Of a DNA stretch of 64,000 bases, positions 1 through 64,000 are shown piece by piece. Origin of the DNA: a virus; IMG/VR virus record IMGVR_UViG_3300042566_000678, positions 32,001 through 96,000 of that record. One strand, written 5' to 3'. The position numbers and the translations under genes were made by a program. The notes beneath the pieces are model-generated. The model was not told the DNA's origin. It worked only from the letters and a program-made list of their open reading frames with translations, and did not search any database. Numbering within the stretch: position 1 is the first letter of the stretch; the number at the start of each line of letters is the position of its first letter.

Positions 1-2241
1 TTTATCTACTATTTGCTGTGATGAAACTGAACCAGAAAGTATAAGTTGGTCTAATGATTCAAATGAAGTGGATTGTTGCTTTATAAAATCAACTTCAATA
101 TCAAAGTTTGGTCCTCTTAAAAATTTAGCATCTTGCTGACTTTCACCACCAACTGTAATTGTTCTTACAATTGGTAAAGACATGAGTCTACTAATCCAAA
201 GAGTATCATTTTTATTTATACTAACTGGTAGCGGTTCGTATAACTTTAATACTATTGTTCTTGCTACATTTATCGGTATTTTATTACCTAGGTCATCAAA
301 ACCATAATTTGTAAAAGTAGTTGGGTCGGTATCCCAATTTGAAATAACAATTTGCTTATCTTCTTTATCAAATTCAGCTAAATGATTTAAATACTTTGAA
401 CTATCTTGTAAATTTAAATCAAAATTTCTTATTACCGCATCGAATAAATCTTGCTTTAATTTATCGGTTGAAATATAAAGAGCAGGTTCTGTTACTGATA
501 TTGTAATTTTAGTTTCATCACCCCTAATAGCCTCCATTATGGATTGACCATTCACATTACTTTCATCGAATGGAACAAATATTAAATCTATATTTGATGA
601 TGAATTTAAAGCACCTTTTCTTTTTAAATCATTAAAATTAAAGTTTAAAGTTTCTGCTTTATTATATTTACCCACTATGTTTCTATCATCTTCCGTTGTA
701 TGATAAACAATCACATAATCCGCAGTGTCTGAACGATATGAAACACTAAACGGATAATCACCCAACGTATAGGTTGGAATTGTTATAGAATCAGGAAAAT
801 CTATTTCATTTATTAGTGGTACATCATACCCCTCACTCAAATTTATAGTTGTATAACCTGGGTTTGGTGTGTCACCAAAAGCGCTATTTGTTGATATAAA
901 TACAACTTTAAATGAACCAATATTATTTTTAAAATCGGTTTTTAAATCTAATGTTATTACTTTACTTTCATATGAACTACCAGCAGTTACACCAACAACT
1001 CTCTGTCCAAACGGAGTTTTAATAATAACACCCTCTGCGTTTCTTATTTCAATTGGAACTTGAATTTCCTTTGTTTTGAATTTTGAACGTAAAGTTGTAC
1101 CTGGAATGTTAAAGTTAGGTTGTACTGGTGCAACTTGTACACCTGCGATTTTATTTTGGCTAGGTTTTAAATCAACAAATACGTTTATATTACGAATCAG
1201 TTTATTAGCCGGTATTACTAATTTACCATCACGAAATCCTTCGTTTGTATAACTTCCATCGCCAGCGTATCCCCAAGCCAAATCTACCAAATCATAATTA
1301 CCAGTATTCGATACAGATATACTTACATCACGTATTTCTTTGTTACTAGCAGTAATGGTAGCAGTATCCGCTGGTTTTAGTACCAACGTTGATGGTAAAT
1401 CTGCACTTTCAACCCGTATGTTAAAGGGAGATTGTGAGTAGTTTGTTAAAAATCCAATTTGTTGGGTTATATCAAATCTAGATGTAGCAGTAGTTGTTTT
1501 GGGGGTTTGTTGGTTTACAACAATTGCCTGATATTTAAAATTTAATTCAAGTGTTGTAGGTATTTTATTAAAAAATTGTGTTTCCTTTGGAGTACTACCT
1601 TCGGTTTCGTTTAAAACTATACCATCACCATTTTTACCAATTATAAATCTGTTTAAGACAGTATATTTGTTTGTATCATAATTTGGAAAGATTATTGTAC
1701 TATCATTTAATTTATCTAAATCAAATTGAGTAGTACTACCCTCTTCTACTCGTTGACCATTTATAAGATAATGGGTAGTACCCTTTGATACCGAATTATT
1801 TACTACCTTTATGTTGATTGTTTTAACCGGTCGGGTGATTGGTACATCTACATTTTTACCAGTGTTGTTATCTAAATAATTTATATTAACAACATCTTTC
1901 ATTAAGTTATCAATCCTTGTTTGCGATGATAAATCTTGCGTAGGATTGGTTGTTGATATGACCTCTCTAGAACCATCATCTCTTGTTAAGGTAATACCAC
2001 TTTGTATTGGTCCAATAGTATCACTACCCAACATTGTGAGTGGATTTATATTACCGATATTATCGGCTATACCTGCTCTTAATGCGGCTTGTCCTTCGGC
2101 GGTGTTTATGCCACCAGGAGCATCAAATGACGCAATTGCTGCAGCCAAATCAGCAATCATTTGATTTATTGTGGCTTCGTATGTATCGTAGGGTATTCCT
2201 AATCTATCCGCTTCCGCCTGTTGCTCTGGTGTTAAAGCCAT
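1..2241 (-). CDS. Large putative virion structural protein, 3' end outside the window
   Basis: Not in the ORF track. Open from ATG 2241 (MALTPEQQAEADRLG...LKLYEPLP...) to base 1. Lies at the end of the baseplate gene block. Confidence 0.75.
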   Translation of the reverse strand, partial: MALTPEQQAEADRLGIPYDTYEATINQMIADLAAAIASFDAPGGINTAEGQAALRAGIADNIGNINPLTMLGSDTIGPIQSGITLTRDDGSREVISTTNPTQDLSSQTRIDNLMKDVVNINYLDNNTGKNVDVPITRPVKTINIKVVNNSVSKGTTHYLINGQRVEEGSTTQFDLDKLNDSTIIFPNYDTNKYTVLNRFIIGKNGDGIVLNETEGSTPKETQFFNKIPTTLELNFKYQAIVVNQQTPKTTTATSRFDITQQIGFLTNYSQSPFNIRVESADLPSTLVLKPADTATITASNKEIRDVSISVSNTGNYDLVDLAWGYAGDGSYTNEGFRDGKLVIPANKLIRNINVFVDLKPSQNKIAGVQVAPVQPNFNIPGTTLRSKFKTKEIQVPIEIRNAEGVIIKTPFGQRVVGVTAGSSYESKVITLDLKTDFKNNIGSFKVVFISTNSAFGDTPNPGYTTINLSEGYDVPLINEIDFPDSITIPTYTLGDYPFSVSYRSDTADYVIVYHTTEDDRNIVGKYNKAETLNFNFNDLKRKGALNSSSNIDLIFVPFDESNVNGQSIMEAIRGDETKITISVTEPALYISTDKLKQDLFDAVIRNFDLNLQDSSKYLNHLAEFDKEDKQIVISNWDTDPTTFTNYGFDDLGNKIPINVARTIVLKLYEPLPVSINKNDTLWISRLMSLPIVRTITVGGESQQDAKFLRGPNFDIEVDFIKQQSTSFESLDQLILSGSVSSQQIVDK

Positions 2242-2304
2242 TTTTGTATTATTTCTTTACTATAATTATTACTTTTTAGGATTTTGGGTTGTTGTTTTAT
2301 ATTG

Positions 2305-3606
2305 TTACCTCAACCCACCACCCGGAGCGGCATCTTCAGTTCCACTTCTACCACTACCAGGCCCACCACTACCATTATTACGATTAATTACATCATTAAT
2401 ATCACTTTCTAACGGGATAGTTCTTCCATCTGAACCTTCAGAGCCACCTTGTCCACCACCTGAAGCCACATTTCCAGCAGGTTCTTTATATTGTATAGGC
2501 GGGTCTTTTGGTGGCGATTCTTTCTTTTTCTCTTCTTCGAGTATAACTCTATCAGCTAATTTTGTTGTTTTTCTATTTGTTTGCGTTGGAGCTACACCAG
2601 TTGTATCTTGAATTGATTCCAATTTGGTAATTGAATTATAACCAGTATTTAATAAAGATTGTAAAACAGCGGATGGTTGATATTGACCAACAGCTTCCTT
2701 ATATGTCAATGAGTATTCTCTTTTACGGAGAAACTGCATGTTGTACTCAACTGAATCTTGTAATCTGTTTTCTATAATCAATCTAAATTCTGCGGTAGAT
2801 ATAAAATTATCCAAATCTATTCCACTGGATATTTGCTGTCCGTAATCAGGTACTCCTAATTTAAATTGCTTACCATCTATTTCATATATTACCGATTTAC
2901 GAAAATCTACATATATTTTATTTTTAAAATTAGTATATCCTTCTGCACCACCAAATAAAAAATCTGTGTTTATAACTTCAATATATTTAGGACCAAATGC
3001 AGATATAAAATAATCATCTATTAAAGTTGATATATTTACTTCAACTTTATCTAAAAATTGCTGTATTTCTTTGTAGGATTGACGTAGTTCTAATACATTA
3101 TCCATAAAAGAAAAGTATCTATCTTCTAAATCTGCGTTTATATCTTTATCTAAACCCAATAGTGGCAAAACACGTATCTCTGTTCTTGATGGAGATACTT
3201 CATGTATCCAAACTCTTTTTTTAGGATTTTCGTTACCAACATAGTTTTTAACAAATGAAAAACTTACCCTAAATTCACCATTCGAATATCCAGCTTCAAA
3301 AATTAACTTTTCAACATCAATTTCAAATATTTTTTCACCGGTAATTGTATCTAACGAACTTTTTAAATAAAATGGTAATTTATCTTTGTGAATATACTTA
3401 ACTCTAACACCATTTTGTTGTTCTAATAGGTTGTTTGATATATCATACAAACGAAACTCTATGGCATCATTTTTAGATAATCCAAAATCATCTACATTTT
3501 TTGCAGATGTTTTGAATATATTTAAATCAGTAGGTTTAATTATTTGAGCCGTAGACTCTAACTCCTGATTTATTTTTTCAATATTTTTAAAATCGTTTAT
3601 TGCCAT
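2305..3606 (-). CDS. Putative virion structural protein
   Basis: 433 aa with a Gly-rich tail, coupled to neighbours in the structural block. Confidence 0.55.
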   Translation of the reverse strand: MAINDFKNIEKINQELESTAQIIKPTDLNIFKTSAKNVDDFGLSKNDAIEFRLYDISNNLLEQQNGVRVKYIHKDKLPFYLKSSLDTITGEKIFEIDVEKLIFEAGYSNGEFRVSFSFVKNYVGNENPKKRVWIHEVSPSRTEIRVLPLLGLDKDINADLEDRYFSFMDNVLELRQSYKEIQQFLDKVEVNISTLIDDYFISAFGPKYIEVINTDFLFGGAEGYTNFKNKIYVDFRKSVIYEIDGKQFKLGVPDYGQQISSGIDLDNFISTAEFRLIIENRLQDSVEYNMQFLRKREYSLTYKEAVGQYQPSAVLQSLLNTGYNSITKLESIQDTTGVAPTQTNRKTTKLADRVILEEEKKKESPPKDPPIQYKEPAGNVASGGGQGGSEGSDGRTIPLESDINDVINRNNGSGGPGSGRSGTEDAAPGGGLR

Positions 3607-4619
3607 TATTGATTTGCTAAATTTCTTTTACCCATTGTTTGATTATATACATAATAACAATATTGTTTACCAACATTATGAATAATTTTTCCTATAAAAT
3701 TATCATTGGGTAATTCACCCATCTCATACGCCATATGCTCTGTCCAAGGTTTAACTACCGTATAAATCCATTTGGTATATTTAGGCTTTTCTTTCATAAA
3801 CTTAACTACATCCCTTGCCCACATCATATACCCTAATACTAATTTTGGTTCTCTATCAAACATCATATTACCATAACGCTCATCTGCATTCCAAATATTT
3901 TGTGGTAAATAACCTTGATTATATAATTCGTTACAAATAATTTTCTTTTTCTTCGTATTAGCTAATTGTGCTTGAACTCTAGCAGCTTGTTCAGCCGCCG
4001 CCCTAGCTTGGGCTTGTGAGTTTGAAGTCTGTGCATCTGCTAAAGCTCTTTGTGAATCAGCCAAAGCCGATTGGACTGATGCTAACGAACCACCTGCGGC
4101 TTTTACTAAATTGTTTAGAGTATCTATTTGTTTTAATAGAGCAGTTTTTTGTGCAGTTAAACCAGAGGTTTCAGCTTCTAACCCAGTTCGTTCTGCGTTT
4201 TCCGAAATTGCCTTTTGTATAGCAGTTGATAGACCTGTTCTCAATTCACTAACTATATTATTTTGTGCTGCCAAATTGTTTTCTAAAGTTGCATTTGTAA
4301 CTTTAAGAAAATCATTTGAAACATACAAAGAACTACTATCTGATGTTTTTTGGTTTAATTGTGTGGTTAAATCTTCTATTGTAGTATTTAAATCTGCAAT
4401 TTGTAGATTTAATTCAGCATTTAATTCTACTTCGGCATCGTATATTGGTTTTGGGACCAAATCCAATTTTACCTTTGGAAGTGGTTTAATAAGTTCGGTT
4501 ACTTTAGTATTTACAGATTTTTCTAATTCGTTACTATTAAATTCATCTGTATATAATTTTGTTGTAAAGGTTTCCGTACTTTTGTTTGCTAAATCAATAT
4601 TTTGTCTTTCTATCGCCAT
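3606..4619 (-). CDS. Coiled-coil protein with a C-terminal KIICNELY...GY..WA...PW module
   Basis: Long heptad region, then an abrupt switch to a globular domain of about 110 aa. Confidence 0.55.
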   Translation of the reverse strand: MAIERQNIDLANKSTETFTTKLYTDEFNSNELEKSVNTKVTELIKPLPKVKLDLVPKPIYDAEVELNAELNLQIADLNTTIEDLTTQLNQKTSDSSSLYVSNDFLKVTNATLENNLAAQNNIVSELRTGLSTAIQKAISENAERTGLEAETSGLTAQKTALLKQIDTLNNLVKAAGGSLASVQSALADSQRALADAQTSNSQAQARAAAEQAARVQAQLANTKKKKIICNELYNQGYLPQNIWNADERYGNMMFDREPKLVLGYMMWARDVVKFMKEKPKYTKWIYTVVKPWTEHMAYEMGELPNDNFIGKIIHNVGKQYCYYVYNQTMGKRNLANQ

Positions 4620-5728
4620 TATTTGATTATTTCAAAATCACCCAATTCAAATTCTTCTTCGTTGTAATCTTCAATTGTTTTTACTACTAACGTATAAACT
4701 CTACCATATGCAAAGTTTGTAAAGTTTAAACGTATTAAGTTACTATCAGTTCCCATTATTACTTTTGAGTTTGCATCATAAGGAACAATTGTTTCTTTTG
4801 TAATTGTATCTTTTATTGTATAGTAACTTTCGGTTGGTAATTTGTATCCAGTCTGATATTCAAACGTTGGATATACATTTCCAGATGTTATTGGGTTAAA
4901 TTGTTTAACCGGATATAACTCTCTTGCTACCAATTTAATTGTTACCTTTTGGTTTACTTTATATTGGTTTTTCAAATTAGATGAATAAACTCTATATTGT
5001 CTACTACCAACGGATGCTAAACTACCAGTAGATAAATTACTTTCTTGCCAACTAACTCTTAATTTTGGTTGGTATATTGTGTTGGTTTCTTTTGAAAAAA
5101 ACTTAACACTACCATAATCAACTCTATCTTCTTCTGCCGATGAATTGTATTTAATAATTAATCCGTTGTTTGGATAGCTACCACTTAACCAAGTACGAAC
5201 TTGTTGTGTAACATCAAACGTTACATCTTCTAACTCATATGAGTAAGTGTTTGTATCAGCTGATTGTGTGTACCAGCTACCACCATAACCAGTCCAAGAA
5301 CCAGTTGTTCCAGCGTTGAATGATGCAGTAATACCAACAATATTATCGTTCCATATAGAGGTTGTATCATCCCCATTTTTGTAAATCCAAGTTACACCAT
5401 TAGTAGATATTTTATCAAATCTAGTACCAGTACCATTTTCCCAACTCTGTGATATTGCGTATGCTTCTAACGTAATTGTTGCAGGTATTTCATTTGCTTC
5501 TGCTAACTTTAATTCCAAAGATGCCGTAAAAGAACCAGATGGTATTTCACCACTTGCTATACTACGAGATATAGCAGCTATATCAAACTTTATTAAAGTT
5601 CTAGCTACATCCATAGTATCACCGTAGTATTGTTTAGATACTTCTAATATCTCATCAATACCAGTATTTTGGTATGGTTGTTGTAAATATATACTTGCGT
5701 CCGATGATGCTGTGTAAAATAAATTCAT
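4619..5728 (-). CDS. DNRLRE-like domain virion protein
   Basis: ASSDASIY...NTG.DEILEV...RTLIKFD...SWENG...F.SKE...PKL pattern. Confidence 0.55.
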   Translation of the reverse strand: MNLFYTASSDASIYLQQPYQNTGIDEILEVSKQYYGDTMDVARTLIKFDIAAISRSIASGEIPSGSFTASLELKLAEANEIPATITLEAYAISQSWENGTGTRFDKISTNGVTWIYKNGDDTTSIWNDNIVGITASFNAGTTGSWTGYGGSWYTQSADTNTYSYELEDVTFDVTQQVRTWLSGSYPNNGLIIKYNSSAEEDRVDYGSVKFFSKETNTIYQPKLRVSWQESNLSTGSLASVGSRQYRVYSSNLKNQYKVNQKVTIKLVARELYPVKQFNPITSGNVYPTFEYQTGYKLPTESYYTIKDTITKETIVPYDANSKVIMGTDSNLIRLNFTNFAYGRVYTLVVKTIEDYNEEEFELGDFEIIK

Positions 5729-7743
5729 TATAGTGCTCTTCCTTTAATATCTGTATTTGGGTATTTTATTTCAAAAACCGCTGGGTCTAAAGATGGGTAT
5801 ATTATCTTATTACGGGTTGCCTCTTTAATGTTATATGCATAAGCCGAATAATTTCCACCTCTTAAATTTACCACCTCTACGTTTTGAACTGCCGCAACAC
5901 CATCAATGTTTGCAATTTCTAATTCAATTTCACTTAAATTTATTGGTTGGTTTATTTTCCACTTTGTAATATCAAATAAATTTTTTAATGCATTATTTAC
6001 CTTCAATAGAACTTCACGCTTATTGTAGTTATTAAATGTTGTTATTTCATAATTTATTCCAATGTTTATAACAAAACCATCCAACATATTAACCGCATCT
6101 GTCAACATACGATAATCTTCCAAATACGTTTTAAGGTTTTGTTTAATTGCATCATTTAATACCGTTAGGTTTCCGTTTACATCGTAACCCAATAGATGCA
6201 TATTGATTGCAAATGGGTTATTAAATTCCGCGTTTATAGTTTTTTGCTGTAAAATGTATCTTTCAATTTGGTCACCAATTTCAGTATCGGTTTTACCAAC
6301 GGACGATTTTACTAAATTTAAGAATTGTTGTCTTGCGGTATCATCTCTTAAAACCGCTTGAACTTTTGTATCATCCAATGCCGTATCTTGTTCCACATAC
6401 ACTTTAGCAATACTACCAAATTCAGATGGCATTGCCAATGTTCTAATTTCATAATCAGCTTTGGTTACTGCTCTATTTTGAGAACCATAATTTGCTATTG
6501 CATTTTCTCTTATTTCATCAATAGTTTCAGCTGAACCACCCCCTACCGCTGGTTCCAAATTAGTAACCGCGACTGATGTCTTTGATGCATTATATACAGG
6601 CAATGTTATTGGTGTATATTGTAATAAATCTTCATCAAATTCAATTAGATTTATAGTAGTTAAATCGCCAGATGGTATATTTGAACTTATACCACCACCC
6701 GATAAATACGTTACAGTCAATATTGTATTTGATGGGGCTATACCATATGTAGATGTTTTTAAGAAATTGGATGGGTCGAATGTTTCTCCCAATTTATCAA
6801 TTGAGTTATTCAATCCCAACCCCACATTTTTAGTAGATGGTACTAATATCTCATCACTCACATTTGAACTACCACCACCAAAACGAAGTTGTACCGAATT
6901 AGTTGATGTAATTTTTGTTGTAAATCTACGTGGTGTTTTTAATAATTTTAACAAATATGGTGTAGTTGAACGATATTGTGAAAGTTCTGCGTCATTCGAT
7001 TCAACATTTGGCATTTTTGTATATATCATTTCTTGCGCCAAATAAGGTACTTCATAATATACGTTTCCATTTGAATCAACCACACGTTCTACACTAATAA
7101 ATGAATTATCTTCTATTGTAAATGTAGGATTTTTGGTGAAATTACCAACGGTAAATGTTTGAGTTTTAACAGTTGCACTTATTGCTTTTACTTTTTTTGT
7201 TAAAAGATATAATGCAGTTTCACTACCATTTGTTTGAAAAACACTTACTTCTCTATCGGTAGGGTCATTGAAATCTACATCATCTGCTGTTACAAATGTC
7301 AATTCACTACGCAAATTAGATTTAATTTGCATACCCTGTCTAATTTTTAAAGCGTATGAGTAATCTGGTTTGTTATTAAGACCAACTCCAACATTTGGTA
7401 CAGTTTGATAAACCGTTATTGTAGTTGTTGCTGGTCTAGATAATTTTGGTTTGTATCCCAAATTTTGAGCCTGCATCAGTACGTTTGAGTAATTACCGGC
7501 TAAATTTATGAAAGATTCTTTTAACTGCGAATCTGTATAGTATGAAAGAACATCACCTACATAAGCCGCTTGCTCAATAAACATCATACCAGGAGATGCT
7601 TCATTGAAATCACTAAAGGTATCAGAATAATATGTTTTAGTAAATTCAACAAGAGCATTTCGCAATGATGTAAAATCTCTGTTTAGATACTTTATATCTT
7701 TATTGTTTTTACCCCAATTTTTTTCCGTAGGTAGTAGTGCCAT
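5728..7743 (-). CDS. Baseplate wedge subunit (T4 gp6 / baseplate J-like)
   Basis: YLNRDF..LR...FSDFNEASPGMMFIE..AYVGDVLSYY and GG..ET.DEIR.NA...QNRAVT..DY motifs. Confidence 0.9.
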   Translation of the reverse strand: MALLPTEKNWGKNNKDIKYLNRDFTSLRNALVEFTKTYYSDTFSDFNEASPGMMFIEQAAYVGDVLSYYTDSQLKESFINLAGNYSNVLMQAQNLGYKPKLSRPATTTITVYQTVPNVGVGLNNKPDYSYALKIRQGMQIKSNLRSELTFVTADDVDFNDPTDREVSVFQTNGSETALYLLTKKVKAISATVKTQTFTVGNFTKNPTFTIEDNSFISVERVVDSNGNVYYEVPYLAQEMIYTKMPNVESNDAELSQYRSTTPYLLKLLKTPRRFTTKITSTNSVQLRFGGGSSNVSDEILVPSTKNVGLGLNNSIDKLGETFDPSNFLKTSTYGIAPSNTILTVTYLSGGGISSNIPSGDLTTINLIEFDEDLLQYTPITLPVYNASKTSVAVTNLEPAVGGGSAETIDEIRENAIANYGSQNRAVTKADYEIRTLAMPSEFGSIAKVYVEQDTALDDTKVQAVLRDDTARQQFLNLVKSSVGKTDTEIGDQIERYILQQKTINAEFNNPFAINMHLLGYDVNGNLTVLNDAIKQNLKTYLEDYRMLTDAVNMLDGFVINIGINYEITTFNNYNKREVLLKVNNALKNLFDITKWKINQPINLSEIELEIANIDGVAAVQNVEVVNLRGGNYSAYAYNIKEATRNKIIYPSLDPAVFEIKYPNTDIKGRAL

Positions 7744-7744
7744 A

Positions 7745-8173
7745 TTAAACCCTTATATTTATTGAGTCTCTTGAATTATTTCCAGTAAATGGTAATCTAT
7801 AATTTAATTGAACTTGTATTGAATTATTATCTCTTGAATTATTATCGGAATATACGGATACATTTTCTACCACAACAAACGGTAACCACCTTGCAATCGC
7901 AGTTTCTATTTCCGTTTGTATATACAAAAATACACCCGCCCCATCATCTATTTGTTCAAAAAGTGCTTGCCTTAAATTACAGCCAAATTCAGGTTGCATT
8001 AATCGTTCTCCTCTATTGGTTAGTATTAAATTTCTTAAATCCGATTTTATTTGTTCTTTAGTTGTATAGTTTACGGCAAAATATCCATTATTTCCTTTTG
8101 TAAAGCAATCGGATACACCCACACTTTTATCTTGGGTATCAATAATCGGTTTATTTTGTATAATGTATGCCAT
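7745..8173 (-). CDS. Baseplate wedge subunit, gp25/GPW family
   Basis: LILT.RGERLMQPEFGCNL..LFE motif, adjacent to the gp6-like gene. Confidence 0.9.
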   Translation of the reverse strand: MAYIIQNKPIIDTQDKSVGVSDCFTKGNNGYFAVNYTTKEQIKSDLRNLILTNRGERLMQPEFGCNLRQALFEQIDDGAGVFLYIQTEIETAIARWLPFVVVENVSVYSDNNSRDNNSIQVQLNYRLPFTGNNSRDSINIRV

Positions 8174-8604
8174 TATTTCTTAAACTTTTTAACTAATTGT
8201 GAGTAATCTCTTGTCATTGCTTTCATCAACACATCTACACCCTCTGGGTTTTTATGTGCCATCATTCTTGCTTGCTCTAATACTGATGGACCACCTGCCG
8301 AAGCACCATATTGGTCTGCCATATTTGATTCCTCACCGAATGAGTTATCTCCGTATCCTAACATATCAGGTGTAATTCTTGGAGTATGTGGATTTGCACT
8401 TCTTTTATCAAATCTCATTTCACCCCAGCTACCATCTGTTTTAGATACTGCTTGGTAATTTTCTTTTATCTGTGGTTTAGATGGTGCTTCTAGTTCTTCA
8501 TTTAACACATCTCTTACCGCTTTGCGGATTTCTTCTTTAAGAGTTTTTTTCATATCTTCTCTTAAAACTTTTACTAAACCTTTAATTAGTTCCGTTTGAT
8601 TCAT
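8173..8604 (-). CDS. Hypothetical phage protein
   Basis: 143 aa, preceded by the ATATTTAT motif. Confidence 0.5.
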   Translation of the reverse strand: MNQTELIKGLVKVLREDMKKTLKEEIRKAVRDVLNEELEAPSKPQIKENYQAVSKTDGSWGEMRFDKRSANPHTPRITPDMLGYGDNSFGEESNMADQYGASAGGPSVLEQARMMAHKNPEGVDVLMKAMTRDYSQLVKKFKK

Positions 8605-8682
8605 AATAAATTGTAGTTTATCTTATATAAATATATGTTATTGAAAATGTGGATATTTTGTTAGGTAATCATTGATACCATT

Positions 8683-10098
8683 TTAATCCCTTATAGGATT
8701 ACGTGCTCTTTCTACGGGAATAACAAAACCGGATAATTTATTATCTTTTAATAATTGTTTTAATGATGTTTTTTTTCTATATACACCACCACCATCTCTA
8801 CTATAACCTTTCTCTTGTGGAACGGTGTTACCCTCTATTGTTACTATTTCACCCGTTTTTGGATTATAACTTTCCACTACACCAATATGAGACTCTCTAT
8901 ATCTTTTTAAATCTGTATCATAACTTTTATATATTATTGCCCCACCAACTGTTGGATTTTTTGTAAATAATCCATTTTTTTCACCCCACTTTTTCCAGTT
9001 TACACACGAAGCATCTCCATCAAAAGGCGCACGAATATTTGGAGTTAAAATACCAGCTTTTCTCCACCAATCGGATAGTGCTGCTGCGCACCATGGTTCA
9101 CCTTCTTTACCTTTAATTTTTGGAGGAGGAAACCCAACAGCTATTAACATTTCTTCTATCCTTGCACCTCTGTTATTACCACCCTGTTCTCTAACATTTA
9201 AATCAGCACGAGCAGCATCAAGGATTCTATTTATATAATCATTTAGCTCTATATCATCATCTACACTACTTTCATCGGCATCTAATGATACATGTCTTTT
9301 AGTATCTAGTTTACCTTTCTCATGTATTATTAGTTCTTCATATGTATCAACAATGCGTGCATCCCGAACATCTCGCTCTTCTTGTTTTATAAGCTCAAGT
9401 TGTTCTTCAGCTTCCCTTTGTCTTGCTAGTGATACTTCAGTATCTATATCACTCATTATAAAATCTTTATCAGATAATTCAGGTTTTGGTTGAAGAATTT
9501 CTTCTGCATTTTTAGTATTTGGTTGTGATGCCGGTGATACTTCAACATTAAACCCAACCCAAGGTAATACAGCAGGACCAGGAGGTGCCGTTGGTGGATA
9601 TTGGGATATTGTATTACAAAAACCACTTACCGTTTGCAAGTGTATAGTTGCTTGTAATATAAACGCATCTAAATATGGGTCATTGGATGTAGATGGAAAT
9701 ACAGGAAATGGTGTAGGTGGCCAAGTACCAGGATTTGTTGTAGTATTAGTTACAACTGAAAGATTTAGAATTGTTCCTGGAGCTGGTATTAATGGTGGTA
9801 TTTTTCCCAACTCCGCACCGGTCCAATAGGCAACCGCCCCCTTACCTAATAATGCTATTGATTGATTATAGAATACTGGTGTTTTTGCGGTTAAACCAGC
9901 TTCCAATGCATACAATATAGTTGCACGCATTAATTCTGTGTTACCTTTTATTACGGTATTTTGTGTGGTTACATCTAAACCACGCTTCATACATTGGTCA
10001 TATTTTTGAGTAAAGAAATCGGCAAATTCATTGGTACTCTTAAATGAAGAGTTTACCATCTTTGCTTTCATTTCTTGTTTAAAAATACTCCAAGACAT
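8683..10098 (-). CDS. Baseplate-associated protein with a C-terminal CHAP peptidoglycan hydrolase domain
   Basis: PWCAA (Cys), HIGVVE (His) and TIEGNT motifs. Confidence 0.8.
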   Translation of the reverse strand: MSWSIFKQEMKAKMVNSSFKSTNEFADFFTQKYDQCMKRGLDVTTQNTVIKGNTELMRATILYALEAGLTAKTPVFYNQSIALLGKGAVAYWTGAELGKIPPLIPAPGTILNLSVVTNTTTNPGTWPPTPFPVFPSTSNDPYLDAFILQATIHLQTVSGFCNTISQYPPTAPPGPAVLPWVGFNVEVSPASQPNTKNAEEILQPKPELSDKDFIMSDIDTEVSLARQREAEEQLELIKQEERDVRDARIVDTYEELIIHEKGKLDTKRHVSLDADESSVDDDIELNDYINRILDAARADLNVREQGGNNRGARIEEMLIAVGFPPPKIKGKEGEPWCAAALSDWWRKAGILTPNIRAPFDGDASCVNWKKWGEKNGLFTKNPTVGGAIIYKSYDTDLKRYRESHIGVVESYNPKTGEIVTIEGNTVPQEKGYSRDGGGVYRKKTSLKQLLKDNKLSGFVIPVERARNPIRD

Positions 10099-11390
10099 TA
10101 TACTAGGTAGTTAGTAGATGAAAGGCAATCTTTTAGTTCTTTGGCTAAACTATTAAAAGTTGCTTTATCAATTGGACCAGGCGCAGATGGACCAGATGGG
10201 GTTGCAATTGTCATTAGGTTAATTGCCTGTATAAGCCTATCAATCAAATTTATTAGTTTGTTACCCATTATCATTTGATTAGCTTCAACCGAATTATCAG
10301 TATTATCTGCTCCCAATAAAACTTTTCCACCTGAAACACCTATGATTACATCATTATTACCCAATGCGTTTATTCTGACATTACCATCATTTGCAGTAAA
10401 ATCTATTGTATTTGCATCAATACTTACAATATTATTTGCAAACATAGATAAATTACGATTTGAAATTAAATACAAATCTTCACCCTTTGATGATAGCGTT
10501 ACTCTATCCGAATTTATAATTATTTGGTCACCTTTAGCTTGTTCTGGAAATTTGTATCGTTGACTATTAGTAGATACTGGAGTATATGATGTTATATATT
10601 CACCCGATGTGATGTGTATAGATGAACCATCTTTATTTATATCTTCATTAACAATATCAAATATTTTTTTAGATTTATTGTCGGAATTTTCTCCATTCCG
10701 TATCATAAATGCTGGATATGCTATACCATCTGTTTTATTTTCGTGCATATACCCACTTAAACGAATAGAATTTCCAAATCTACCTTGAAATATATTATCA
10801 CCCTCTCTCAAAGAAAGTTGATGAAACTTTACATCAGATTTAAAATAATCTCCCTGAAATCCATTTTTTCGTTTTTTGGATGAATTAGTATCTACCGTAC
10901 TATTTGGTATTCCAGTTTTAACAACTTCTTCTATTCTACCATTTGATGTATTACTACCACCCGAACCCTCTGGAGTTGTTTTTACTATACGAGAAACATA
11001 TGGATTTGTATTATAGTTTACTAAATTATTGTGATTTAATTTACTATAAAAATATTGTGTACCAATTCTAGTTATATATACACTTTCGGTTTCAACGGGA
11101 ATACTCTGATTGTTTCTATCAAATGGAAATGCAATATTTACATTTTTTTCATCATACTCCGCCTCTGCGTCAAACTTAAATTTTATAGTTCCATATAATA
11201 TTGTATTTTCTCCATAATAATCTGCTGCTTCAAAATCAGGAAATATTTGTTCTAACGTATTAACTGGAATATCTTTTATATCTTCCAATTTAGTAAAAAC
11301 TTTTTCAACAATAGCAACGGATTGTGGTGTAGTTTTACCATATGTAGTTATAGAACCGCCTGAAAGTGAACCTCTATATAATAATGACAT
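10098..11390 (-). CDS. Baseplate hub/central spike-like protein (gp5/gpV-like)
   Basis: EGD.IFQGRFGNSIR motif, beta-repeat C-terminal region, TPSGPS tip motif, baseplate context. Confidence 0.65.
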   Translation of the reverse strand: MSLLYRGSLSGGSITTYGKTTPQSVAIVEKVFTKLEDIKDIPVNTLEQIFPDFEAADYYGENTILYGTIKFKFDAEAEYDEKNVNIAFPFDRNNQSIPVETESVYITRIGTQYFYSKLNHNNLVNYNTNPYVSRIVKTTPEGSGGSNTSNGRIEEVVKTGIPNSTVDTNSSKKRKNGFQGDYFKSDVKFHQLSLREGDNIFQGRFGNSIRLSGYMHENKTDGIAYPAFMIRNGENSDNKSKKIFDIVNEDINKDGSSIHITSGEYITSYTPVSTNSQRYKFPEQAKGDQIIINSDRVTLSSKGEDLYLISNRNLSMFANNIVSIDANTIDFTANDGNVRINALGNNDVIIGVSGGKVLLGADNTDNSVEANQMIMGNKLINLIDRLIQAINLMTIATPSGPSAPGPIDKATFNSLAKELKDCLSSTNYLV

Positions 11391-11806
11391 TACTTAATCC
11401 CTTGTCTTAATTGTTCTAATTCTTGTTCGATTTCTTCTAACTTATCATCAGTCTTTTGCTCAATTTTTGTAGCAGTATCTTCAATCTCTTCCATCAACTG
11501 CTTTCTATCTTCATCACTTAACCATCCATCTTCACCATTACTCTTACCTTCCGCAAGAATCAATCGTTGAGCAATAGTAGCCATCTTAACTAAATGGTCA
11601 TCGTTACTAATTGATGCATTAATTAATTGTGTAATCATCGGTGTTAGTTGTATAGCATCTTGTGGATTACGAATTAACTTGCGTAATTCCTCAATAAGAC
11701 CTGAAATGTTTTTCTTTTTACCTTGTTGGTTTTCGTATATATCTTTTAATAAGGAAGAAAATGATTTTCCTTTAAAGATTTCAAAATCCATATCAATATT
11801 ACCCAT
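11390..11806 (-). CDS. Hypothetical helical protein
   Basis: Start moved to ATG 11806, downstream of a terminator and the ATATTTAT motif. Confidence 0.5.
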   Translation of the reverse strand: MGNIDMDFEIFKGKSFSSLLKDIYENQQGKKKNISGLIEELRKLIRNPQDAIQLTPMITQLINASISNDDHLVKMATIAQRLILAEGKSNGEDGWLSDEDRKQLMEEIEDTATKIEQKTDDKLEEIEQELEQLRQGIK

Positions 11807-11841
11807 AATAACTCTTTGTTTAGTATAAATATCGTACATAG

Positions 11842-11866
11842 AAAAAAGGTGGTACAAGACCACCTT
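11842..11866 (-). terminator. Intrinsic terminator
   Basis: AAGGTGGT/ACCACCTT stem with a T tail on the minus strand, right after the sigma-like gene. Confidence 0.75.
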
Positions 11867-11870
11867 CTAA

Positions 11871-12599
11871 CTACCTTTTAATTGTTTTTGCCCAAAATGG
11901 GTCATTTTCATCATCCATTATATCACCATCATCTAAAAATTGGTCATATAACTTAACTTGTGTTTCTTTCATTTTAGCCACAACCTTTGTAATATAGTGT
12001 GTTTTGTGACCTGTCATCTCTCTTACCAAAAGGTATAAAGATTTCTTATTAAAACTTTCTATGTATTCTGCTCTACGGAATAATTCTAAAATAGAATCTG
12101 CAATCTGAATATCTCTTTTCTTTGTAAAAATACGATTTAGATTTTCATCCCAATATTGAAGCATCCTATCGTTAAATATTTTGAACTCTTCATTATGTTG
12201 TGTTTCTTTGAAATCATTTTCAGGGTTCCAATTCTCTGGCATCTCTGAAATCTTTGATGTACTTTTGTATCTTTTATAATTGGAGTTGTTATTTAAGATT
12301 AAATAGTTTCTAACTGCAATTGTAAAGTATGAGAATGCTTTTCCTTTATCCTGTTGGTATTTGTGTATTTTTTCCAATAAGAAAGAAATAACTTCTTGTT
12401 TCGTATCTTCTTTATCATCATCAAAGTAAGTAAATTTCCAAGTGTTCAAAACATTCTCTGCTAACTTATAAAAAGAATAGTAGATATGGTCTCTAAACAG
12501 TATGTTACGTTCTCTTTCGCTTGTTGAGTTATTGTATGCTATTATAGCAGCTTCAGTTTCTTCCGTAAAGTAACGGGTATCTTTTTTCTTCCTTCCCAC
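11871..12599 (-). CDS. Phage RNA polymerase sigma factor (T4 gp55-like)
   Basis: FYKLAEN...F.Y...D..QE...EKI.KY...KGKAFSYFT region-2-like motif. GTG start. Confidence 0.7.
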   Translation of the reverse strand: MGRKKKDTRYFTEETEAAIIAYNNSTSERERNILFRDHIYYSFYKLAENVLNTWKFTYFDDDKEDTKQEVISFLLEKIHKYQQDKGKAFSYFTIAVRNYLILNNNSNYKRYKSTSKISEMPENWNPENDFKETQHNEEFKIFNDRMLQYWDENLNRIFTKKRDIQIADSILELFRRAEYIESFNKKSLYLLVREMTGHKTHYITKVVAKMKETQVKLYDQFLDDGDIMDDENDPFWAKTIKR

Positions 12600-12601
12600 T
12601 A

Positions 12602-12874
12602 TTATTCCCCCTCTTCTTTACCAAACTCCGAATTTAATAGTTGTTCGTTTCTTTCCACCACATTTTTTAAATCTGCAAATACAGAACCAACTTCATCATC
12701 GGATTCAAATGCCCCAGTAGAATCTATATCTTTCATAGTTTTATAGATTCCTCTAAATATAGTTAGATTGCTTTCAATCTCATCTTCTAATACTTCTAAT
12801 TTGCGAAATAAATTATAATTCACATAAACCGAAGCAATCAAAAGAGAAGATACAATTAGTGTTGTTACTATCAT
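12602..12874 (-). CDS. Hypothetical membrane-anchored protein
   Basis: N-terminal hydrophobic helix, then coiled coil. Confidence 0.5.
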   Translation of the reverse strand: MIVTTLIVSSLLIASVYVNYNLFRKLEVLEDEIESNLTIFRGIYKTMKDIDSTGAFESDDEVGSVFADLKNVVERNEQLLNSEFGKEEGE

Positions 12875-12875
12875 A

Positions 12876-13493
12876 TTAAATTACTTCATATCCAGCGTGT
12901 AAGTATTCCTGAACTTTCTTCTTTTTAACCATTTCAGTTTTACCTTCTGGAGATTTTAACATTAACTTTTCATTTCTACCCAATTTATCATAAGAAGATT
13001 TTTCAACGGTTGTAGTATATTGTCTATCACGAATTGTTAAACCATTTAAATGGTCAATCTCATGCTGAACACATACTGCTTCTAATAAATCAACATCATC
13101 CATTAATTCATAACCATCTTTGTATTCTCTGCGAGATGTACCAAAATGCAACTCATCTGAATAGTTATCAGCTTTAATTGTAACTTCATAGTTACGGATA
13201 GTCTTTAATGGTTTTTCTAATGTCTTTGGAATAGATAAACAACCTTCTAAATAAATTAAAGTGTCCTCACTACTTTTAACAATAGTAGGATTTACCAAAA
13301 TCATAGGTTCTTCTCTTATGTTGATTACACAAATACGTTTGTTTAACCCAATTTGATTTGCACTCATACCTAAACACTTATGTTCTACGATAGCAGTTAA
13401 AAGTGCAGCGGATGCTAACTCTTGCTCTACATTATCAAACTTTGTGTTTGGAATAGGTTGTTTTAGTGCATGAATATCTGTTACTAATTTCAT
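12876..13493 (-). CDS. def: Peptide deformylase
   Basis: All three motifs present: GMSANQIG, EGCLS, QHEIDHLNG. Confidence 0.95.
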   Translation of the reverse strand: MKLVTDIHALKQPIPNTKFDNVEQELASAALLTAIVEHKCLGMSANQIGLNKRICVINIREEPMILVNPTIVKSSEDTLIYLEGCLSIPKTLEKPLKTIRNYEVTIKADNYSDELHFGTSRREYKDGYELMDDVDLLEAVCVQHEIDHLNGLTIRDRQYTTTVEKSSYDKLGRNEKLMLKSPEGKTEMVKKKKVQEYLHAGYEVI

Positions 13494-13517
13494 TTGTTTT
13501 ATTTTTATTTACTTTTA

Positions 13518-13549
13518 CAAATATACAACTTTTAAATGATTTTACCAAA
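13518..13549 (-). promoter_or_regulatory. Bacteroidota-type primary sigma promoter
   Basis: TTTG-N20-TATATTTG upstream of def. Confidence 0.75.
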
Positions 13550-13552
13550 TAA

Positions 13553-14137
13553 TTAATGGGTTTTGTGAATTACAATAAGATTACTAGCCCCGTTTGGCTG
13601 AATATTATTATCACCTACTACTTTTTTAAGTACTTCAAATTCATTATTAAATAATACACTACCACCCCCAGCTTCAATATCTTCTATTACATAATAACCA
13701 CCAACTTTTACTCTATTGAATAAATTGGTAATTGTATCCAGTTGTGCTTCCCATTTGTGCCAACCATCATCAATGATAATATCAAAATCCATATTTTTTA
13801 GAGTAGTATCACATGCTTCTTTACTTGTTGAATCAAAAAGGAATGTTTGGATTCTTTCTTCTGTAAATTGTGTATCTTCCTGAATATCCCCACCATATAT
13901 AAAAGATTTACCAAAATATTCTTTCCAAACCCGTAAGGATGCGCCTGGCTTGTAATTTTGTATTTGGGTACTTGCCATAGAACTTTGAGCTCCTCTTATT
14001 ATTGTACCAATACCAATTTCCAATATGTGTAGTTCATTATCTTTAATTGGTTCAAATATTTCAGTATAGGTTGAAGTGTATCCACTTAAATTTTTATCAC
14101 TACCAAATTTGTTAATTATTTCTGTTAATGTTTTCAT
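13553..14137 (-). CDS. Class I SAM-dependent methyltransferase
   Basis: ILEIGIG...GASLRVWKEYF...DIIIDDG.H...GGYYVIED. Confidence 0.8.
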   Translation of the reverse strand: MKTLTEIINKFGSDKNLSGYTSTYTEIFEPIKDNELHILEIGIGTIIRGAQSSMASTQIQNYKPGASLRVWKEYFGKSFIYGGDIQEDTQFTEERIQTFLFDSTSKEACDTTLKNMDFDIIIDDGWHKWEAQLDTITNLFNRVKVGGYYVIEDIEAGGGSVLFNNEFEVLKKVVGDNNIQPNGASNLIVIHKTH

Positions 14138-14139
14138 AT

Positions 14140-14772
14140 TTAAAATAAATTATAATATTCTTTTAATTGTAAATCTTTTTGTTTAATTGGATTTAATGTT
14201 GGTGTTAAATCTGCGTTTTCTAATGTACCAGAAACTTCTCCATTTAGTTTAAAACCTGTAATTTTGTAGTTTTGTTTACCACCATTTCTATTTTTAACAA
14301 ATAACCAATCATCACCACCCCATAATTTCATTTCAAATGGAATATTTAACCAGCTATTCTTATGTATAAAGAAAGCACATGCAAATCCACCATTTCTATG
14401 AGTTATAGGTTCTAAACCAAACTCGTTTGATGGATTATCAAAGTTCTCCTCTGCCATTCCTATCATTGCTATATCTTCGGTTATATGGGGTTCTAATGTG
14501 TGTAAAATATCCCAATCAAACCATAAATCATCATTTAATACTAATAATTTATCATATTTAGCCAATGATACACCTTTATTCCAAGCCGGGTTGATATAAG
14601 TGTTCTTTTCTTCTTTAATGTGATTTAGTTTCTTCAATTTTAATGAATCCACGTCCATTTCGGAATTATCTATTAGGATAATCTCACCAACTAACGGATG
14701 TTTATCTAATTCAGTAAGAGTTTCTTTAAATCTCTCACATTTCCACATTGTTAATGCTACAACTGAATACAT
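14140..14772 (-). CDS. Glycosyltransferase family 2-like
   Basis: EIILIDN, N.AWN.G, LNDD and WGGDDW motifs. Confidence 0.8.
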   Translation of the reverse strand: MYSVVALTMWKCERFKETLTELDKHPLVGEIILIDNSEMDVDSLKLKKLNHIKEEKNTYINPAWNKGVSLAKYDKLLVLNDDLWFDWDILHTLEPHITEDIAMIGMAEENFDNPSNEFGLEPITHRNGGFACAFFIHKNSWLNIPFEMKLWGGDDWLFVKNRNGGKQNYKITGFKLNGEVSGTLENADLTPTLNPIKQKDLQLKEYYNLF

Positions 14773-14775
14773 ATT

Positions 14776-15768
14776 TTAGTTTTTCCAAAATGAGTAAATA
14801 CCATTATCTATCTCATACGAATCCCAAACGAATTGTTCTCTTTTAGGTTGCTTTTGAGCCCACTCCCACATATCCTTCAATCCATCTTCTAATTCCATTT
14901 TGTGTTCAAACCCCAATATATCAATTGATTTCTGCCAAGTTGGAATAGCATGTTTTACTTCATGTCTACCCTCTTTGTATTCGATTGTACCACCACCAAT
15001 TACTTTTTGTAATACTTTACACGCATCGTTGATTGTCCATTCCTCTACGCCACCTAAATTGATAATTTCTTTAGATGCTTCTGGTAAGATTGCTGATTTC
15101 CATAGTGGTTCAACAATATCATCAATACAACTGAATGCTCTAGTCTGTTCTCCATCGCCAAATATAGTCATAGGCTTGTCATTTAGGTGTTGGTACATCC
15201 AAATACCTAAAACATTACGATATTTATCCCAAATGTTCTGATTTCTACCATAAACGTTGTGTGGGCGGATGATACACCAATCTAAACCATGTTGTTCTCC
15301 TGCAATCTGAATATCCATCTCACAGCCATACTTTGCTACTCCATACGGGTCAATCGGTGCTTGTTGTTGGTTCTCATCAAAGATTCCACCTTCACCATGT
15401 CCATATACTGCAAGAGTTGATGTAAATACCAACCTCTTAACATTATATTTAATACAATTGTTTACAATTTTAGCAGTTGCAACTAAATTGTTCTCATAGT
15501 TATACTTTCTGATAAATGGTGATAATCCTTCTGCTGCATAAGCCGCTAAATGGAACACATAATCAAACTTATACACCTCAAAACAATTTTCAATTGGATG
15601 GTTGACAATATCTTGATTCCAAAACTTTACTTTTGGGTTAATATTCTCTATATATCCACCACTTAAATCATCAATACCTACTACTTCTGCTTCTGGTACA
15701 TTTTCTATGATGTAATCTGCTAATCTACTACCTAGTAATCCAGCTACACCTGTAATTAATACTTTCAT
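14776..15768 (-). CDS. NAD-dependent nucleotide-sugar epimerase/dehydratase
   Basis: TGVAGLLGS, HLAA, YGVAK and NVYG motifs. Confidence 0.9.
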   Translation of the reverse strand: MKVLITGVAGLLGSRLADYIIENVPEAEVVGIDDLSGGYIENINPKVKFWNQDIVNHPIENCFEVYKFDYVFHLAAYAAEGLSPFIRKYNYENNLVATAKIVNNCIKYNVKRLVFTSTLAVYGHGEGGIFDENQQQAPIDPYGVAKYGCEMDIQIAGEQHGLDWCIIRPHNVYGRNQNIWDKYRNVLGIWMYQHLNDKPMTIFGDGEQTRAFSCIDDIVEPLWKSAILPEASKEIINLGGVEEWTINDACKVLQKVIGGGTIEYKEGRHEVKHAIPTWQKSIDILGFEHKMELEDGLKDMWEWAQKQPKREQFVWDSYEIDNGIYSFWKN

Positions 15769-16334
15769 TATTTCCTCTTTAATATAGTTAAACCATTGTT
15801 ATTTGTATATCTTTCGTGTAATTCCCAATGTGGGTTTACGTCTAAAAATTCTTCAATTGCTTTCCACAATCCTTTACCTTCTTCTTTATTTGCTACATTT
15901 GGGTCATTTGTATAGATTTCACCAACAGATTCAAATAAAGTTGTATCGTGGAATGCAATATATTTTCTTGCTTTATTGCCATGCAATTCTAACTCAATTT
16001 TTAATTGGTCATAGTGATGTAAAGTATCAATAAATAAAAAATCAGTTTCTTCAATTGTTAAATTACGAGTATCTGCTTTTTCAAACTTAAAATCAATATC
16101 ATGCATTCCTGCTAATTCATATACAACATTCATACCAGGTGAATCATTGTAATCATATGAAATTAAAGTTTTAGGATTACCCATCATAAACGCAAATGTA
16201 GATACTATCCAACGAACACCCATTTCGGTAATGTGTTCGCATTCTTCTGCGTATTTTTTTAATGTAGGTAAATGTTCGTTAATATCAGATGGAGTCTGAC
16301 AACGTTGGTTGTAAATTGCTTCTAGTGGAGACAT
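15768..16334 (-). CDS. SAM-dependent methyltransferase (Methyltransf_24-like)
   Basis: EMGVR, DFLFIDTLH.Y and IAFHD motifs. Confidence 0.75.
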   Translation of the reverse strand: MSPLEAIYNQRCQTPSDINEHLPTLKKYAEECEHITEMGVRWIVSTFAFMMGNPKTLISYDYNDSPGMNVVYELAGMHDIDFKFEKADTRNLTIEETDFLFIDTLHHYDQLKIELELHGNKARKYIAFHDTTLFESVGEIYTNDPNVANKEEGKGLWKAIEEFLDVNPHWELHERYTNNNGLTILKRK

Positions 16335-17250
16335 GTTTGATTGTTAATTCGTTAATAAAAGGTAGAATAGCTAATTCTTTTGCTTTTGCTTCTACCATAA
16401 TATCTACATCAATATTATAAGTATCTGGTAGATTTGTAATATAATCGGAATGTGCTTGTGGTTTTATTTTTGCATCACTTTCGTGTAACGCTTTGGATTC
16501 TGAATAATGAACTTCTGGCTTAACACCTGATTTGTTCCAAGTTGATACGGCAAGAATAAGTGCTTGTTGTTCTGATAAATCACCGGTACAGAATTGGTGG
16601 TGGTGATAATCAAATACAATTGGAATACCGATTTTATGATGGATATACATTAAATCTTTTACAGAGTACATACTGGCCTTATCATCATTTTCCACAGTCA
16701 ATCGTTTCCTTACACTGTCAGAGAGTTTCGTAAAGTTTTCACAGAATCTATCCATAGCAGATTGTTTATCTCCGTAGACACCATTACAATGAATATTAAT
16801 ATTGTTGTATGGTGTTTGGGATAATCCCATAAGGTCAAATACTTTACCATGTAGTTCTAAATCCGTGAAAGTGTTTTGGACTACTTTTTGGTTGGGGGAA
16901 ACCAATACGTTGAAAGGACCTGGATGCGAATTAATACGCAAACCATTTTCTTTAGCATAAGTACCACATCCTTTGAGTATATTTGCTATTTTATTGTAAT
17001 CAGGTAAATCTTCTAAATTGTATTCACTACCCCACGGAAACACATCGGATGAAATACGAAATAGTTTGATATTATTCTTTACATTCCATTTGATAATCTC
17101 AAATAGGTCACGTGCGTTCTGCAATCCTAATTCGGATGCATAAGCAATACCACGTTCATTGAATGTTTTTTTGACCATACTACGATTGGTAGTAATTCGT
17201 GGAGTCTGTGCTCCCAATGTCATATTGATACAAGCGTAACCTAAATTCAT
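16285..17250 (-). CDS. uvsE: UV DNA damage endonuclease
   Basis: LGYAC, FRISS, HPG.F, ENDD, FDYHHH, HSDY and EAKAKE motifs. Confidence 0.93.
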   Translation of the reverse strand: MNLGYACINMTLGAQTPRITTNRSMVKKTFNERGIAYASELGLQNARDLFEIIKWNVKNNIKLFRISSDVFPWGSEYNLEDLPDYNKIANILKGCGTYAKENGLRINSHPGPFNVLVSPNQKVVQNTFTDLELHGKVFDLMGLSQTPYNNINIHCNGVYGDKQSAMDRFCENFTKLSDSVRKRLTVENDDKASMYSVKDLMYIHHKIGIPIVFDYHHHQFCTGDLSEQQALILAVSTWNKSGVKPEVHYSESKALHESDAKIKPQAHSDYITNLPDTYNIDVDIMVEAKAKELAILPFINELTIKHVSTRSNLQPTLSDSI

Positions 17251-17312
17251 ATTTTTATAGTTTATAGTTTAACTGAAAATCAAATATACAAATAATTTTT
17301 GAGAAATCCTAA

Positions 17313-17552
17313 TTATATTTCCCATTTATTTTCTGGACAAGCAGTTTTTTCTGGTACAAATACTTTTGCTTTCAAAACACACCCACATTGTCCACATATT
17401 TTTATTTTACCAAAAATATCACCCGTCTCTGTTATAAACGGACATGCGTTGCATGTTTCTAAACGCTGTGCAGCAATTGCAGATTGTTCCGTTGTTGGGT
17501 CTACCATAACACGGTATGCGTTAAATATTTGTTGTATTTTAGATAATTTCAT
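17313..17552 (-). CDS. Small Cys-rich zinc-binding protein (DUF6171-like)
   Basis: RL..C..CP...C..CGC...K......CP..KW. Confidence 0.6.
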   Translation of the reverse strand: MKLSKIQQIFNAYRVMVDPTTEQSAIAAQRLETCNACPFITETGDIFGKIKICGQCGCVLKAKVFVPEKTACPENKWEI

Positions 17553-17553
17553 A

Positions 17554-18603
17554 TTAGTAACTTTTTTGTGTAAAATCTTCGTCTTCTTTTAATTTATTTA
17601 ACTCATTTTGATTACCATTATATGTACGCATCCAATATTTTATAGCATGTCTATCGTTAATCCATAGAGATTTATTATCCCAATCAAAATCTGGTAAGGT
17701 ATAATATGGTGCTTTTGGTGTAATTGAAACAACTTCTTCCGATGTTTCTTCTGGTTTTTCTTCTATTTTTTGGGGTTCTTCTACATCATCACCATAGATT
17801 TCATATAAACCTAATTTTTGGTCGTTTTCCATCATTTCGGTTAGAATTTTTTCTCTATTTTTAGGTTTTTTCTTCCTATCTTCTTCCATTGCAGTGTTAA
17901 ATGCGATGATAAGCGTTACTGCCATTGGGTCAAACACAAAAATTAGTAAAAATATGAAGAATTTTACAACTGAATTGATTGGTAAATCAAATGCTTCGGC
18001 GATAAACTTAAATCCACCGATTTCTCGCTCTAAATCTAGGTTATTATTCTTAATTTCGTTGATTTTTATGTTCCAAACTGCTATTGAATCGTTCAAAATA
18101 CCCATTTTGTTGGATAATTTGTTGATTTGTTTATCTCTGTTATCAATTGAACGGATTAATCGGTTATTTACCTTACCACTACCCAATAAAGTGCCTGAAT
18201 TTTGTTGTAGATTACCCATTTGTGAGTTAAGTTGAGCAATTTGTTGCTCATTTTGGGTAATTTTGCTTTGAAACACTCCAATTTCGCGTGTAACTACATC
18301 AGACTTGAGTGATGTTGATTGATATGCGTTGGATAAGAACCCAAAAATACCCGCCGATGTGATTACAACTAATATAACAACACCCAAAAGTAGGTAAAAA
18401 CGTAATAATTTGTTGGTTTCATCCCAAAACCTATGTAAATAGGACGCAGCAACGAGTTTAGCAATTTCTAATGATGTTCCCATCACTCCAACTGCTAAAC
18501 TCGCACCACTAAATAATAAAGCTAAACCCGTTACTGAAAAGAATGCTGCACATCCGGCGATTGCTAAAGCCGCAAATCCAACTAATAAAGTAAATGGTCT
18601 CAT
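17554..18603 (-). CDS. Membrane protein with a coiled-coil loop
   Basis: Three N-terminal TM helices, a coiled coil, then FIFLLIFVFDP helix. Confidence 0.6.
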   Translation of the reverse strand: MRPFTLLVGFAALAIAGCAAFFSVTGLALLFSGASLAVGVMGTSLEIAKLVAASYLHRFWDETNKLLRFYLLLGVVILVVITSAGIFGFLSNAYQSTSLKSDVVTREIGVFQSKITQNEQQIAQLNSQMGNLQQNSGTLLGSGKVNNRLIRSIDNRDKQINKLSNKMGILNDSIAVWNIKINEIKNNNLDLEREIGGFKFIAEAFDLPINSVVKFFIFLLIFVFDPMAVTLIIAFNTAMEEDRKKKPKNREKILTEMMENDQKLGLYEIYGDDVEEPQKIEEKPEETSEEVVSITPKAPYYTLPDFDWDNKSLWINDRHAIKYWMRTYNGNQNELNKLKEDEDFTQKSY

Positions 18604-18609
18604 TTGATT

Positions 18610-18801
18610 TTAGTATGGTCCTTCGTTGTTCTCTAAATCAACTAGCTCTCTAATCTTTTGAGAGGTGTAGCCAATTTCTTCGATTAATTTAATTGCATCG
18701 TCTTGGGTTGCTTGCGTTTCACCTTTGGCGATTTTCATTAAGTAATCTTTACGAACATCCACTCTTGATAATAGTTCTCTAACTTGGTCTCTGTATTTCA
18801 T
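18610..18801 (-). CDS. Hypothetical small protein
   Basis: 63 aa, preceded by both promoter types. Confidence 0.5.
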   Translation of the reverse strand: MKYRDQVRELLSRVDVRKDYLMKIAKGETQATQDDAIKLIEEIGYTSQKIRELVDLENNEGPY

Positions 18802-18830
18802 AAAACATTTCTTTATTATAAATATGGTAA

Positions 18831-18857
18831 AAAATAAAAGGGTAGAAAATCTACCCT
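18831..18857 (-). terminator. Intrinsic terminator
   Basis: AGGGTAGA/TCTACCCT stem with a T-rich tail, after hsp20. Confidence 0.7.
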
Positions 18858-18883
18858 CTTATTACAAATATACGAAACAAATT

Positions 18884-19267
18884 TTACTTTAACAACTTTA
18901 TTGGTAGTTTTTTTGCTAATGTATCCTCTTTCTTTGGAATAACGATTAAAAGGATACCATTTTTAATTGAGCATTCTGCTTTTTCTAAATCGTAATCTTT
19001 GTTGATTGTAATTGTATCATCAATCTCCTTAATTAAATTGGATTGGATACTCTCAACATCTTCTTTTTTAGCCTTTACTTTTAAAATGTTGTTATTGGCC
19101 TCTACTGTAACATCTTCTTGCCCATACCCTAATACAGAATAGGCAATTTCTAATTGTACATCATCTTTTGACTGATATACTGCGTTGTGTGATAAACGAA
19201 CTACCGAAGATTTTTCGGTTGTTGGTGTGTTTTGTAATCTACTCATTTCTTGTAATAATTCAAACAT
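18884..19267 (-). CDS. Small heat shock protein (Hsp20/alpha-crystallin)
   Basis: G...EDV.VE...N.L.V...A.C..KNGIL.I.IPK. ATG 19267 preferred as start. Confidence 0.85.
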   Translation of the reverse strand: MFELLQEMSRLQNTPTTEKSSVVRLSHNAVYQSKDDVQLEIAYSVLGYGQEDVTVEANNNILKVKAKKEDVESIQSNLIKEIDDTITINKDYDLEKAECSIKNGILLIVIPKKEDTLAKKLPIKLLK

Positions 19268-19355
19268 ATTATTTTTATTTAGGTTAAACAATTAAATTAT
19301 ACCATAGTATTATCAATTGTCATACCACATATAAAATACTGACAAATTGTCATAA

Positions 19356-20000
19356 TTATTCATTATTTTGTGACTCGATTACTGTACTCATATGGTCAGC
19401 CCAATGCATTATGTAAGGAATTTTATATTTCATTCGTTTAGTGGTATCAAAAACTTTTAGATATTTTACATTATCCTCATCATACATACCATCTGTAAGT
19501 TTCATTCCAAAATATTCAGCTTCCGAAACCTCAATTCCATATTGCTGTAATAAGAACATAGTTCTATCGGTATGAGTCATATGTGATAACTCTGGATTAG
19601 CTATAAATACTTTACCTTGATTTTTAACGTGCCATTCTGATTGGTTTACTACATAGTATGGTTTACCTTTAGTACCCAACTTACCTAAATCGTGATGTAA
19701 TGCACAGAAAATTAATTCTTCATCTGTAAAATCGGTTGTACCACCCATAGAAACAAATAGTTCCTTTACCTTTAATGCATTTTTACATACATTAAAAATA
19801 TGGTCTATGTATCCACCTTCGTAGCAATTATGATACCCCTTATTGCCACTTGCAGGTGATAGAGCTAAACTAACTCCCAATTCCCCTTCGGAATACATGT
19901 GTAGTAATTTGTTTAACCTATCACCACTAAAGTATTTGTTGACAATACCAATGAACCTATCGTAATTTTTCTGTAACTCTTCGTTTGTATATTTTTTCAT
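19356..20000 (-). CDS. HD-domain phosphohydrolase
   Basis: PAS...YH..Y.GG..DH, LHHDLGK and WAD motifs. Confidence 0.85.
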   Translation of the reverse strand: MKKYTNEELQKNYDRFIGIVNKYFSGDRLNKLLHMYSEGELGVSLALSPASGNKGYHNCYEGGYIDHIFNVCKNALKVKELFVSMGGTTDFTDEELIFCALHHDLGKLGTKGKPYYVVNQSEWHVKNQGKVFIANPELSHMTHTDRTMFLLQQYGIEVSEAEYFGMKLTDGMYDEDNVKYLKVFDTTKRMKYKIPYIMHWADHMSTVIESQNNE

Positions 20001-20002
20001 AA

Positions 20003-20329
20003 CTATTTTTTTCTTTTTACTAAATTTTCTTGTGTAATTATTTTGTAAAGTAATTCTACATCTTCCTCTGTTTCTAAAAGCGGGAGTTCCCCGTAATCAA
20101 ATACAGATATTTTGTATTCTCCTTTTTTTACTCCAATAATATTACATTCATCGGAAGCAGTACTTAATAAAGCAGGACGAGCTGACATATCACCATCCCA
20201 ATTATTAGGTAAAGGTAAAATGTAGTAGTGATAAACTTCACCTGTTTCATCATTTTCTTCTTCATGTTTAATAGCGTTCCATTTTTTAAAAGAAGCGTCT
20301 GTAATAGGTGTTTTAGGAAATGTTAGCAT
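20003..20329 (-). CDS. Hypothetical protein, probable paralog of 47938-48213
   Basis: Shared IT...Y.YY.L.L...LL...DE pattern. Confidence 0.5.
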   Translation of the reverse strand: MLTFPKTPITDASFKKWNAIKHEEENDETGEVYHYYILPLPNNWDGDMSARPALLSTASDECNIIGVKKGEYKISVFDYGELPLLETEEDVELLYKIITQENLVKRKK

Positions 20330-20402
20330 GAAATAATTGACATTTTAAATTTGAACTCAAAGTTACAAAATTTTGAGCACATAATCAAATAATTTCAGAC
20401 TT

Positions 20403-20816
20403 TTATTTTGAAGTAGTAACTAATGTAGGTTCAGTTTGTTTTTTAGCTCTTTTTCTCTTTGGTTTTACAGCTATTAACTCTTTAACTTTTATATCAACAA
20501 TAAGGTCTCTGATTTCAGCGCAGATTTCATACTCTTCTGTTTTTTCGTAGTACTTAATCAATTCAGCTAAAAATAAAGTATAATCTTTTGATTTGATTGT
20601 TGCGTAGATTTTTGTTTCTTGGAAACGTAAGATGGCAACCTCATCCAGTTTATGTTCAAGTGAATACTTTATAGTATCATACAAATGTGGGAATATGGTA
20701 TCTTTATTATCAGAAATATATTTTTTGATGGATTCCGAAGCATCCTCCCCAAAATAATCTTTCCAATCAACTTTAGCGTACATATCCGTAATTTTTAATA
20801 ACTTGCGTACATCCAT
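20403..20816 (-). CDS. Hypothetical protein with a UVR-like motif
   Basis: EEYE.CAEIRD and a basic tail. Confidence 0.5.
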   Translation of the reverse strand: MDVRKLLKITDMYAKVDWKDYFGEDASESIKKYISDNKDTIFPHLYDTIKYSLEHKLDEVAILRFQETKIYATIKSKDYTLFLAELIKYYEKTEEYEICAEIRDLIVDIKVKELIAVKPKRKRAKKQTEPTLVTTSK

Positions 20817-20859
20817 ATTCTTCTATAAATATAAAGAGTTAGATTAAAACTTTAAGAAA

Positions 20860-22527
20860 TCAGGGTTTATTTCCTATACTAAATGTATTAGATTTTCCAC
20901 CTGATGCTGGTAGGATAATACTATTAGCCCCAGCCGCTGTTCGTGGAATACTAACTGTATTAGATTTTCCACCTGATGCTGGTAGGATAATACTATTAGT
21001 ACCGGCTGGTGTTTGCGAAATACTAAATGTATTAGATTTTCCACCTGATGCTGGTAGGATAATACTATTAGACACTCCACTTGATGGTGATATGGTAAAT
21101 GGATTACTACTTGGCGTAGTTGGTATCGTAAATCGATTACTATTTGGTGTAGTTTTAATATCCAATAAACTTTCCTCCGCTCTATCCATCGCAGCTTTCT
21201 TTTTAATATTAGCCAATGTATTTTGATACTTTATAGTATCGGCTGGGTCATCGTACACTCTATTTCCTAATTCGTCTTCATCGTAACTATCATCTAATCC
21301 AGATAATCTAGCTGCTTTTTCTCGCATAAATATTTCATCTTGTTCAGCATTAAATTTATCTTGTATTTTTTTAATTTCAGCATCACGTGATGATGGGATA
21401 GTTATTTTATTAGATACCGCATCTTTTGGTGGTATATTAAATTTGTTTGACTCTCCACCTTCGGCTTTTAGTGTTACTGATTTTTTATATTGTGAACCTA
21501 AAGAGTTTGATGTAGAAAACAATCCTTTATTAGTATTAAGAGTACCAGTTGCTGCCCCACTAACACCGCTATCCGACACCGTTGTTTGTCCTAATGATGA
21601 ACTACCCAATGCCTTTGATTCTGCTAATTTCTTTTGAGCCCTTTGAGCCTTTATTTGAGATAATTTATCTTTTGCACCACCAAATAAAGGTGCAACTTTA
21701 GATAAACCATTCATAGCTAAACCTAAAACCTTTGGTGCATTTATAATTTTTTCTTCTAATGTTATGTTATTCTTATATATTGAATTTACATCTGTTAAAG
21801 TTTTATCTGTGGTATCTTTTAGAAAATCGGGTAATTGTAAAATAGATTTAATTGTAGTATCTTCAATTTTTATGTTTTCTGCACTATTTAGCAAACTTTC
21901 TTTAAATTTACCACTACTATCAAAATAATTTGATATAAATGTAAAATCTCCTAAAATTCTATTTGATTTATACCCACGTGCCTTTACAATATCATCCGTA
22001 ACCATTTGAATATCTTTATCAACAAAAATTATATCATTTTGTTCTTCAAATAAATACAATATTTGTTTTAATATATCCTCATCAATTGGATTACCAGCTC
22101 CATCAAACCCAGCATAACTTTTTATACCAGTTGAACCCGCATTTCCTATTTTAGATAAGTCAGTACCTTTTGTGGTTTCATATTTTGTTTTTAAGTATGT
22201 TACTAAACCATTACCACTATCTGTGAAATCAAGTTTAATAATCGTTATATCTTTTATGGTATAATATGGATTGTTTTCAGAATATGCTATCTGTAAATCC
22301 TTATATATGTGTTGGGGTATATAAACTACCTGTGGGTTTGTCCCACCTACTATTTGTATTGCAAAGTTTATTGCTTTCTTTGGAGATACAAATACTTTAT
22401 AGTTAAGTTGTTCGTCTGGATTTTTTGTACGCAAGAATATATTATTCTTTTCAAAATTTCCCCTAAACTCAATAGTTTCACTATCTTCGGTTAGATAGTA
22501 CCCATAAGAATTTGTTGCGTTTTTCAC
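20860..22527 (-). CDS. Hypothetical protein with C-terminal 12/24-aa repeats
   Basis: 555 aa, NSIILPASGGKSNT repeated three times. Confidence 0.6.
   Translation of the reverse strand: MKNATNSYGYYLTEDSETIEFRGNFEKNNIFLRTKNPDEQLNYKVFVSPKKAINFAIQIVGGTNPQVVYIPQHIYKDLQIAYSENNPYYTIKDITIIKLDFTDSGNGLVTYLKTKYETTKGTDLSKIGNAGSTGIKSYAGFDGAGNPIDEDILKQILYLFEEQNDIIFVDKDIQMVTDDIVKARGYKSNRILGDFTFISNYFDSSGKFKESLLNSAENIKIEDTTIKSILQLPDFLKDTTDKTLTDVNSIYKNNITLEEKIINAPKVLGLAMNGLSKVAPLFGGAKDKLSQIKAQRAQKKLAESKALGSSSLGQTTVSDSGVSGAATGTLNTNKGLFSTSNSLGSQYKKSVTLKAEGGESNKFNIPPKDAVSNKITIPSSRDAEIKKIQDKFNAEQDEIFMREKAARLSGLDDSYDEDELGNRVYDDPADTIKYQNTLANIKKKAAMDRAEESLLDIKTTPNSNRFTIPTTPSSNPFTISPSSGVSNSIILPASGGKSNTFSISQTPAGTNSIILPASGGKSNTVSIPRTAAGANSIILPASGGKSNTFSIGNKP
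20876..21071. repeat. 72-bp period tandem repeat, 3 copies
   Basis: GATTTTCCACCTGATGCTGGTAGGATAATACTATTAG identical at 20891, 20963 and 21035. Confidence 0.95.
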
Positions 22528-22529
22528 TA

Positions 22530-22664
22530 TTATCTACCTTGACCTCTATACTTTTTAGGCTTTTCTTCGTATTTACTATACGATTTCTTTGCCTTACCTT
22601 TTGTTCTTTTTCCGAAAGTTACTTTTTTGTTGCTAGAACCAACACTTACTTTAGCTTTTGCCAT
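22530..22664 (-). CDS. Small basic protein (44 aa)
   Basis: MAKAKVSVGSSNKKVTFGKRTKGKAKKSYSKYEEKPKKYRGQGR. Below the ORF track cutoff. ATATTTAT upstream. Confidence 0.75.
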   Translation of the reverse strand: MAKAKVSVGSSNKKVTFGKRTKGKAKKSYSKYEEKPKKYRGQGR

Positions 22665-22709
22665 AGTCTTAATTATTATAGGTTTATTTCCTATAAATAT
22701 CGTAGACAC

Positions 22710-22743
22710 AAAAAAAGTAGTAGATAAAATCCACTACTTTTTT
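22710..22743. terminator. Intrinsic terminator, possibly bidirectional
   Basis: A-run, AGTAGT.GAT/ATC.ACTACT stem, T-run. Confidence 0.7.
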
Positions 22744-22744
22744 A

Positions 22745-22875
22745 TAATCGAGTTAAACATAAAATCTTTTGTACGGGAGGTAAGTGGGGTTTGGTGTTGT
22801 TTCTTTGGGAGTAACTATGGACCAAATATTATATTTCCCCACCAACCATCGTACTATATCGTAACCTTAATTTCT
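22745..22875 (-). ncRNA. Candidate structured ncRNA
   Basis: No ORF between a promoter (22882-22912) and a terminator. Nested stems GTACG/CGTAC, GTGGGG/CCCCAC, TTTGGT/ACCAAA. Confidence 0.5.
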
Positions 22876-23052
22876 ATAAGTCAAAGATACGAAAATTAAT
22901 TCACTAATCAAAATCTTTTAAGGTTTTTTTATAAAATTGTATTATATAAAGAACTATCGGTAAATATCGTAGAAAACGTTGTATTATTCTTCTTTTGGTA
23001 CGGAAATGTTATATTTATATGTAAATAATACAAAATATAAATTTATAAAAAA

Positions 23053-23187
23053 ATGCAATTACTTTTAATTCTTACTTTATGTGCAAGTTTGGCTAGTGGT
23101 ATCCTAGTTAAATTTAGTAACGATAGACCTACTAAATTCCGTTCTCATCAAAAGAATTTGGATAATAACAAATTGTGGCCTAACTAA
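23053..23187 (+). CDS. Small membrane or secreted peptide (44 aa), the only credible plus-strand gene
   Basis: MQLLLILTLCASLASGILVKFSNDRPTKF... with an A-rich leader and ATATTTAT at 23011 on the plus strand. Confidence 0.55.
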   Translation: MQLLLILTLCASLASGILVKFSNDRPTKFRSHQKNLDNNKLWPN

Positions 23188-23347
23188 AAAAGAAAGCCAC
23201 AAACAAGCTAATCGAAAATAGCCAACCCGTTTCCCTTCGAAACTGACTAGTTCTAAAAAAGTATAATCCATTTTCTTCTAAACTATGCATTAGATTTACT
23301 GCATAATATACTAAAATAAATGCAATAGCGTTGCCTGTATGTATCAT
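23180..23347 (-). CDS. Small membrane peptide (55 aa)
   Basis: MIHTGNAIAFILVYY...WLFSISLFVAFFFS. ATGA overlap with the upstream gene. Confidence 0.5.
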   Translation of the reverse strand: MIHTGNAIAFILVYYAVNLMHSLEENGLYFFRTSQFRRETGWLFSISLFVAFFFS

Positions 23348-23589
23348 TGTATGTATTGGGATAGTAGACGATATGAGTATTGTAGCATGTACTCTTCAAA
23401 ATCTTTTTTGTTTGCAAAATCAACCGATTCTGTTTTGATGTAATCGGTACAAAAAGAAGCCAGTTGTTCTGGCTCCTCTTCTATATCCGTTTGCAAATCT
23501 TTTATTGCTTCTTTATATCCAATTTGATAACCTGAATCATATAGTTCAAGCAAACTAGATAGTTGTGTGGTTGAGTTTGACAAATTCAT
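23344..23589 (-). CDS. Hypothetical protein
   Basis: Acidic ORF. Start uncertain, ATG 23589 used. Confidence 0.45.
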   Translation of the reverse strand: MNLSNSTTQLSSLLELYDSGYQIGYKEAIKDLQTDIEEEPEQLASFCTDYIKTESVDFANKKDFEEYMLQYSYRLLSQYIQ

Positions 23590-23797
23590 ATTTGTTATAA
23601 AAAAGGTCTCTAAACGCAGTACCTTTAGATTCTGCCGATTCAAACTCTTCAAATACCTCTACTGGTACATTTTTGTAAGCGTAACTGATTGCAGCGAAAC
23701 TACTCTTAAAATGTAAAAGCATTTCCAAAGTTTCATCGTTATGCGATGCGGAGTGAATTGTACTACTATCCGCTTCTGAATTAAATTCTCTAATCAT
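23555..23797 (-). CDS. KTSC domain protein
   Basis: SSTI......L...F......Y.Y.NVP.EVFEEF..AESKG..F. Confidence 0.85.
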   Translation of the reverse strand: MIREFNSEADSSTIHSASHNDETLEMLLHFKSSFAAISYAYKNVPVEVFEEFESAESKGTAFRDLFYNKYEFVKLNHTTI

Positions 23798-24002
23798 TGT
23801 TATTTTTGTTTTTAGGTTTGTGAAATAAGTCTATAAATATAACTACTAATATTGTTACTACAACAGGTAGCCACATTGGGGCAAATACGATTACCCAAGG
23901 TATATCTATGTACCACTCAATTTTTACTATGAGTAGAACCATAAATAAACCTAGTAGAAATGTAACTAATGCATCTCCACCTTCGTTTGGTTTGCTATCC
24001 AT
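23790..24002 (-). CDS. Small membrane protein
   Basis: Two TM segments, W..VFAP.W motif. Confidence 0.55.
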   Translation of the reverse strand: MDSKPNEGGDALVTFLLGLFMVLLIVKIEWYIDIPWVIVFAPMWLPVVVTILVVIFIDLFHKPKNKNNND

Positions 24003-24262
24003 TAAATTATATTTAAGTTATATAAAATGGTATCACCAAATTCTGCTTTTAAATCTTTTGTAATCCCATTTGGTTTAGGAGCACGAATGGCAGCCTTTGC
24101 TTGGATTTCCAAAAATAATTGAGTTGAATACTTTTCAGCATTCTCAAACGAAATAAAGGTTTTTATACGTTCTCCTTTATTACTAAACACACCATAGATA
24201 ATCCCTAAATTGGGAGAATCAATTTCTTTAATTGAATAAGGATTCTTTTTAAGTCTAGCCAT
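24002..24262 (-). CDS. Hypothetical protein
   Basis: 86 aa, coupled ORF. Confidence 0.5.
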   Translation of the reverse strand: MARLKKNPYSIKEIDSPNLGIIYGVFSNKGERIKTFISFENAEKYSTQLFLEIQAKAAIRAPKPNGITKDLKAEFGDTILYNLNII

Positions 24263-24280
24263 TGTAGTAATTGTTTAAGA

Positions 24281-24463
24281 TTATTGATTACGGCGTCCAC
24301 CGCCACCTTGTGAGAAAATAGATTGAGAACTTGCGTTTCCAAATGGATTCCACTCTCGAACCAATTGAACTCTGCCAGATTCGTTGTTAGTACGTTTTCC
24401 GTAGATAGAAGCGGCTTCTTCTCTCAAAGCCGAAATGCGTTTTGTAACTGATTGATTACTCAT
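24281..24463 (-). CDS. Hypothetical small protein
   Basis: 60 aa directly downstream of the tRNA-like element. Confidence 0.5.
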   Translation of the reverse strand: MSNQSVTKRISALREEAASIYGKRTNNESGRVQLVREWNPFGNASSQSIFSQGGGGRRNQ

Positions 24464-24506
24464 AGATTTTTGTTTTATGTTAAACTGATTAATAAAAAAT
24501 AATTAG

Positions 24507-24635
24507 TGCGGATGGGAGGATTCGAACCTCCAGTTACCACTTCACCGTAAATAATTACGATGGCCGGCCTTTATTTTTGTTATCTCCTTACGTTATGGAG
24601 TTCCCACATTACCATATTGTTAGCCGGTCACCCGC
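24507..24635 (-). ncRNA. tRNA-like RNA of 129 nt with a non-canonical core
   Basis: Acceptor stem GCGGGTG/CATCCGC plus A, perfect T-arm GGAGG-TTCGAAT-CCTCC. No canonical D or anticodon arm. Promoter at 24672-24703. Confidence 0.65.
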
Positions 24636-24671
24636 TTTGTAATAATGAAGGTCGTTTCCCTCATTGTTTTA

Positions 24672-24703
24672 TAAAGATACGCAAAAAATATTTAAAAGTC
24701 AAG
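24672..24703 (-). promoter_or_regulatory. Early-type promoter (CTTGAC...TGCGTATCTTTA subclass)
   Basis: CTTG-N20-TATCTTTA. Confidence 0.75.
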
Positions 24704-24740
24704 TCTTTTGTAAAATATTTTTCAATTATCTTTAATTTTT

Positions 24741-25034
24741 TTATTTAATATAAATGTAATTTAAAATCATAGATTGTTGTATTTGCTTATCTACAACCTG
24801 CGCTTCTAAAATATAATTACGAGCTTCGTTTTCACTACTCAATGGTTGGTTTGAAACATCTACCCAACGCTTAACAATAAATGAGGGAACTTTCTTTTTT
24901 ACTTGTGGGATATATTTTATTGTTCCCTCAATTTGTTTAATAACGATACGATACTTTTCCCTTGCCATAGTTTGGAATGGCGTTAATAATGGTAGTAATC
25001 CTACACATAATGCAATAATTTTAAACTGCTTCAT
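24741..25034 (-). CDS. Hypothetical secreted protein
   Basis: Signal-peptide-like N-terminus. Confidence 0.5.
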   Translation of the reverse strand: MKQFKIIALCVGLLPLLTPFQTMAREKYRIVIKQIEGTIKYIPQVKKKVPSFIVKRWVDVSNQPLSSENEARNYILEAQVVDKQIQQSMILNYIYIK

Positions 25035-25052
25035 TTTTTTAAGTTTTAAGTT

Positions 25053-25691
25053 TTAATTAAGTTTTAATAATCCTCCTATACCGATATAAGGGTTTGGTCT
25101 CATTGTACCTTCATGCACATTACCACCAATTTGAAATTGAATTAAATTATCATTTAAAGATTTACGAACAACTGATATTCCAAATGATTGGAAAGGTTGC
25201 GAAAAATTTGTAGTGATATGTGGTCCCATATACCATTGTACTGTTTTTGGACGATAAATCTCTACAATCTTTTCTTTAACTTGTGGTTTTACATCCGCTA
25301 CCCATTTTCTACTAACCAAACGATTGTGTGAAATCGTATCAGTAATTTGAATCCTACCCACACCATCTTCCAATGTAATGGTTTCATTATGTACATTCTT
25401 TGGATAGTATTGTTGTAAGATTGCCGTAGTATCTAACGCAGTCGCCTTTGTTGGAATTTCTACTAATTTGTATTCAATCTTTGGAACTTTTACAATTTTT
25501 GTTTTTGTAATTGTTCGTGTCTTTGGTACAACTTTGGTTTGTGTTACATTGATTGGTTGGATTATATTGTACGTCTGTGTACCTATAATCTTACCATCTT
25601 TGTATGATTTAACACGCAATACTTTTGCGGTTTGTGCAGTTGCTAACATAGAAGATAGCATCAAAGCACTCATTACTAATAGTTTTTTCAT
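25053..25691 (-). CDS. Hypothetical secreted or envelope protein
   Basis: Signal peptide, T/V/K-rich region, beta-strand C-terminus. Confidence 0.5.
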   Translation of the reverse strand: MKKLLVMSALMLSSMLATAQTAKVLRVKSYKDGKIIGTQTYNIIQPINVTQTKVVPKTRTITKTKIVKVPKIEYKLVEIPTKATALDTTAILQQYYPKNVHNETITLEDGVGRIQITDTISHNRLVSRKWVADVKPQVKEKIVEIYRPKTVQWYMGPHITTNFSQPFQSFGISVVRKSLNDNLIQFQIGGNVHEGTMRPNPYIGIGGLLKLN

Positions 25692-25706
25692 TTTTATTTT
25701 ATTTAA

Positions 25707-26366
25707 TTATCTGTAATTCTCTACAATCTCGTGATGGTCATTTGGCATCATACTTTTAATAGGCTGGTTCTTCATAATAGTTAAAACCTCTTTCATATCA
25801 ATTGGCTCTAATCCATTCCCATCTACACCTACATCCATCATCTTACCTGGTCCAATCCTACGATGTTTAGGTAAGTGAACGTGTCCATGTAAATGTATAA
25901 CACCTCTTGCTAAATTATCCCAACTTGCAATTGGAAAGTGCATTAACATAAACTTTGCTTCATCTTGCGTTGGTGTCCCAACATTCCACTTTACAATCAA
26001 ATCTAACATATTATGTACGGAAGAAAATATTTCTTGTACATCATCTTTGTTTCTAGCAATGTGTTGGTCGTGGTTTCCTAAAATAAGGTGAATGTTTTTA
26101 CAGACCAATCTATCTCTAAACTGACGGATACTTTCAAACCCACCAAAACTCCAATCACCCAAATGAAACAAAATATCATCTTGCCCAACGGATGCGTTTA
26201 TACCTTCGACTAACCTATCATTCATCGTATCTAATGAATTGAATATACGAAAATTATTACCACTTCCCTTATTCCAAGTAGTAGTGGCAGAGCAGATGTT
26301 TGCATGGTTAAAGTGAGTATCACTAGTAAACCATAATCTTTGTCCTTTATTTAATGTAATTTTCAT
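25707..26366 (-). CDS. Calcineurin-like metallophosphoesterase
   Basis: SDTHF, HLGD, GNHD, HGHVH and DVGVD motifs. Confidence 0.9.
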   Translation of the reverse strand: MKITLNKGQRLWFTSDTHFNHANICSATTTWNKGSGNNFRIFNSLDTMNDRLVEGINASVGQDDILFHLGDWSFGGFESIRQFRDRLVCKNIHLILGNHDQHIARNKDDVQEIFSSVHNMLDLIVKWNVGTPTQDEAKFMLMHFPIASWDNLARGVIHLHGHVHLPKHRRIGPGKMMDVGVDGNGLEPIDMKEVLTIMKNQPIKSMMPNDHHEIVENYR

Positions 26367-26370
26367 ATAT

Positions 26371-26402
26371 CAAAGGTAAGTAAAAAAATCCACAATTCCT
26401 AA
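26371..26402 (-). promoter_or_regulatory. 32-bp repeated promoter, copy 1
   Basis: TTAGGAATTGTGGATTTTTTTACTTACCTTTG (TTAG-N20-TACCTTTG). Confidence 0.8.
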
Positions 26403-26406
26403 TTTT

Positions 26407-26847
26407 TTAATCGAAAAATTCTACAATAATTCCGGCTTCTTTAAACATTTGATTGGAGCGTTCTGCTGACTCTTGCCACTTTGGACTCATTGCACCTTTA
26501 CCACTCCGTAGTACAATCTTCTCTACACCTGCTGATATAATTGCTCTTGCACAATCTGCACAACTAATACCACACGTCATATACATAGTAGTACCCAATG
26601 TGGATACACCGATACGAGCTGCGTTGTAAATACAATTTCGCTCTGCGTGTTCAAACCAAAAGTATTTCTCCGGCTTCTCTTGTCTTTCTACAACATCATC
26701 GTTTATACCACGAGGAAATGAGTTATAGCCGGTAGATACAATTTCATTGTTCTTACCAACTAACACCACACCAATCTTTGTATTATTATCTTTTGATTTC
26801 AACTTAACCTGTTCGGCGATGTTGATAAAGTATTCATCCCAATTCAT
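26407..26847 (-). CDS. dCMP deaminase
   Basis: WD.YF..IA, STGYN, HAERN and SCADC motifs. Confidence 0.9.
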   Translation of the reverse strand: MNWDEYFINIAEQVKLKSKDNNTKIGVVLVGKNNEIVSTGYNSFPRGINDDVVERQEKPEKYFWFEHAERNCIYNAARIGVSTLGTTMYMTCGISCADCARAIISAGVEKIVLRSGKGAMSPKWQESAERSNQMFKEAGIIVEFFD

Positions 26848-27221
26848 TATCCTATAACTCTGTTTATATAACTTCTTAAAAATAAATAAAGTAAATCGTA
26901 GTGTCTAATTACTTCCATAGGAATAACTGTATCTTTTAATATGTTATACGATGGTTTACTATTTTCCCACAACTTTACATCCAATTTACACACATCTCTA
27001 TATCTACCCAGTTCATCTGGGTAATTTAGTATCTCTCTATTTAAATTAAAGCAACCATTATAAGTTGTATTATTTGTATTGTTTGTATAATCAAACGGAA
27101 TGGAATATACATCATCAAATGTAGATAGATTAAACATCTTAAACTCAAACAACTCGCTATTACTACCAAACTGACTTTTATCAATCAGTTTATCAATCTT
27201 ATCTATGTTTATTCTTTTCAT
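26847..27221 (-). CDS. MLTIxN-family paralog (divergent)
   Basis: MKRINIDKIDKL...YSI.F...LNR...IRH plus a C-terminal helix. Confidence 0.5.
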   Translation of the reverse strand: MKRINIDKIDKLIDKSQFGSNSELFEFKMFNLSTFDDVYSIPFDYTNNTNNTTYNGCFNLNREILNYPDELGRYRDVCKLDVKLWENSKPSYNILKDTVIPMEVIRHYDLLYLFLRSYINRVIG

Positions 27222-27258
27222 ATGTTTAACTATTAAATTGTAATATACAACAAATATT

Positions 27259-27474
27259 TTACTTTTCCAAATTTTTCACACCATATTTTATGTATTTATA
27301 CCAAAATCTTTCGTGAAGAAAATAGATGAATGGTTTTAATACCAACTCACCCAAACTAAATGCTACTCCTATACGGACATCGCCACTCAAATACCACATA
27401 GTTAAGAAGCCAATAGAACTACTGATTATTCTGTAACTAATTGTTTTTAATATATGTCTTTTTACATCTATCAT
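27259..27474 (-). CDS. DUF2061-like membrane protein
   Basis: RH.LKTISYR...YF.HER.W. Confidence 0.75.
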   Translation of the reverse strand: MIDVKRHILKTISYRIISSSIGFLTMWYLSGDVRIGVAFSLGELVLKPFIYFLHERFWYKYIKYGVKNLEK

Positions 27475-27492
27475 TATATAACTAGATTAGCT

Positions 27493-28566
27493 TTACTCAT
27501 CATTGTTTCTAAATGGCTTCTCATACTTTGGTTTAATCATACTCCATATAATATGGTCATATGGTTGTTTATCCCACATCTTAAACATTACCGCAGATAA
27601 TTCTTTTGGAAATTGCTTAACATATTCTGCGAACTCCTTTTTAGTTGGTTCTACCTCCTTATCATTATACTTACCATAACGGAAACTATCGTGATATTTA
27701 CCTGCTCTCTCATCTATTGAGTGAAAACTATATCGTAAGTTCATAGCAGTTCGCTTAACCCAATCATCAAACTCATCGGGTACTCTTTCCAAAAATGGTC
27801 CTAAATCTTCTCCGTTTTTTAATAACTCCCATATATCTTTGGTAGAAAAGTTGGTAAGTATTCTGTGTAATCTCACATACTCATCTCCTTTAATCTTCAT
27901 ACGCATACCACCTGAAAAACGAATTACATATCCTTCGTTATCCTTTGAGATTTCTTTTTTAAGAGTTTTCCAATCTTCTCCCCAAGTCTTATACATCTTA
28001 ACAACTTCCCATCCACTCATCGCCTCAATCTTAACCTCTTCACCCGTTTCGTTATTATATGCACCCAACAAAACTAATTTCTCATCAGTACCATAATCTA
28101 CAACGATACGATTTTCTGGATAAATGATTTCAGCCAAATAAGTGTTATTAGTATCCAACACATCTAATGGTAACTTATCCAACATCTCCTTACCTTTGAT
28201 TGATTGTTCGGACGTGAATGAACCACGAGTTGCTATCAACCACTCACCTTCGTAATGGAATATAATACCTAACGAACCATCCATCTTCTCATACACCTCA
28301 AACGATTCACTTGGGATTGGTGGTAATTTAGAACCTTCGGCAGCATGTTCTTCGTAGTTGAAGAATTTTGGGAATGGCTTGGCAATAACATTGCCTTCTA
28401 AATCTAAAACCAATCCTCTACAATTTAAAGTAATATCATCCCATATACCACTATATTGTGTGGTACGAGAATAGTTGTATATTAACAACGGGAGTGTGGG
28501 GTGTCTTTGTGCAATCACATAATCACCTTCCAAATAATCCGATATATCACTTAAATTGTATTTCAT
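27493..28566 (-). CDS. RNA ligase (T4 Rnl1-like)
   Basis: CRGL, KFFN, EKMDGSLG (motif I), EGYV and KIK motifs. Confidence 0.9.
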   Translation of the reverse strand: MKYNLSDISDYLEGDYVIAQRHPTLPLLIYNYSRTTQYSGIWDDITLNCRGLVLDLEGNVIAKPFPKFFNYEEHAAEGSKLPPIPSESFEVYEKMDGSLGIIFHYEGEWLIATRGSFTSEQSIKGKEMLDKLPLDVLDTNNTYLAEIIYPENRIVVDYGTDEKLVLLGAYNNETGEEVKIEAMSGWEVVKMYKTWGEDWKTLKKEISKDNEGYVIRFSGGMRMKIKGDEYVRLHRILTNFSTKDIWELLKNGEDLGPFLERVPDEFDDWVKRTAMNLRYSFHSIDERAGKYHDSFRYGKYNDKEVEPTKKEFAEYVKQFPKELSAVMFKMWDKQPYDHIIWSMIKPKYEKPFRNNDE

Positions 28567-28946
28567 AATTTTATACTGAAACGATTTCGCATGTTTCCTA
28601 ATGTTGCATCTGGTACGTTGTGGATACTCTCACCATTGTGTCGGTTCTCTATAATCACCGATGTTACTTTGTATCCATATGTTTTGGCTAACTCATAGTA
28701 ATCTTCCATTTCCCACTCTTGTGTAAAAGTGTTGGATACAATTACTTTTGGTTTCTCTCTTTCCATATAGGATTGACATTGTTCTTTACACCAACGATGG
28801 GCTTCTTTGATTTTATTTATATCAAACTTATACTCACCACCTACCATAAAGTACATATCCGCCTCACAACGGAAACCACCAATCAAATCTGCGAATGTAG
28901 ATTTACCACTACCCGGCAATCCCCTTACTAATATCAGTTCCTTCAT
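28563..28946 (-). CDS. P-loop kinase (AAA_33, polynucleotide-kinase-like)
   Basis: RGLPGSGKST, VSNT and H.VP motifs. Start moved to MKELIL. Confidence 0.85.
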   Translation of the reverse strand: MKELILVRGLPGSGKSTFADLIGGFRCEADMYFMVGGEYKFDINKIKEAHRWCKEQCQSYMEREKPKVIVSNTFTQEWEMEDYYELAKTYGYKVTSVIIENRHNGESIHNVPDATLGNMRNRFSIKL

Positions 28947-29133
28947 TTGTTTTTTTAATTTCTTTCTTATGTTTAACAATTGCTTCACTCAACTCTTCCT
29001 TACTCATCTCCAAATAATTTGGAATACCTTTCTTCTTTGCGATAAACTGCAACTCATGCAAAAACAATTTGCCTGATTGTATAAATGATTTAGCGGGAGC
29101 TTCATCGTACTGAAATTCATTTGGATGTGTCAT
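28909..29133 (-). CDS. Rho termination factor N-terminal-like (HeH) small protein
   Basis: L.ELQ.IAKKKGI.NY..M.KEEL..AI. Start ATG 29133. Confidence 0.6.
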   Translation of the reverse strand: MTHPNEFQYDEAPAKSFIQSGKLFLHELQFIAKKKGIPNYLEMSKEELSEAIVKHKKEIKKTNEGTDISKGIAG

Positions 29134-29155
29134 ATGTGTTTGTTTTAGTGAATAA

Positions 29156-29187
29156 CAAAGGTAAGTAAAAAAATCCACATTTCCTAA
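29156..29187 (-). promoter_or_regulatory. 32-bp repeated promoter, copy 2
   Basis: 31/32 identical to copies 1 and 3. Confidence 0.8.
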
Positions 29188-29190
29188 TTA

Positions 29191-29550
29191 TTAGTAATTT
29201 ATTTTATAACGAGGATGGGGTACTACAAATTGTTCTATAATATCACCGATACGAAGCATGAAATCACCAGCTGGTTTTCTCAACCAATTACGAGTAACCC
29301 AATGTTCGTATATGATATAGGAGTTTTTATTTAAGAATTGGAGTTTATAGGTCTTATCACCAAGCATCTCTTCATCATATCCTTTTCTATGTAATCTTAT
29401 TTTTAAAAATTGTTTACCTTTATCCTTATCTAAATATATGGAATAATAATCTTCTACTAAATCACTAGCATCAATTATTTCCCAACCATTAAAATCAGCG
29501 TTCTCACTAATTTCAGCCAATCTATCCATAAAGTTTTGTATGGTTAGCAT
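29191..29550 (-). CDS. MLTIxN-family paralog
   Basis: Begins MLTIQNF, encoded by ATGCTAAC. Confidence 0.75.
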   Translation of the reverse strand: MLTIQNFMDRLAEISENADFNGWEIIDASDLVEDYYSIYLDKDKGKQFLKIRLHRKGYDEEMLGDKTYKLQFLNKNSYIIYEHWVTRNWLRKPAGDFMLRIGDIIEQFVVPHPRYKINY

Positions 29551-29813
29551 TATAGTAATTGGATTCCTTTTAATAACTCCGTAACTCCTTCTTCATTCAA
29601 ATATCCATGCACATCACCTTCGGCAACTGCATTATCATAATGTAATTCACCATCCGTATCCAACACTGCCAACTCATACAAACCATCCTTACCTCCGTAT
29701 GAATATTTATGACGTATCACACTTGCACCAAATCCGTTCTCAAACATAGTGCGAGAGTATATACCGCTCCCATCGGGTAACTCCTTAAACTCTAAATCTT
29801 TAAATTCTTTCAT
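29550..29813 (-). CDS. Hypothetical phage protein
   Basis: FENG.GASVI....SYGG..GLYELAVL pattern. Confidence 0.6.
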   Translation of the reverse strand: MKEFKDLEFKELPDGSGIYSRTMFENGFGASVIRHKYSYGGKDGLYELAVLDTDGELHYDNAVAEGDVHGYLNEEGVTELLKGIQLL

Positions 29814-29960
29814 AATGTGTGTTTGTTGTTTTTAATTCTAAATATAATTTCTCTAATCAGCCAGCCGGGAAATACAATCATCCATATCAATACGATAGAT
29901 GATAGTAATAGTAAATTGTTAAAAAAATGTTTCATAGTCGGTTTACGATTTTTTGATAGT

Positions 29961-30302
29961 TTAGTTATTCTGTAATTGGTAATCTAATGTATCTACTACG
30001 GATTGGATAAACGAATCTCTATCCTTTAATCCATTGGCACTTATCCCACCACTATCAAACTTCTTTTGATTTAAATAAATTATATACCTATATTGGTTCT
30101 TATAATCCTTATCAAACTCCCTACCAATAAGTATCTTACCTATGTTATTGCCTCCCAACTCAAATCCAATTGAATAGTATTCAGGTTCTAAAATGGTCAA
30201 ATCGGCATCATCGTATAAATGGACACCTTCGCTTACAAGATTAATCATCCACCCATTACAACGTATCCCTTCTAATGACCTAAAGTTTTTAATTGTTAGC
30301 AT
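29961..30302 (-). CDS. MLTIxN-family paralog
   Basis: MLTIKNFRSLEG...LKD. Confidence 0.75.
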   Translation of the reverse strand: MLTIKNFRSLEGIRCNGWMINLVSEGVHLYDDADLTILEPEYYSIGFELGGNNIGKILIGREFDKDYKNQYRYIIYLNQKKFDSGGISANGLKDRDSFIQSVVDTLDYQLQNN

Positions 30303-30303
30303 G

Positions 30304-30627
30304 TTATGTATGTTTATTAACTTGTTTATTAACTATTTTGCATAGAAATTCAATCATCATATTCATATCTTTAATGTAATCGGCATCTACACAAAATCCG
30401 ATTTTTTTATTTTCGTAATAAAAGAAGTATCTCCATTCACCATTACCCAATGATTCTAATCTTCTACTCAAATGAAATTCTTTTGTATCAATAATAGGTG
30501 AATATGCAGGATTCTTTAAATGTATTGCATATGTATCCGCTTTCTCTATGCAAAATTCTACTCCCCACCCTCCGGTAAAATCTAAAAACCTTCCTTCTAA
30601 TTTAGTGTAGTTTTGTATTGTTAGCAT
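30304..30627 (-). CDS. MLTIxN-family paralog
   Basis: MLTIQNYTKLEG...IKD. Confidence 0.75.
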   Translation of the reverse strand: MLTIQNYTKLEGRFLDFTGGWGVEFCIEKADTYAIHLKNPAYSPIIDTKEFHLSRRLESLGNGEWRYFFYYENKKIGFCVDADYIKDMNMMIEFLCKIVNKQVNKHT

Positions 30628-30630
30628 ATC

Positions 30631-31107
30631 TTATTTTTTAATAACAAACCACTCCGTACTACCCCAATTACCACTATACCTATTATGGTATCTATTTCCA
30701 TCACGCCTCATTTCATCAAAATACCTAAACATTTTATTTTTGCTCAAAATCATTTTTTTAGTCCAACCATTAAAAATATCATTACCATATACTCGTTTAA
30801 GTAGTTTAGTAGTATCATCAAACTTTTTTGGAAATGGGAACTCATCATTAACTACATACCTATTCTTAAATGAATACCCACATATACCTTTTATGGACAA
30901 AACACATTTTTCTTCTTCTATTAGCATATCCGTAATAGATGCGTTTTTATCAAATAACTTAAAACTGACTATCTCCAAATTTTTGTAGTTGGGAAATTGC
31001 TTTAATCTTTTGTAAACGTTATAAGAATACCCAATTTTACATAGTTCGTATTTAGGAAACATTGAACCAAACTTTTTATCTCTAATATAATAAACACCAG
31101 TACTCAT
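30631..31107 (-). CDS. GIY-YIG/T5orf172-like endonuclease, probably mobile
   Basis: GVYYI...KIGYS.NV.KRL.Q...E...EWF. Confidence 0.65.
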   Translation of the reverse strand: MSTGVYYIRDKKFGSMFPKYELCKIGYSYNVYKRLKQFPNYKNLEIVSFKLFDKNASITDMLIEEEKCVLSIKGICGYSFKNRYVVNDEFPFPKKFDDTTKLLKRVYGNDIFNGWTKKMILSKNKMFRYFDEMRRDGNRYHNRYSGNWGSTEWFVIKK

Positions 31108-31136
31108 ATCTTATTGTAGTTTTCTATGGTTAGCAT
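31104..31136 (-). pseudogene. 10-codon MLTIxN stub (MLTIENYNKI*)
   Basis: ATG CTA ACC ATA GAA AAC TAC AAT AAG ATA TGA. Its stop overlaps the nuclease ATG. Confidence 0.7.
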
Positions 31137-31462
31137 AATTTTGGTAAAAGTCTAGATGAAATCCATTCTAATAAATGAATAGGGTCTTTTAAGTATTGAC
31201 AATGAATCCTATATCTTCTATTTGTTAATGATAGGCAATCTATTTGGTACTCAAATCCATTATCCATTAGCTGTCTCCATACCCATATATACTCAACCTT
31301 TTTTATGTTATATACTCTATTACCTTCATCTGGCATCAACGAAAGTTTATAGAACTCTGGTTGCTCATCTATGGATGCAACTATCCATTTGGTTATTCCA
31401 CCCGGTGAAAACGATTGGGTTTCCATACCCCTTATCTTATCGTAGTTTTTTATGGTTAGCAT
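31130..31462 (-). CDS. MLTIxN-family paralog
   Basis: MLTIKNYDKIRG...LKD. Confidence 0.75.
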   Translation of the reverse strand: MLTIKNYDKIRGMETQSFSPGGITKWIVASIDEQPEFYKLSLMPDEGNRVYNIKKVEYIWVWRQLMDNGFEYQIDCLSLTNRRYRIHCQYLKDPIHLLEWISSRLLPKLC

Positions 31463-31463
31463 A

Positions 31464-31808
31464 TTACTTATATTCTTCCATAGTTTTAAGCATAAGTGAA
31501 TAGAAATCCACTTTCTTTTTTAGTAGGATTCTTCCAACTTTAGTTTCAACTACAAACCCATCTCTATTTGTACCCGGCGTTGCCAGTTTAGTATCGTAAA
31601 GTCGTAAACGATATATGGATTGTTGGTAACTCGCCGGTACTCTATCCAAAAGAAACTTAAAACGTCGGGGTATCCCATAGGCATTCCAATAGAATGAATA
31701 ATACTCTCCATCACCATTTGGTTTTACAGAAGATAACCCGCCATCGCATAATGTGTACTCACCTATGGTCAGACCTATATCTTTTCTTACGTTTTGTATT
31801 GTTAGCAT
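31464..31808 (-). CDS. MLTIxN-family paralog
   Basis: MLTIQNV. Closest to 32108-32497 (YY.FYW, RFK..L.R, ET.VG). Confidence 0.75.
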   Translation of the reverse strand: MLTIQNVRKDIGLTIGEYTLCDGGLSSVKPNGDGEYYSFYWNAYGIPRRFKFLLDRVPASYQQSIYRLRLYDTKLATPGTNRDGFVVETKVGRILLKKKVDFYSLMLKTMEEYK

Positions 31809-31809
31809 A

Positions 31810-32106
31810 TTAAAAATGAAAAGTAAATTTGTCTAATGCTTTTAGTAGATTGTTCATATCTGCTATATAATCTATGGTTACACTTTGGTTGGTAGCTTTG
31901 CGAGATTCATCGTAGAATCTATATACAAACCTATCACCAATGTGTAAGGTCTTCTTTCTTTGTAGATAAACCTTTATAGATGATAAATGTTTGTGTTCTA
32001 ATTTAATCTCATAGAAATTAGAGTCTTCCCCACAATACTCAACTTTCCAACCCGATTGTCCTATGGGTTTGTCACATAATAGATAATAATTTTGTATCTT
32101 TAGCAT
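31810..32106 (-). CDS. MLTIxN-family paralog
   Basis: MLKIQNY. Closest to 30304-30627 (GW.VE.C.E, DYI.DMN). Confidence 0.75.
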   Translation of the reverse strand: MLKIQNYYLLCDKPIGQSGWKVEYCGEDSNFYEIKLEHKHLSSIKVYLQRKKTLHIGDRFVYRFYDESRKATNQSVTIDYIADMNNLLKALDKFTFHF

Positions 32107-32107
32107 A

Positions 32108-32497
32108 TTACATAAACATTATTATTTTATTTGTCATCCAAGTATAAAATCCAATTCTATCTTTTAGGTGTGTACGTGTACCCACAGATGTTTCATAAAT
32201 TAAACCCTCCCTGCCACTATGAGTGAAACCTTTTTGCTCGTCGTAAATCTTAAAGTTGTATATGGATGTTGTACCTACTATTGGGTTTCTTTCCAAAAAG
32301 CATTTGAACCTACTACGCCAAATCCTGCTCCTTCCATCGTTGTAACTCCAATAGAATGCGTAATAATCATAGTTACCCGAAATACCCGTTACTTCATCAG
32401 GTCGATTGTACAAACCTGCATTTACTAATTTGAATGAACCTATCACCATTCCAACATCTGGGTCTGCACCTTTTGTTTGGTTTTGTATTGTTAGCAT
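32108..32497 (-). CDS. MLTIxN-family paralog
   Basis: MLTIQNQ...LKD. Confidence 0.75.
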   Translation of the reverse strand: MLTIQNQTKGADPDVGMVIGSFKLVNAGLYNRPDEVTGISGNYDYYAFYWSYNDGRSRIWRSRFKCFLERNPIVGTTSIYNFKIYDEQKGFTHSGREGLIYETSVGTRTHLKDRIGFYTWMTNKIIMFM

Positions 32498-32500
32498 ATC

Positions 32501-32848
32501 TTATTTGTGACCAAAGTATTTGTGAAAATCTTCTAATTTAGCTATCATCCAACTATTGAACGCGGCGAATGATAGGAATTGGGATGTACGGACGAAATCA
32601 AAAGCTGGGAGTGTGGTGTGGAATATTTCTCCTACGCCGCTTGTAGCTACCTTAACCGTATAGAATTGTTTCTCCCAATTGAACTCCATTAGGATTACAT
32701 TACGAGAACTAGGATTTTGTGGGTATATCCATACTTGATTACCTATACTACCATCTGCTGATAATTTATATACATAATCACCAGGAAATGGACCTGTTTT
32801 GATTATATGTCCATCAACCTTTTGTGCGAAATTTTGTGGTGCTTTCAT
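32501..32848 (-). CDS. Hypothetical protein, possible distant MLTIxN member
   Basis: MKAPQNFAQKVDG. First gene after promoter copy 3. Confidence 0.5.
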   Translation of the reverse strand: MKAPQNFAQKVDGHIIKTGPFPGDYVYKLSADGSIGNQVWIYPQNPSSRNVILMEFNWEKQFYTVKVATSGVGEIFHTTLPAFDFVRTSQFLSFAAFNSWMIAKLEDFHKYFGHK

Positions 32849-32874
32849 ATGATTTATATTTAACTGATGTTTAA

Positions 32875-32906
32875 CAAAGGTAAGTAAAAAAATCCACAAT
32901 TCCTAA
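32875..32906 (-). promoter_or_regulatory. 32-bp repeated promoter, copy 3
   Basis: Identical to 26371-26402. Confidence 0.8.
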
Positions 32907-32934
32907 TTTTTACTTAATTATTTAATATCCAAAC

Positions 32935-33180
32935 TCATTCTTCATCGAAATCGTATCGTTTGTAGAATTTTTCATAGTTTTCTTTAGGTTCTTTGGGTTT
33001 CGATTCCACCACCAACACATCACTACACTCCACCACCTTAATCTTTACATCTTTGTAGTATGGTGATGATTGTCGTAACACTCTTTTTGCTTCATTCACA
33101 CCCGAAGCAACCACATAACGTTCATACATTATGTAACCATGTCGGTTAATCAAGTGGAATTTATATAGTGTTGGTTTCAT
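32935..33180 (-). CDS. Hypothetical protein
   Basis: 81 aa ORF. Confidence 0.5.
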   Translation of the reverse strand: MKPTLYKFHLINRHGYIMYERYVVASGVNEAKRVLRQSSPYYKDVKIKVVECSDVLVVESKPKEPKENYEKFYKRYDFDEE

Positions 33181-33183
33181 ATC

Positions 33184-33420
33184 TTATTTACGATTTAATT
33201 TACTAATACGATGCCATCTTTTGATGAACCAATACATATGGACCAATAGTACCATAACGTTGACGATGATAGTAGGATTGTTTTGGATTAAGAACCCATA
33301 CCACACCCACACTAAACAGGCGAAGAGATTGACCATCCTTACCAACTTTTGTTTGGAAAAGGCAAAGGATAGAACGGACATCCCCATAGCAAAGTAACCA
33401 ACTAATTCTAATGTATTCAT
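33184..33420 (-). CDS. YgjV-like small inner-membrane protein
   Basis: GY.A.....SF......R.VN..AC..W..YG......P...VN. Confidence 0.65.
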   Translation of the reverse strand: MNTLELVGYFAMGMSVLSFAFSKQKLVRMVNLFACLVWVWYGFLIQNNPTIIVNVMVLLVHMYWFIKRWHRISKLNRK

Positions 33421-33425
33421 ATCTT

Positions 33426-33578
33426 TTATATATTTGCGATTTCAATAAACTTATTTGTAGGGTACTCATCGGCTTCTTTATGAGCCATCTTCCATGCGGT
33501 AGATATATCCTCCGTAGTGTATATCCTTTCAAACTTAAACTTACCACTAATGTAAAATCTAAACTTATATTCGTTCAT
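33426..33578 (-). CDS. Hypothetical 50-aa protein
   Basis: MNEYKFRFYISGKFKFERIYTT... fills the gap exactly. Below the track cutoff. Confidence 0.55.
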   Translation of the reverse strand: MNEYKFRFYISGKFKFERIYTTEDISTAWKMAHKEADEYPTNKFIEIANI

Positions 33579-33583
33579 ATCTT

Positions 33584-33835
33584 TTATCTTCCTATTTGAA
33601 AATCAATGTAATCCGATATTGCCATTGAGTTCCTAACGTTAATCCGTTTTTGAATCAACTCCATAGCTTCTTCGTATCTATCATACGAAACCACACCTTC
33701 ATTTATATAGTATTCGGAATTGGCTCGTTTAGGTGTTATACCCAATTGTTCTGCTCTCGCTTCGATGAACTCAACGTAACGTTCTAAAGAAAGTCGTTTA
33801 ATCGTTGATGGTTTTAAATCTAATATCCTTTTCAT
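33584..33835 (-). CDS. Hypothetical protein, paralog of 35445-35660
   Basis: Shared L.L..YV...E..A...G.TP...N..Y....GVVS..RYEEA. Confidence 0.6.
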   Translation of the reverse strand: MKRILDLKPSTIKRLSLERYVEFIEARAEQLGITPKRANSEYYINEGVVSYDRYEEAMELIQKRINVRNSMAISDYIDFQIGR

Positions 33836-33847
33836 ATCTCTTATCTT

Positions 33848-34069
33848 TTATAGGTCGTAAATCTCTTCTAACTTACCATTGTAGTAGGCAACAAACAAAC
33901 CATACTCACCTACCTCAACGTTGTAATACCCATCGTTGTAATCCATCAAACTTACATCCAACCAACTTGTGTGGATACCATTCAGTTCACATAGGGTTTC
34001 GAACTCAACTGCGTTAATAGTGGGTGCAATTGCAATCAACTCTTTCTTCGTAATCTTTGTAGCTTTCAT
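33848..34069 (-). CDS. Hypothetical protein
   Basis: 73 aa, acidic. Confidence 0.5.
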   Translation of the reverse strand: MKATKITKKELIAIAPTINAVEFETLCELNGIHTSWLDVSLMDYNDGYYNVEVGEYGLFVAYYNGKLEEIYDL

Positions 34070-34088
34070 AATATAAGGGGTTTAAGGA

Positions 34089-34376
34089 TTAACAATTAAC
34101 TCTGGCTTCAGAAGCCCAATCTTCATTAACTAAATACCAATACTTCTCTCTCATATGGATAATGTCGTAACCACCACCATTCTCCTCAATACTAACAATA
34201 CCTTTCTTAACCAAAGAACCTAACACACCACGAAGGACCTTTGTAGAGATTTCTAACTCCTTACTCAAATCATTCACATCCACATCGGAAAAGCCAGGTT
34301 CGGCATACAAACCACCAATAAAGGCAGTTAAGGTAAGTGATTCTAATTCCGTTAAATTCAATTCTAAATAGTTCAT
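34089..34376 (-). CDS. Winged-helix DNA-binding protein
   Basis: V.DLSKELEISTKVLRGVLGSLVKKGIV. Start 34376. Confidence 0.65.
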   Translation of the reverse strand: MNYLELNLTELESLTLTAFIGGLYAEPGFSDVDVNDLSKELEISTKVLRGVLGSLVKKGIVSIEENGGGYDIIHMREKYWYLVNEDWASEARVNC

Positions 34377-34413
34377 ATCTTTATGTTTAAATTGTTTCTC
34401 TCTCAATGTTTAG

Positions 34414-34445
34414 TAAAGGTAAGTAAAATATCTTACAATGTCAAG
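34414..34445 (-). promoter_or_regulatory. Early-type promoter
   Basis: CTTGACATTGT...TACCTTTA, 20-nt spacer. Confidence 0.75.
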
Positions 34446-34456
34446 TCTTTTCTTAA

Positions 34457-34801
34457 TTATTTTAAAGGAAGTTCTAACCCTAATTGTAGTTCAAAGATGT
34501 GGTATTCGATTTCGGTAAGTGTCTTCTTACCACAATTACGTTGAGCCATTAATCTGGCTTGGGTTAGTTTAAGGAAATCACCGATAGTAACGATACCCAT
34601 TGCCTTAACAACCTGATATGCTCTAAACGATATATCCAAATCCGTAACTGGTGATAGGGGGTTAATTTCGATTTGGGTTAGGGATTCTACCTTCGCTGAA
34701 TGAATTGCTTCCTCTAACTGACGATTTAACTCCTTCATACGTTTGTTGTATTCGGATTGTAACTTTTGAATTTGATTGGAAATGGATTGTAGATTGTTCA
34801 T
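34457..34801 (-). CDS. Stand-alone RNA polymerase alpha-subunit C-terminal domain protein with an N-terminal coiled coil
   Basis: V.DLDIS.RAY......GI.TIGD........L...RNCGKKTL.EI. Start 34801. Confidence 0.8.
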   Translation of the reverse strand: MNNLQSISNQIQKLQSEYNKRMKELNRQLEEAIHSAKVESLTQIEINPLSPVTDLDISFRAYQVVKAMGIVTIGDFLKLTQARLMAQRNCGKKTLTEIEYHIFELQLGLELPLK

Positions 34802-34833
34802 ATTTTCGATGTTTATGTCTAACTGATGTTCTA

Positions 34834-34865
34834 TAAAGGTACGCAATAATAACCACAATGTCAAG
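34834..34865 (-). promoter_or_regulatory. Early-type promoter
   Basis: CTTGACATTGTG...TGCGTACCTTTA, 20-nt spacer. Confidence 0.75.
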
Positions 34866-34989
34866 TCTTTTCTTAATTATTTTTTCTTTTTGTCATTTTT
34901 TTATACCTCCATATAGGATAGCAAAAAAGTAAATAGCGATAACCCTATTCAGACATACCCTTTGGGTATAATAGTATATTAAATAAGTC

Positions 34990-35140
34990 TAGCCCGAAAA
35001 CATGACCCCCGTATGAAAACGTACTCGGCTCGGGTCCGGCGGGTGCCTTTCGAGCGTGTTACGGGAAATGGAGAGTCTCCCTTAACGGTGAACGCCGGCG
35101 GCGCCGCCTCCACTCACCCACCGCACACACCCACGCTCTC
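34990..35140. other. GC-rich non-coding island with a 12-bp palindrome
   Basis: GGCGGCGCCGCC at 35097-35108. G-rich to the left, C-rich to the right. Confidence 0.6.
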
Positions 35141-35163
35141 ATAGTTAGATGGTTATCTAATTA

Positions 35164-35385
35164 TTAAATCTGCTTACGGATGGGACGTTCATACGCCTTT
35201 AAGGCTTGAGTAGCTATGTATTGATGTTCTCTGGCTGAACGTAGTGAGATTTCACATTGTTGTATTAGTGCTCCGTTCTTTTGGGATTGTGCTTGTAGAT
35301 ACATAACGATTATATCTTGTATATCTGTTTCTATTGCTTGTAGTCTACGTTGAAAGAAAGCTAGTGTCTGATTGTATGTACTCAT
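35164..35385 (-). CDS. Hypothetical helical protein
   Basis: 73 aa ORF. Confidence 0.5.
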   Translation of the reverse strand: MSTYNQTLAFFQRRLQAIETDIQDIIVMYLQAQSQKNGALIQQCEISLRSAREHQYIATQALKAYERPIRKQI

Positions 35386-35444
35386 AGTAGTCTTGATTTT
35401 GTTTTGCTAAAATAATTTTACCTTTGTTGTCCGCAGATGAAAAT

Positions 35445-35660
35445 CTATGCATGGCCTAGTCCGGTGAAGTGTTCTTCTATTACCTTACGAATCCCCAATC
35501 CCCACACTGCCTCCTCATATCTTTCTTCACTCACCACACCATACGAATAGCAGTAATCATAATTAACCTTTTCAGGTGTTGAACCATTCATTACAGCCAT
35601 ACCCTCTAACAGATTAACATAATCAACCAACTCTAAATTTGAAATCTCATTACTAGTCAT
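35445..35660 (-). CDS. Hypothetical protein, paralog of 33584-33835
   Basis: GVVSEERYEEA. Confidence 0.6.
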   Translation of the reverse strand: MTSNEISNLELVDYVNLLEGMAVMNGSTPEKVNYDYCYSYGVVSEERYEEAVWGLGIRKVIEEHFTGLGHA

Positions 35661-35680
35661 AGTGTGTGTGGGTTTAAAGA

Positions 35681-35926
35681 TTAAGAAATAAATTTTAATA
35701 CATAAGAAGGGATACCAGCCTCATTACCTCTACCCACTCTCAATGCCTCCTCAATGATTCCAGCTGATTGTTTGTAAAGAGCGATGAACTCTCTTATCGC
35801 CTGGCGTTGTAACTTATTACGATAAGGAAGACGAAAACGTTCAAAACAAATAATCGGCGTTCCAGCCTTAATAACTCGTCCGATGTTAGCAGAAATGTTT
35901 TTGTAGATAATTGGTTCGTAATTCAT
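35681..35926 (-). CDS. Hypothetical protein
   Basis: First gene after the promoter at 35981. Confidence 0.5.
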   Translation of the reverse strand: MNYEPIIYKNISANIGRVIKAGTPIICFERFRLPYRNKLQRQAIREFIALYKQSAGIIEEALRVGRGNEAGIPSYVLKFIS

Positions 35927-35980
35927 AGTAGTATATTTTATGTTTAACTGAATGTCAGAAGCGTTTCCCCCAACGTTTAA

Positions 35981-36012
35981 TAAAGGTACGCAAAATATTT
36001 CACAATGTCAAG
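35981..36012 (-). promoter_or_regulatory. Early-type promoter
   Basis: CTTGACATTGTG...TGCGTACCTTTA, 20-nt spacer. Confidence 0.75.
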
Positions 36013-36563
36013 TCTTTTCCAAATTATTTTTAAAATAAATTAAAATTATTTCGTGAGCATATACACAGCATTCACACGTACTACCATACGGATGTAAAAA
36101 TATATCTTCAAAAAAAATTGTATTATTCTTATAAACTGATTTACATATGTAAACAACACGCGTGTGAATAGGTGGAATTGAGAGAATTTCTCGTACGCAC
36201 GAATGAAATGTGCGCTGAAATAATGCATAGGATTATTCCGTAATTAGTGATTTAACTAATTAGTTGTTTAACTAAATACCTAAATATGTGAAAGTGTGTA
36301 AAATAAATTCAGGATTCCTTGGTTTTTTGCTCACAAATGAATATGTACTTGGCGTCCTTCAGGTGCGTTGTACCCGTATAGGGGACAGTGGGTTTCTTTT
36401 GCTATTTCCTATTGTGTTAATTACCCGTCTAACTAATTAGTTAAATAACTAAATATCCATACCTCGTCAATAAGGGCTTTTATACACCTCTCGTATGTGA
36501 TTATATACCTATGATGATTTTAACACCTTATAGACGAGCAAAAGAATAGACTATGTGTAACGA

Positions 36564-37013
36564 TTAGTGAACGAAAGGGTGTTGGTTAGAATAGAGGTGT
36601 TTTCTTACCTTAACTACGGTTCCCGTTGATATTCCCTTCGATTTTCTTACCTTAACAATAGTTTTGGATGAAGCACCTAAAACCTCTACTATCTTTCTAA
36701 CGGAATATCCTTTCTCTAATAGGGTAATTATTTCTTTGGTTATGGGTTTATTCATAAAAGTTTCGGTAGATTCCATACTACCTACTCTTCTACCTGCTAC
36801 TCCCCCATTTTCAATCCATTTTTCCCTACCTAATTTTATTAACCTTTTCCACTCATTAGGGTTCTTATGTATCCCCACATCTTTACCATGCGCTTTACCA
36901 TGGCATACATTACATAGGGGTATAGTTTTAGTACCACCCAATGATTTAGGTATAATATGGTGTTGATGTATATGTTCACCACTACCACACTCAAAACATA
37001 TTTTAGTATCCAT
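36564..37013 (-). CDS. HNH endonuclease with a C-terminal HTH
   Basis: CFECG...HHIIP...GG....LC..CH...H, then GYSVRKI...LG.S..TI.KV. Confidence 0.8.
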   Translation of the reverse strand: MDTKICFECGSGEHIHQHHIIPKSLGGTKTIPLCNVCHGKAHGKDVGIHKNPNEWKRLIKLGREKWIENGGVAGRRVGSMESTETFMNKPITKEIITLLEKGYSVRKIVEVLGASSKTIVKVRKSKGISTGTVVKVRKHLYSNQHPFVH

Positions 37014-37015
37014 AT

Positions 37016-37369
37016 CTATTGTATTACTTGTCTCCCACCACTATGTATTTGATTAAATACCCTTCTTATATCCTTAAAATCTTCTACTCTTAAAAATTTA
37101 GTACATCCTCTTGCAAGGGGTACGTTTACATTCTTACAATAGATTTTTACATATTCATGTCCAGCGAAATCATTTGGGTCATACATTTGTTGTGTTTCCT
37201 TATAGATTTGTACTAATATCTTTATATCCTTTTGTTCCTTATCCTTTAAGACGTACTCATATATACCCCCAATTGGGTTATCTCCTACATAATGTATTTT
37301 CCAACTCGTTAAACTCTTTTCTACGAAATTTACTAGCCTATTAGGATTTTCTATGTTTATCCTTTTCAT
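37016..37369 (-). CDS. MLTIxN-family paralog
   Basis: MKRINIENPNRL...W...Y...FKD. Confidence 0.6.
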   Translation of the reverse strand: MKRINIENPNRLVNFVEKSLTSWKIHYVGDNPIGGIYEYVLKDKEQKDIKILVQIYKETQQMYDPNDFAGHEYVKIYCKNVNVPLARGCTKFLRVEDFKDIRRVFNQIHSGGRQVIQ

Positions 37370-37725
37370 ATTATGTAACTATGAATTATTATATCCGTAA
37401 AATTTCCTAATGCTAATCCAAATTGATTCATATCCCTCAATACCCTACTACTCACCAATTGGGTTTCAAATCGGTTTGTATATGCACCTATCTCCCAACT
37501 CAACTCCCAATACCTTTCTTCAAAGTAAACACCTCTCGGTGGTTTTCTATCCAATACAATCCTTATCTCTTTTGAATCTACAAGAAATGTGGAATGGATT
37601 TGTAATTCAAACACATAGGTATTATTATTCATCCAATACACATCTTTTACTCTACATGTCCAATGGTGTGATTGTATAGGTACTTTCCTATCTACCATCT
37701 TATGTATGTTCTCTATCGTTAGCAT
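37366..37725 (-). CDS. MLTIxN-family paralog
   Basis: MLTIENIHKM...W...YVF.L...LDR...LRD. Confidence 0.75.
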   Translation of the reverse strand: MLTIENIHKMVDRKVPIQSHHWTCRVKDVYWMNNNTYVFELQIHSTFLVDSKEIRIVLDRKPPRGVYFEERYWELSWEIGAYTNRFETQLVSSRVLRDMNQFGLALGNFTDIIIHSYII

Positions 37726-37767
37726 TTCTAGCTGAATTATTTTTATCTTATTTGTCCAACTTCCTAA

Positions 37768-38307
37768 CTAATCCTCATCCCATTCATAGTATCCCGTATA
37801 GACATCCAATAATTTCTTCTTAAATTTACTCACATCTTTTATATCATCTATGGATATGGTACTCCAATTATCACTATCATAATCCTCCAACCTATACAAT
37901 CCTTTTGAGTGTTCTTTTCTTTGTAGTTTAATATTCATCTCCGATGGACAATCCTCATATCTTCCACTAAAATCCCCATGTATAATAAATGTATATTCAT
38001 CCTTATCTTTATAGCATTTATGTATATTCGGCCATGGGTGATTACTATCATCATCCAATAGTTGATTTTCTAACTTACTAAAATTTTCGATATTTAACCT
38101 CATACCCTTTCTTTTAGGTTTAAGATTATACTCATCTAATAACTCATCTATAAGCTCTTTATCCTCATCAAATATATCTTCCCCATCAAAAAATACTTTC
38201 TTAACCCACCCATAGGTTTCTTCATCATCACCCTCTACCATTTGGATAATATCATTTATGGCGTTAGCCCATAGCATCTTTTGTACTTCTCTTTCCGTTG
38301 GTTTCAT
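37768..38307 (-). CDS. Two-domain protein: acidic N-terminus plus MLTIxN-family domain
   Basis: Internal MRLNIENFSKLE...W...YTF...LQR...YRL...IKD. Confidence 0.6.
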   Translation of the reverse strand: MKPTEREVQKMLWANAINDIIQMVEGDDEETYGWVKKVFFDGEDIFDEDKELIDELLDEYNLKPKRKGMRLNIENFSKLENQLLDDDSNHPWPNIHKCYKDKDEYTFIIHGDFSGRYEDCPSEMNIKLQRKEHSKGLYRLEDYDSDNWSTISIDDIKDVSKFKKKLLDVYTGYYEWDED

Positions 38308-38339
38308 TGTATGTTTATTTTATTATCCCTAATTTATTT

Positions 38340-38681
38340 TTATACCCCAATCTCCATCAACTGTCCTATTCTCTTCAATAGGGTATCCTTATCTCTTATA
38401 TCACTTGCCATCATATTCAACGTTTCTCCTCTACCATCTCTCAATGTGTATATTGGTGTGTGCGGCATTGAATCCCATATCCCCCCATGTCTAACCAATT
38501 GGACCTCACTCAACCCTACCATATCCTCATATTCGGTATGTAAATGAAAAGTATATAAATCCTTGTCCTCTACCACTCCGTTTATCACACATTTGAAAGC
38601 TCCATTCGGAAATTTTTGAGGTATTTCACACTTTACGATTTTATCCACATTATGGATTTTAATGGTCCTCGTCCCTATCAC
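38340..38681 (-). CDS. MLTIxN-family paralog
   Basis: TIKIHNVDKI...YTF.L...LVR...YTL...IRD. Confidence 0.6.
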   Translation of the reverse strand: MIGTRTIKIHNVDKIVKCEIPQKFPNGAFKCVINGVVEDKDLYTFHLHTEYEDMVGLSEVQLVRHGGIWDSMPHTPIYTLRDGRGETLNMMASDIRDKDTLLKRIGQLMEIGV

Positions 38682-39007
38682 CCTATTTGATTCTTATCGT
38701 TTTCATCAAACTCTATATTAAAGAAATCATCCTTTTTAGTTATCATCATCTCTTTCGCATTTTTAGGTGTAACGCTAGGTGAAATGTTAGGTACAATGGA
38801 TTGTTTATCCCTATCCCTCTTATCCAACTCATACCTTATGGTATCCCACAACGGATATACAAATACAACACACACAAATCCAACCAATCCCACCGCAAGG
38901 ATATATCCCACAAATTGAGGATAGTTTTTAATTGAATAGATGATACCCCAAACCCCACCTATTATGGCAGCCGTCCATAGAGCTGCGATTATACCATTTT
39001 TACTCAT
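38678..39007 (-). CDS. Two-TM membrane protein
   Basis: Two hydrophobic helices. Promoter at 39029-39060. Confidence 0.55.
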   Translation of the reverse strand: MSKNGIIAALWTAAIIGGVWGIIYSIKNYPQFVGYILAVGLVGFVCVVFVYPLWDTIRYELDKRDRDKQSIVPNISPSVTPKNAKEMMITKKDDFFNIEFDENDKNQIG

Positions 39008-39143
39008 ATCTTTATTGTTTATATCTCACTAATATACGAAATTATTTTCATAAAACCAAGGGGAAAGCATAAAAACTGAATCAAGGTAACTATCAAAAAA
39101 ATTAGGTTTCGACTCCGTTTCCTACCCCCGCCCCTCCCCCACG

Positions 39144-39731
39144 CTAAAATGGGTTATATGATGGGTTATGTTTTGTTGCTTGAATCATTGCTTTCTCATA
39201 CTGACTGAAAATATGCTCAACAAAAAATTCTTTACTCTTTAATACTTTTAGTGGTACTTTAGACCAGGAATACCCAACTGGTTGTTGTTTTTTATATACA
39301 GGTCTTACATCTTCATACCTTACCACCATCCTTACATACTTACCAATATTTTCATCCAATGGTGAGTCTTTATCCTCTTCTATTGGTTTGTATATCTTTA
39401 CAATACCACCACCTTGTGGCTTCGGACTTGAGAAACTCGGTAACAAATTAGATTGTTCTGTTATCGTATATGGGTAGTACTCTTCTTCAGGTGCCAATGT
39501 AGTGAATACAGAAGATGGTTTTAAAGATAGTGTTACACCATTTATCACCTTCCTTGCATTCAACTCCTTATAGTTATGCAGTTTGATATTCTTTACCCCT
39601 GGCTTATCTTTGATGTGGGCTTGGTATTGGTCAATTGCTTCCATTAGTTTTTGATTACTACTATCTATTTTGTGTGCTATTCTATCAAGTGTTATAGCAC
39701 GCATTATATCTGCGTATTCCATTGATTTCAT
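39144..39731 (-). CDS. Hypothetical protein with a possible internal MLTIxN-family domain
   Basis: Internal IKLHNYKEL...YY...LKS..F. Confidence 0.45.
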   Translation of the reverse strand: MKSMEYADIMRAITLDRIAHKIDSSNQKLMEAIDQYQAHIKDKPGVKNIKLHNYKELNARKVINGVTLSLKPSSVFTTLAPEEEYYPYTITEQSNLLPSFSSPKPQGGGIVKIYKPIEEDKDSPLDENIGKYVRMVVRYEDVRPVYKKQQPVGYSWSKVPLKVLKSKEFFVEHIFSQYEKAMIQATKHNPSYNPF

Positions 39732-39952
39732 ATCTCCCCAAAATATTGTGCCGTTACTGCTATGAATACTCGCATTATATTTTCATCTACCTTACCCTCT
39801 GCTCTAACAAAATCCATATAGATTTCCGCAAGGTATTTAGTCATCTCACTCTGCTTATCTATGTTATTGGTTTTGGATTTCTGAATCATCTTCATCTTCG
39901 CCTCATATCCACCATGCTCATAGAATTGGTTGAACTTATCTATTATAGTCAT
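39728..39952 (-). CDS. Hypothetical protein
   Basis: 74 aa ORF. Confidence 0.45.
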   Translation of the reverse strand: MTIIDKFNQFYEHGGYEAKMKMIQKSKTNNIDKQSEMTKYLAEIYMDFVRAEGKVDENIMRVFIAVTAQYFGEI

Positions 39953-39964
39953 CCGTTTATCTTT

Positions 39965-40246
39965 TTAATATGGTTTCCAACCATTTCGTTTTCTTTCCTC
40001 ATCTTTTAACCTTTGGTATTCCCTTGCGTTCTCCTTATCTTTCAAATAATCTCTAATTGGTAGTGAAATCACAAACACCATACCAATCAATAATATGGTA
40101 GTTAGCACATAGGGTAAGTAATCACCCAATAGAACTCCAATTGTCAGTATTACTAAAATTATACCAATAACAGCCATTACCATTAACGCTGCAATTCCAA
40201 TTGCGGTGATGTTTCTTTTCCAAACGTGTTTTGTGTATTGATTCAT
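39965..40246 (-). CDS. Two-TM membrane protein
   Basis: Two hydrophobic helices. Confidence 0.55.
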   Translation of the reverse strand: MNQYTKHVWKRNITAIGIAALMVMAVIGIILVILTIGVLLGDYLPYVLTTILLIGMVFVISLPIRDYLKDKENAREYQRLKDEERKRNGWKPY

Positions 40247-40248
40247 CT

Positions 40249-40752
40249 CTAAAATTTATATCCAACTCCCAAACCTATGGTTGATATTTTGGAAACCTGA
40301 CATTCTGTTCTAATCATTCCCTTTTTGTCTTCTCCAAAATAAAAATCAATACCAACCCCAACATATGGTTTTTGATATTTTTTATTACCAGTTGTAGTAA
40401 TGTCCTGTACAAACTGTCCACCAGCCGAAACAAACACATTTGCATTCTTATTGTTGTTTATATTAAACATAGGAACGAATACTCCTAAATTTCTAAAAGA
40501 ACTACTAATTGTATATGTATTTCCGTTAATAAAGTTTGTAGCATCCTCATCACCCAATGTCATCCCACGTTTAAACTCAATACCCACTTTTCCAAAATTA
40601 ACCCACCCACCATAAATCATTGATGGATTCAAACGATTTGTTGTAAAACCACTTACTCCACCAATTGTATAAATTACTTTCTGATTGGTTTTGTCTTGTC
40701 CATACGATACGGACGATAATAATAATCCTGCAATTACTAATAATTTTTTCAT
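40249..40752 (-). CDS. Putative outer-membrane beta-barrel protein
   Basis: Signal peptide, Gly/aromatic alternating strands, C-terminal GLGVGYKF. Confidence 0.65.
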   Translation of the reverse strand: MKKLLVIAGLLLSSVSYGQDKTNQKVIYTIGGVSGFTTNRLNPSMIYGGWVNFGKVGIEFKRGMTLGDEDATNFINGNTYTISSSFRNLGVFVPMFNINNNKNANVFVSAGGQFVQDITTTGNKKYQKPYVGVGIDFYFGEDKKGMIRTECQVSKISTIGLGVGYKF

Positions 40753-40850
40753 AACCTTTTTTTGTTTATTTCTTTGATGTCAATCTACCGTAGATAACAC
40801 CCACTAAAAATACAGATACTATTGTACCTATCATTACTAACTCTACCACA

Positions 40851-41387
40851 TTATTTATGTTTTTTTAAGAAAAATACCAATGTCAATCTACTATTTTCTT
40901 TTGTATCCCCAAACGGATTTGTTGGTCCATGTAGTATATCGGCTGGATATATTACCATTGTATTATATACATTCTCTGCTTCACCAACCTTATTACCTTC
41001 ATCATCGAAAAATGATGTCCCACTATTTTTTGGTGGGTTAGGGGTTAAATACACTAAACCTACTATCCTAGAATCATTACTATCGTAGTGCTTTGATGCT
41101 TCCTCAAAGCTTTCAGTAGTAAAATTAGCTCTTACCTCCTCCGATGTTATATGGAAATACAATTCCATTTCACCATATTTAAAATTAGGTATTCTAAATG
41201 AAACTTCTTCAACTATCATTCTCTCTAAATCAACCCCAGCCACTACTCTGTTTGTGGGATTAACTCTCATACCCCGCCAACCTTGCGTTGGTGATGGACC
41301 ATCAAAATCCATATTTAAAGCACACTCTCTTATCTCATCTGGATTATCAAAGAAATTATCTATCTTATATACCTTTACTATTTCCAA
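40851..41387 (-). CDS. 2OG-Fe(II) oxygenase-like protein (DUF6445-like)
   Basis: IDNFF.NP..IR, HYD, YL.P, GT.F, H and RL motifs. Confidence 0.75.
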   Translation of the reverse strand: MEIVKVYKIDNFFDNPDEIRECALNMDFDGPSPTQGWRGMRVNPTNRVVAGVDLERMIVEEVSFRIPNFKYGEMELYFHITSEEVRANFTTESFEEASKHYDSNDSRIVGLVYLTPNPPKNSGTSFFDDEGNKVGEAENVYNTMVIYPADILHGPTNPFGDTKENSRLTLVFFLKKHK

Positions 41388-41925
41388 TGATATTATTATC
41401 TTTTATTGATGCAAAAAATGTTAATGCTAATCTACTATCCTCATTGGTTTCACCAAATGGATTTGTGGGGGCGTGGATTATATCAGCAGGGTAAAATACA
41501 AATCTATTATACACATTTTCCACCTCTCCAATCTTTCTACTAACATCGTCAAAAAATGATGTACCACTATGCGGTGGGGGTTCTGGTGATAAATAAACTA
41601 CACCTGCAAAATGTATTACTTCGCTATCGGTGTGTGATTGTAGATAATCAAATTTATCACCCATATCTCCCCTTACACTTTCAGGTAATAAATGAAATAC
41701 CAATCTTAAATCAAAATCAGGTACATCTGGCAACCAACCTTTAACTTTATCTTTTATATAAGTTTCTATGTTAATTTCACCAATTTCAATATCCAAATCT
41801 TCGGTTCTTAAACCCAACCAGCTTTCATCCGTATCCGGCGTTCTATATGATTGAGCAAGAGCACATTCCCTAATTAAATTTGGGTTCTCAAAAAAATTAT
41901 CACATTGTAGTGCTCTTACTTGCAT
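41365..41925 (-). CDS. 2OG-Fe(II) oxygenase-like protein (DUF6445-like), tandem paralog
   Basis: Shares SGTSFFDD...GE.ENVYN....YPADI.H.PTNPFG.T.E.SRL with its neighbour. Confidence 0.75.
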   Translation of the reverse strand: MQVRALQCDNFFENPNLIRECALAQSYRTPDTDESWLGLRTEDLDIEIGEINIETYIKDKVKGWLPDVPDFDLRLVFHLLPESVRGDMGDKFDYLQSHTDSEVIHFAGVVYLSPEPPPHSGTSFFDDVSRKIGEVENVYNRFVFYPADIIHAPTNPFGETNEDSRLALTFFASIKDNNIIGNSKGI

Positions 41926-42409
41926 ATTGTTCTCTAATTTTAGTTCCACTTATTTGTGCTATATCAGCTGGTGGTTCGTGGTATATTACATCGTACCCAA
42001 CACCTCTACCATAGTTTACTGAATCAATATCAGGTATGATTGAAACCATTATTCTATCTTTGTTTTTAATAAAAAATGTTTCATCTAGCAAATCTAGCCA
42101 CACCCTATGTGAAGTTTTAGGATTGTTTTCATCCGTAGGTACATCCCTAATAGCTACCCATACATTTTTTCCCTTTTCCAATTGTTGGTTTATTAGCCAC
42201 TCATGTCCTTCATGCCAATTTTGCCACCTACCGATAAATAAACTATACTTTAATTGTGTTTTAGGCATACAACGATATTTTGTAGTAGGTCCTTTGGGGG
42301 CTACATACACAAAATCATCATCGCCAATGGGCTCGAATTGTCTGAATGGTTTGTGTTCTTTCTCAAACTCATTTAAACGATTGTTTATATCCTCTAAATC
42401 AATTCCCAT
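41900..42409 (-). CDS. Cytidylyltransferase-like nucleotidyltransferase
   Basis: FIGRWQNWHEGH (HxGH) and ISGT.IR motifs. Confidence 0.8.
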   Translation of the reverse strand: MGIDLEDINNRLNEFEKEHKPFRQFEPIGDDDFVYVAPKGPTTKYRCMPKTQLKYSLFIGRWQNWHEGHEWLINQQLEKGKNVWVAIRDVPTDENNPKTSHRVWLDLLDETFFIKNKDRIMVSIIPDIDSVNYGRGVGYDVIYHEPPADIAQISGTKIREQYASKSTTM

Positions 42410-42411
42410 AG

Positions 42412-42678
42412 TTATTCACCTAAATACTCTTTTCTATAATATGCCTCATCAAAATAATACAATCTATACTCTTCCAAATAATTTTGTAATTTACACAAAT
42501 CACACCCATCAATAGTCTTATCTTTGATGCTTGATTCACTATGTATAAAATCTAAATCATTTATTTTTTGGATGAATGATTTAGTGCTTTCAATACAATG
42601 TGGTTGTATTTCATCAAACTCTCTACTATGTAATGCTGCTATAAATTCCTTAAATGTATATTTTTTTTTAGCTTCCAT
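42412..42678 (-). CDS. Hypothetical protein
   Basis: Start moved to MEAKKK. Confidence 0.45.
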   Translation of the reverse strand: MEAKKKYTFKEFIAALHSREFDEIQPHCIESTKSFIQKINDLDFIHSESSIKDKTIDGCDLCKLQNYLEEYRLYYFDEAYYRKEYLGE

Positions 42679-42679
42679 A

Positions 42680-42988
42680 CTATTTTTTTGATTTTTTCTT
42701 TGTTGCTTTTTTAATTGGTTCAACTACCACTTCATCCACTTGCTCTGTAATTTCCTTTGGTATATTTAACTGCTGAAAGATGTGTTCGTTTTCCTCACTT
42801 CTCTCCAAATTAACCAAATCGTAATCATCATCCTCTACCATACCCCACTCTGGTCTTTCCCATAGTTCTTTGACAAGATTCTTAATATCCTCTTCTTCAG
42901 GAGCACCTTCCCAAACACAAATGTGCTTTACCAATACTCTACCATCTTCCTGATTCTTTGTTGCAATCGTTGCGTATTTAACTTCCAT
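42680..42988 (-). CDS. Hypothetical protein
   Basis: Acidic, with a basic tail. Confidence 0.5.
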   Translation of the reverse strand: MEVKYATIATKNQEDGRVLVKHICVWEGAPEEEDIKNLVKELWERPEWGMVEDDDYDLVNLERSEENEHIFQQLNIPKEITEQVDEVVVEPIKKATKKKSKK

Positions 42989-43144
42989 TTCTATATTGTT
43001 TTTAATAATTCTCTTAACTCTTTTACTCTCAATCTACCTTCTGCATATTGGTCATCATCGGATGCTCTGTGTCCGTTTAGGTTGGCAATCGTTATTTCAT
43101 ATTCTAACTTAACCAACTCCGATATTATATCATTAAAATCCATT

Positions 43145-43591
43145 CTATATTGTTATGTATTTTCGTTTTATTCTACCAGCACCTTTGTATCCTTTCTTAT
43201 ACTTTGGTTCATCTAAATTACTAATCTTCACACCTTCTGCTCTATTGGCAGCGTGTACTATTTGGTTATTACCTATGTATGTACCACAATGCCAACCCGA
43301 TGGTGATATTCTACTTCGAAAGAATACCAAATCACCAAAAGATAAACTATCTCTATCAACCCTATCGGTTTGTATCCATTGTGTTTGACAATTGTTACCC
43401 AATCTAATATCAAATACCTCCTTATATAGGCGTTTGTTGAATTGTGAACAATCTATACCTCTTTCAGTAACACCACCTAACCTATACGGCTTACCCACCC
43501 AATGCTCTATAAACCTATTCATAGTTGAATCAGTTGTTTGTGCAAAGGTAGGTAAACTTAATAATACAAATATACTAAATTTTTTCATCAT
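43145..43591 (-). CDS. NlpC/P60 peptidoglycan peptidase
   Basis: GKPY.LGG....GIDCS, GDLVFF, HCG.YIG and HA motifs. Confidence 0.9.
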   Translation of the reverse strand: MMKKFSIFVLLSLPTFAQTTDSTMNRFIEHWVGKPYRLGGVTERGIDCSQFNKRLYKEVFDIRLGNNCQTQWIQTDRVDRDSLSFGDLVFFRSRISPSGWHCGTYIGNNQIVHAANRAEGVKISNLDEPKYKKGYKGAGRIKRKYITI

Positions 43592-44208
43592 TCACAAATA
43601 AATCTTATCTTTCTTTCTATTGAATCCTTTTCAATCCTAACAAATAATTTTGATGTTGGTATCTCTTTTGTTATATGAGCCACAGCAGTAATGGTTATTG
43701 TATCTCCCTTCATATAGTATATTGGAGCAACCATAGTATTCACACTACCATCCGATGATGATGGATACGATGAACCATTTACCGTTGGAATTAATGAATT
43801 TGATTGAGACTTAAATGTACCCAATTCAGCTGTTGTCAGTTTTCCTGTAAATGTGTTAAAATAGGTTTTATATACTACGAATAAATTAGTTTTATTATTT
43901 AAAATCCAATAATGAGAACTTTTCCATTCTATTTTACAATCAACGGGTGATGGAATTGGATTTGGTTCACCATTCCACAAAAATTTTCCGGTGATACGGC
44001 TAAATGTTTGAAAAGTATTTTCTGATAATTTTAGATGATAGTATCCATTTATATCCTTTGGTAAACTCCTAGTACCAAATCTATTTAAAGCAGAATCCAA
44101 TTGGAATGTAAAATTGTATGCAGGTGGTTTAGGTACTATATATTGCGGCTCTTCGTAGCAAGATATTAATCCTAATAGTATCGGTAAAAATAATAGTAAC
44201 TTTTTCAT
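43588..44208 (-). CDS. Putative lipoprotein
   Basis: Lipobox LISC after the signal sequence. Confidence 0.65.
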   Translation of the reverse strand: MKKLLLFLPILLGLISCYEEPQYIVPKPPAYNFTFQLDSALNRFGTRSLPKDINGYYHLKLSENTFQTFSRITGKFLWNGEPNPIPSPVDCKIEWKSSHYWILNNKTNLFVVYKTYFNTFTGKLTTAELGTFKSQSNSLIPTVNGSSYPSSSDGSVNTMVAPIYYMKGDTITITAVAHITKEIPTSKLFVRIEKDSIERKIRFICE

Positions 44209-44552
44209 CGTTCATTTACAAAATCATCTAGCATCTCATTTAATGCCTTTATAATATTATCACTACTCTCTAATGCTTTCTTTTTTATACCCAAATCCTT
44301 TCGTTTAACCCGCCCATCATCAAAACGTTGTATGATATGGGTGTCATAAACTGGTGTTTTATCGTTTGGAAACTTTGGGTCTACATCGGTTCTTTTGTTT
44401 CTAGCTATTCCTATGTATATTGGTACATTATGAAACTCAAATGCATACTCTACGAATATCCTATATGCCAATTCGTTTTCTTCGATGCTTTGTATGTACA
44501 ACCTACCTTCGAAATACCCATTCAGTTTATCAAAATTACTTATGGTTAGCAT
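44205..44552 (-). CDS. MLTIxN-family paralog
   Basis: MLTISNFDKLNG...YRI...IAR...Y. Confidence 0.75.
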   Translation of the reverse strand: MLTISNFDKLNGYFEGRLYIQSIEENELAYRIFVEYAFEFHNVPIYIGIARNKRTDVDPKFPNDKTPVYDTHIIQRFDDGRVKRKDLGIKKKALESSDNIIKALNEMLDDFVNER

Positions 44553-44890
44553 TACAATTCCACCCCCCTTATAATTTCTTCAACACATTTTAATAGTATA
44601 TACCTATTTTCTATATGCTTTGTTCCTACAAACATTTCGTCCAAAGATACCCAATTATTTGATGCTTGCCATAGTTTTGTTTCTAAATGGTATCCGTGTC
44701 CATCAACTTTGTTTCTATTGAGTGATACCTCTATAACAGGAAATTCAGATGGATTTGGTTTATTATAGAAAGCTAATACATATGCTTCATCGGAAGAATA
44801 TGTTTCCGTTGCTGTCCACATACCAAAATCAAAATAAACAGTATTAAGTGGTTCTTCTAATTTATGAAAGTTCTTTATTGTTAGAGTCAT
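44552..44890 (-). CDS. MLTIxN-family paralog
   Basis: MTLTIKNFHKLE...W...YVL...LNR...YHL. Confidence 0.75.
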   Translation of the reverse strand: MTLTIKNFHKLEEPLNTVYFDFGMWTATETYSSDEAYVLAFYNKPNPSEFPVIEVSLNRNKVDGHGYHLETKLWQASNNWVSLDEMFVGTKHIENRYILLKCVEEIIRGVEL

Positions 44891-45467
44891 ACATTTCTAA
44901 AACATAGTTTATTACTACTCTCCTATCTGATAATTTTGGTGTTGTTGATGTGTGAACTCGATTTGAATCAAATAATATACCAGTACCACCTTTTGGGGTT
45001 TGTCTATAAATTTCTTTTAGTTGGCTTATATTATGTTCGTTTCCATCTAAATATGTATCAAACAATATAGTATCACCATCCGAATCATTTACATAATAAA
45101 CAAATGATAATAGATTTGGTCCAGAATAATCTATATGAGGACCATTATAAAAATCATTTGGATACGAAGCATCGCCAACCATAAGGTTTGCTTTAATACG
45201 AATTACTTTTTTTATTTTACTACCAGCTTCCTTTTCAATTATTCCCAGCATTTCTGAAAAATAATGGTAATATATACTTTTTTGTTGCTTATCAATCAAT
45301 ATGGTATGCGTGAATTGTGGCATATCTTTGGTTTTTGAATCAACAACAGTACCATAATCTCCTTCAAGCAATGTTGCACCATTCCAATACCAATCAAACT
45401 CCGAACCAAGCATTAATTCTGCCAAAACATCGGCATATTCCTTATCTATTTCTATTCTTTTTACCAT
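44862..45467 (-). CDS. 2OG-Fe(II) oxygenase
   Basis: PHID, YYVNDSDGDT, H and RVVIN motifs. Start MVKRIE. Confidence 0.8.
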   Translation of the reverse strand: MVKRIEIDKEYADVLAELMLGSEFDWYWNGATLLEGDYGTVVDSKTKDMPQFTHTILIDKQQKSIYYHYFSEMLGIIEKEAGSKIKKVIRIKANLMVGDASYPNDFYNGPHIDYSGPNLLSFVYYVNDSDGDTILFDTYLDGNEHNISQLKEIYRQTPKGGTGILFDSNRVHTSTTPKLSDRRVVINYVLEMYDSNNKELS

Positions 45468-45762
45468 AATAATTTTCAAATAAATCCATAAATCCACTAA
45501 CTATGAAAGAAACATCGTTTGAGGTTTTAATGTGCGATGGTATAAATTGTGCAGTATCTTTATATTTTCCATAACTGAAATGGATTTCATAAAAATTACT
45601 ATGTTGATTTCTATATATCATTATATTACCACCTTTCTTTTTGTGGTTAAACATAATTTTATATACACCATCCAATACTAATACATGGGTAATAATAGAA
45701 CCCATATCGGTTTTTTTACCAATTAAGGTTTCAATCGTTGGAATTATCAGTTTCTTGCTCAT
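45442..45762 (-). CDS. Possible divergent MLTIxN-family paralog
   Basis: LIIPTIETLIG...YKI.F...IYR...YEI...IKT. Confidence 0.45.
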   Translation of the reverse strand: MSKKLIIPTIETLIGKKTDMGSIITHVLVLDGVYKIMFNHKKKGGNIMIYRNQHSNFYEIHFSYGKYKDTAQFIPSHIKTSNDVSFIVSGFMDLFENYYGKKNRNR

Positions 45763-46121
45763 TTAATTTCTTTTTATGTTCTAACTCTTTTATTAAACCT
45801 TTCACTACTCTATTGGTATTTCTAACGTGTAGGTATATTAACCAAGCTGAAATACCGAACCAAAATAAATCTAATACCATTTCCATATTACATATCATCA
45901 AATAGCCAGAACATTATCCTAACTACTATTATTAAAATTACAATTATTGTTCCAAATGTTATATAAACAGGATTTATCATCCTACATAAATATCAGTTAT
46001 TCGGATTCACCAAATAAATCATTTCCTTTGTAATTGGGATGATTTTTTTTCATATTATCCATACCACCTATCCACAACCAGCATATTGGTGCCAATATTA
46101 CTAATATAATTACAATACCTA

Positions 46122-46457
46122 TCATTTCCAAAATATTTGAATTATTACTACACACAATGCTAAAGCGATGCAAACTCCTGTTTTTATAGTTAGGGGTTCT
46201 CTAAAAATAATCCAACTCATAAGAGAGAAGATTATGATACCAGCTGCCTGTCCAATTAACCTACCAGGCCAAGTTGCGCCAGTTGCTTCGTTGATTAAGC
46301 GAGTTGAATTGATGAACAAATAACCAATTGGTAATCCACACAACGCCATCAAAGTTGGGTTCTCTTTAGCCCATTCCCACTTACCTTGTCCTTGCAATTG
46401 TAGGAACGAGATGACTTGAGCAATAATAATCAAGCCTAATCCGTTTATAATTTTCAT
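46122..46457 (-). CDS. Small four-TM protein (DMT/SMR-like)
   Basis: Four TM helices, F.EP.T motif. Confidence 0.55.
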   Translation of the reverse strand: MKIINGLGLIIIAQVISFLQLQGQGKWEWAKENPTLMALCGLPIGYLFINSTRLINEATGATWPGRLIGQAAGIIIFSLMSWIIFREPLTIKTGVCIALALCVVIIQIFWK

Positions 46458-46478
46458 ATGTTTATAATTTATGTTTAA

Positions 46479-46685
46479 CTAAAAAAATCTGTTGAATCTC
46501 TCCTTCTCCTTTTTGGGTTTCTTCTTCTTTGGTTCAAACGGCTGATATTTTGATTTGATTTCAACCGATACCGGTCCATTGGTGAACTTTGAATAATCAT
46601 ATTTCCATATCATTATCGAATGTTCATCTTCATAGATTTGCTCAAACTTTCTGGGAGCTGTTGGTTCATTACTTATCTTTGCCAT
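46479..46685 (-). CDS. Hypothetical protein
   Basis: Start 46685, right after the promoter at 46690-46721. Confidence 0.5.
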   Translation of the reverse strand: MAKISNEPTAPRKFEQIYEDEHSIMIWKYDYSKFTNGPVSVEIKSKYQPFEPKKKKPKKEKERFNRFF

Positions 46686-46722
46686 AGAACAAATATACAA
46701 AATTTATTTGACAAATCCAAAT

Positions 46723-46752
46723 AAAAAAGGTACTATTTCTAGTACCTTTTTT
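46723..46752. terminator. Intrinsic terminator
   Basis: AAAAAAGGTACTA/TAGTACCTTTTTT inverted repeat. Confidence 0.75.
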
Positions 46753-47003
46753 TACATATTCATCCACTTTAATTTCTTTTTGTAGATGAACTTTTTGATT
46801 TTTTCTTCGTTTAATGGGATTTCAAACTTATTGTTTGTTTTAGTTAGCGGGATGAATATTGTTGTATTTGCCTGCTGATTGTATAGAATTTTTGGTTTAC
46901 CCAATTTTTCAAAATAAGTTACTCTGTTGGTATCTACACCCTGTCCAACTGAACTGATTGATACTAATAATAAAATACATAACTTTTTCATAACCTTTTA
47001 TTT

Positions 47004-47426
47004 TTATTTACCTGTACTACCAAATCCTCCTATTCCTCTACTACTTTCACTCAACTCATCCACCTCTACAATCTGAATAATTGGGTGTGGTACGATGATT
47101 ATTTGAACAATCCTATCACCTATCTTATAAAACTCATCTTTAACACCATTCTTATTAAATGTTGCCTGCAATTCACCTCTATATCCAGCATCAATCACAC
47201 CAACACAATTGGATAGAGTTAGACCCGTATTACGGATTGATGAACGAGGGAATATCAACCCAACCATACCATCTGGTATTTCAATGGCTAATCCTGTCCC
47301 ATATGTTATTTGTGATGGCGTTTCACTAATGATTTCAGTTGCTACCAAATCCATTCCAGCATCGCTTTCTTTGGCATACTTTGGTTTAACTGCGTTTGGG
47401 TGTAACTTTTTAATCTTTACTTTCAT
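47004..47426 (-). CDS. dut: dUTPase
   Basis: AGMDL, PRSS, GVIDAGYRGE, DRI.Q and RG.GGFGSTG motifs. Confidence 0.95.
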   Translation of the reverse strand: MKVKIKKLHPNAVKPKYAKESDAGMDLVATEIISETPSQITYGTGLAIEIPDGMVGLIFPRSSIRNTGLTLSNCVGVIDAGYRGELQATFNKNGVKDEFYKIGDRIVQIIIVPHPIIQIVEVDELSESSRGIGGFGSTGK

Positions 47427-49358
47427 ATACCTGAACTTCTTGTATTGTTTATTTCTTTAATGTAATATACTTCCTTTATATTCTTATCCATTATATCCAC
47501 CCACCTACATACTTTGTAGTACGTCTTTCCATTATCTTCTATTTCATACATAGCATCCGTATAGGATTTCACCTTTACACCAGTTGATACTTTATATTCT
47601 ATATCATTTAATATAATTATCTTTTCCATTATGGTATTGTAGATATTCTACATTTTATTCCATCTTCACTTTGAAACTCCCAAATAGTATCAGTTTGCTC
47701 AATAGTATATGATGCATATTTAACCTCTATCTTTTCATCGTATTCTTTAAGAAAAGAAAACCTACGAAATCCATTTGTTTTAGGATTTTGTATGATAAAC
47801 TTTTTCTTTTGGTTTGGGAATGCATCTACGCATTCTGGTCTATTCTCATCCCATAAATAAGCAGCTGATGCATAAAAGCAGTTATCCGTTTTGTTCCAAC
47901 GGAATTGGTTAATGCTATATTTATAGTTTTTCATAACTTATTGATTTTCTATTGCTCTACAAACTGATACAAAGTTTTCTAATAACTCTGCATCTTTAAT
48001 CTTATGATGTCCGTTGTCCAATAGTTCAACTATCCATCCACCATTTGCTTCTACTTCATCGTGCGCACACGTCAACAACGAAATAGCAGGATAATCATCT
48101 TCTTTCAGTAAATCTAATGAATAATAGTAGTATGCAGGTCCACCTGCTTCTTCTTCGCTAATTAAGTTCTTTTCAAAACCTAGCTTTTCCAATAGTTCTT
48201 CTGTAATTTCCATATTATTGTGCTTTACGAATATTCATTTTTGAGTTCTTCACTTTTGCTTTAAGTGATGTGTTAGTATTCATAGCGGATTTAGCATTAC
48301 TTTTACCTGCTCCAGCTTTTGTTTTATTGGTAAGTAAAATATCACCAATAAGTTTTAGGTTTGCCTTTCTGTCAATTGGTTGACCTACATTTGATTTACC
48401 TTCGTTTAAGTTTTCCATAGTTATTTGATTTTGTGTTTTTTCATAAAATTCAAAACCTCACTTTCCTTAAACACATTGTTTTCTGGTCCGTATTTTGTAA
48501 TCCACTCTTTTGCATCATTTCCTTTGAAAGTTTGTTCTTCAATTCTTTCTCGTGAGTGTAATACATAGAATATCTTATGCTCTAAATTATTTATATAATC
48601 AGCCGTCATTGTTGAGTCTGTACCAAACATTTTAATATATTCGTCCATTCTATCTGCCAACGTTGATTCTTTATCAGTTAGTTCGTTCTTTTCTTCCATA
48701 TAATTATACAATTGTTTCTTCAAACATTACATCTTGTATCTGCTCTAAAAAATACATTTGATTTTGCTGTCTCAATACTAAATTACAACCCAACGCCTCC
48801 TTTATACCATTATGGTCCTTAACCTTTTCGGCTGGGTATGTTGCATGGATAATGTATAAATTATCTTGATATTTCATAAAATCTTTCCGGAAGGGGTTCT
48901 TTGTCATTTTCTTTTGGATAACCGATTTGATAATCTACATCTAATTTATGTCCCCAATTATAAGGATTAAAGTTCATATTGAGCGTGATTGTACTAACTC
49001 CATCATCTTCAACGGAATCGTATAAATCACTAACTGCTTTGATTATTAGCTCTCGCTTTTGTAGTTTTGTAACATCTTGCCATTTCATAACTTATTCTTC
49101 TTCTAATTTACGTTCTGCAACCCAAGCACTATCTCTTTTAGCCACATCTTCTGTTAGTTTATTCTGCAACCTATAATACTCATAAGAAACTGAATCCAAT
49201 TTGAATTTCATTTCAGAGTATTTGTTTTTCTTTTTGGTTTCCTTTTCAGTATAGCGAGTGTAACTAACCGTTGCTATAAATAAAAGAATAGAAGATAAGA
49301 ATATCTGTGTATTGTTATCTATAAAAAATTGTGTAACTTTTGTTATAAATGTTTTCAT
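47423..49358 (-). other. Run of about 8 small hypothetical ORFs
   Basis: Coupled ORFs of 67-101 aa. 47938-48213 resembles 20003-20329. Confidence 0.5.
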
Positions 49359-49396
49359 GTAAATGGTTGGTTATATTCACCAATAAATATACACTT

Positions 49397-49816
49397 TTAC
49401 AATAATTTTTTAATAGATTTTGAGTATCTTCTACTACCACTATAATACTTATCCAAGTATCTAAAGTAATCGTTTTTACTACGGATTTTACCTATAAATC
49501 TATCCTGAAAGTATTTGTAATCAATCACACTTTCTTGCCAAGATAGGTATCTTGCATATCCAAACTGCTTACCAACTGCCGTTGTGTAACGGCTTCTCGC
49601 AACTCTCATTCCGAACATATTGTTGTTGTATCGGAACAACTTTGAACGAAAACTGCCTGTTTCCCAAACTGCTTGCGCCCATACTATTTCTGGGTATTGA
49701 ACACCCAAACTATCCATGTACTTTAATACTACTTCTTTTTCGATTTTAGATTTTATAACTATTGGTTTTGCTAATGCTGTATTTACTATTAAAATTAAAC
49801 ATATCAATAATCTCAT
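49397..49816 (-). CDS. Glucosaminidase (GH73-like) peptidoglycan hydrolase
   Basis: AQA.WETG...NN.FGM...Y.SW..SV.DY plus a signal peptide. Confidence 0.8.
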   Translation of the reverse strand: MRLLICLILIVNTALAKPIVIKSKIEKEVVLKYMDSLGVQYPEIVWAQAVWETGSFRSKLFRYNNNMFGMRVARSRYTTAVGKQFGYARYLSWQESVIDYKYFQDRFIGKIRSKNDYFRYLDKYYSGSRRYSKSIKKLL

Positions 49817-50108
49817 ATTTTCCTTTGTTTGGTGATAGAATTACGGATGATTTCATTCTTGTCTACTCTCTTTCCGTTTTTATATACACGCAACTCTTCA
49901 GAGCCATCGGCGTGTGTTACGATAAAACTATGTATTTCATCATCTTTTTTGAATAACTGCTTTAACCAATTAAAAAATTTCATTTGATTTAAGATTTTAC
50001 AAATATAACAATTTTTACTCTGTTCACCAAATGATTTTGGTGATTTTTTCGGGGGATGGTTTGACCCGTATAATAATAAGTATAACCAAAATTACAAAAA
50101 CCTACACC

Positions 50109-50789
50109 CTAAAGTGTAGGATTTGTATTATAGAAAGTATCTGTATCACTATCCCAACAAATTATCGGATTTTTTATCATATAATTTTCATCTAACAAAG
50201 ATGCGTTGATGGATGTGGTACTAAATGCTTCATCGTATAACTTACCACCATCCTCGTGAATGTGTCCAAAGACGTGTATTTTTGGTTTTACTATCTGAAC
50301 CTTTTGCTTTAACATTTCACAACCACAAGAGGTATGTGTGTATTTAGTAAAATCAAATCTGCCAAATGGTGGGCCGTGTGTAATAAGAATATCAGTATCA
50401 TCTGGTATTAGATTTACCTTTGTACCAATGATACCACCACGCGGTTTCATAAACGCCCAATTACCAAACAAAGGAGTCCAAGGAGAACCCCATATTTTGA
50501 ATCCATTCAACTCAATTCCACTATCGTTAAGATATATTAGGTCTTTATCTTTTAAGAGTTCCTGTGTAAGCTCTTGATGTTCTAATCCAAAGTCGTGATT
50601 ACCTGCTATAAAGATTTTATATTTGTATGGTAATCCACTAAACCACTCTACAAAATCCTTTAACTCATCCGGCTTACCTACATTACTAACATCACCAGCG
50701 TGAATGATACAGTCACCCTCTGGAAACTGATATAGTTTTTCCACCTCACGATGTAACCCGTGAGTATCTGATATAAATACAAATTCCAT
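50109..50789 (-). CDS. Metallophosphoesterase
   Basis: SDTHG, HAGD, GNHD, THGPP and GHIHE motifs. Confidence 0.9.
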   Translation of the reverse strand: MEFVFISDTHGLHREVEKLYQFPEGDCIIHAGDVSNVGKPDELKDFVEWFSGLPYKYKIFIAGNHDFGLEHQELTQELLKDKDLIYLNDSGIELNGFKIWGSPWTPLFGNWAFMKPRGGIIGTKVNLIPDDTDILITHGPPFGRFDFTKYTHTSCGCEMLKQKVQIVKPKIHVFGHIHEDGGKLYDEAFSTTSINASLLDENYMIKNPIICWDSDTDTFYNTNPTL

Positions 50790-51180
50790 TTGATTAGATT
50801 TTTAGGTCTTTACACTCTTGCACAATATCTTGTTCATTAGCGTAAATATCCTTTACTTTGTCCAACGCTTCATTCCAAGCGGTTTCTGCGATTTTGGTAG
50901 CATCTTCTACCTTAATATATTTTGAACTAACTCCCTTTGAATCTTTAAGACTTAAAAAGGATGTTCCGTATAGTTTAGTTTCCCACATCATTTTTTGTAG
51001 ATTTTTGGATATAAGTATTATCCTGAATCATTTTGTATAAAATAATAAGCTGGTCTTTTGATAAATTACCTGTTTTTTCTAAATGATTTTCACAGGAATA
51101 TACAAAGCCCAGCTTATATTCGTATTCTCTTTTAAGTCTATTTATGATATTTCTATCTCTGTAACCTTTTTTGTTTTGCA

Positions 51181-51636
51181 CTATTTACCCATTTTAAGAG
51201 ATAAACCTAATCCTAATGTGAAATCAGAACCAACTAAATTACCAATTGTCCATAATTTCAAATCACCATTAGCTTTTAATGGATTGTACATTAAGAATAC
51301 ATTTGGTTTAGTTCCATTTAATGTTGGTTGAATACCAGCACCAAACATCCACTTACCATCAACTACTTGACGAAGAATACCATATTTCATTTGACCTGAA
51401 ATAGTACCTGTCTGTGTGTTAATTGCAGGAATTGCAATGTTTCCATTTGCTTGCGCAGCTTGTATTTCTGTATAAGGTAAACCTGCGTAGATTCCCCATC
51501 CTTTTTTGATGTATCCTGCAGTAATGTACCCATCTGATGGACCACCCTTTCTAGTTGCAGAAAACAACCACTCTTGTGCGTTTGCGGCAGTACTCATTCC
51601 GAATACGATAGCCGATAATAATAATAATTTTTTCAT
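51181..51636 (-). CDS. Putative outer-membrane beta-barrel or secreted protein
   Basis: Signal peptide ending ANA/Q, Gly/aromatic strands, LGLGLSL near the C-terminus. Confidence 0.5.
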   Translation of the reverse strand: MKKLLLLSAIVFGMSTAANAQEWLFSATRKGGPSDGYITAGYIKKGWGIYAGLPYTEIQAAQANGNIAIPAINTQTGTISGQMKYGILRQVVDGKWMFGAGIQPTLNGTKPNVFLMYNPLKANGDLKLWTIGNLVGSDFTLGLGLSLKMGK

Positions 51637-51686
51637 AATCTGTTTTTTGTTCCCATATAAATATATAGTTTTTTAGAAAAACAAAT

Positions 51687-53978
51687 CTAATCAAGTTCAC
51701 TCATATACTCCAAAAATGGATTAGTATTAATAATTCTTGTATTAGATTTCACTTCTCTATCAACCAATGCTTTCTTATCAATCAAAGGTTTTACTTCCTT
51801 AAATTTCAATTTAGATACCATCTCAACTACACATACCCAATTATAAAACTTACGTCCCAACACATCTGCGGATTTAACCCTGTACTCCATAGCATAACCA
51901 ATGTAGCCTGAACTTGAATGAGATGCTCTATAACGTTTACGTGAATTTTCGTAGTAATAAAATGTTTTCATTTATTTTAGATTTTAAGTTTTACAAATAT
52001 AACAAATTAAAATGAGTTTTACAAATAATTAAAGGTAAAGTTTTAGAACAATCGCTGTAGTCCTTTGGTGTTTGCTCTCTTCAACTGAATATCCATTTCG
52101 GATTTGGTAGTTACCTCTTTACATTTCTTTTTATACCACCAATACAAATCTTCTAATGTTTTGAAACTACTTTTTAGGTTCATAGCTTTCTCCCACAAAT
52201 CATTATCAAACTCCTTCTTTAAATCATTCTGTAATTTCCAAAGGATTTTGTTTTCGTTGGCGAATGCTTCTAATTCCAATTTGATTGCCTTAAGTCTTTT
52301 CATTCTACTGGCTTCCATCGCTTCGTAAATACGATTATTTTCCTCTGTACCTTTATAGTTCTTATAGGTCAAATCATATACTTTCTGTGCTTCGGCTCTT
52401 GTATCTTCTGCTTCCTTAAACATATAAGAATAGCCATAATCACCATTACGAATTTTAAGTAACAATGGAGCATCCTCTTTAAGAGGTTTTTGGGGTCTAC
52501 CTTTTGTAAACCATCTGAACTTATTATATCCCATTACACAATACGATTTATATCTCGTATATAATCTGATAGTAATTCGGCTTCGTAAATATCCTGCTCC
52601 GTTAGGTTACATTCAATTTCCTCATCTAAAAACAAATCCAATGGTGGATTGTTATACTCTACATCATCATAAACCGATGAAGTATCCATGCCCAATGTTT
52701 CCAAGTAATACTCTTTTGTTCTGCTCATAACTTTTATTTTTATAATGTAAATATACAAAAAATATTTTACAATTCCAAGCATTTATTAAAATAAATCTGC
52801 CATAGTTAGAGGACCATTTTTATATGGTGCAATATCTAATTCATATGTAGTTTCATCAATTTGTGTATATGGTAGTGAATCCTTCAAAGGTCTAATTGCT
52901 TTTGTTCCAACCGAACCTTTCCACATTACCGCTAAATCCGCATCATATACTAAATTATCTTCAGATGAAAATATATATTTGCTTTGAATTGGGTTTGCAT
53001 CTATAAAATAGATATTTTCTATAATAGTATCACCCTCTTTCATAATAACTTTGTCCATTAAATTCATACTAACTCCTGTTTTTTAAGTTTATTTTGTTGT
53101 CTTTTGTACTTTTTCTCTGCTGATAAATATAACTCCCAAAACCTTTCCTTCCAATAATCTACGGATTTGGTTTCTTTTTTATCATATCGTAGAACACGTT
53201 TCTGCTTTCCGTTACGTGTCATAATCCATTCACCGAATATAGGTAAGTAGGCTGGAACTATATAATCTCCACCATGCTCTCTACTATGGTTGGCTAAATA
53301 GGTAATACTTTGTTGTGCTAGTTCCATAGCTTCATTAAAGTTTTTGGAATCTATAAACCATTTGGTTTGTTCTATTGTTAGTGATACGTTCATATTATTT
53401 GGCGGATTGAGATTTAACTAATGTGATTAATTTGAGTGGCGAAAGTGTCTGACCGAATATCAAATGTGATAAGATATTCAATCCAATTGCTTCCCAAAAA
53501 GTAATGTAACGTAATCCGAAGATTGATGGAACTATCCAATTCCATACATACATTAGTGGTGCACCCATCAAAATTAGTGAGGATAATCCTATAAATAATA
53601 TTCCAACTATTAAGTTTAATCTATCTGTATTCATAATTTTAAGTTTTAATCGAACCATTGTGAACGATTTGTTTTTACATTTTTAATTTGAGGGTCTTTA
53701 TACTTTGGGTCACCACCCAATTTTTCAGCTGCCTGTGCTATTTCGTTTGAACGAAACTCATCACCAACTCTACCAATCTCCTTTGCAGTTTTTAACTCTT
53801 CAGTAGATAACTCACCACCATTACTCAATGCTGCGAATGTTTTAGCGTGATAGGTATCTAAAGGACGAGTGAATTGTTTTAGATATTTGGCTTTTGAATC
53901 TAAATACTCAAAGAAATCTGCTTCATCTAAACAATTTAATTCGTTTTGAGTTAGTTCGTTTTCTGGATTGTATTTCAT
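51687..53978 (-). other. Run of 7 hypothetical ORFs
   Basis: ORFs at 51687, 52043, 52534, 52786, 53064, 53395 (membrane) and 53646. No family recognised. Confidence 0.5.
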
Positions 53979-53985
53979 ATTAGTA

Positions 53986-54020
53986 TAAAATAATGGCTGG
54001 ATGTTTTCACACCCAGCCGT
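53986..54020 (-). terminator. Intrinsic terminator
   Basis: TGGCTGG/CCAGCCG stem after the AAA gene. Confidence 0.6.
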
Positions 54021-54030
54021 AGTGAATTAA

Positions 54031-55251
54031 TTACCAAACAATGTTTTCTTCATCATTAGCTTCAACCTTTTCTTCAAACAATGGTTTATCACCACTCTCA
54101 TCACGAAGATACTTTTGAACTAATTGTTTGATGTAAGTACGTTCTGAATCAATACCACCATCCGTAGAATAGAATGGGAAGATAGAGATTTCAGCGGCCT
54201 CAACCAAATTGAAACCATCATATAACAACCCAGCTAACTCCACACTAGCACGCGTAGATACTGCCGTACTCAATTTACCTGCTTCATTACGAATCTGGTC
54301 ACGAGTGTGAGCGGCGATTTCAGCAACTGCATTCAAGTCATAAGAATCAACGCCTGGATACAACATCGTAAGTAACTCCAACTCTTGCTCTTTATCAAGC
54401 ACATCAACCTCAATCGTAGTGAATCGGTCCATAATAGCCCGGTCAAGAACACGCGTTGATGTATATTCATTACCGATGTTAGCCGTTGCGATGAAAGTAA
54501 CCCCCTCTGCAACAGGAACGATTGGTGAACCTTCAGCCTCATCCAAACGTAAGTAACGTTGTCCCTGGTCTAACACACTCATTAAGATGTTCCATGCTTC
54601 TGGGTGAGCTCTACTCAACTCATCTAATAAGATAACTGCGTTAGGAGTTTTGATTGCCGTAACGAAAGCGGAATCAGAGAAGAAAGTACCCTTTTGTTTA
54701 TCAAAGTGAGTATTACCAATTAATGCTGCTCTCGGGTCCTGCGTTGCTCCCAAGTTAAAGTAATGGAAAGGTCTTCCTAATGCTTCAACCAATGCTTTAG
54801 CTGCCAACGTCTTACCCGAACCAGCAGGTCCAGTCATCATAATGTTACGAGCTCTAACTGCTGAACGGATTAAATATTTCCATTTCAAATCAGTCATAAT
54901 TAACGATTTCGGTTTTAATGCTACCGAACTATTTTGGATAAAATCCACAATAGCGTTGTGTTCTTTTGGAATCTCATTCGTAGGTTCTGCGTTGGTAGTG
55001 TTTAATGGTTTAACCAACTTATCATACTCTTTCATATCTACTAATCGGTAGGTTTTGTTACCCAATTTGTTAATGTGTCCTCGAACTGCTTTGTTAGTTC
55101 GTAGTGCCTTTGAGCGGGTGATTTGATTTAATTTAACGCCGGTTGTAACATCACCTTGTGTGTTCAACATTTGGATTCTACCATTAGATAATTTCTCTAA
55201 TTTGTAAATCTCATTAGTGTAACCGAACTCTGAATTTTTTAACTTTGTCAT
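54031..55251 (-). CDS. MoxR/CbbQ/CobS-like AAA+ ATPase
   Basis: GPAGSGKT, ILLDELSR, TAN, DRA..DRF and STR motifs. Confidence 0.9.
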   Translation of the reverse strand: MTKLKNSEFGYTNEIYKLEKLSNGRIQMLNTQGDVTTGVKLNQITRSKALRTNKAVRGHINKLGNKTYRLVDMKEYDKLVKPLNTTNAEPTNEIPKEHNAIVDFIQNSSVALKPKSLIMTDLKWKYLIRSAVRARNIMMTGPAGSGKTLAAKALVEALGRPFHYFNLGATQDPRAALIGNTHFDKQKGTFFSDSAFVTAIKTPNAVILLDELSRAHPEAWNILMSVLDQGQRYLRLDEAEGSPIVPVAEGVTFIATANIGNEYTSTRVLDRAIMDRFTTIEVDVLDKEQELELLTMLYPGVDSYDLNAVAEIAAHTRDQIRNEAGKLSTAVSTRASVELAGLLYDGFNLVEAAEISIFPFYSTDGGIDSERTYIKQLVQKYLRDESGDKPLFEEKVEANDEENIVW

Positions 55252-55305
55252 AGGAATTGGATTTATGTTTTATGTTTAATAATTAGTAACTCTCTCAATG
55301 TTTAG

Positions 55306-55337
55306 TAAAGATACGCAAAATAATTGATAATGTCAAG
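55306..55337 (-). promoter_or_regulatory. Early-type promoter
   Basis: CTTGACATT...TGCGTATCTTTA, 20-nt spacer. Confidence 0.75.
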
Positions 55338-55369
55338 GTAATTGCCAAATATTTTTGAACTTTTTTTCA

Positions 55370-57529
55370 TTATTTTTTAAGAAATAATTCGTTCAAAGTT
55401 TTGGTGATTGGAACTAAACCATTTACATCAATAAATTTAGCATCCTTACCATACATTTCAGAAAACACTTTCTTTGAACTTTCGTATGGTGTGTAATCAG
55501 ATACAAAGTAACTCAACACCCCAATACCACGTTGTTTGATTCTCTTAACCATTTCAGCGGTGTGCTTACTTGCTACCTGACGAGAATAGTTAATTGAATC
55601 ATTACCAAAGTTTGGTTCACCATCTGAAATGTTTAGGAAATAGGATTCCAAATCGTTAGATGATTCAACAAAGTGTTTCATAATTGCTTCGAAACACAAA
55701 CCTTCAGGTGTAGTACCATTTGGTTCTAATGCTGCTACCAATTGTTTAACCTTTGTAAACTTATCAGTACGAGAATCGTATGCAATAACCATATAAGGTT
55801 TACTATTATTCCAGCTTCCACCATCAATTGTTGAACGAACTGAAACCTGTACATCCAAGTTGTTTACCATCGTAGCTGCTTTACAGATAGCGATTGTAGT
55901 GGTCATTGCCTGTCTCCATCTATCACCTGCCATAGAGCCAGATGCATCTAATGAAATATGAAGAATGATTTTCTTAAATTTATCAACCTCTTTAGTGTAG
56001 AAAACGTTTTGGTAATCATAACCCAAAGCAGAAACCAATCGGCGGTCAATTCGTCCATTTAACTGACGATTGTAAACCGTATCACGTTCTTCACTACGAA
56101 CTTGCAATCTCTTACCCAATAAAGTTCCCAATGCTAATCCCTTTTGTAAGGTATTCTCATCAACAACCAACTCTTTAGTTCTCCAATCCTGTCTAGCCAA
56201 AGGAAATGCTTCGGATTTCATCAACTCTTCTGTCAACTTTTTAACCACTACCACCTGCGTTTGAGGAACTTTACCCACACCTTCGATAGTTTCACCAGCA
56301 ACATTCACCAATTCAGTACCCGATTTAGCAATCTGTTCTAATGCTTTATCATCTTTGTTAGTGATTGTTTTCTTTTTAGTTTCACCTTTTAAGAAATCTT
56401 GTTGTTTCTTAATTGCTTTCTCTAATTTCTTACGATTAGCTTCACTTAAACCAGCACCTTTATCAGAACCTTTACCTTCAGATTCTTTAACTTTAACCTT
56501 ACCTTTAAGTGGTTGGTTTAGAGAAGCAGATGGACCTGAATCAGAACCCGAATCACCATCTTCTGAATCATCAAACTCAACCTCTAAATCATCATCTTCT
56601 TCACCATCTTCACCCTGTCCGTTGCCAGAACCCTCACCTTTCTCTTGTGGTCCATCCTGCGCATCTTGCTTACCATTACCATTCTTTTCATCCTCCAGCT
56701 CATCAGCGATAGATTGAATGATAATCTCAACAATACCTTCTGCAATCTCAACTGATTGTTGAGTAGAGGTGATACGATTGATATTGTTTAAGTTTAACAA
56801 TTTAGAAATCTTACCTAAACCTCTCAACTTTGATAAGTTAGTGTTGGGGTTGGTGATATTGATAATACGGAACAAATAAGAATCAATTGTTTCCGTAGTA
56901 TATTCATTTGAAAGTAATCCTTTATCAATAGAAGCATCGTTGAAATATGTATCATATAAAGAACGATAGTAATCTCGGTAGCCAGGGCAGGTAGTGTAAA
57001 CGTGATTGTCAATACGTTTATCTTCTACATAGTTAGTTAAGTTCTTAACCAAATCCCAAATCCGTTGTTTAGCCCAATTTTGGTGAGATTGATTACCTCT
57101 ATCTACATTTTCAACCACATCTAAATACTTATCAACCAATGTAGGATTGGCTTTGTAATTAACAAAGGTTTCAAAATCAGTAAGAACAATGTGAGATGCT
57201 TCGTGCAATGCTAAACCAACCGTAGAATCAAACTTATCTGGCTTCAAATCAGAAGAGATAGTAACAGATTTACCATCGGTATAAGAATCACCTTTGACGG
57301 TAAAACGAACAGGAATGTTTCTGTTAGTAAGGATATTAACAAAGTTAGAAATGGCTCTACGATGAGCATTTAACTTTAAATAATGTAGGGTAGAGTTTTC
57401 AGTAGCAGTTCTGGTAGGAACATCTGAATCATCCAAATCATCCCAACCATAATCTAAATCGTAATCATTAGCCCAAAAAGAAGTGGCTGATTTGGTAGAT
57501 GTTTTACCTTTGAAGAAGTTGTTTATCAT
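55370..57529 (-). CDS. CobT-like protein: HExxH domain, acidic linker, VWA domain
   Basis: ALHEASH, N.VED.RI, DASGSM (MIDAS), GTTP and ISDGEP motifs. Confidence 0.85.
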   Translation of the reverse strand: MINNFFKGKTSTKSATSFWANDYDLDYGWDDLDDSDVPTRTATENSTLHYLKLNAHRRAISNFVNILTNRNIPVRFTVKGDSYTDGKSVTISSDLKPDKFDSTVGLALHEASHIVLTDFETFVNYKANPTLVDKYLDVVENVDRGNQSHQNWAKQRIWDLVKNLTNYVEDKRIDNHVYTTCPGYRDYYRSLYDTYFNDASIDKGLLSNEYTTETIDSYLFRIINITNPNTNLSKLRGLGKISKLLNLNNINRITSTQQSVEIAEGIVEIIIQSIADELEDEKNGNGKQDAQDGPQEKGEGSGNGQGEDGEEDDDLEVEFDDSEDGDSGSDSGPSASLNQPLKGKVKVKESEGKGSDKGAGLSEANRKKLEKAIKKQQDFLKGETKKKTITNKDDKALEQIAKSGTELVNVAGETIEGVGKVPQTQVVVVKKLTEELMKSEAFPLARQDWRTKELVVDENTLQKGLALGTLLGKRLQVRSEERDTVYNRQLNGRIDRRLVSALGYDYQNVFYTKEVDKFKKIILHISLDASGSMAGDRWRQAMTTTIAICKAATMVNNLDVQVSVRSTIDGGSWNNSKPYMVIAYDSRTDKFTKVKQLVAALEPNGTTPEGLCFEAIMKHFVESSNDLESYFLNISDGEPNFGNDSINYSRQVASKHTAEMVKRIKQRGIGVLSYFVSDYTPYESSKKVFSEMYGKDAKFIDVNGLVPITKTLNELFLKK

Positions 57530-57553
57530 AGTATCTATCTTTTAATGTATATA

Positions 57554-57690
57554 CAAATATAGTGAAAATAATTGAGAATGTCTAATGGTATTTTACCAAC
57601 TTTTGGTGTTATTTTACCCAATATTGATTTTATTTTATATCTAACTCTCATTACCCTATAAAGATACGCAAAATATATGATAATGTCAAG
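57554..57690 (-). promoter_or_regulatory. Two tandem promoters
   Basis: TTAG-N20-TATATTTG at 57554-57585 and CTTG-N20-TATCTTTA at 57659-57690. Confidence 0.7.
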
Positions 57691-57717
57691 CTTTTTCTTA
57701 AATATATTTTTGGACAT

Positions 57718-57743
57718 AAAAAAACCTCCCACTTTGGGAGGTC
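57718..57743 (-). terminator. Intrinsic terminator
   Basis: ACCTCCCA/TGGGAGGT stem with a T tail. Confidence 0.75.
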
Positions 57744-57763
57744 TAATTATTAAATAGGTTTAA

Positions 57764-57925
57764 TTATTTAGCTACTGAATCAACTGCCGCCGAATCTGTT
57801 GCTACCGAATCTGCTGCAACAGTATCAACTGCTACTGAATCTGCTGCTGCTTCTGTGTTTTTCTCACCACAAGCTACTAATCCTAATCCTAATGCGATAA
57901 ACGCTACGAATAATAAATTTTTCAT
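57764..57925 (-). CDS. Small lipoprotein (53 aa) with D-S/T repeats
   Basis: MKNLLFVAFIALGLGLVACGEKNTEAAADSVAVDTVAADSVATDSAAVDSVAK. Lipobox LVAC. Below the track cutoff. Confidence 0.75.
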   Translation of the reverse strand: MKNLLFVAFIALGLGLVACGEKNTEAAADSVAVDTVAADSVATDSAAVDSVAK

Positions 57926-57935
57926 ACTTTTTGTT

Positions 57936-58256
57936 TTATTGTTTATTTGTTTTTGGTTTATAATAACGTCTTTTTTTCTTTACAGGAACTTCGTTTCCTT
58001 TTACTACATCAGCTACTTCGCCCATTTCTTTGGCTACTTTCTTAACTGCTTTAGTAACATCTTCAACTTGCTCCTTAACTTTTTCAATCTTTACCTTTGT
58101 TTCTGTAAAGGTTTTGTTTACTTCTGCAATAGATTCCTCTACTACATCTGGGATTGAATCCCCATCCGAGTCTTTAATTTTACCACCTTTGGTAAGTAAG
58201 TAGACCACACCAACTGCAACCGCTGCTAATGCGAGAATGATTAGAATTGTATTCAT
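57936..58256 (-). CDS. Membrane-anchored coiled-coil protein
   Basis: N-terminal TM helix and a DSDGDSIPD motif. Confidence 0.55.
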   Translation of the reverse strand: MNTILIILALAAVAVGVVYLLTKGGKIKDSDGDSIPDVVEESIAEVNKTFTETKVKIEKVKEQVEDVTKAVKKVAKEMGEVADVVKGNEVPVKKKRRYYKPKTNKQ

Positions 58257-58289
58257 TTATTTTTATTTATTTGGTTACTATTATAAATA

Positions 58290-58556
58290 TTAATCTTCGC
58301 CATATAACGAAAATCTTTTCTGTGGGACTTCCACTTCAACTTTGGTAACTATTTGAATAGTTCCTTCCCTCGCATCAATATAGAATTGAGTGCTACCATA
58401 CGATTGAAACCATGCTTCCAAAGCATCTGTAAGAGAACCGTAAGTTTGCCCAGCACCGATTGTCAAACCATTACCCTCTTTAGCAGCTTTCCATCTATCT
58501 CCAGGTGGAAATCTATTAAAAATAACCTTACGTTCTTCTTTAGTTTCTTTTTCCAT
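58290..58556 (-). CDS. Hypothetical protein
   Basis: 88 aa ORF. Confidence 0.5.
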   Translation of the reverse strand: MEKETKEERKVIFNRFPPGDRWKAAKEGNGLTIGAGQTYGSLTDALEAWFQSYGSTQFYIDAREGTIQIVTKVEVEVPQKRFSLYGED

Positions 58557-58765
58557 TATTCAAATACCTCTACGATTTTTGATTGTGCTGCTCCTTTGAT
58601 GTTATACTCTAACTGAATGTTAGATGCTTCAAATTCCTTAACAACTCTTGCTTCTGCTTCGGTCACCGATTGAGCATCCACTAAATATTGTTCTGTTACT
58701 TTTTTAGTTCCACCCTTACCATTGTCTGTGTGTAACTCTACTGCTACTTGAAAGTACTTCGCCAT
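58556..58765 (-). CDS. DUF4494-like protein
   Basis: KKVTEQYLVDA.S.TEAEAR, a Bacteroidota-associated family. Confidence 0.75.
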   Translation of the reverse strand: MAKYFQVAVELHTDNGKGGTKKVTEQYLVDAQSVTEAEARVVKEFEASNIQLEYNIKGAAQSKIVEVFE

Positions 58766-58853
58766 AGTTTTTTTGTTTATTTATTAGTTTTAATTTTTAA
58801 GTGATACAAATATACGAATAATATTTTATATCTCCAAATGTTTTAAGGTTTTT

Positions 58854-59357
58854 TTAAGTAGTTGGTAATTCTGTTAGTTTAAAGGCAATAGTAACACGCA
58901 AATTGTTATATCCTTTTCTTGGTGCCATTCCTTTGTGTTTATATTTATGTTCAAATAATACTGCCGAATTTGGTATTGGTGTTACGGCAATGGGTTCACC
59001 ATCTACCATAAAATAAGTTTCACCAACTAAAGATATATCATCGGTATCATTAAAGTAATATAAAAATGTGTAACCTATATCATTATTGAAAGAATCAACG
59101 TGCCAACTCCCATCTTGTCCTAATGTTTGACCATTGGCATATAACCTATCAATTTTAAACTTTTTATTACTTAACTTTTCGATTTCAGATAACCATTCCA
59201 CAAAGAACGGGTGTTCCATCAACTCCGAATACCAAAATCTATTAGCTGTTACATCTTTTGTACTATAACCAGAATAAACCCATTGTAAATTTTCAACAAT
59301 TTTTACAAGTTGATTATACTTTTCTTGTGTTAAGAAATCAAAATATCTCTGTATCAT
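58854..59357 (-). CDS. 2OG-Fe(II) oxygenase
   Basis: NGQT.GQDG.WH.D, GET.F, H.G and R.T.AFK motifs. Confidence 0.8.
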   Translation of the reverse strand: MIQRYFDFLTQEKYNQLVKIVENLQWVYSGYSTKDVTANRFWYSELMEHPFFVEWLSEIEKLSNKKFKIDRLYANGQTLGQDGSWHVDSFNNDIGYTFLYYFNDTDDISLVGETYFMVDGEPIAVTPIPNSAVLFEHKYKHKGMAPRKGYNNLRVTIAFKLTELPTT

Positions 59358-59359
59358 AA

Positions 59360-60067
59360 TTATTCAATTGTAGTTTCATCCTCTGTTGCTTCATCTTCAT
59401 CGCCATCATCTACCACACCTTGTGTGATAATAGTTCCTCTCTTTGGTATCCTCCGTTTACCTACCAACAGAAAGAAGCAGTTATAGCAAAGGAATCGTAG
59501 ATTCTCCAACTTATGGTTTTGCCAATCATTATCTAAAAAATCTAATAATAGTGGAACTTTTCCATCGGTTGCTCTTTTCTCATCAAAACCACAACACGTA
59601 CATTCTTCTGCAAAGTAACCAGATGTAATCAATCTACGCTTTAATCTTGCAATTGGATAATCTGGTTTACCTTCACCTCTTAATATTTTATCTAATGCAT
59701 TCTCACCACTATGAACTTGGTTAGCACGGATAATACCAATACCAGCTGGATTTAATAAGTTTTCAAATATACCATAGGTTTTAGCCCATTTTTTATAGGT
59801 ATTATAAGATACACCCAATGTCCTAGCTGCCTCAAATGCGGATTTGGATTTAGATTGTGCATCTCTAATATCGTTTTCCAATATAGGACGAAACCCTGCT
59901 CCACGTGGATATGCTCCCGTAGACCATTTTTTCTTCACCATCGTATCTTTTATTTTTTCGATACGCTCTTCAGGTGTAAGTTTCTCCTCTTTGGGTTGGT
60001 CTACATCTTCCCACTTATCCTCACTATCTTCACCCCAATTAGCAAAAAACCTTTCTTCTTTCGGCAT
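59360..60067 (-). CDS. HTH plus degenerate HNH-like zinc domain protein
   Basis: AARTLGVSYNTYKKW, then C..CG...LDFLD....N....NLR.LC.NC. Confidence 0.65.
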   Translation of the reverse strand: MPKEERFFANWGEDSEDKWEDVDQPKEEKLTPEERIEKIKDTMVKKKWSTGAYPRGAGFRPILENDIRDAQSKSKSAFEAARTLGVSYNTYKKWAKTYGIFENLLNPAGIGIIRANQVHSGENALDKILRGEGKPDYPIARLKRRLITSGYFAEECTCCGFDEKRATDGKVPLLLDFLDNDWQNHKLENLRFLCYNCFFLLVGKRRIPKRGTIITQGVVDDGDEDEATEDETTIE

Positions 60068-60068
60068 A

Positions 60069-60314
60069 TTAATCTATATTGTATTCTCGTATAAGATGAA
60101 TTGGTGTGATGTATTTACCTGCATCATCTGTTAAATGATGGTTTAATACATTAAATTCCAAATGTTCCCAAGCATCACTATAAGTCATACCATCTCTAGT
60201 CATTAGAGTAGTAATCATTATATCCGTATCATATATGTATCTACCGGTATCGTAGCAGTTTCCTATAATAGCCCCATCAAATCCATCCCATTTTATTTTC
60301 TCTTCTTCTTCCAT
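60069..60314 (-). CDS. Hypothetical phage protein
   Basis: DGFD.AIIG...YD...RDGM...DA.E..EFN. Confidence 0.55.
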   Translation of the reverse strand: MEEEEKIKWDGFDGAIIGNCYDTGRYIYDTDIMITTLMTRDGMTYSDAWEHLEFNVLNHHLTDDAGKYITPIHLIREYNID

Positions 60315-60315
60315 A

Positions 60316-60924
60316 TTATTCCTCTATATGTTTATACCAACCGGTTATAATATATTTAGTTTCAGTTTCACTAACTTGACCTTTATGAAAATGTGTCCAA
60401 AATGCAGGCCATATTAAAAATTTACCAGCTTCTGCTTTTTCTGTGTGGTTTTGTGATTTAAACTGCGTTCCACCTGCCTCTACATCATTTAGATATATCA
60501 TCCACGCCAAAACTCTATTAGAACTATTGGGATAGCCGGGGTTCTCACAATGCCAATTATAAAAACCTTCACCTGGTAAGTATCGTTGTATGTTATATCC
60601 TTCCAAATCAAACTTTTGTATGCTATCTAATGCTGGATGTTCCAACATATAAGAATCTAATCCCTTTTCCAATTTAGAATTTATATATTGTACATAATCA
60701 AACCATTCTGGTTCACCACGTTGTATAGCATCTTCGATAAAGCCAGGATACATAGAAATATCGGTTGATTTTTTAGTAGTATTTTCATCTTTAGTTTCAA
60801 TTACCCCACCATTTATCACATACGATGTACCTTTATGTTTGAAATTTGATTTTTCAAATAACTCTATAAGGTCTTTGCAAAACTCTTGTGATAATAAATT
60901 TGGTACTCTATGTATAAAATCCAT
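60316..60924 (-). CDS. 2OG-Fe(II) oxygenase (prolyl-4-hydroxylase-like)
   Basis: WHCE, R.L.WM.YLNDV..GGT.F, H.H.G and KYI.TGW motifs. Confidence 0.85.
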   Translation of the reverse strand: MDFIHRVPNLLSQEFCKDLIELFEKSNFKHKGTSYVINGGVIETKDENTTKKSTDISMYPGFIEDAIQRGEPEWFDYVQYINSKLEKGLDSYMLEHPALDSIQKFDLEGYNIQRYLPGEGFYNWHCENPGYPNSSNRVLAWMIYLNDVEAGGTQFKSQNHTEKAEAGKFLIWPAFWTHFHKGQVSETETKYIITGWYKHIEE

Positions 60925-60926
60925 TA

Positions 60927-61187
60927 TTACTCCTTTATAAATTTATCAACTGCTTTTTGATTTCTATCTAAAATCCGTTTAACATTATCCCAAGCATCAT
61001 CATTCTCTTTTAATAACTTTGGATTCACACATTCAATACGAGTTGGTTCATCTCTAACTGGAACGATATAAGAAATAATATCAGCATCCTTTGCTAATGA
61101 TTCTTTTATTAGTTCCATCATTTCTCCCAAATTACTATTAGGTACACCATCTATATTAATGTAGTGAACCAAAATTATCTTATCCAT
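60927..61187 (-). CDS. Hypothetical protein
   Basis: 86 aa, coupled ORF. Confidence 0.5.
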   Translation of the reverse strand: MDKIILVHYINIDGVPNSNLGEMMELIKESLAKDADIISYIVPVRDEPTRIECVNPKLLKENDDAWDNVKRILDRNQKAVDKFIKE

Positions 61188-61768
61188 TATACTAAATTAA
61201 AGTTTATAACACACCGCATACCATTTGTTGGTTGTTCCGCAGTGTGATAGTATTTACCATTAAATATAACTGCTCTACCTTTTTTTGGTGTTATACGATG
61301 TAAAACCTCATAATCGGTATGTTTTAAATCTTTAGCAACATCTTCACCTGCTTCAAATTTTTTATTTACAATTACAGTATCACCATCACTATCCAATACA
61401 TAATATAATACAACCAAATGTTCGGATGTAGAATCTATATGCAATTTATCAACAAATTCTTTTCTCCAATCTGTATTTAATGGGAATTGTAAAAAAGAAC
61501 GGACCTGTAATACATCTTGATAATCAAATCCATATAATTCTGCACCTTTATCACCAACATCTTCAATTAGATTATAAAATTGACTATTTGTTTTATAATC
61601 CAATCTATAATAATGATTCATAACAGGTGTGTTAGTTGATGATATAGTTGGATATGTTGCATCATTCAAATAAAACCAAGGAAACCCACCATTTAATAAA
61701 GTTTCTTTTATTTCATCTTGCTTTTCCAATGATACAATATCATCTACAATCAAAAACTTATCACTCAT
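61187..61768 (-). CDS. 2OG-Fe(II) oxygenase
   Basis: HID, YYV.DSDGDT, PK.GR...F.G...H and R..INFN motifs. Confidence 0.8.
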   Translation of the reverse strand: MSDKFLIVDDIVSLEKQDEIKETLLNGGFPWFYLNDATYPTISSTNTPVMNHYYRLDYKTNSQFYNLIEDVGDKGAELYGFDYQDVLQVRSFLQFPLNTDWRKEFVDKLHIDSTSEHLVVLYYVLDSDGDTVIVNKKFEAGEDVAKDLKHTDYEVLHRITPKKGRAVIFNGKYYHTAEQPTNGMRCVINFNLV

Positions 61769-62334
61769 TATAGTATTTCATCAATTACACCCAAATCCAA
61801 CGCTTCGTCTGCTGGGATGTACCAATCAATCTTTTCTTTATATACTTCCTTCAATCTTGTCTTCTTAATGCCAGTTCTACGGACTGTGAAATCTTCAATC
61901 CATTTCTGTAATCGTTTCATCTCAATCACATCATCATCAATATCCTTCAATGTACCAGCCGATACGGATGAAACTTGGTGATACAATAGAGTTGATGTTG
62001 GGTATGCAAATCGTTTATGACCTCCCAATGTAATTAAGAATCCACAACTCATAGCAACACCTGTAACAATCGTATGTATCGGTGTCGTTGAACGTTCCAT
62101 CACACCTAACAAACCCATACATTGATACACTTGTCCACCATAACTATCTATATATATCTTAATTGGTTGAGGTTCGTATGTTAAACCATGTATAGAATAC
62201 AATTTTTTTAAGTATTCATCATCCTCAACTATATCTACAATTGACTTTGTTAATTCCAATATCGTAGATTGCTCTACCTGTTTGGCAAAGTGTAGTGTTC
62301 TATTTTTAGGTAGTAATAATCCTCCTGCGCTCAT
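61768..62334 (-). CDS. clpP: ClpP-like protease subunit
   Basis: IYIDS.GG, G.AMS (Ser), LYHQ (His) and DWY...EA...G.IDEI motifs. Confidence 0.85.
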   Translation of the reverse strand: MSAGGLLLPKNRTLHFAKQVEQSTILELTKSIVDIVEDDEYLKKLYSIHGLTYEPQPIKIYIDSYGGQVYQCMGLLGVMERSTTPIHTIVTGVAMSCGFLITLGGHKRFAYPTSTLLYHQVSSVSAGTLKDIDDDVIEMKRLQKWIEDFTVRRTGIKKTRLKEVYKEKIDWYIPADEALDLGVIDEIL

Positions 62335-62337
62335 ATA

Positions 62338-63548
62338 TTAATCGTCTAAACTTTCTAAATGGTTAAATTCTGCAATGGCTTCACCTAATTCATCATCACT
62401 CCACTCACTCAAAGAATCTTTTAAATCAGTATTTTCAGTTTCGTAAATAGATTCTGCCATTTCTTTAATACCATAATTCCAAGTAGATTCATCGTACCCC
62501 AAACCTACCGTAATTCCTTTAAAAATATCCAATAACTCGTGTATATCTGTATCTGAATTAGCTAGTTCAATACTAACCTTTCTACCCCATTGTTCTCCTG
62601 TAATCTTTGTAGGTTGTGCACCTTTACTTATATATGTCATATCTATTTTTTGTTTATTACATAGTTGCACACTTCAATACCAAAAAGCACAAAGCGAAAC
62701 CAACTATGAAAAGTATTAGGGGTGTTTTAATTTCCTTCATATCTATTTTGATTCAAAATCTAATTCTAATTGATTACTTCCCGTCGTTGGTTGTTGTGGT
62801 AATGTAGTTGTATAACTCCATGCAGAACCACTTGGATTCCACATCGTTGTTGTAGATGGATTATATGTAATAGAACCATATCCAGGCGTAGCTATAATAG
62901 TTCCACTACTACCGGTTGTTACTGTTAGCGTTGTGTCAGTTCCACAAGTTACCTTATATGGATTGTATGGGTCATATGGTTGGATAAATGGTAATGTTTG
63001 TATTGGTGCAGTATTTGGAACTCCAAATGGAAAAGATGGTGTTGATTCATCCTTAACCTCACCTAACTTATCTTTTAGGGTATCCCACTGCTTTGGTGTG
63101 GGTGAATAATCATTGCAGGCTTCTACAAAACCTTGCATCCAAACTACAAATTCTTTTGATGTCATAATCTTATTTATCTAAATATTCTTTTACTTTACTC
63201 CAATACATATAACCCCTATCAGCTCCCATATCACTCAATACCTCATCACATACCTTTTTGGCAAATAGAATCGCAGTAGGACGATATAACCTACTATAAT
63301 CACTCATCTTCGGTGGTTCTGTGTTCATAAAGAACTCAATCAATTGTTCCCCTTTTTCTTCTGGTGTTATCATCTTATTTATCTTCTACCCAAATGTGCA
63401 TATCACTTTGAATTGGATTGCCGGTATAGTCGGGGTTCAAAACGGATTTCCATTTCTGCCCGCATCTTCTACATTTCATTTTAGATGGCATCCACCCAAA
63501 GTTCGTTTCGTAACGATGTCCTAAAATCTTACATAACAATTTTTTCAT
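62338..63548 (-). other. Four small hypothetical ORFs, including a DUF1660-like gene at 63375-63548
   Basis: MKKLLCKILGH...C.RCG. 62743-63165 has a T/P-rich tail. Confidence 0.5.
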
Positions 63549-63549
63549 T

Positions 63550-63999
63550 TCAAAGATTATCAAATATGAATTTAGCAAACTTTCTATGTCCACTTGAAAT
63601 TAAATGTATCCCATCGGACGAGTCACCACGAAAAATACTATCTTCCATAGGAATTACAACACATTCTTTTAAATCCGTTTGTATTCTCTTTTGTAATGAA
63701 ATGTATCTATTACGGCATTTAGTTTCAACTTCAGCTGAATAGATTGTGGTTTGTATCACTCTTTGTGGATTATACCCAACAATTACAATTGGTACTGCTC
63801 CCATCTTTTTTGCGATGTAAACCATACTTTGAATGTTTTTGATGGTTTCATCCTCTTTAACACTACTAAATGAGTCGTTGATACCACCATAAATTATTAC
63901 AGTATCGTATTCATACGAACCCAATGGATATTTTTCCATTTGATTTAACATCCATTTAGTTCGTTTACCAGCCTTTGAGATGTTATCATATTTAGCGTG
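63550..63999 (-). CDS. SGNH/GDSL hydrolase, 5' end outside the window
   Basis: GG.ND and DGIH...GH motifs. The frame is open to the window edge. Confidence 0.8.
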   Translation of the reverse strand, partial: HAKYDNISKAGKRTKWMLNQMEKYPLGSYEYDTVIIYGGINDSFSSVKEDETIKNIQSMVYIAKKMGAVPIVIVGYNPQRVIQTTIYSAEVETKCRNRYISLQKRIQTDLKECVVIPMEDSIFRGDSSDGIHLISSGHRKFAKFIFDNL

Positions 64000-64000
64000 T

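Follow-up and report, generated by a model that had tools for sequence, protein, structure and literature searches.

The uniform start of a family of small virus genes is probably best explained by three ordinary forces, namely selection on the encoded peptide, avoidance of the hexamer GTTAAC and a codon bias at the 5' ends of genes. According to this explanation, the shared start, referred to below as the head, acts as a passive joint for recombination, and a selfish-looking nuclease gene was joined to it by microhomology. As judged from their sequences, the genes of this family are a co-oriented row of diverged paralogs of about 110 amino acids with the shared N-terminus (M)LTIxN.

The stretch of DNA that we analysed (64,000 nucleotides, hereafter the window) comprises bases 32001-96000 of a single virus record of 148,235 bp with a G+C content of 33%. 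About 204 of the 212 long ORFs of this record are located on the minus strand. The genes of the paralog row are short, closely spaced and encoded by the minus strand; they lie upstream of genes for a kinase and an Rnl1-type RNA ligase, and the intergenic spacing ranges from -7 to +3 nt at all junctions of the row. Among 50,697 phage records, the best matches of the RNA ligase showed less than 40% identity, and neither the paralog array (blastn) nor the nuclease (tblastn) had a match. Judging from these searches, none of the cultured phages is close to the record. Syntenic arrays of uncultured relatives, cited here by L numbers, were retrieved by a scan with the RNA ligase, and their unit content varies. 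Short non-coding stretches that flank the main array (window 32872-32912 and 29157-29205) match several places in the relatives with 83-93% identity. Just upstream of the array, a gene with the start MKAPQNF (window 32501-32848, minus strand) represents a second small family, of which L029 has three tandem copies (3299-4282).

ATGCTAAC heads eight ORFs of 107-129 amino acids, which start at 29550, 30302, 30627, 31462, 31808, 32497, 37725 and 44552. It also begins a short stub at 31136, and the start at 32106 reads ATGCTAAAG (MLKIQN). All ten ML starts listed in the sequence-only reading were confirmed to read ATG CTA A on the minus strand, and the MTL copy with CTAAC that it reported at 44890 indeed reads ATG ACT CTA ACA. 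All units are encoded by the minus strand. They include 29191..29550 (head MLTIQNFMDRLA), 29961..30302 (MLTIKNFRSLEG), 31464..31808 (ATGCTAACAATACAAAAC) and 31810..32106 (ATGCTAAAGATACAAAAT), as well as dispersed units at 37366..37725 (MLTIENIHKM), 44205..44552 (MLTISNFDKL) and 44552..44890 (MTLTIKN). There are 12 copies of ATGCTAAC in the window as compared to 2.0 expected, a number that none of 100 shuffles reached, and nine of these copies, located on the minus strand, begin either an MLTIxN ORF or the stub. Two further ORFs start with ATGCTAA, one at window 20003-20329 (minus strand, MLTFPK...) and one at genome 12272-12931 (minus strand, MLKFLQ...); neither is in the family alignment. Around 70 of 120 metagenomic homologs of the units begin with MLTIxN.

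No match was found for any of the units in Pfam or PHROGs. In the structure model of a unit (pLDDT 91), an antiparallel sheet is framed by a short helix at the N-terminus and another helix at the C-terminus, and the units are confidently predicted to share this small alpha/beta fold. A Foldseek search with the model against the PDB and BFVD gave no significant match. The best VIA Z-score was 5.7, to RWD, UBC and type III chaperone-like folds, and is non-specific. Our guess would be that the units are small protein-binding early proteins. The arrays of the relatives showed two peculiarities. A 173-aa gene that does not belong to the family and has no Pfam assignment lies within the arrays of L015 (3660-4181) and L026 (6539-7060). 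It stops 1 nt ahead of a head, and the next unit differs between L015 and L026. In L001, the ortholog of the 30302 unit (4110-4565) has an in-frame N-terminal extension of 39 codons (4110-4226), which begins with MPTIHN and contains a Zn-ribbon-like CxxC...CxxC pattern. This extension looks like a CxxC...CxxC mini-domain; the idea that it is a footprint of the nuclease was rejected, as its local alignment to the array was no better than that of shuffles.

To characterise the head, 33 distinct heads from the window's genome and five relatives were pooled. Ahead of the ATG, the information content was about 0.04-0.47 bit, and it rose sharply at the ATG itself. Within the head, codon positions 1 and 2 had high values and the third positions of codons 3-5 had low ones, resulting in a 3-nt periodicity. 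The onset at the ATG and this codon periodicity indicate selection at the protein level. A conserved upstream element in the motif, such as a promoter or ribosome site, was rejected in view of the near-zero upstream information. Among 17 ortholog pairs, the synonymous differences amounted to 22 of 72 (31%) in head codons 2-6 versus 281 of 1050 (27%) in the bodies. Synonymous sites change as fast in the head as in the bodies, so that there is no special conservation of the head at the DNA level. The earlier claim that the start is conserved as DNA is thus not supported, in view of its onset at the ATG, its codon periodicity and its synonymous rate, and also of the origin of its CTA codon in GTTAAC avoidance, which is documented below.

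The codon usage at the 5' ends of genes accounts for part of the remaining uniformity. Genome-wide, wobble A makes up 52% in codons 2-8 versus 39% in the bodies, and T is disfavoured there; ATA accounts for 54% versus 36%, and ACT for 19% versus 33%. In the heads, the Leu wobble is A in 31 of 33 cases and the Asn wobble is C in 27 of 33, which is more uniform than codon usage predicts. The Thr and Ile wobbles vary freely, with ACT at Thr not occurring in this genome and occurring once among the 33 heads. AAC represents 35% genome-wide without a 5' bias. The uniform AAC thus lies outside this bias and may be due to selection for accuracy at this nearly invariant Asn. The likeness of the heads in DNA would therefore largely result from peptide selection, GTTAAC avoidance and the 5' codon bias.

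With respect to leucine, CTA makes up 13.2% and TTA 51.6% of the codons used genome-wide. The sequence ATG-TTA-ACN contains GTTAAC, an HpaI-type palindrome that is present at one site in 148 kb as compared to 31-48 expected; this sole site, at genome base 147296, lies in a G+C-rich stretch near the end of the record. CTA is the usual codon of the head because TTA at this position would create the avoided GTTAAC. The only common synonymous neighbour of CTA is this forbidden TTA, and the codon is therefore effectively frozen. Outside the family heads, the in-frame context G|Leu|AC was filled by TTA in 0 of 15 cases, where about 8 were expected, by CTA in 6 and by TTG in 5. Leu at codon 2 outside the family is limited to six ORFs, three of which are doubtful plus-strand ORFs. 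Six-base palindromes are purged widely from the genome: 17 of them have zero copies, including GAATTC, GATATC, CTATAG and TCATGA, and GATC is absent. CTTAAG, ATCGAT and GTTAAC have one copy each, and CAATTG is over-represented (141 copies).

Among family-carrying relatives, 0, 2 and 0 GTTAAC sites were found in records of 111, 188 and 207 kb, respectively. Avoidance is relaxed in one family-bearing relative with 18 sites in 176 kb, and it is this relative that has a ATGTTAAC head. In a relative that lacks the family, 27 sites were counted in 100 kb. Exceptions at the head Leu codon among the relatives were TTG twice, CTG once and TTA once. CTA has also been kept in three heads where TTA would be harmless, namely the MLK start at 32106, the MTL start at 44890 and a non-family MLK gene. 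GTTAAC avoidance is thus the main cause of CTA, but not the cause of every case. As in other phages that avoid restriction sites, the palindrome is purged genome-wide and the codon that creates it is never used in that context. The difference is that here one codon has become fixed in the heads of an entire gene family, thereby mimicking a conserved DNA motif.

An alternative view of these data is that the head is a translation-initiation element at the RNA level, which would provide an A/C-rich, U-poor and unstructured start with a favoured codon 2 for leader-poor, coupled cistrons, and in which the TAA within ATGCTAA would terminate an upstream cistron that overlaps with it. We regard this as unlikely. 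The enrichment of wobble A and depletion of T in codons 2-8, and the rarity of ACT at Thr, are what such an element would call for, but this is a codon bias of a general kind and not a discrete element. Moreover, the Asn AAC has no genome-wide 5' bias, and the Thr and Ile wobbles are free to vary. Likewise, the junctions of the row are all close enough for coupling, and the TAA of the head is the real stop of the upstream unit at 31136, L029 5285, L029 6624 and L015 4494, but the embedded TAA serves only few of the junctions.

The explanation by peptide selection, GTTAAC avoidance and 5' bias leaves room for the head to act in recombination, and it was proposed previously that the start of roughly 29 nt is a recombination or homing target. 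This proposal was supported for the gain, loss and shuffling of units at the head, as evidenced by the breakpoints in L015/L026, L081, L029 and L001, but not for the head as a target of the nuclease. When the relatives were compared for breakpoints inside the motif, these were located in the head for L015/L026 and within a few nt of heads for L001 and L029. L015 and L026, with 91-96% DNA identity in the flanks, differ by a two-unit indel of 627 bp and a one-unit indel of 292 bp, and the homologies that flank these indels show overlaps of 11 and 22 nt, which coincide exactly with the head (ATGCTAAC...). In L029, the homology block for the 30627 unit extends from the ATG to a point 16 nt inside the next head, and this 30627-type unit sits after a 32106-type unit without the nuclease. 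In L001, 138 bp replace 1.8 kb that hold the stub and the nuclease gene together with the three units ahead of them (32106, 31808 and 31462) and unit 30627 after them, and homology returns 3 nt ahead of the 30302 ATG. Lastly, in L081 the 3' end of the nuclease gene and a TAAGAT spacer lead directly into a 30302-type unit, unit 30627 being missing from ATG to ATG. Read at the sequence level, these breakpoints provide strong support for the head as a joint. They are not proof, as selection for intact genes would bias breakpoints likewise. The 8-22 nt of head identity are the sole DNA similarity among the units, and the head would therefore act passively as a crossover point. Unequal or short-homology recombination at the head could then delete, duplicate and re-order whole units.

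Among described systems, these events most resemble the shuffling of PeSLs in hyperplastic regions of T4-type phages, where short repeats also recur between small non-essential genes (PMC2839356, PMC4122927). In both systems, indels and replacements between close relatives break in the repeats, as was observed here at the heads of L015 versus L026 and of L081, L029 and L001 versus the window. However, PeSLs are non-coding promoter-terminator (stem-loop) cassettes between genes (PMC2839356, PMC4122927). The repeat described here represents the first 8-22 nt of coding sequence, which are selected as protein, and the DNA upstream of it is not conserved; no non-coding promoter and stem-loop repeat is present, the head being wholly coding with codon periodicity. 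The row is also comparable to tandem multigene families with unequal crossing-over, in that whole units are won or lost via short stretches of identity between paralogs. It differs from these families in that the units have only about 20% amino-acid identity and are alike only in the head, so that crossovers would be focused at the gene start.

The nuclease gene within the row (30631..31107, minus strand, 158 aa) is a stand-alone T5orf172/GIY-YIG-like gene and a candidate free-standing homing endonuclease. Its Pfam matches are sub-threshold, with 17.3 bits for T5orf172 (PF10544; cutoff 20, E-value 0.007) and 18.4 bits for MUG113 (cutoff 22.3), and the same sub-threshold matches were obtained for 3-4 close homologs. 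A profile search of 1.8 billion representatives showed that only 13 proteins match the profile of the 158-aa protein. One relative linked through the profile, P0013, passes the T5orf172 cutoff with 24.6 bits. Homologs include P0001 with 91% identity (9 contigs) and P0002 with 66% identity (on a 31-kb contig). Across 11 sequences with identities down to 27%, the residues Y6 (GVY), K24-I-G26-Y27 (KIGYS) and E152 (NWGSTEWF) are invariant, and R34 is conserved in at least 90%. The protein thus has the GIY-like and YIG-like strands, the Arg and the C-terminal Glu of the GIY-YIG catalytic motif. By analogy with the proteins compared in PMC10448857, Y6, KIGY, R34 and E152 would have catalytic roles. 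The AF2 model of the protein has a pLDDT of 86. It showed no significant match to the PDB with Foldseek; in the VIA wide structural search, GIY-YIG domains made up 8 of the top 9 rows with Z-scores of 5.3-3.2, every Z-score being below 6. These rows include the N-terminal domain of plant GRXS16 (5.3), I-TevI (4.3), UvrC (3.4), Eco29kI (3.4), Slx1 (3.3), PD-T4-3 (3.3) and HIGLE (3.2). No DNA-binding domain was found by Pfam in the protein or its close homologs, and no longer fused forms were found among its relatives. A helical insertion of about 40 residues (residues ~85-125) is restricted to the closest clade.

The nuclease gene is single-copy in this genome, and no copy is present in the records of L001, L015, L026, L029 and L021, of which three have a completeness of at least 92%. 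A scan of viral_contigs with the nuclease and its alignment found nothing, and the metagenome scan with the nuclease returned L081 only. In L081 (1336-1772), the nuclease is 88-90% identical and represents a 5'-truncated pseudogene that is fused via the 13-nt CAAAAGATTAAAG to codon 11 of an MKAPQNF gene. The ortholog of the 29961..30302 unit follows directly after this remnant with a ATGCTGAC head. The gene is thus present sporadically among syntenic close relatives. That the gene is intact in one genome, missing from others and decaying in another is in keeping with the life cycle of a selfish gene that can be dispensed with, its nuclease activity and mobility being putative.

Phage T5orf172 proteins are treated as homing endonucleases, most of which carry Zn-finger DNA-binding domains (PMC10448857). 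The present gene shares several features with free-standing GIY-YIG/T5orf172 homing genes such as the T4 Seg genes and the T5orf172 genes of ICP1 and T5 (PMC10448857). It is a small nuclease ORF between phage genes that has kept the GIY, YIG, Arg and Glu motifs, it is sporadic among close relatives with one decayed copy, and it is located at a boundary of gene-content change. It differs from these genes in having no Zn-finger or other DNA-binding domain, in its sub-threshold Pfam matches, and in its location among non-essential hypervariable paralogs rather than beside essential genes. A second free-standing nuclease gene is present at window 36564-37013 (minus strand). It encodes 149 aa with sub-threshold HNH and HTH_23/HTH_7 matches and begins 2 nt after the family unit 37369-37016 (junction TAG AT ATG). 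This gene was not found in the records of the five relatives.

The nuclease gene is located between the upstream unit 31130..31462 (minus strand, 110 aa, MLTIKNYDKI) and the downstream unit 30304..30627 (minus strand, 107 aa, MLTIQNYTKLEG), the ortholog of which in L029 (69%) has no nuclease ahead of it. As the sequence-only reading had stated, a stub lies directly before the nuclease gene and the intact paralog that starts at 30627 follows 3 nt after it. The stub (31104..31136, minus strand, ATGCTAACCATAGAAAACTACAATAAGATATGA) has 10 codons that encode MLTIENYNKI*. The upstream unit terminates at the TAA within the ATGCTAA of the stub, and the TGA of the stub overlaps the ATG of the nuclease gene (ATGA). 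Since the junctions of the row are all spaced by -7 to +3 nt, this ATGA overlap probably couples the translation of the nuclease to that of the stub, as with its neighbours. The stub is identical in 28 of 30 positions to the upstream 31462 head, in 27 of 30 to the ortholog L015_4183 and in 25 of 30 to the downstream head. Judging from these identities, it is a truncated 31462-type head. The nuclease had been described as bracketed by imperfect direct repeats. The 29-mers quoted in support of this are identical in 24 of 29 positions, but the stub is nearer to the upstream head than to the downstream head.

A second and exact repeat register, the 11-nt AATAAGATATG with 11 of 11 identities, flanks the nuclease gene. 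Its left copy (31105..31115, minus strand) corresponds to stub codons 8-10 (AAT AAG ATA) plus TG and ends in the nuclease ATG. The right copy (30625..30635, minus strand) comprises the nuclease stop TAA, GAT and the ATG of the 30627 unit, which is a canonical stop-GAT-start junction. The genome contains five copies of AATAAGATATG as compared to 0.18 expected, at window 33188, 32505, 31115, 30635 and 84793 (minus strand). Four of them are gene junctions of the type stop TAA-GAT-ATG, and the fifth is the joint between stub and nuclease. The same AAATAAGATATG junction precedes the paralog unit at 32108..32497 (minus strand). At head codons 8-10, (A/G)AT AAG ATA is native, and AAT AAG ATA is present in the head of L021_1787. 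Most simply, the left joint would have arisen by a microhomology event between codons 8-10 of a 31462-type head and a stop-GAT-ATG junction AATAAGATATG before the nuclease gene, the order of events being our inference. Such an event would have left the 10-codon stub with a stop overlapping the nuclease start. It may have involved the deletion of a duplicate unit, or the nuclease gene may have come in with a head already attached. L081 shows an event of this kind in its 13-nt fusion.

It has to be considered whether the nuclease is mobile at all. It might be a domesticated or accessory early gene, for example one for the degradation of host or competitor DNA, in which case the stub would be the scar of a deleted duplicate of a 31462-type unit. 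A stand-alone nuclease domain of 158 aa with no recognisable DNA-binding domain, in an early-gene-like row with coupled translation, would be in keeping with this idea, as would the mere 13 proteins that match its profile. Nonetheless, we consider this improbable, because the absence of the gene from five relatives and its 5'-truncated pseudogene in L081 rather suit a dispensable selfish gene, and because phage T5orf172 proteins are taken as homing endonucleases (PMC10448857).

It is even less probable that the head of about 29 nt is a dedicated DNA site, be it one that the T5orf172-like nuclease cleaves or homes to or one at which cassettes attach, and that units are gained, lost and shuffled as a result of breaks made by the nuclease. 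The nuclease gene does lie between two head copies, but nine intact heads have been kept in this genome, one of them 28/30 identical to the stub, and a nuclease that cuts heads would cut its own genome. Similarly, the unit indels among relatives do break in the head, but those between L015 and L026 occurred with no nuclease copy in either record (L015 being about 58% complete). The Leu and Asn wobbles are unusually uniform, as would be expected for a DNA site, but codon periodicity, the lack of conservation upstream of the ATG and synonymous sites that evolve at the rate of the bodies are not. Furthermore, the second (HNH) nuclease gene also abuts family units, and in other phages the boundaries of recombination are marked by such genes (PMC10448857), but in the 158-aa protein itself no DNA-binding domain was found. 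Equally remote in our view is that a constraint on the DNA itself keeps the wobbles of Leu and Asn constant, giving a fixed ATGCTAAC...AAC linker for the swapping of diversifying early-gene modules; if true, breaks made by the T5orf172-like nuclease and the HNH nuclease (36564-37013) would stimulate shuffling, and the head would be a coding-sequence analogue of the PeSL cassettes.

Altogether, the components of the locus are of known kinds: a free-standing gene of the GIY-YIG type in a hyperplastic region, a tandem family under unequal recombination, and restriction avoidance that shapes codons. The rare stand-alone T5orf172-like nuclease, observed in an intact, an absent and a decayed state, is useful for the study of phage genome plasticity and involves no new mechanism. 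The heads illustrate that a start motif that looks conserved as DNA can come from ordinary forces, namely peptide selection, restriction-site avoidance and 5' codon bias, and they provide a clean and checkable case in which a codon has been frozen throughout a gene family by the avoidance of a restriction site. The breakpoints in uncultured relatives, resolved to the base, indicate that a hypervariable row of phage genes has been remodelled unit by unit at the start that its members share.
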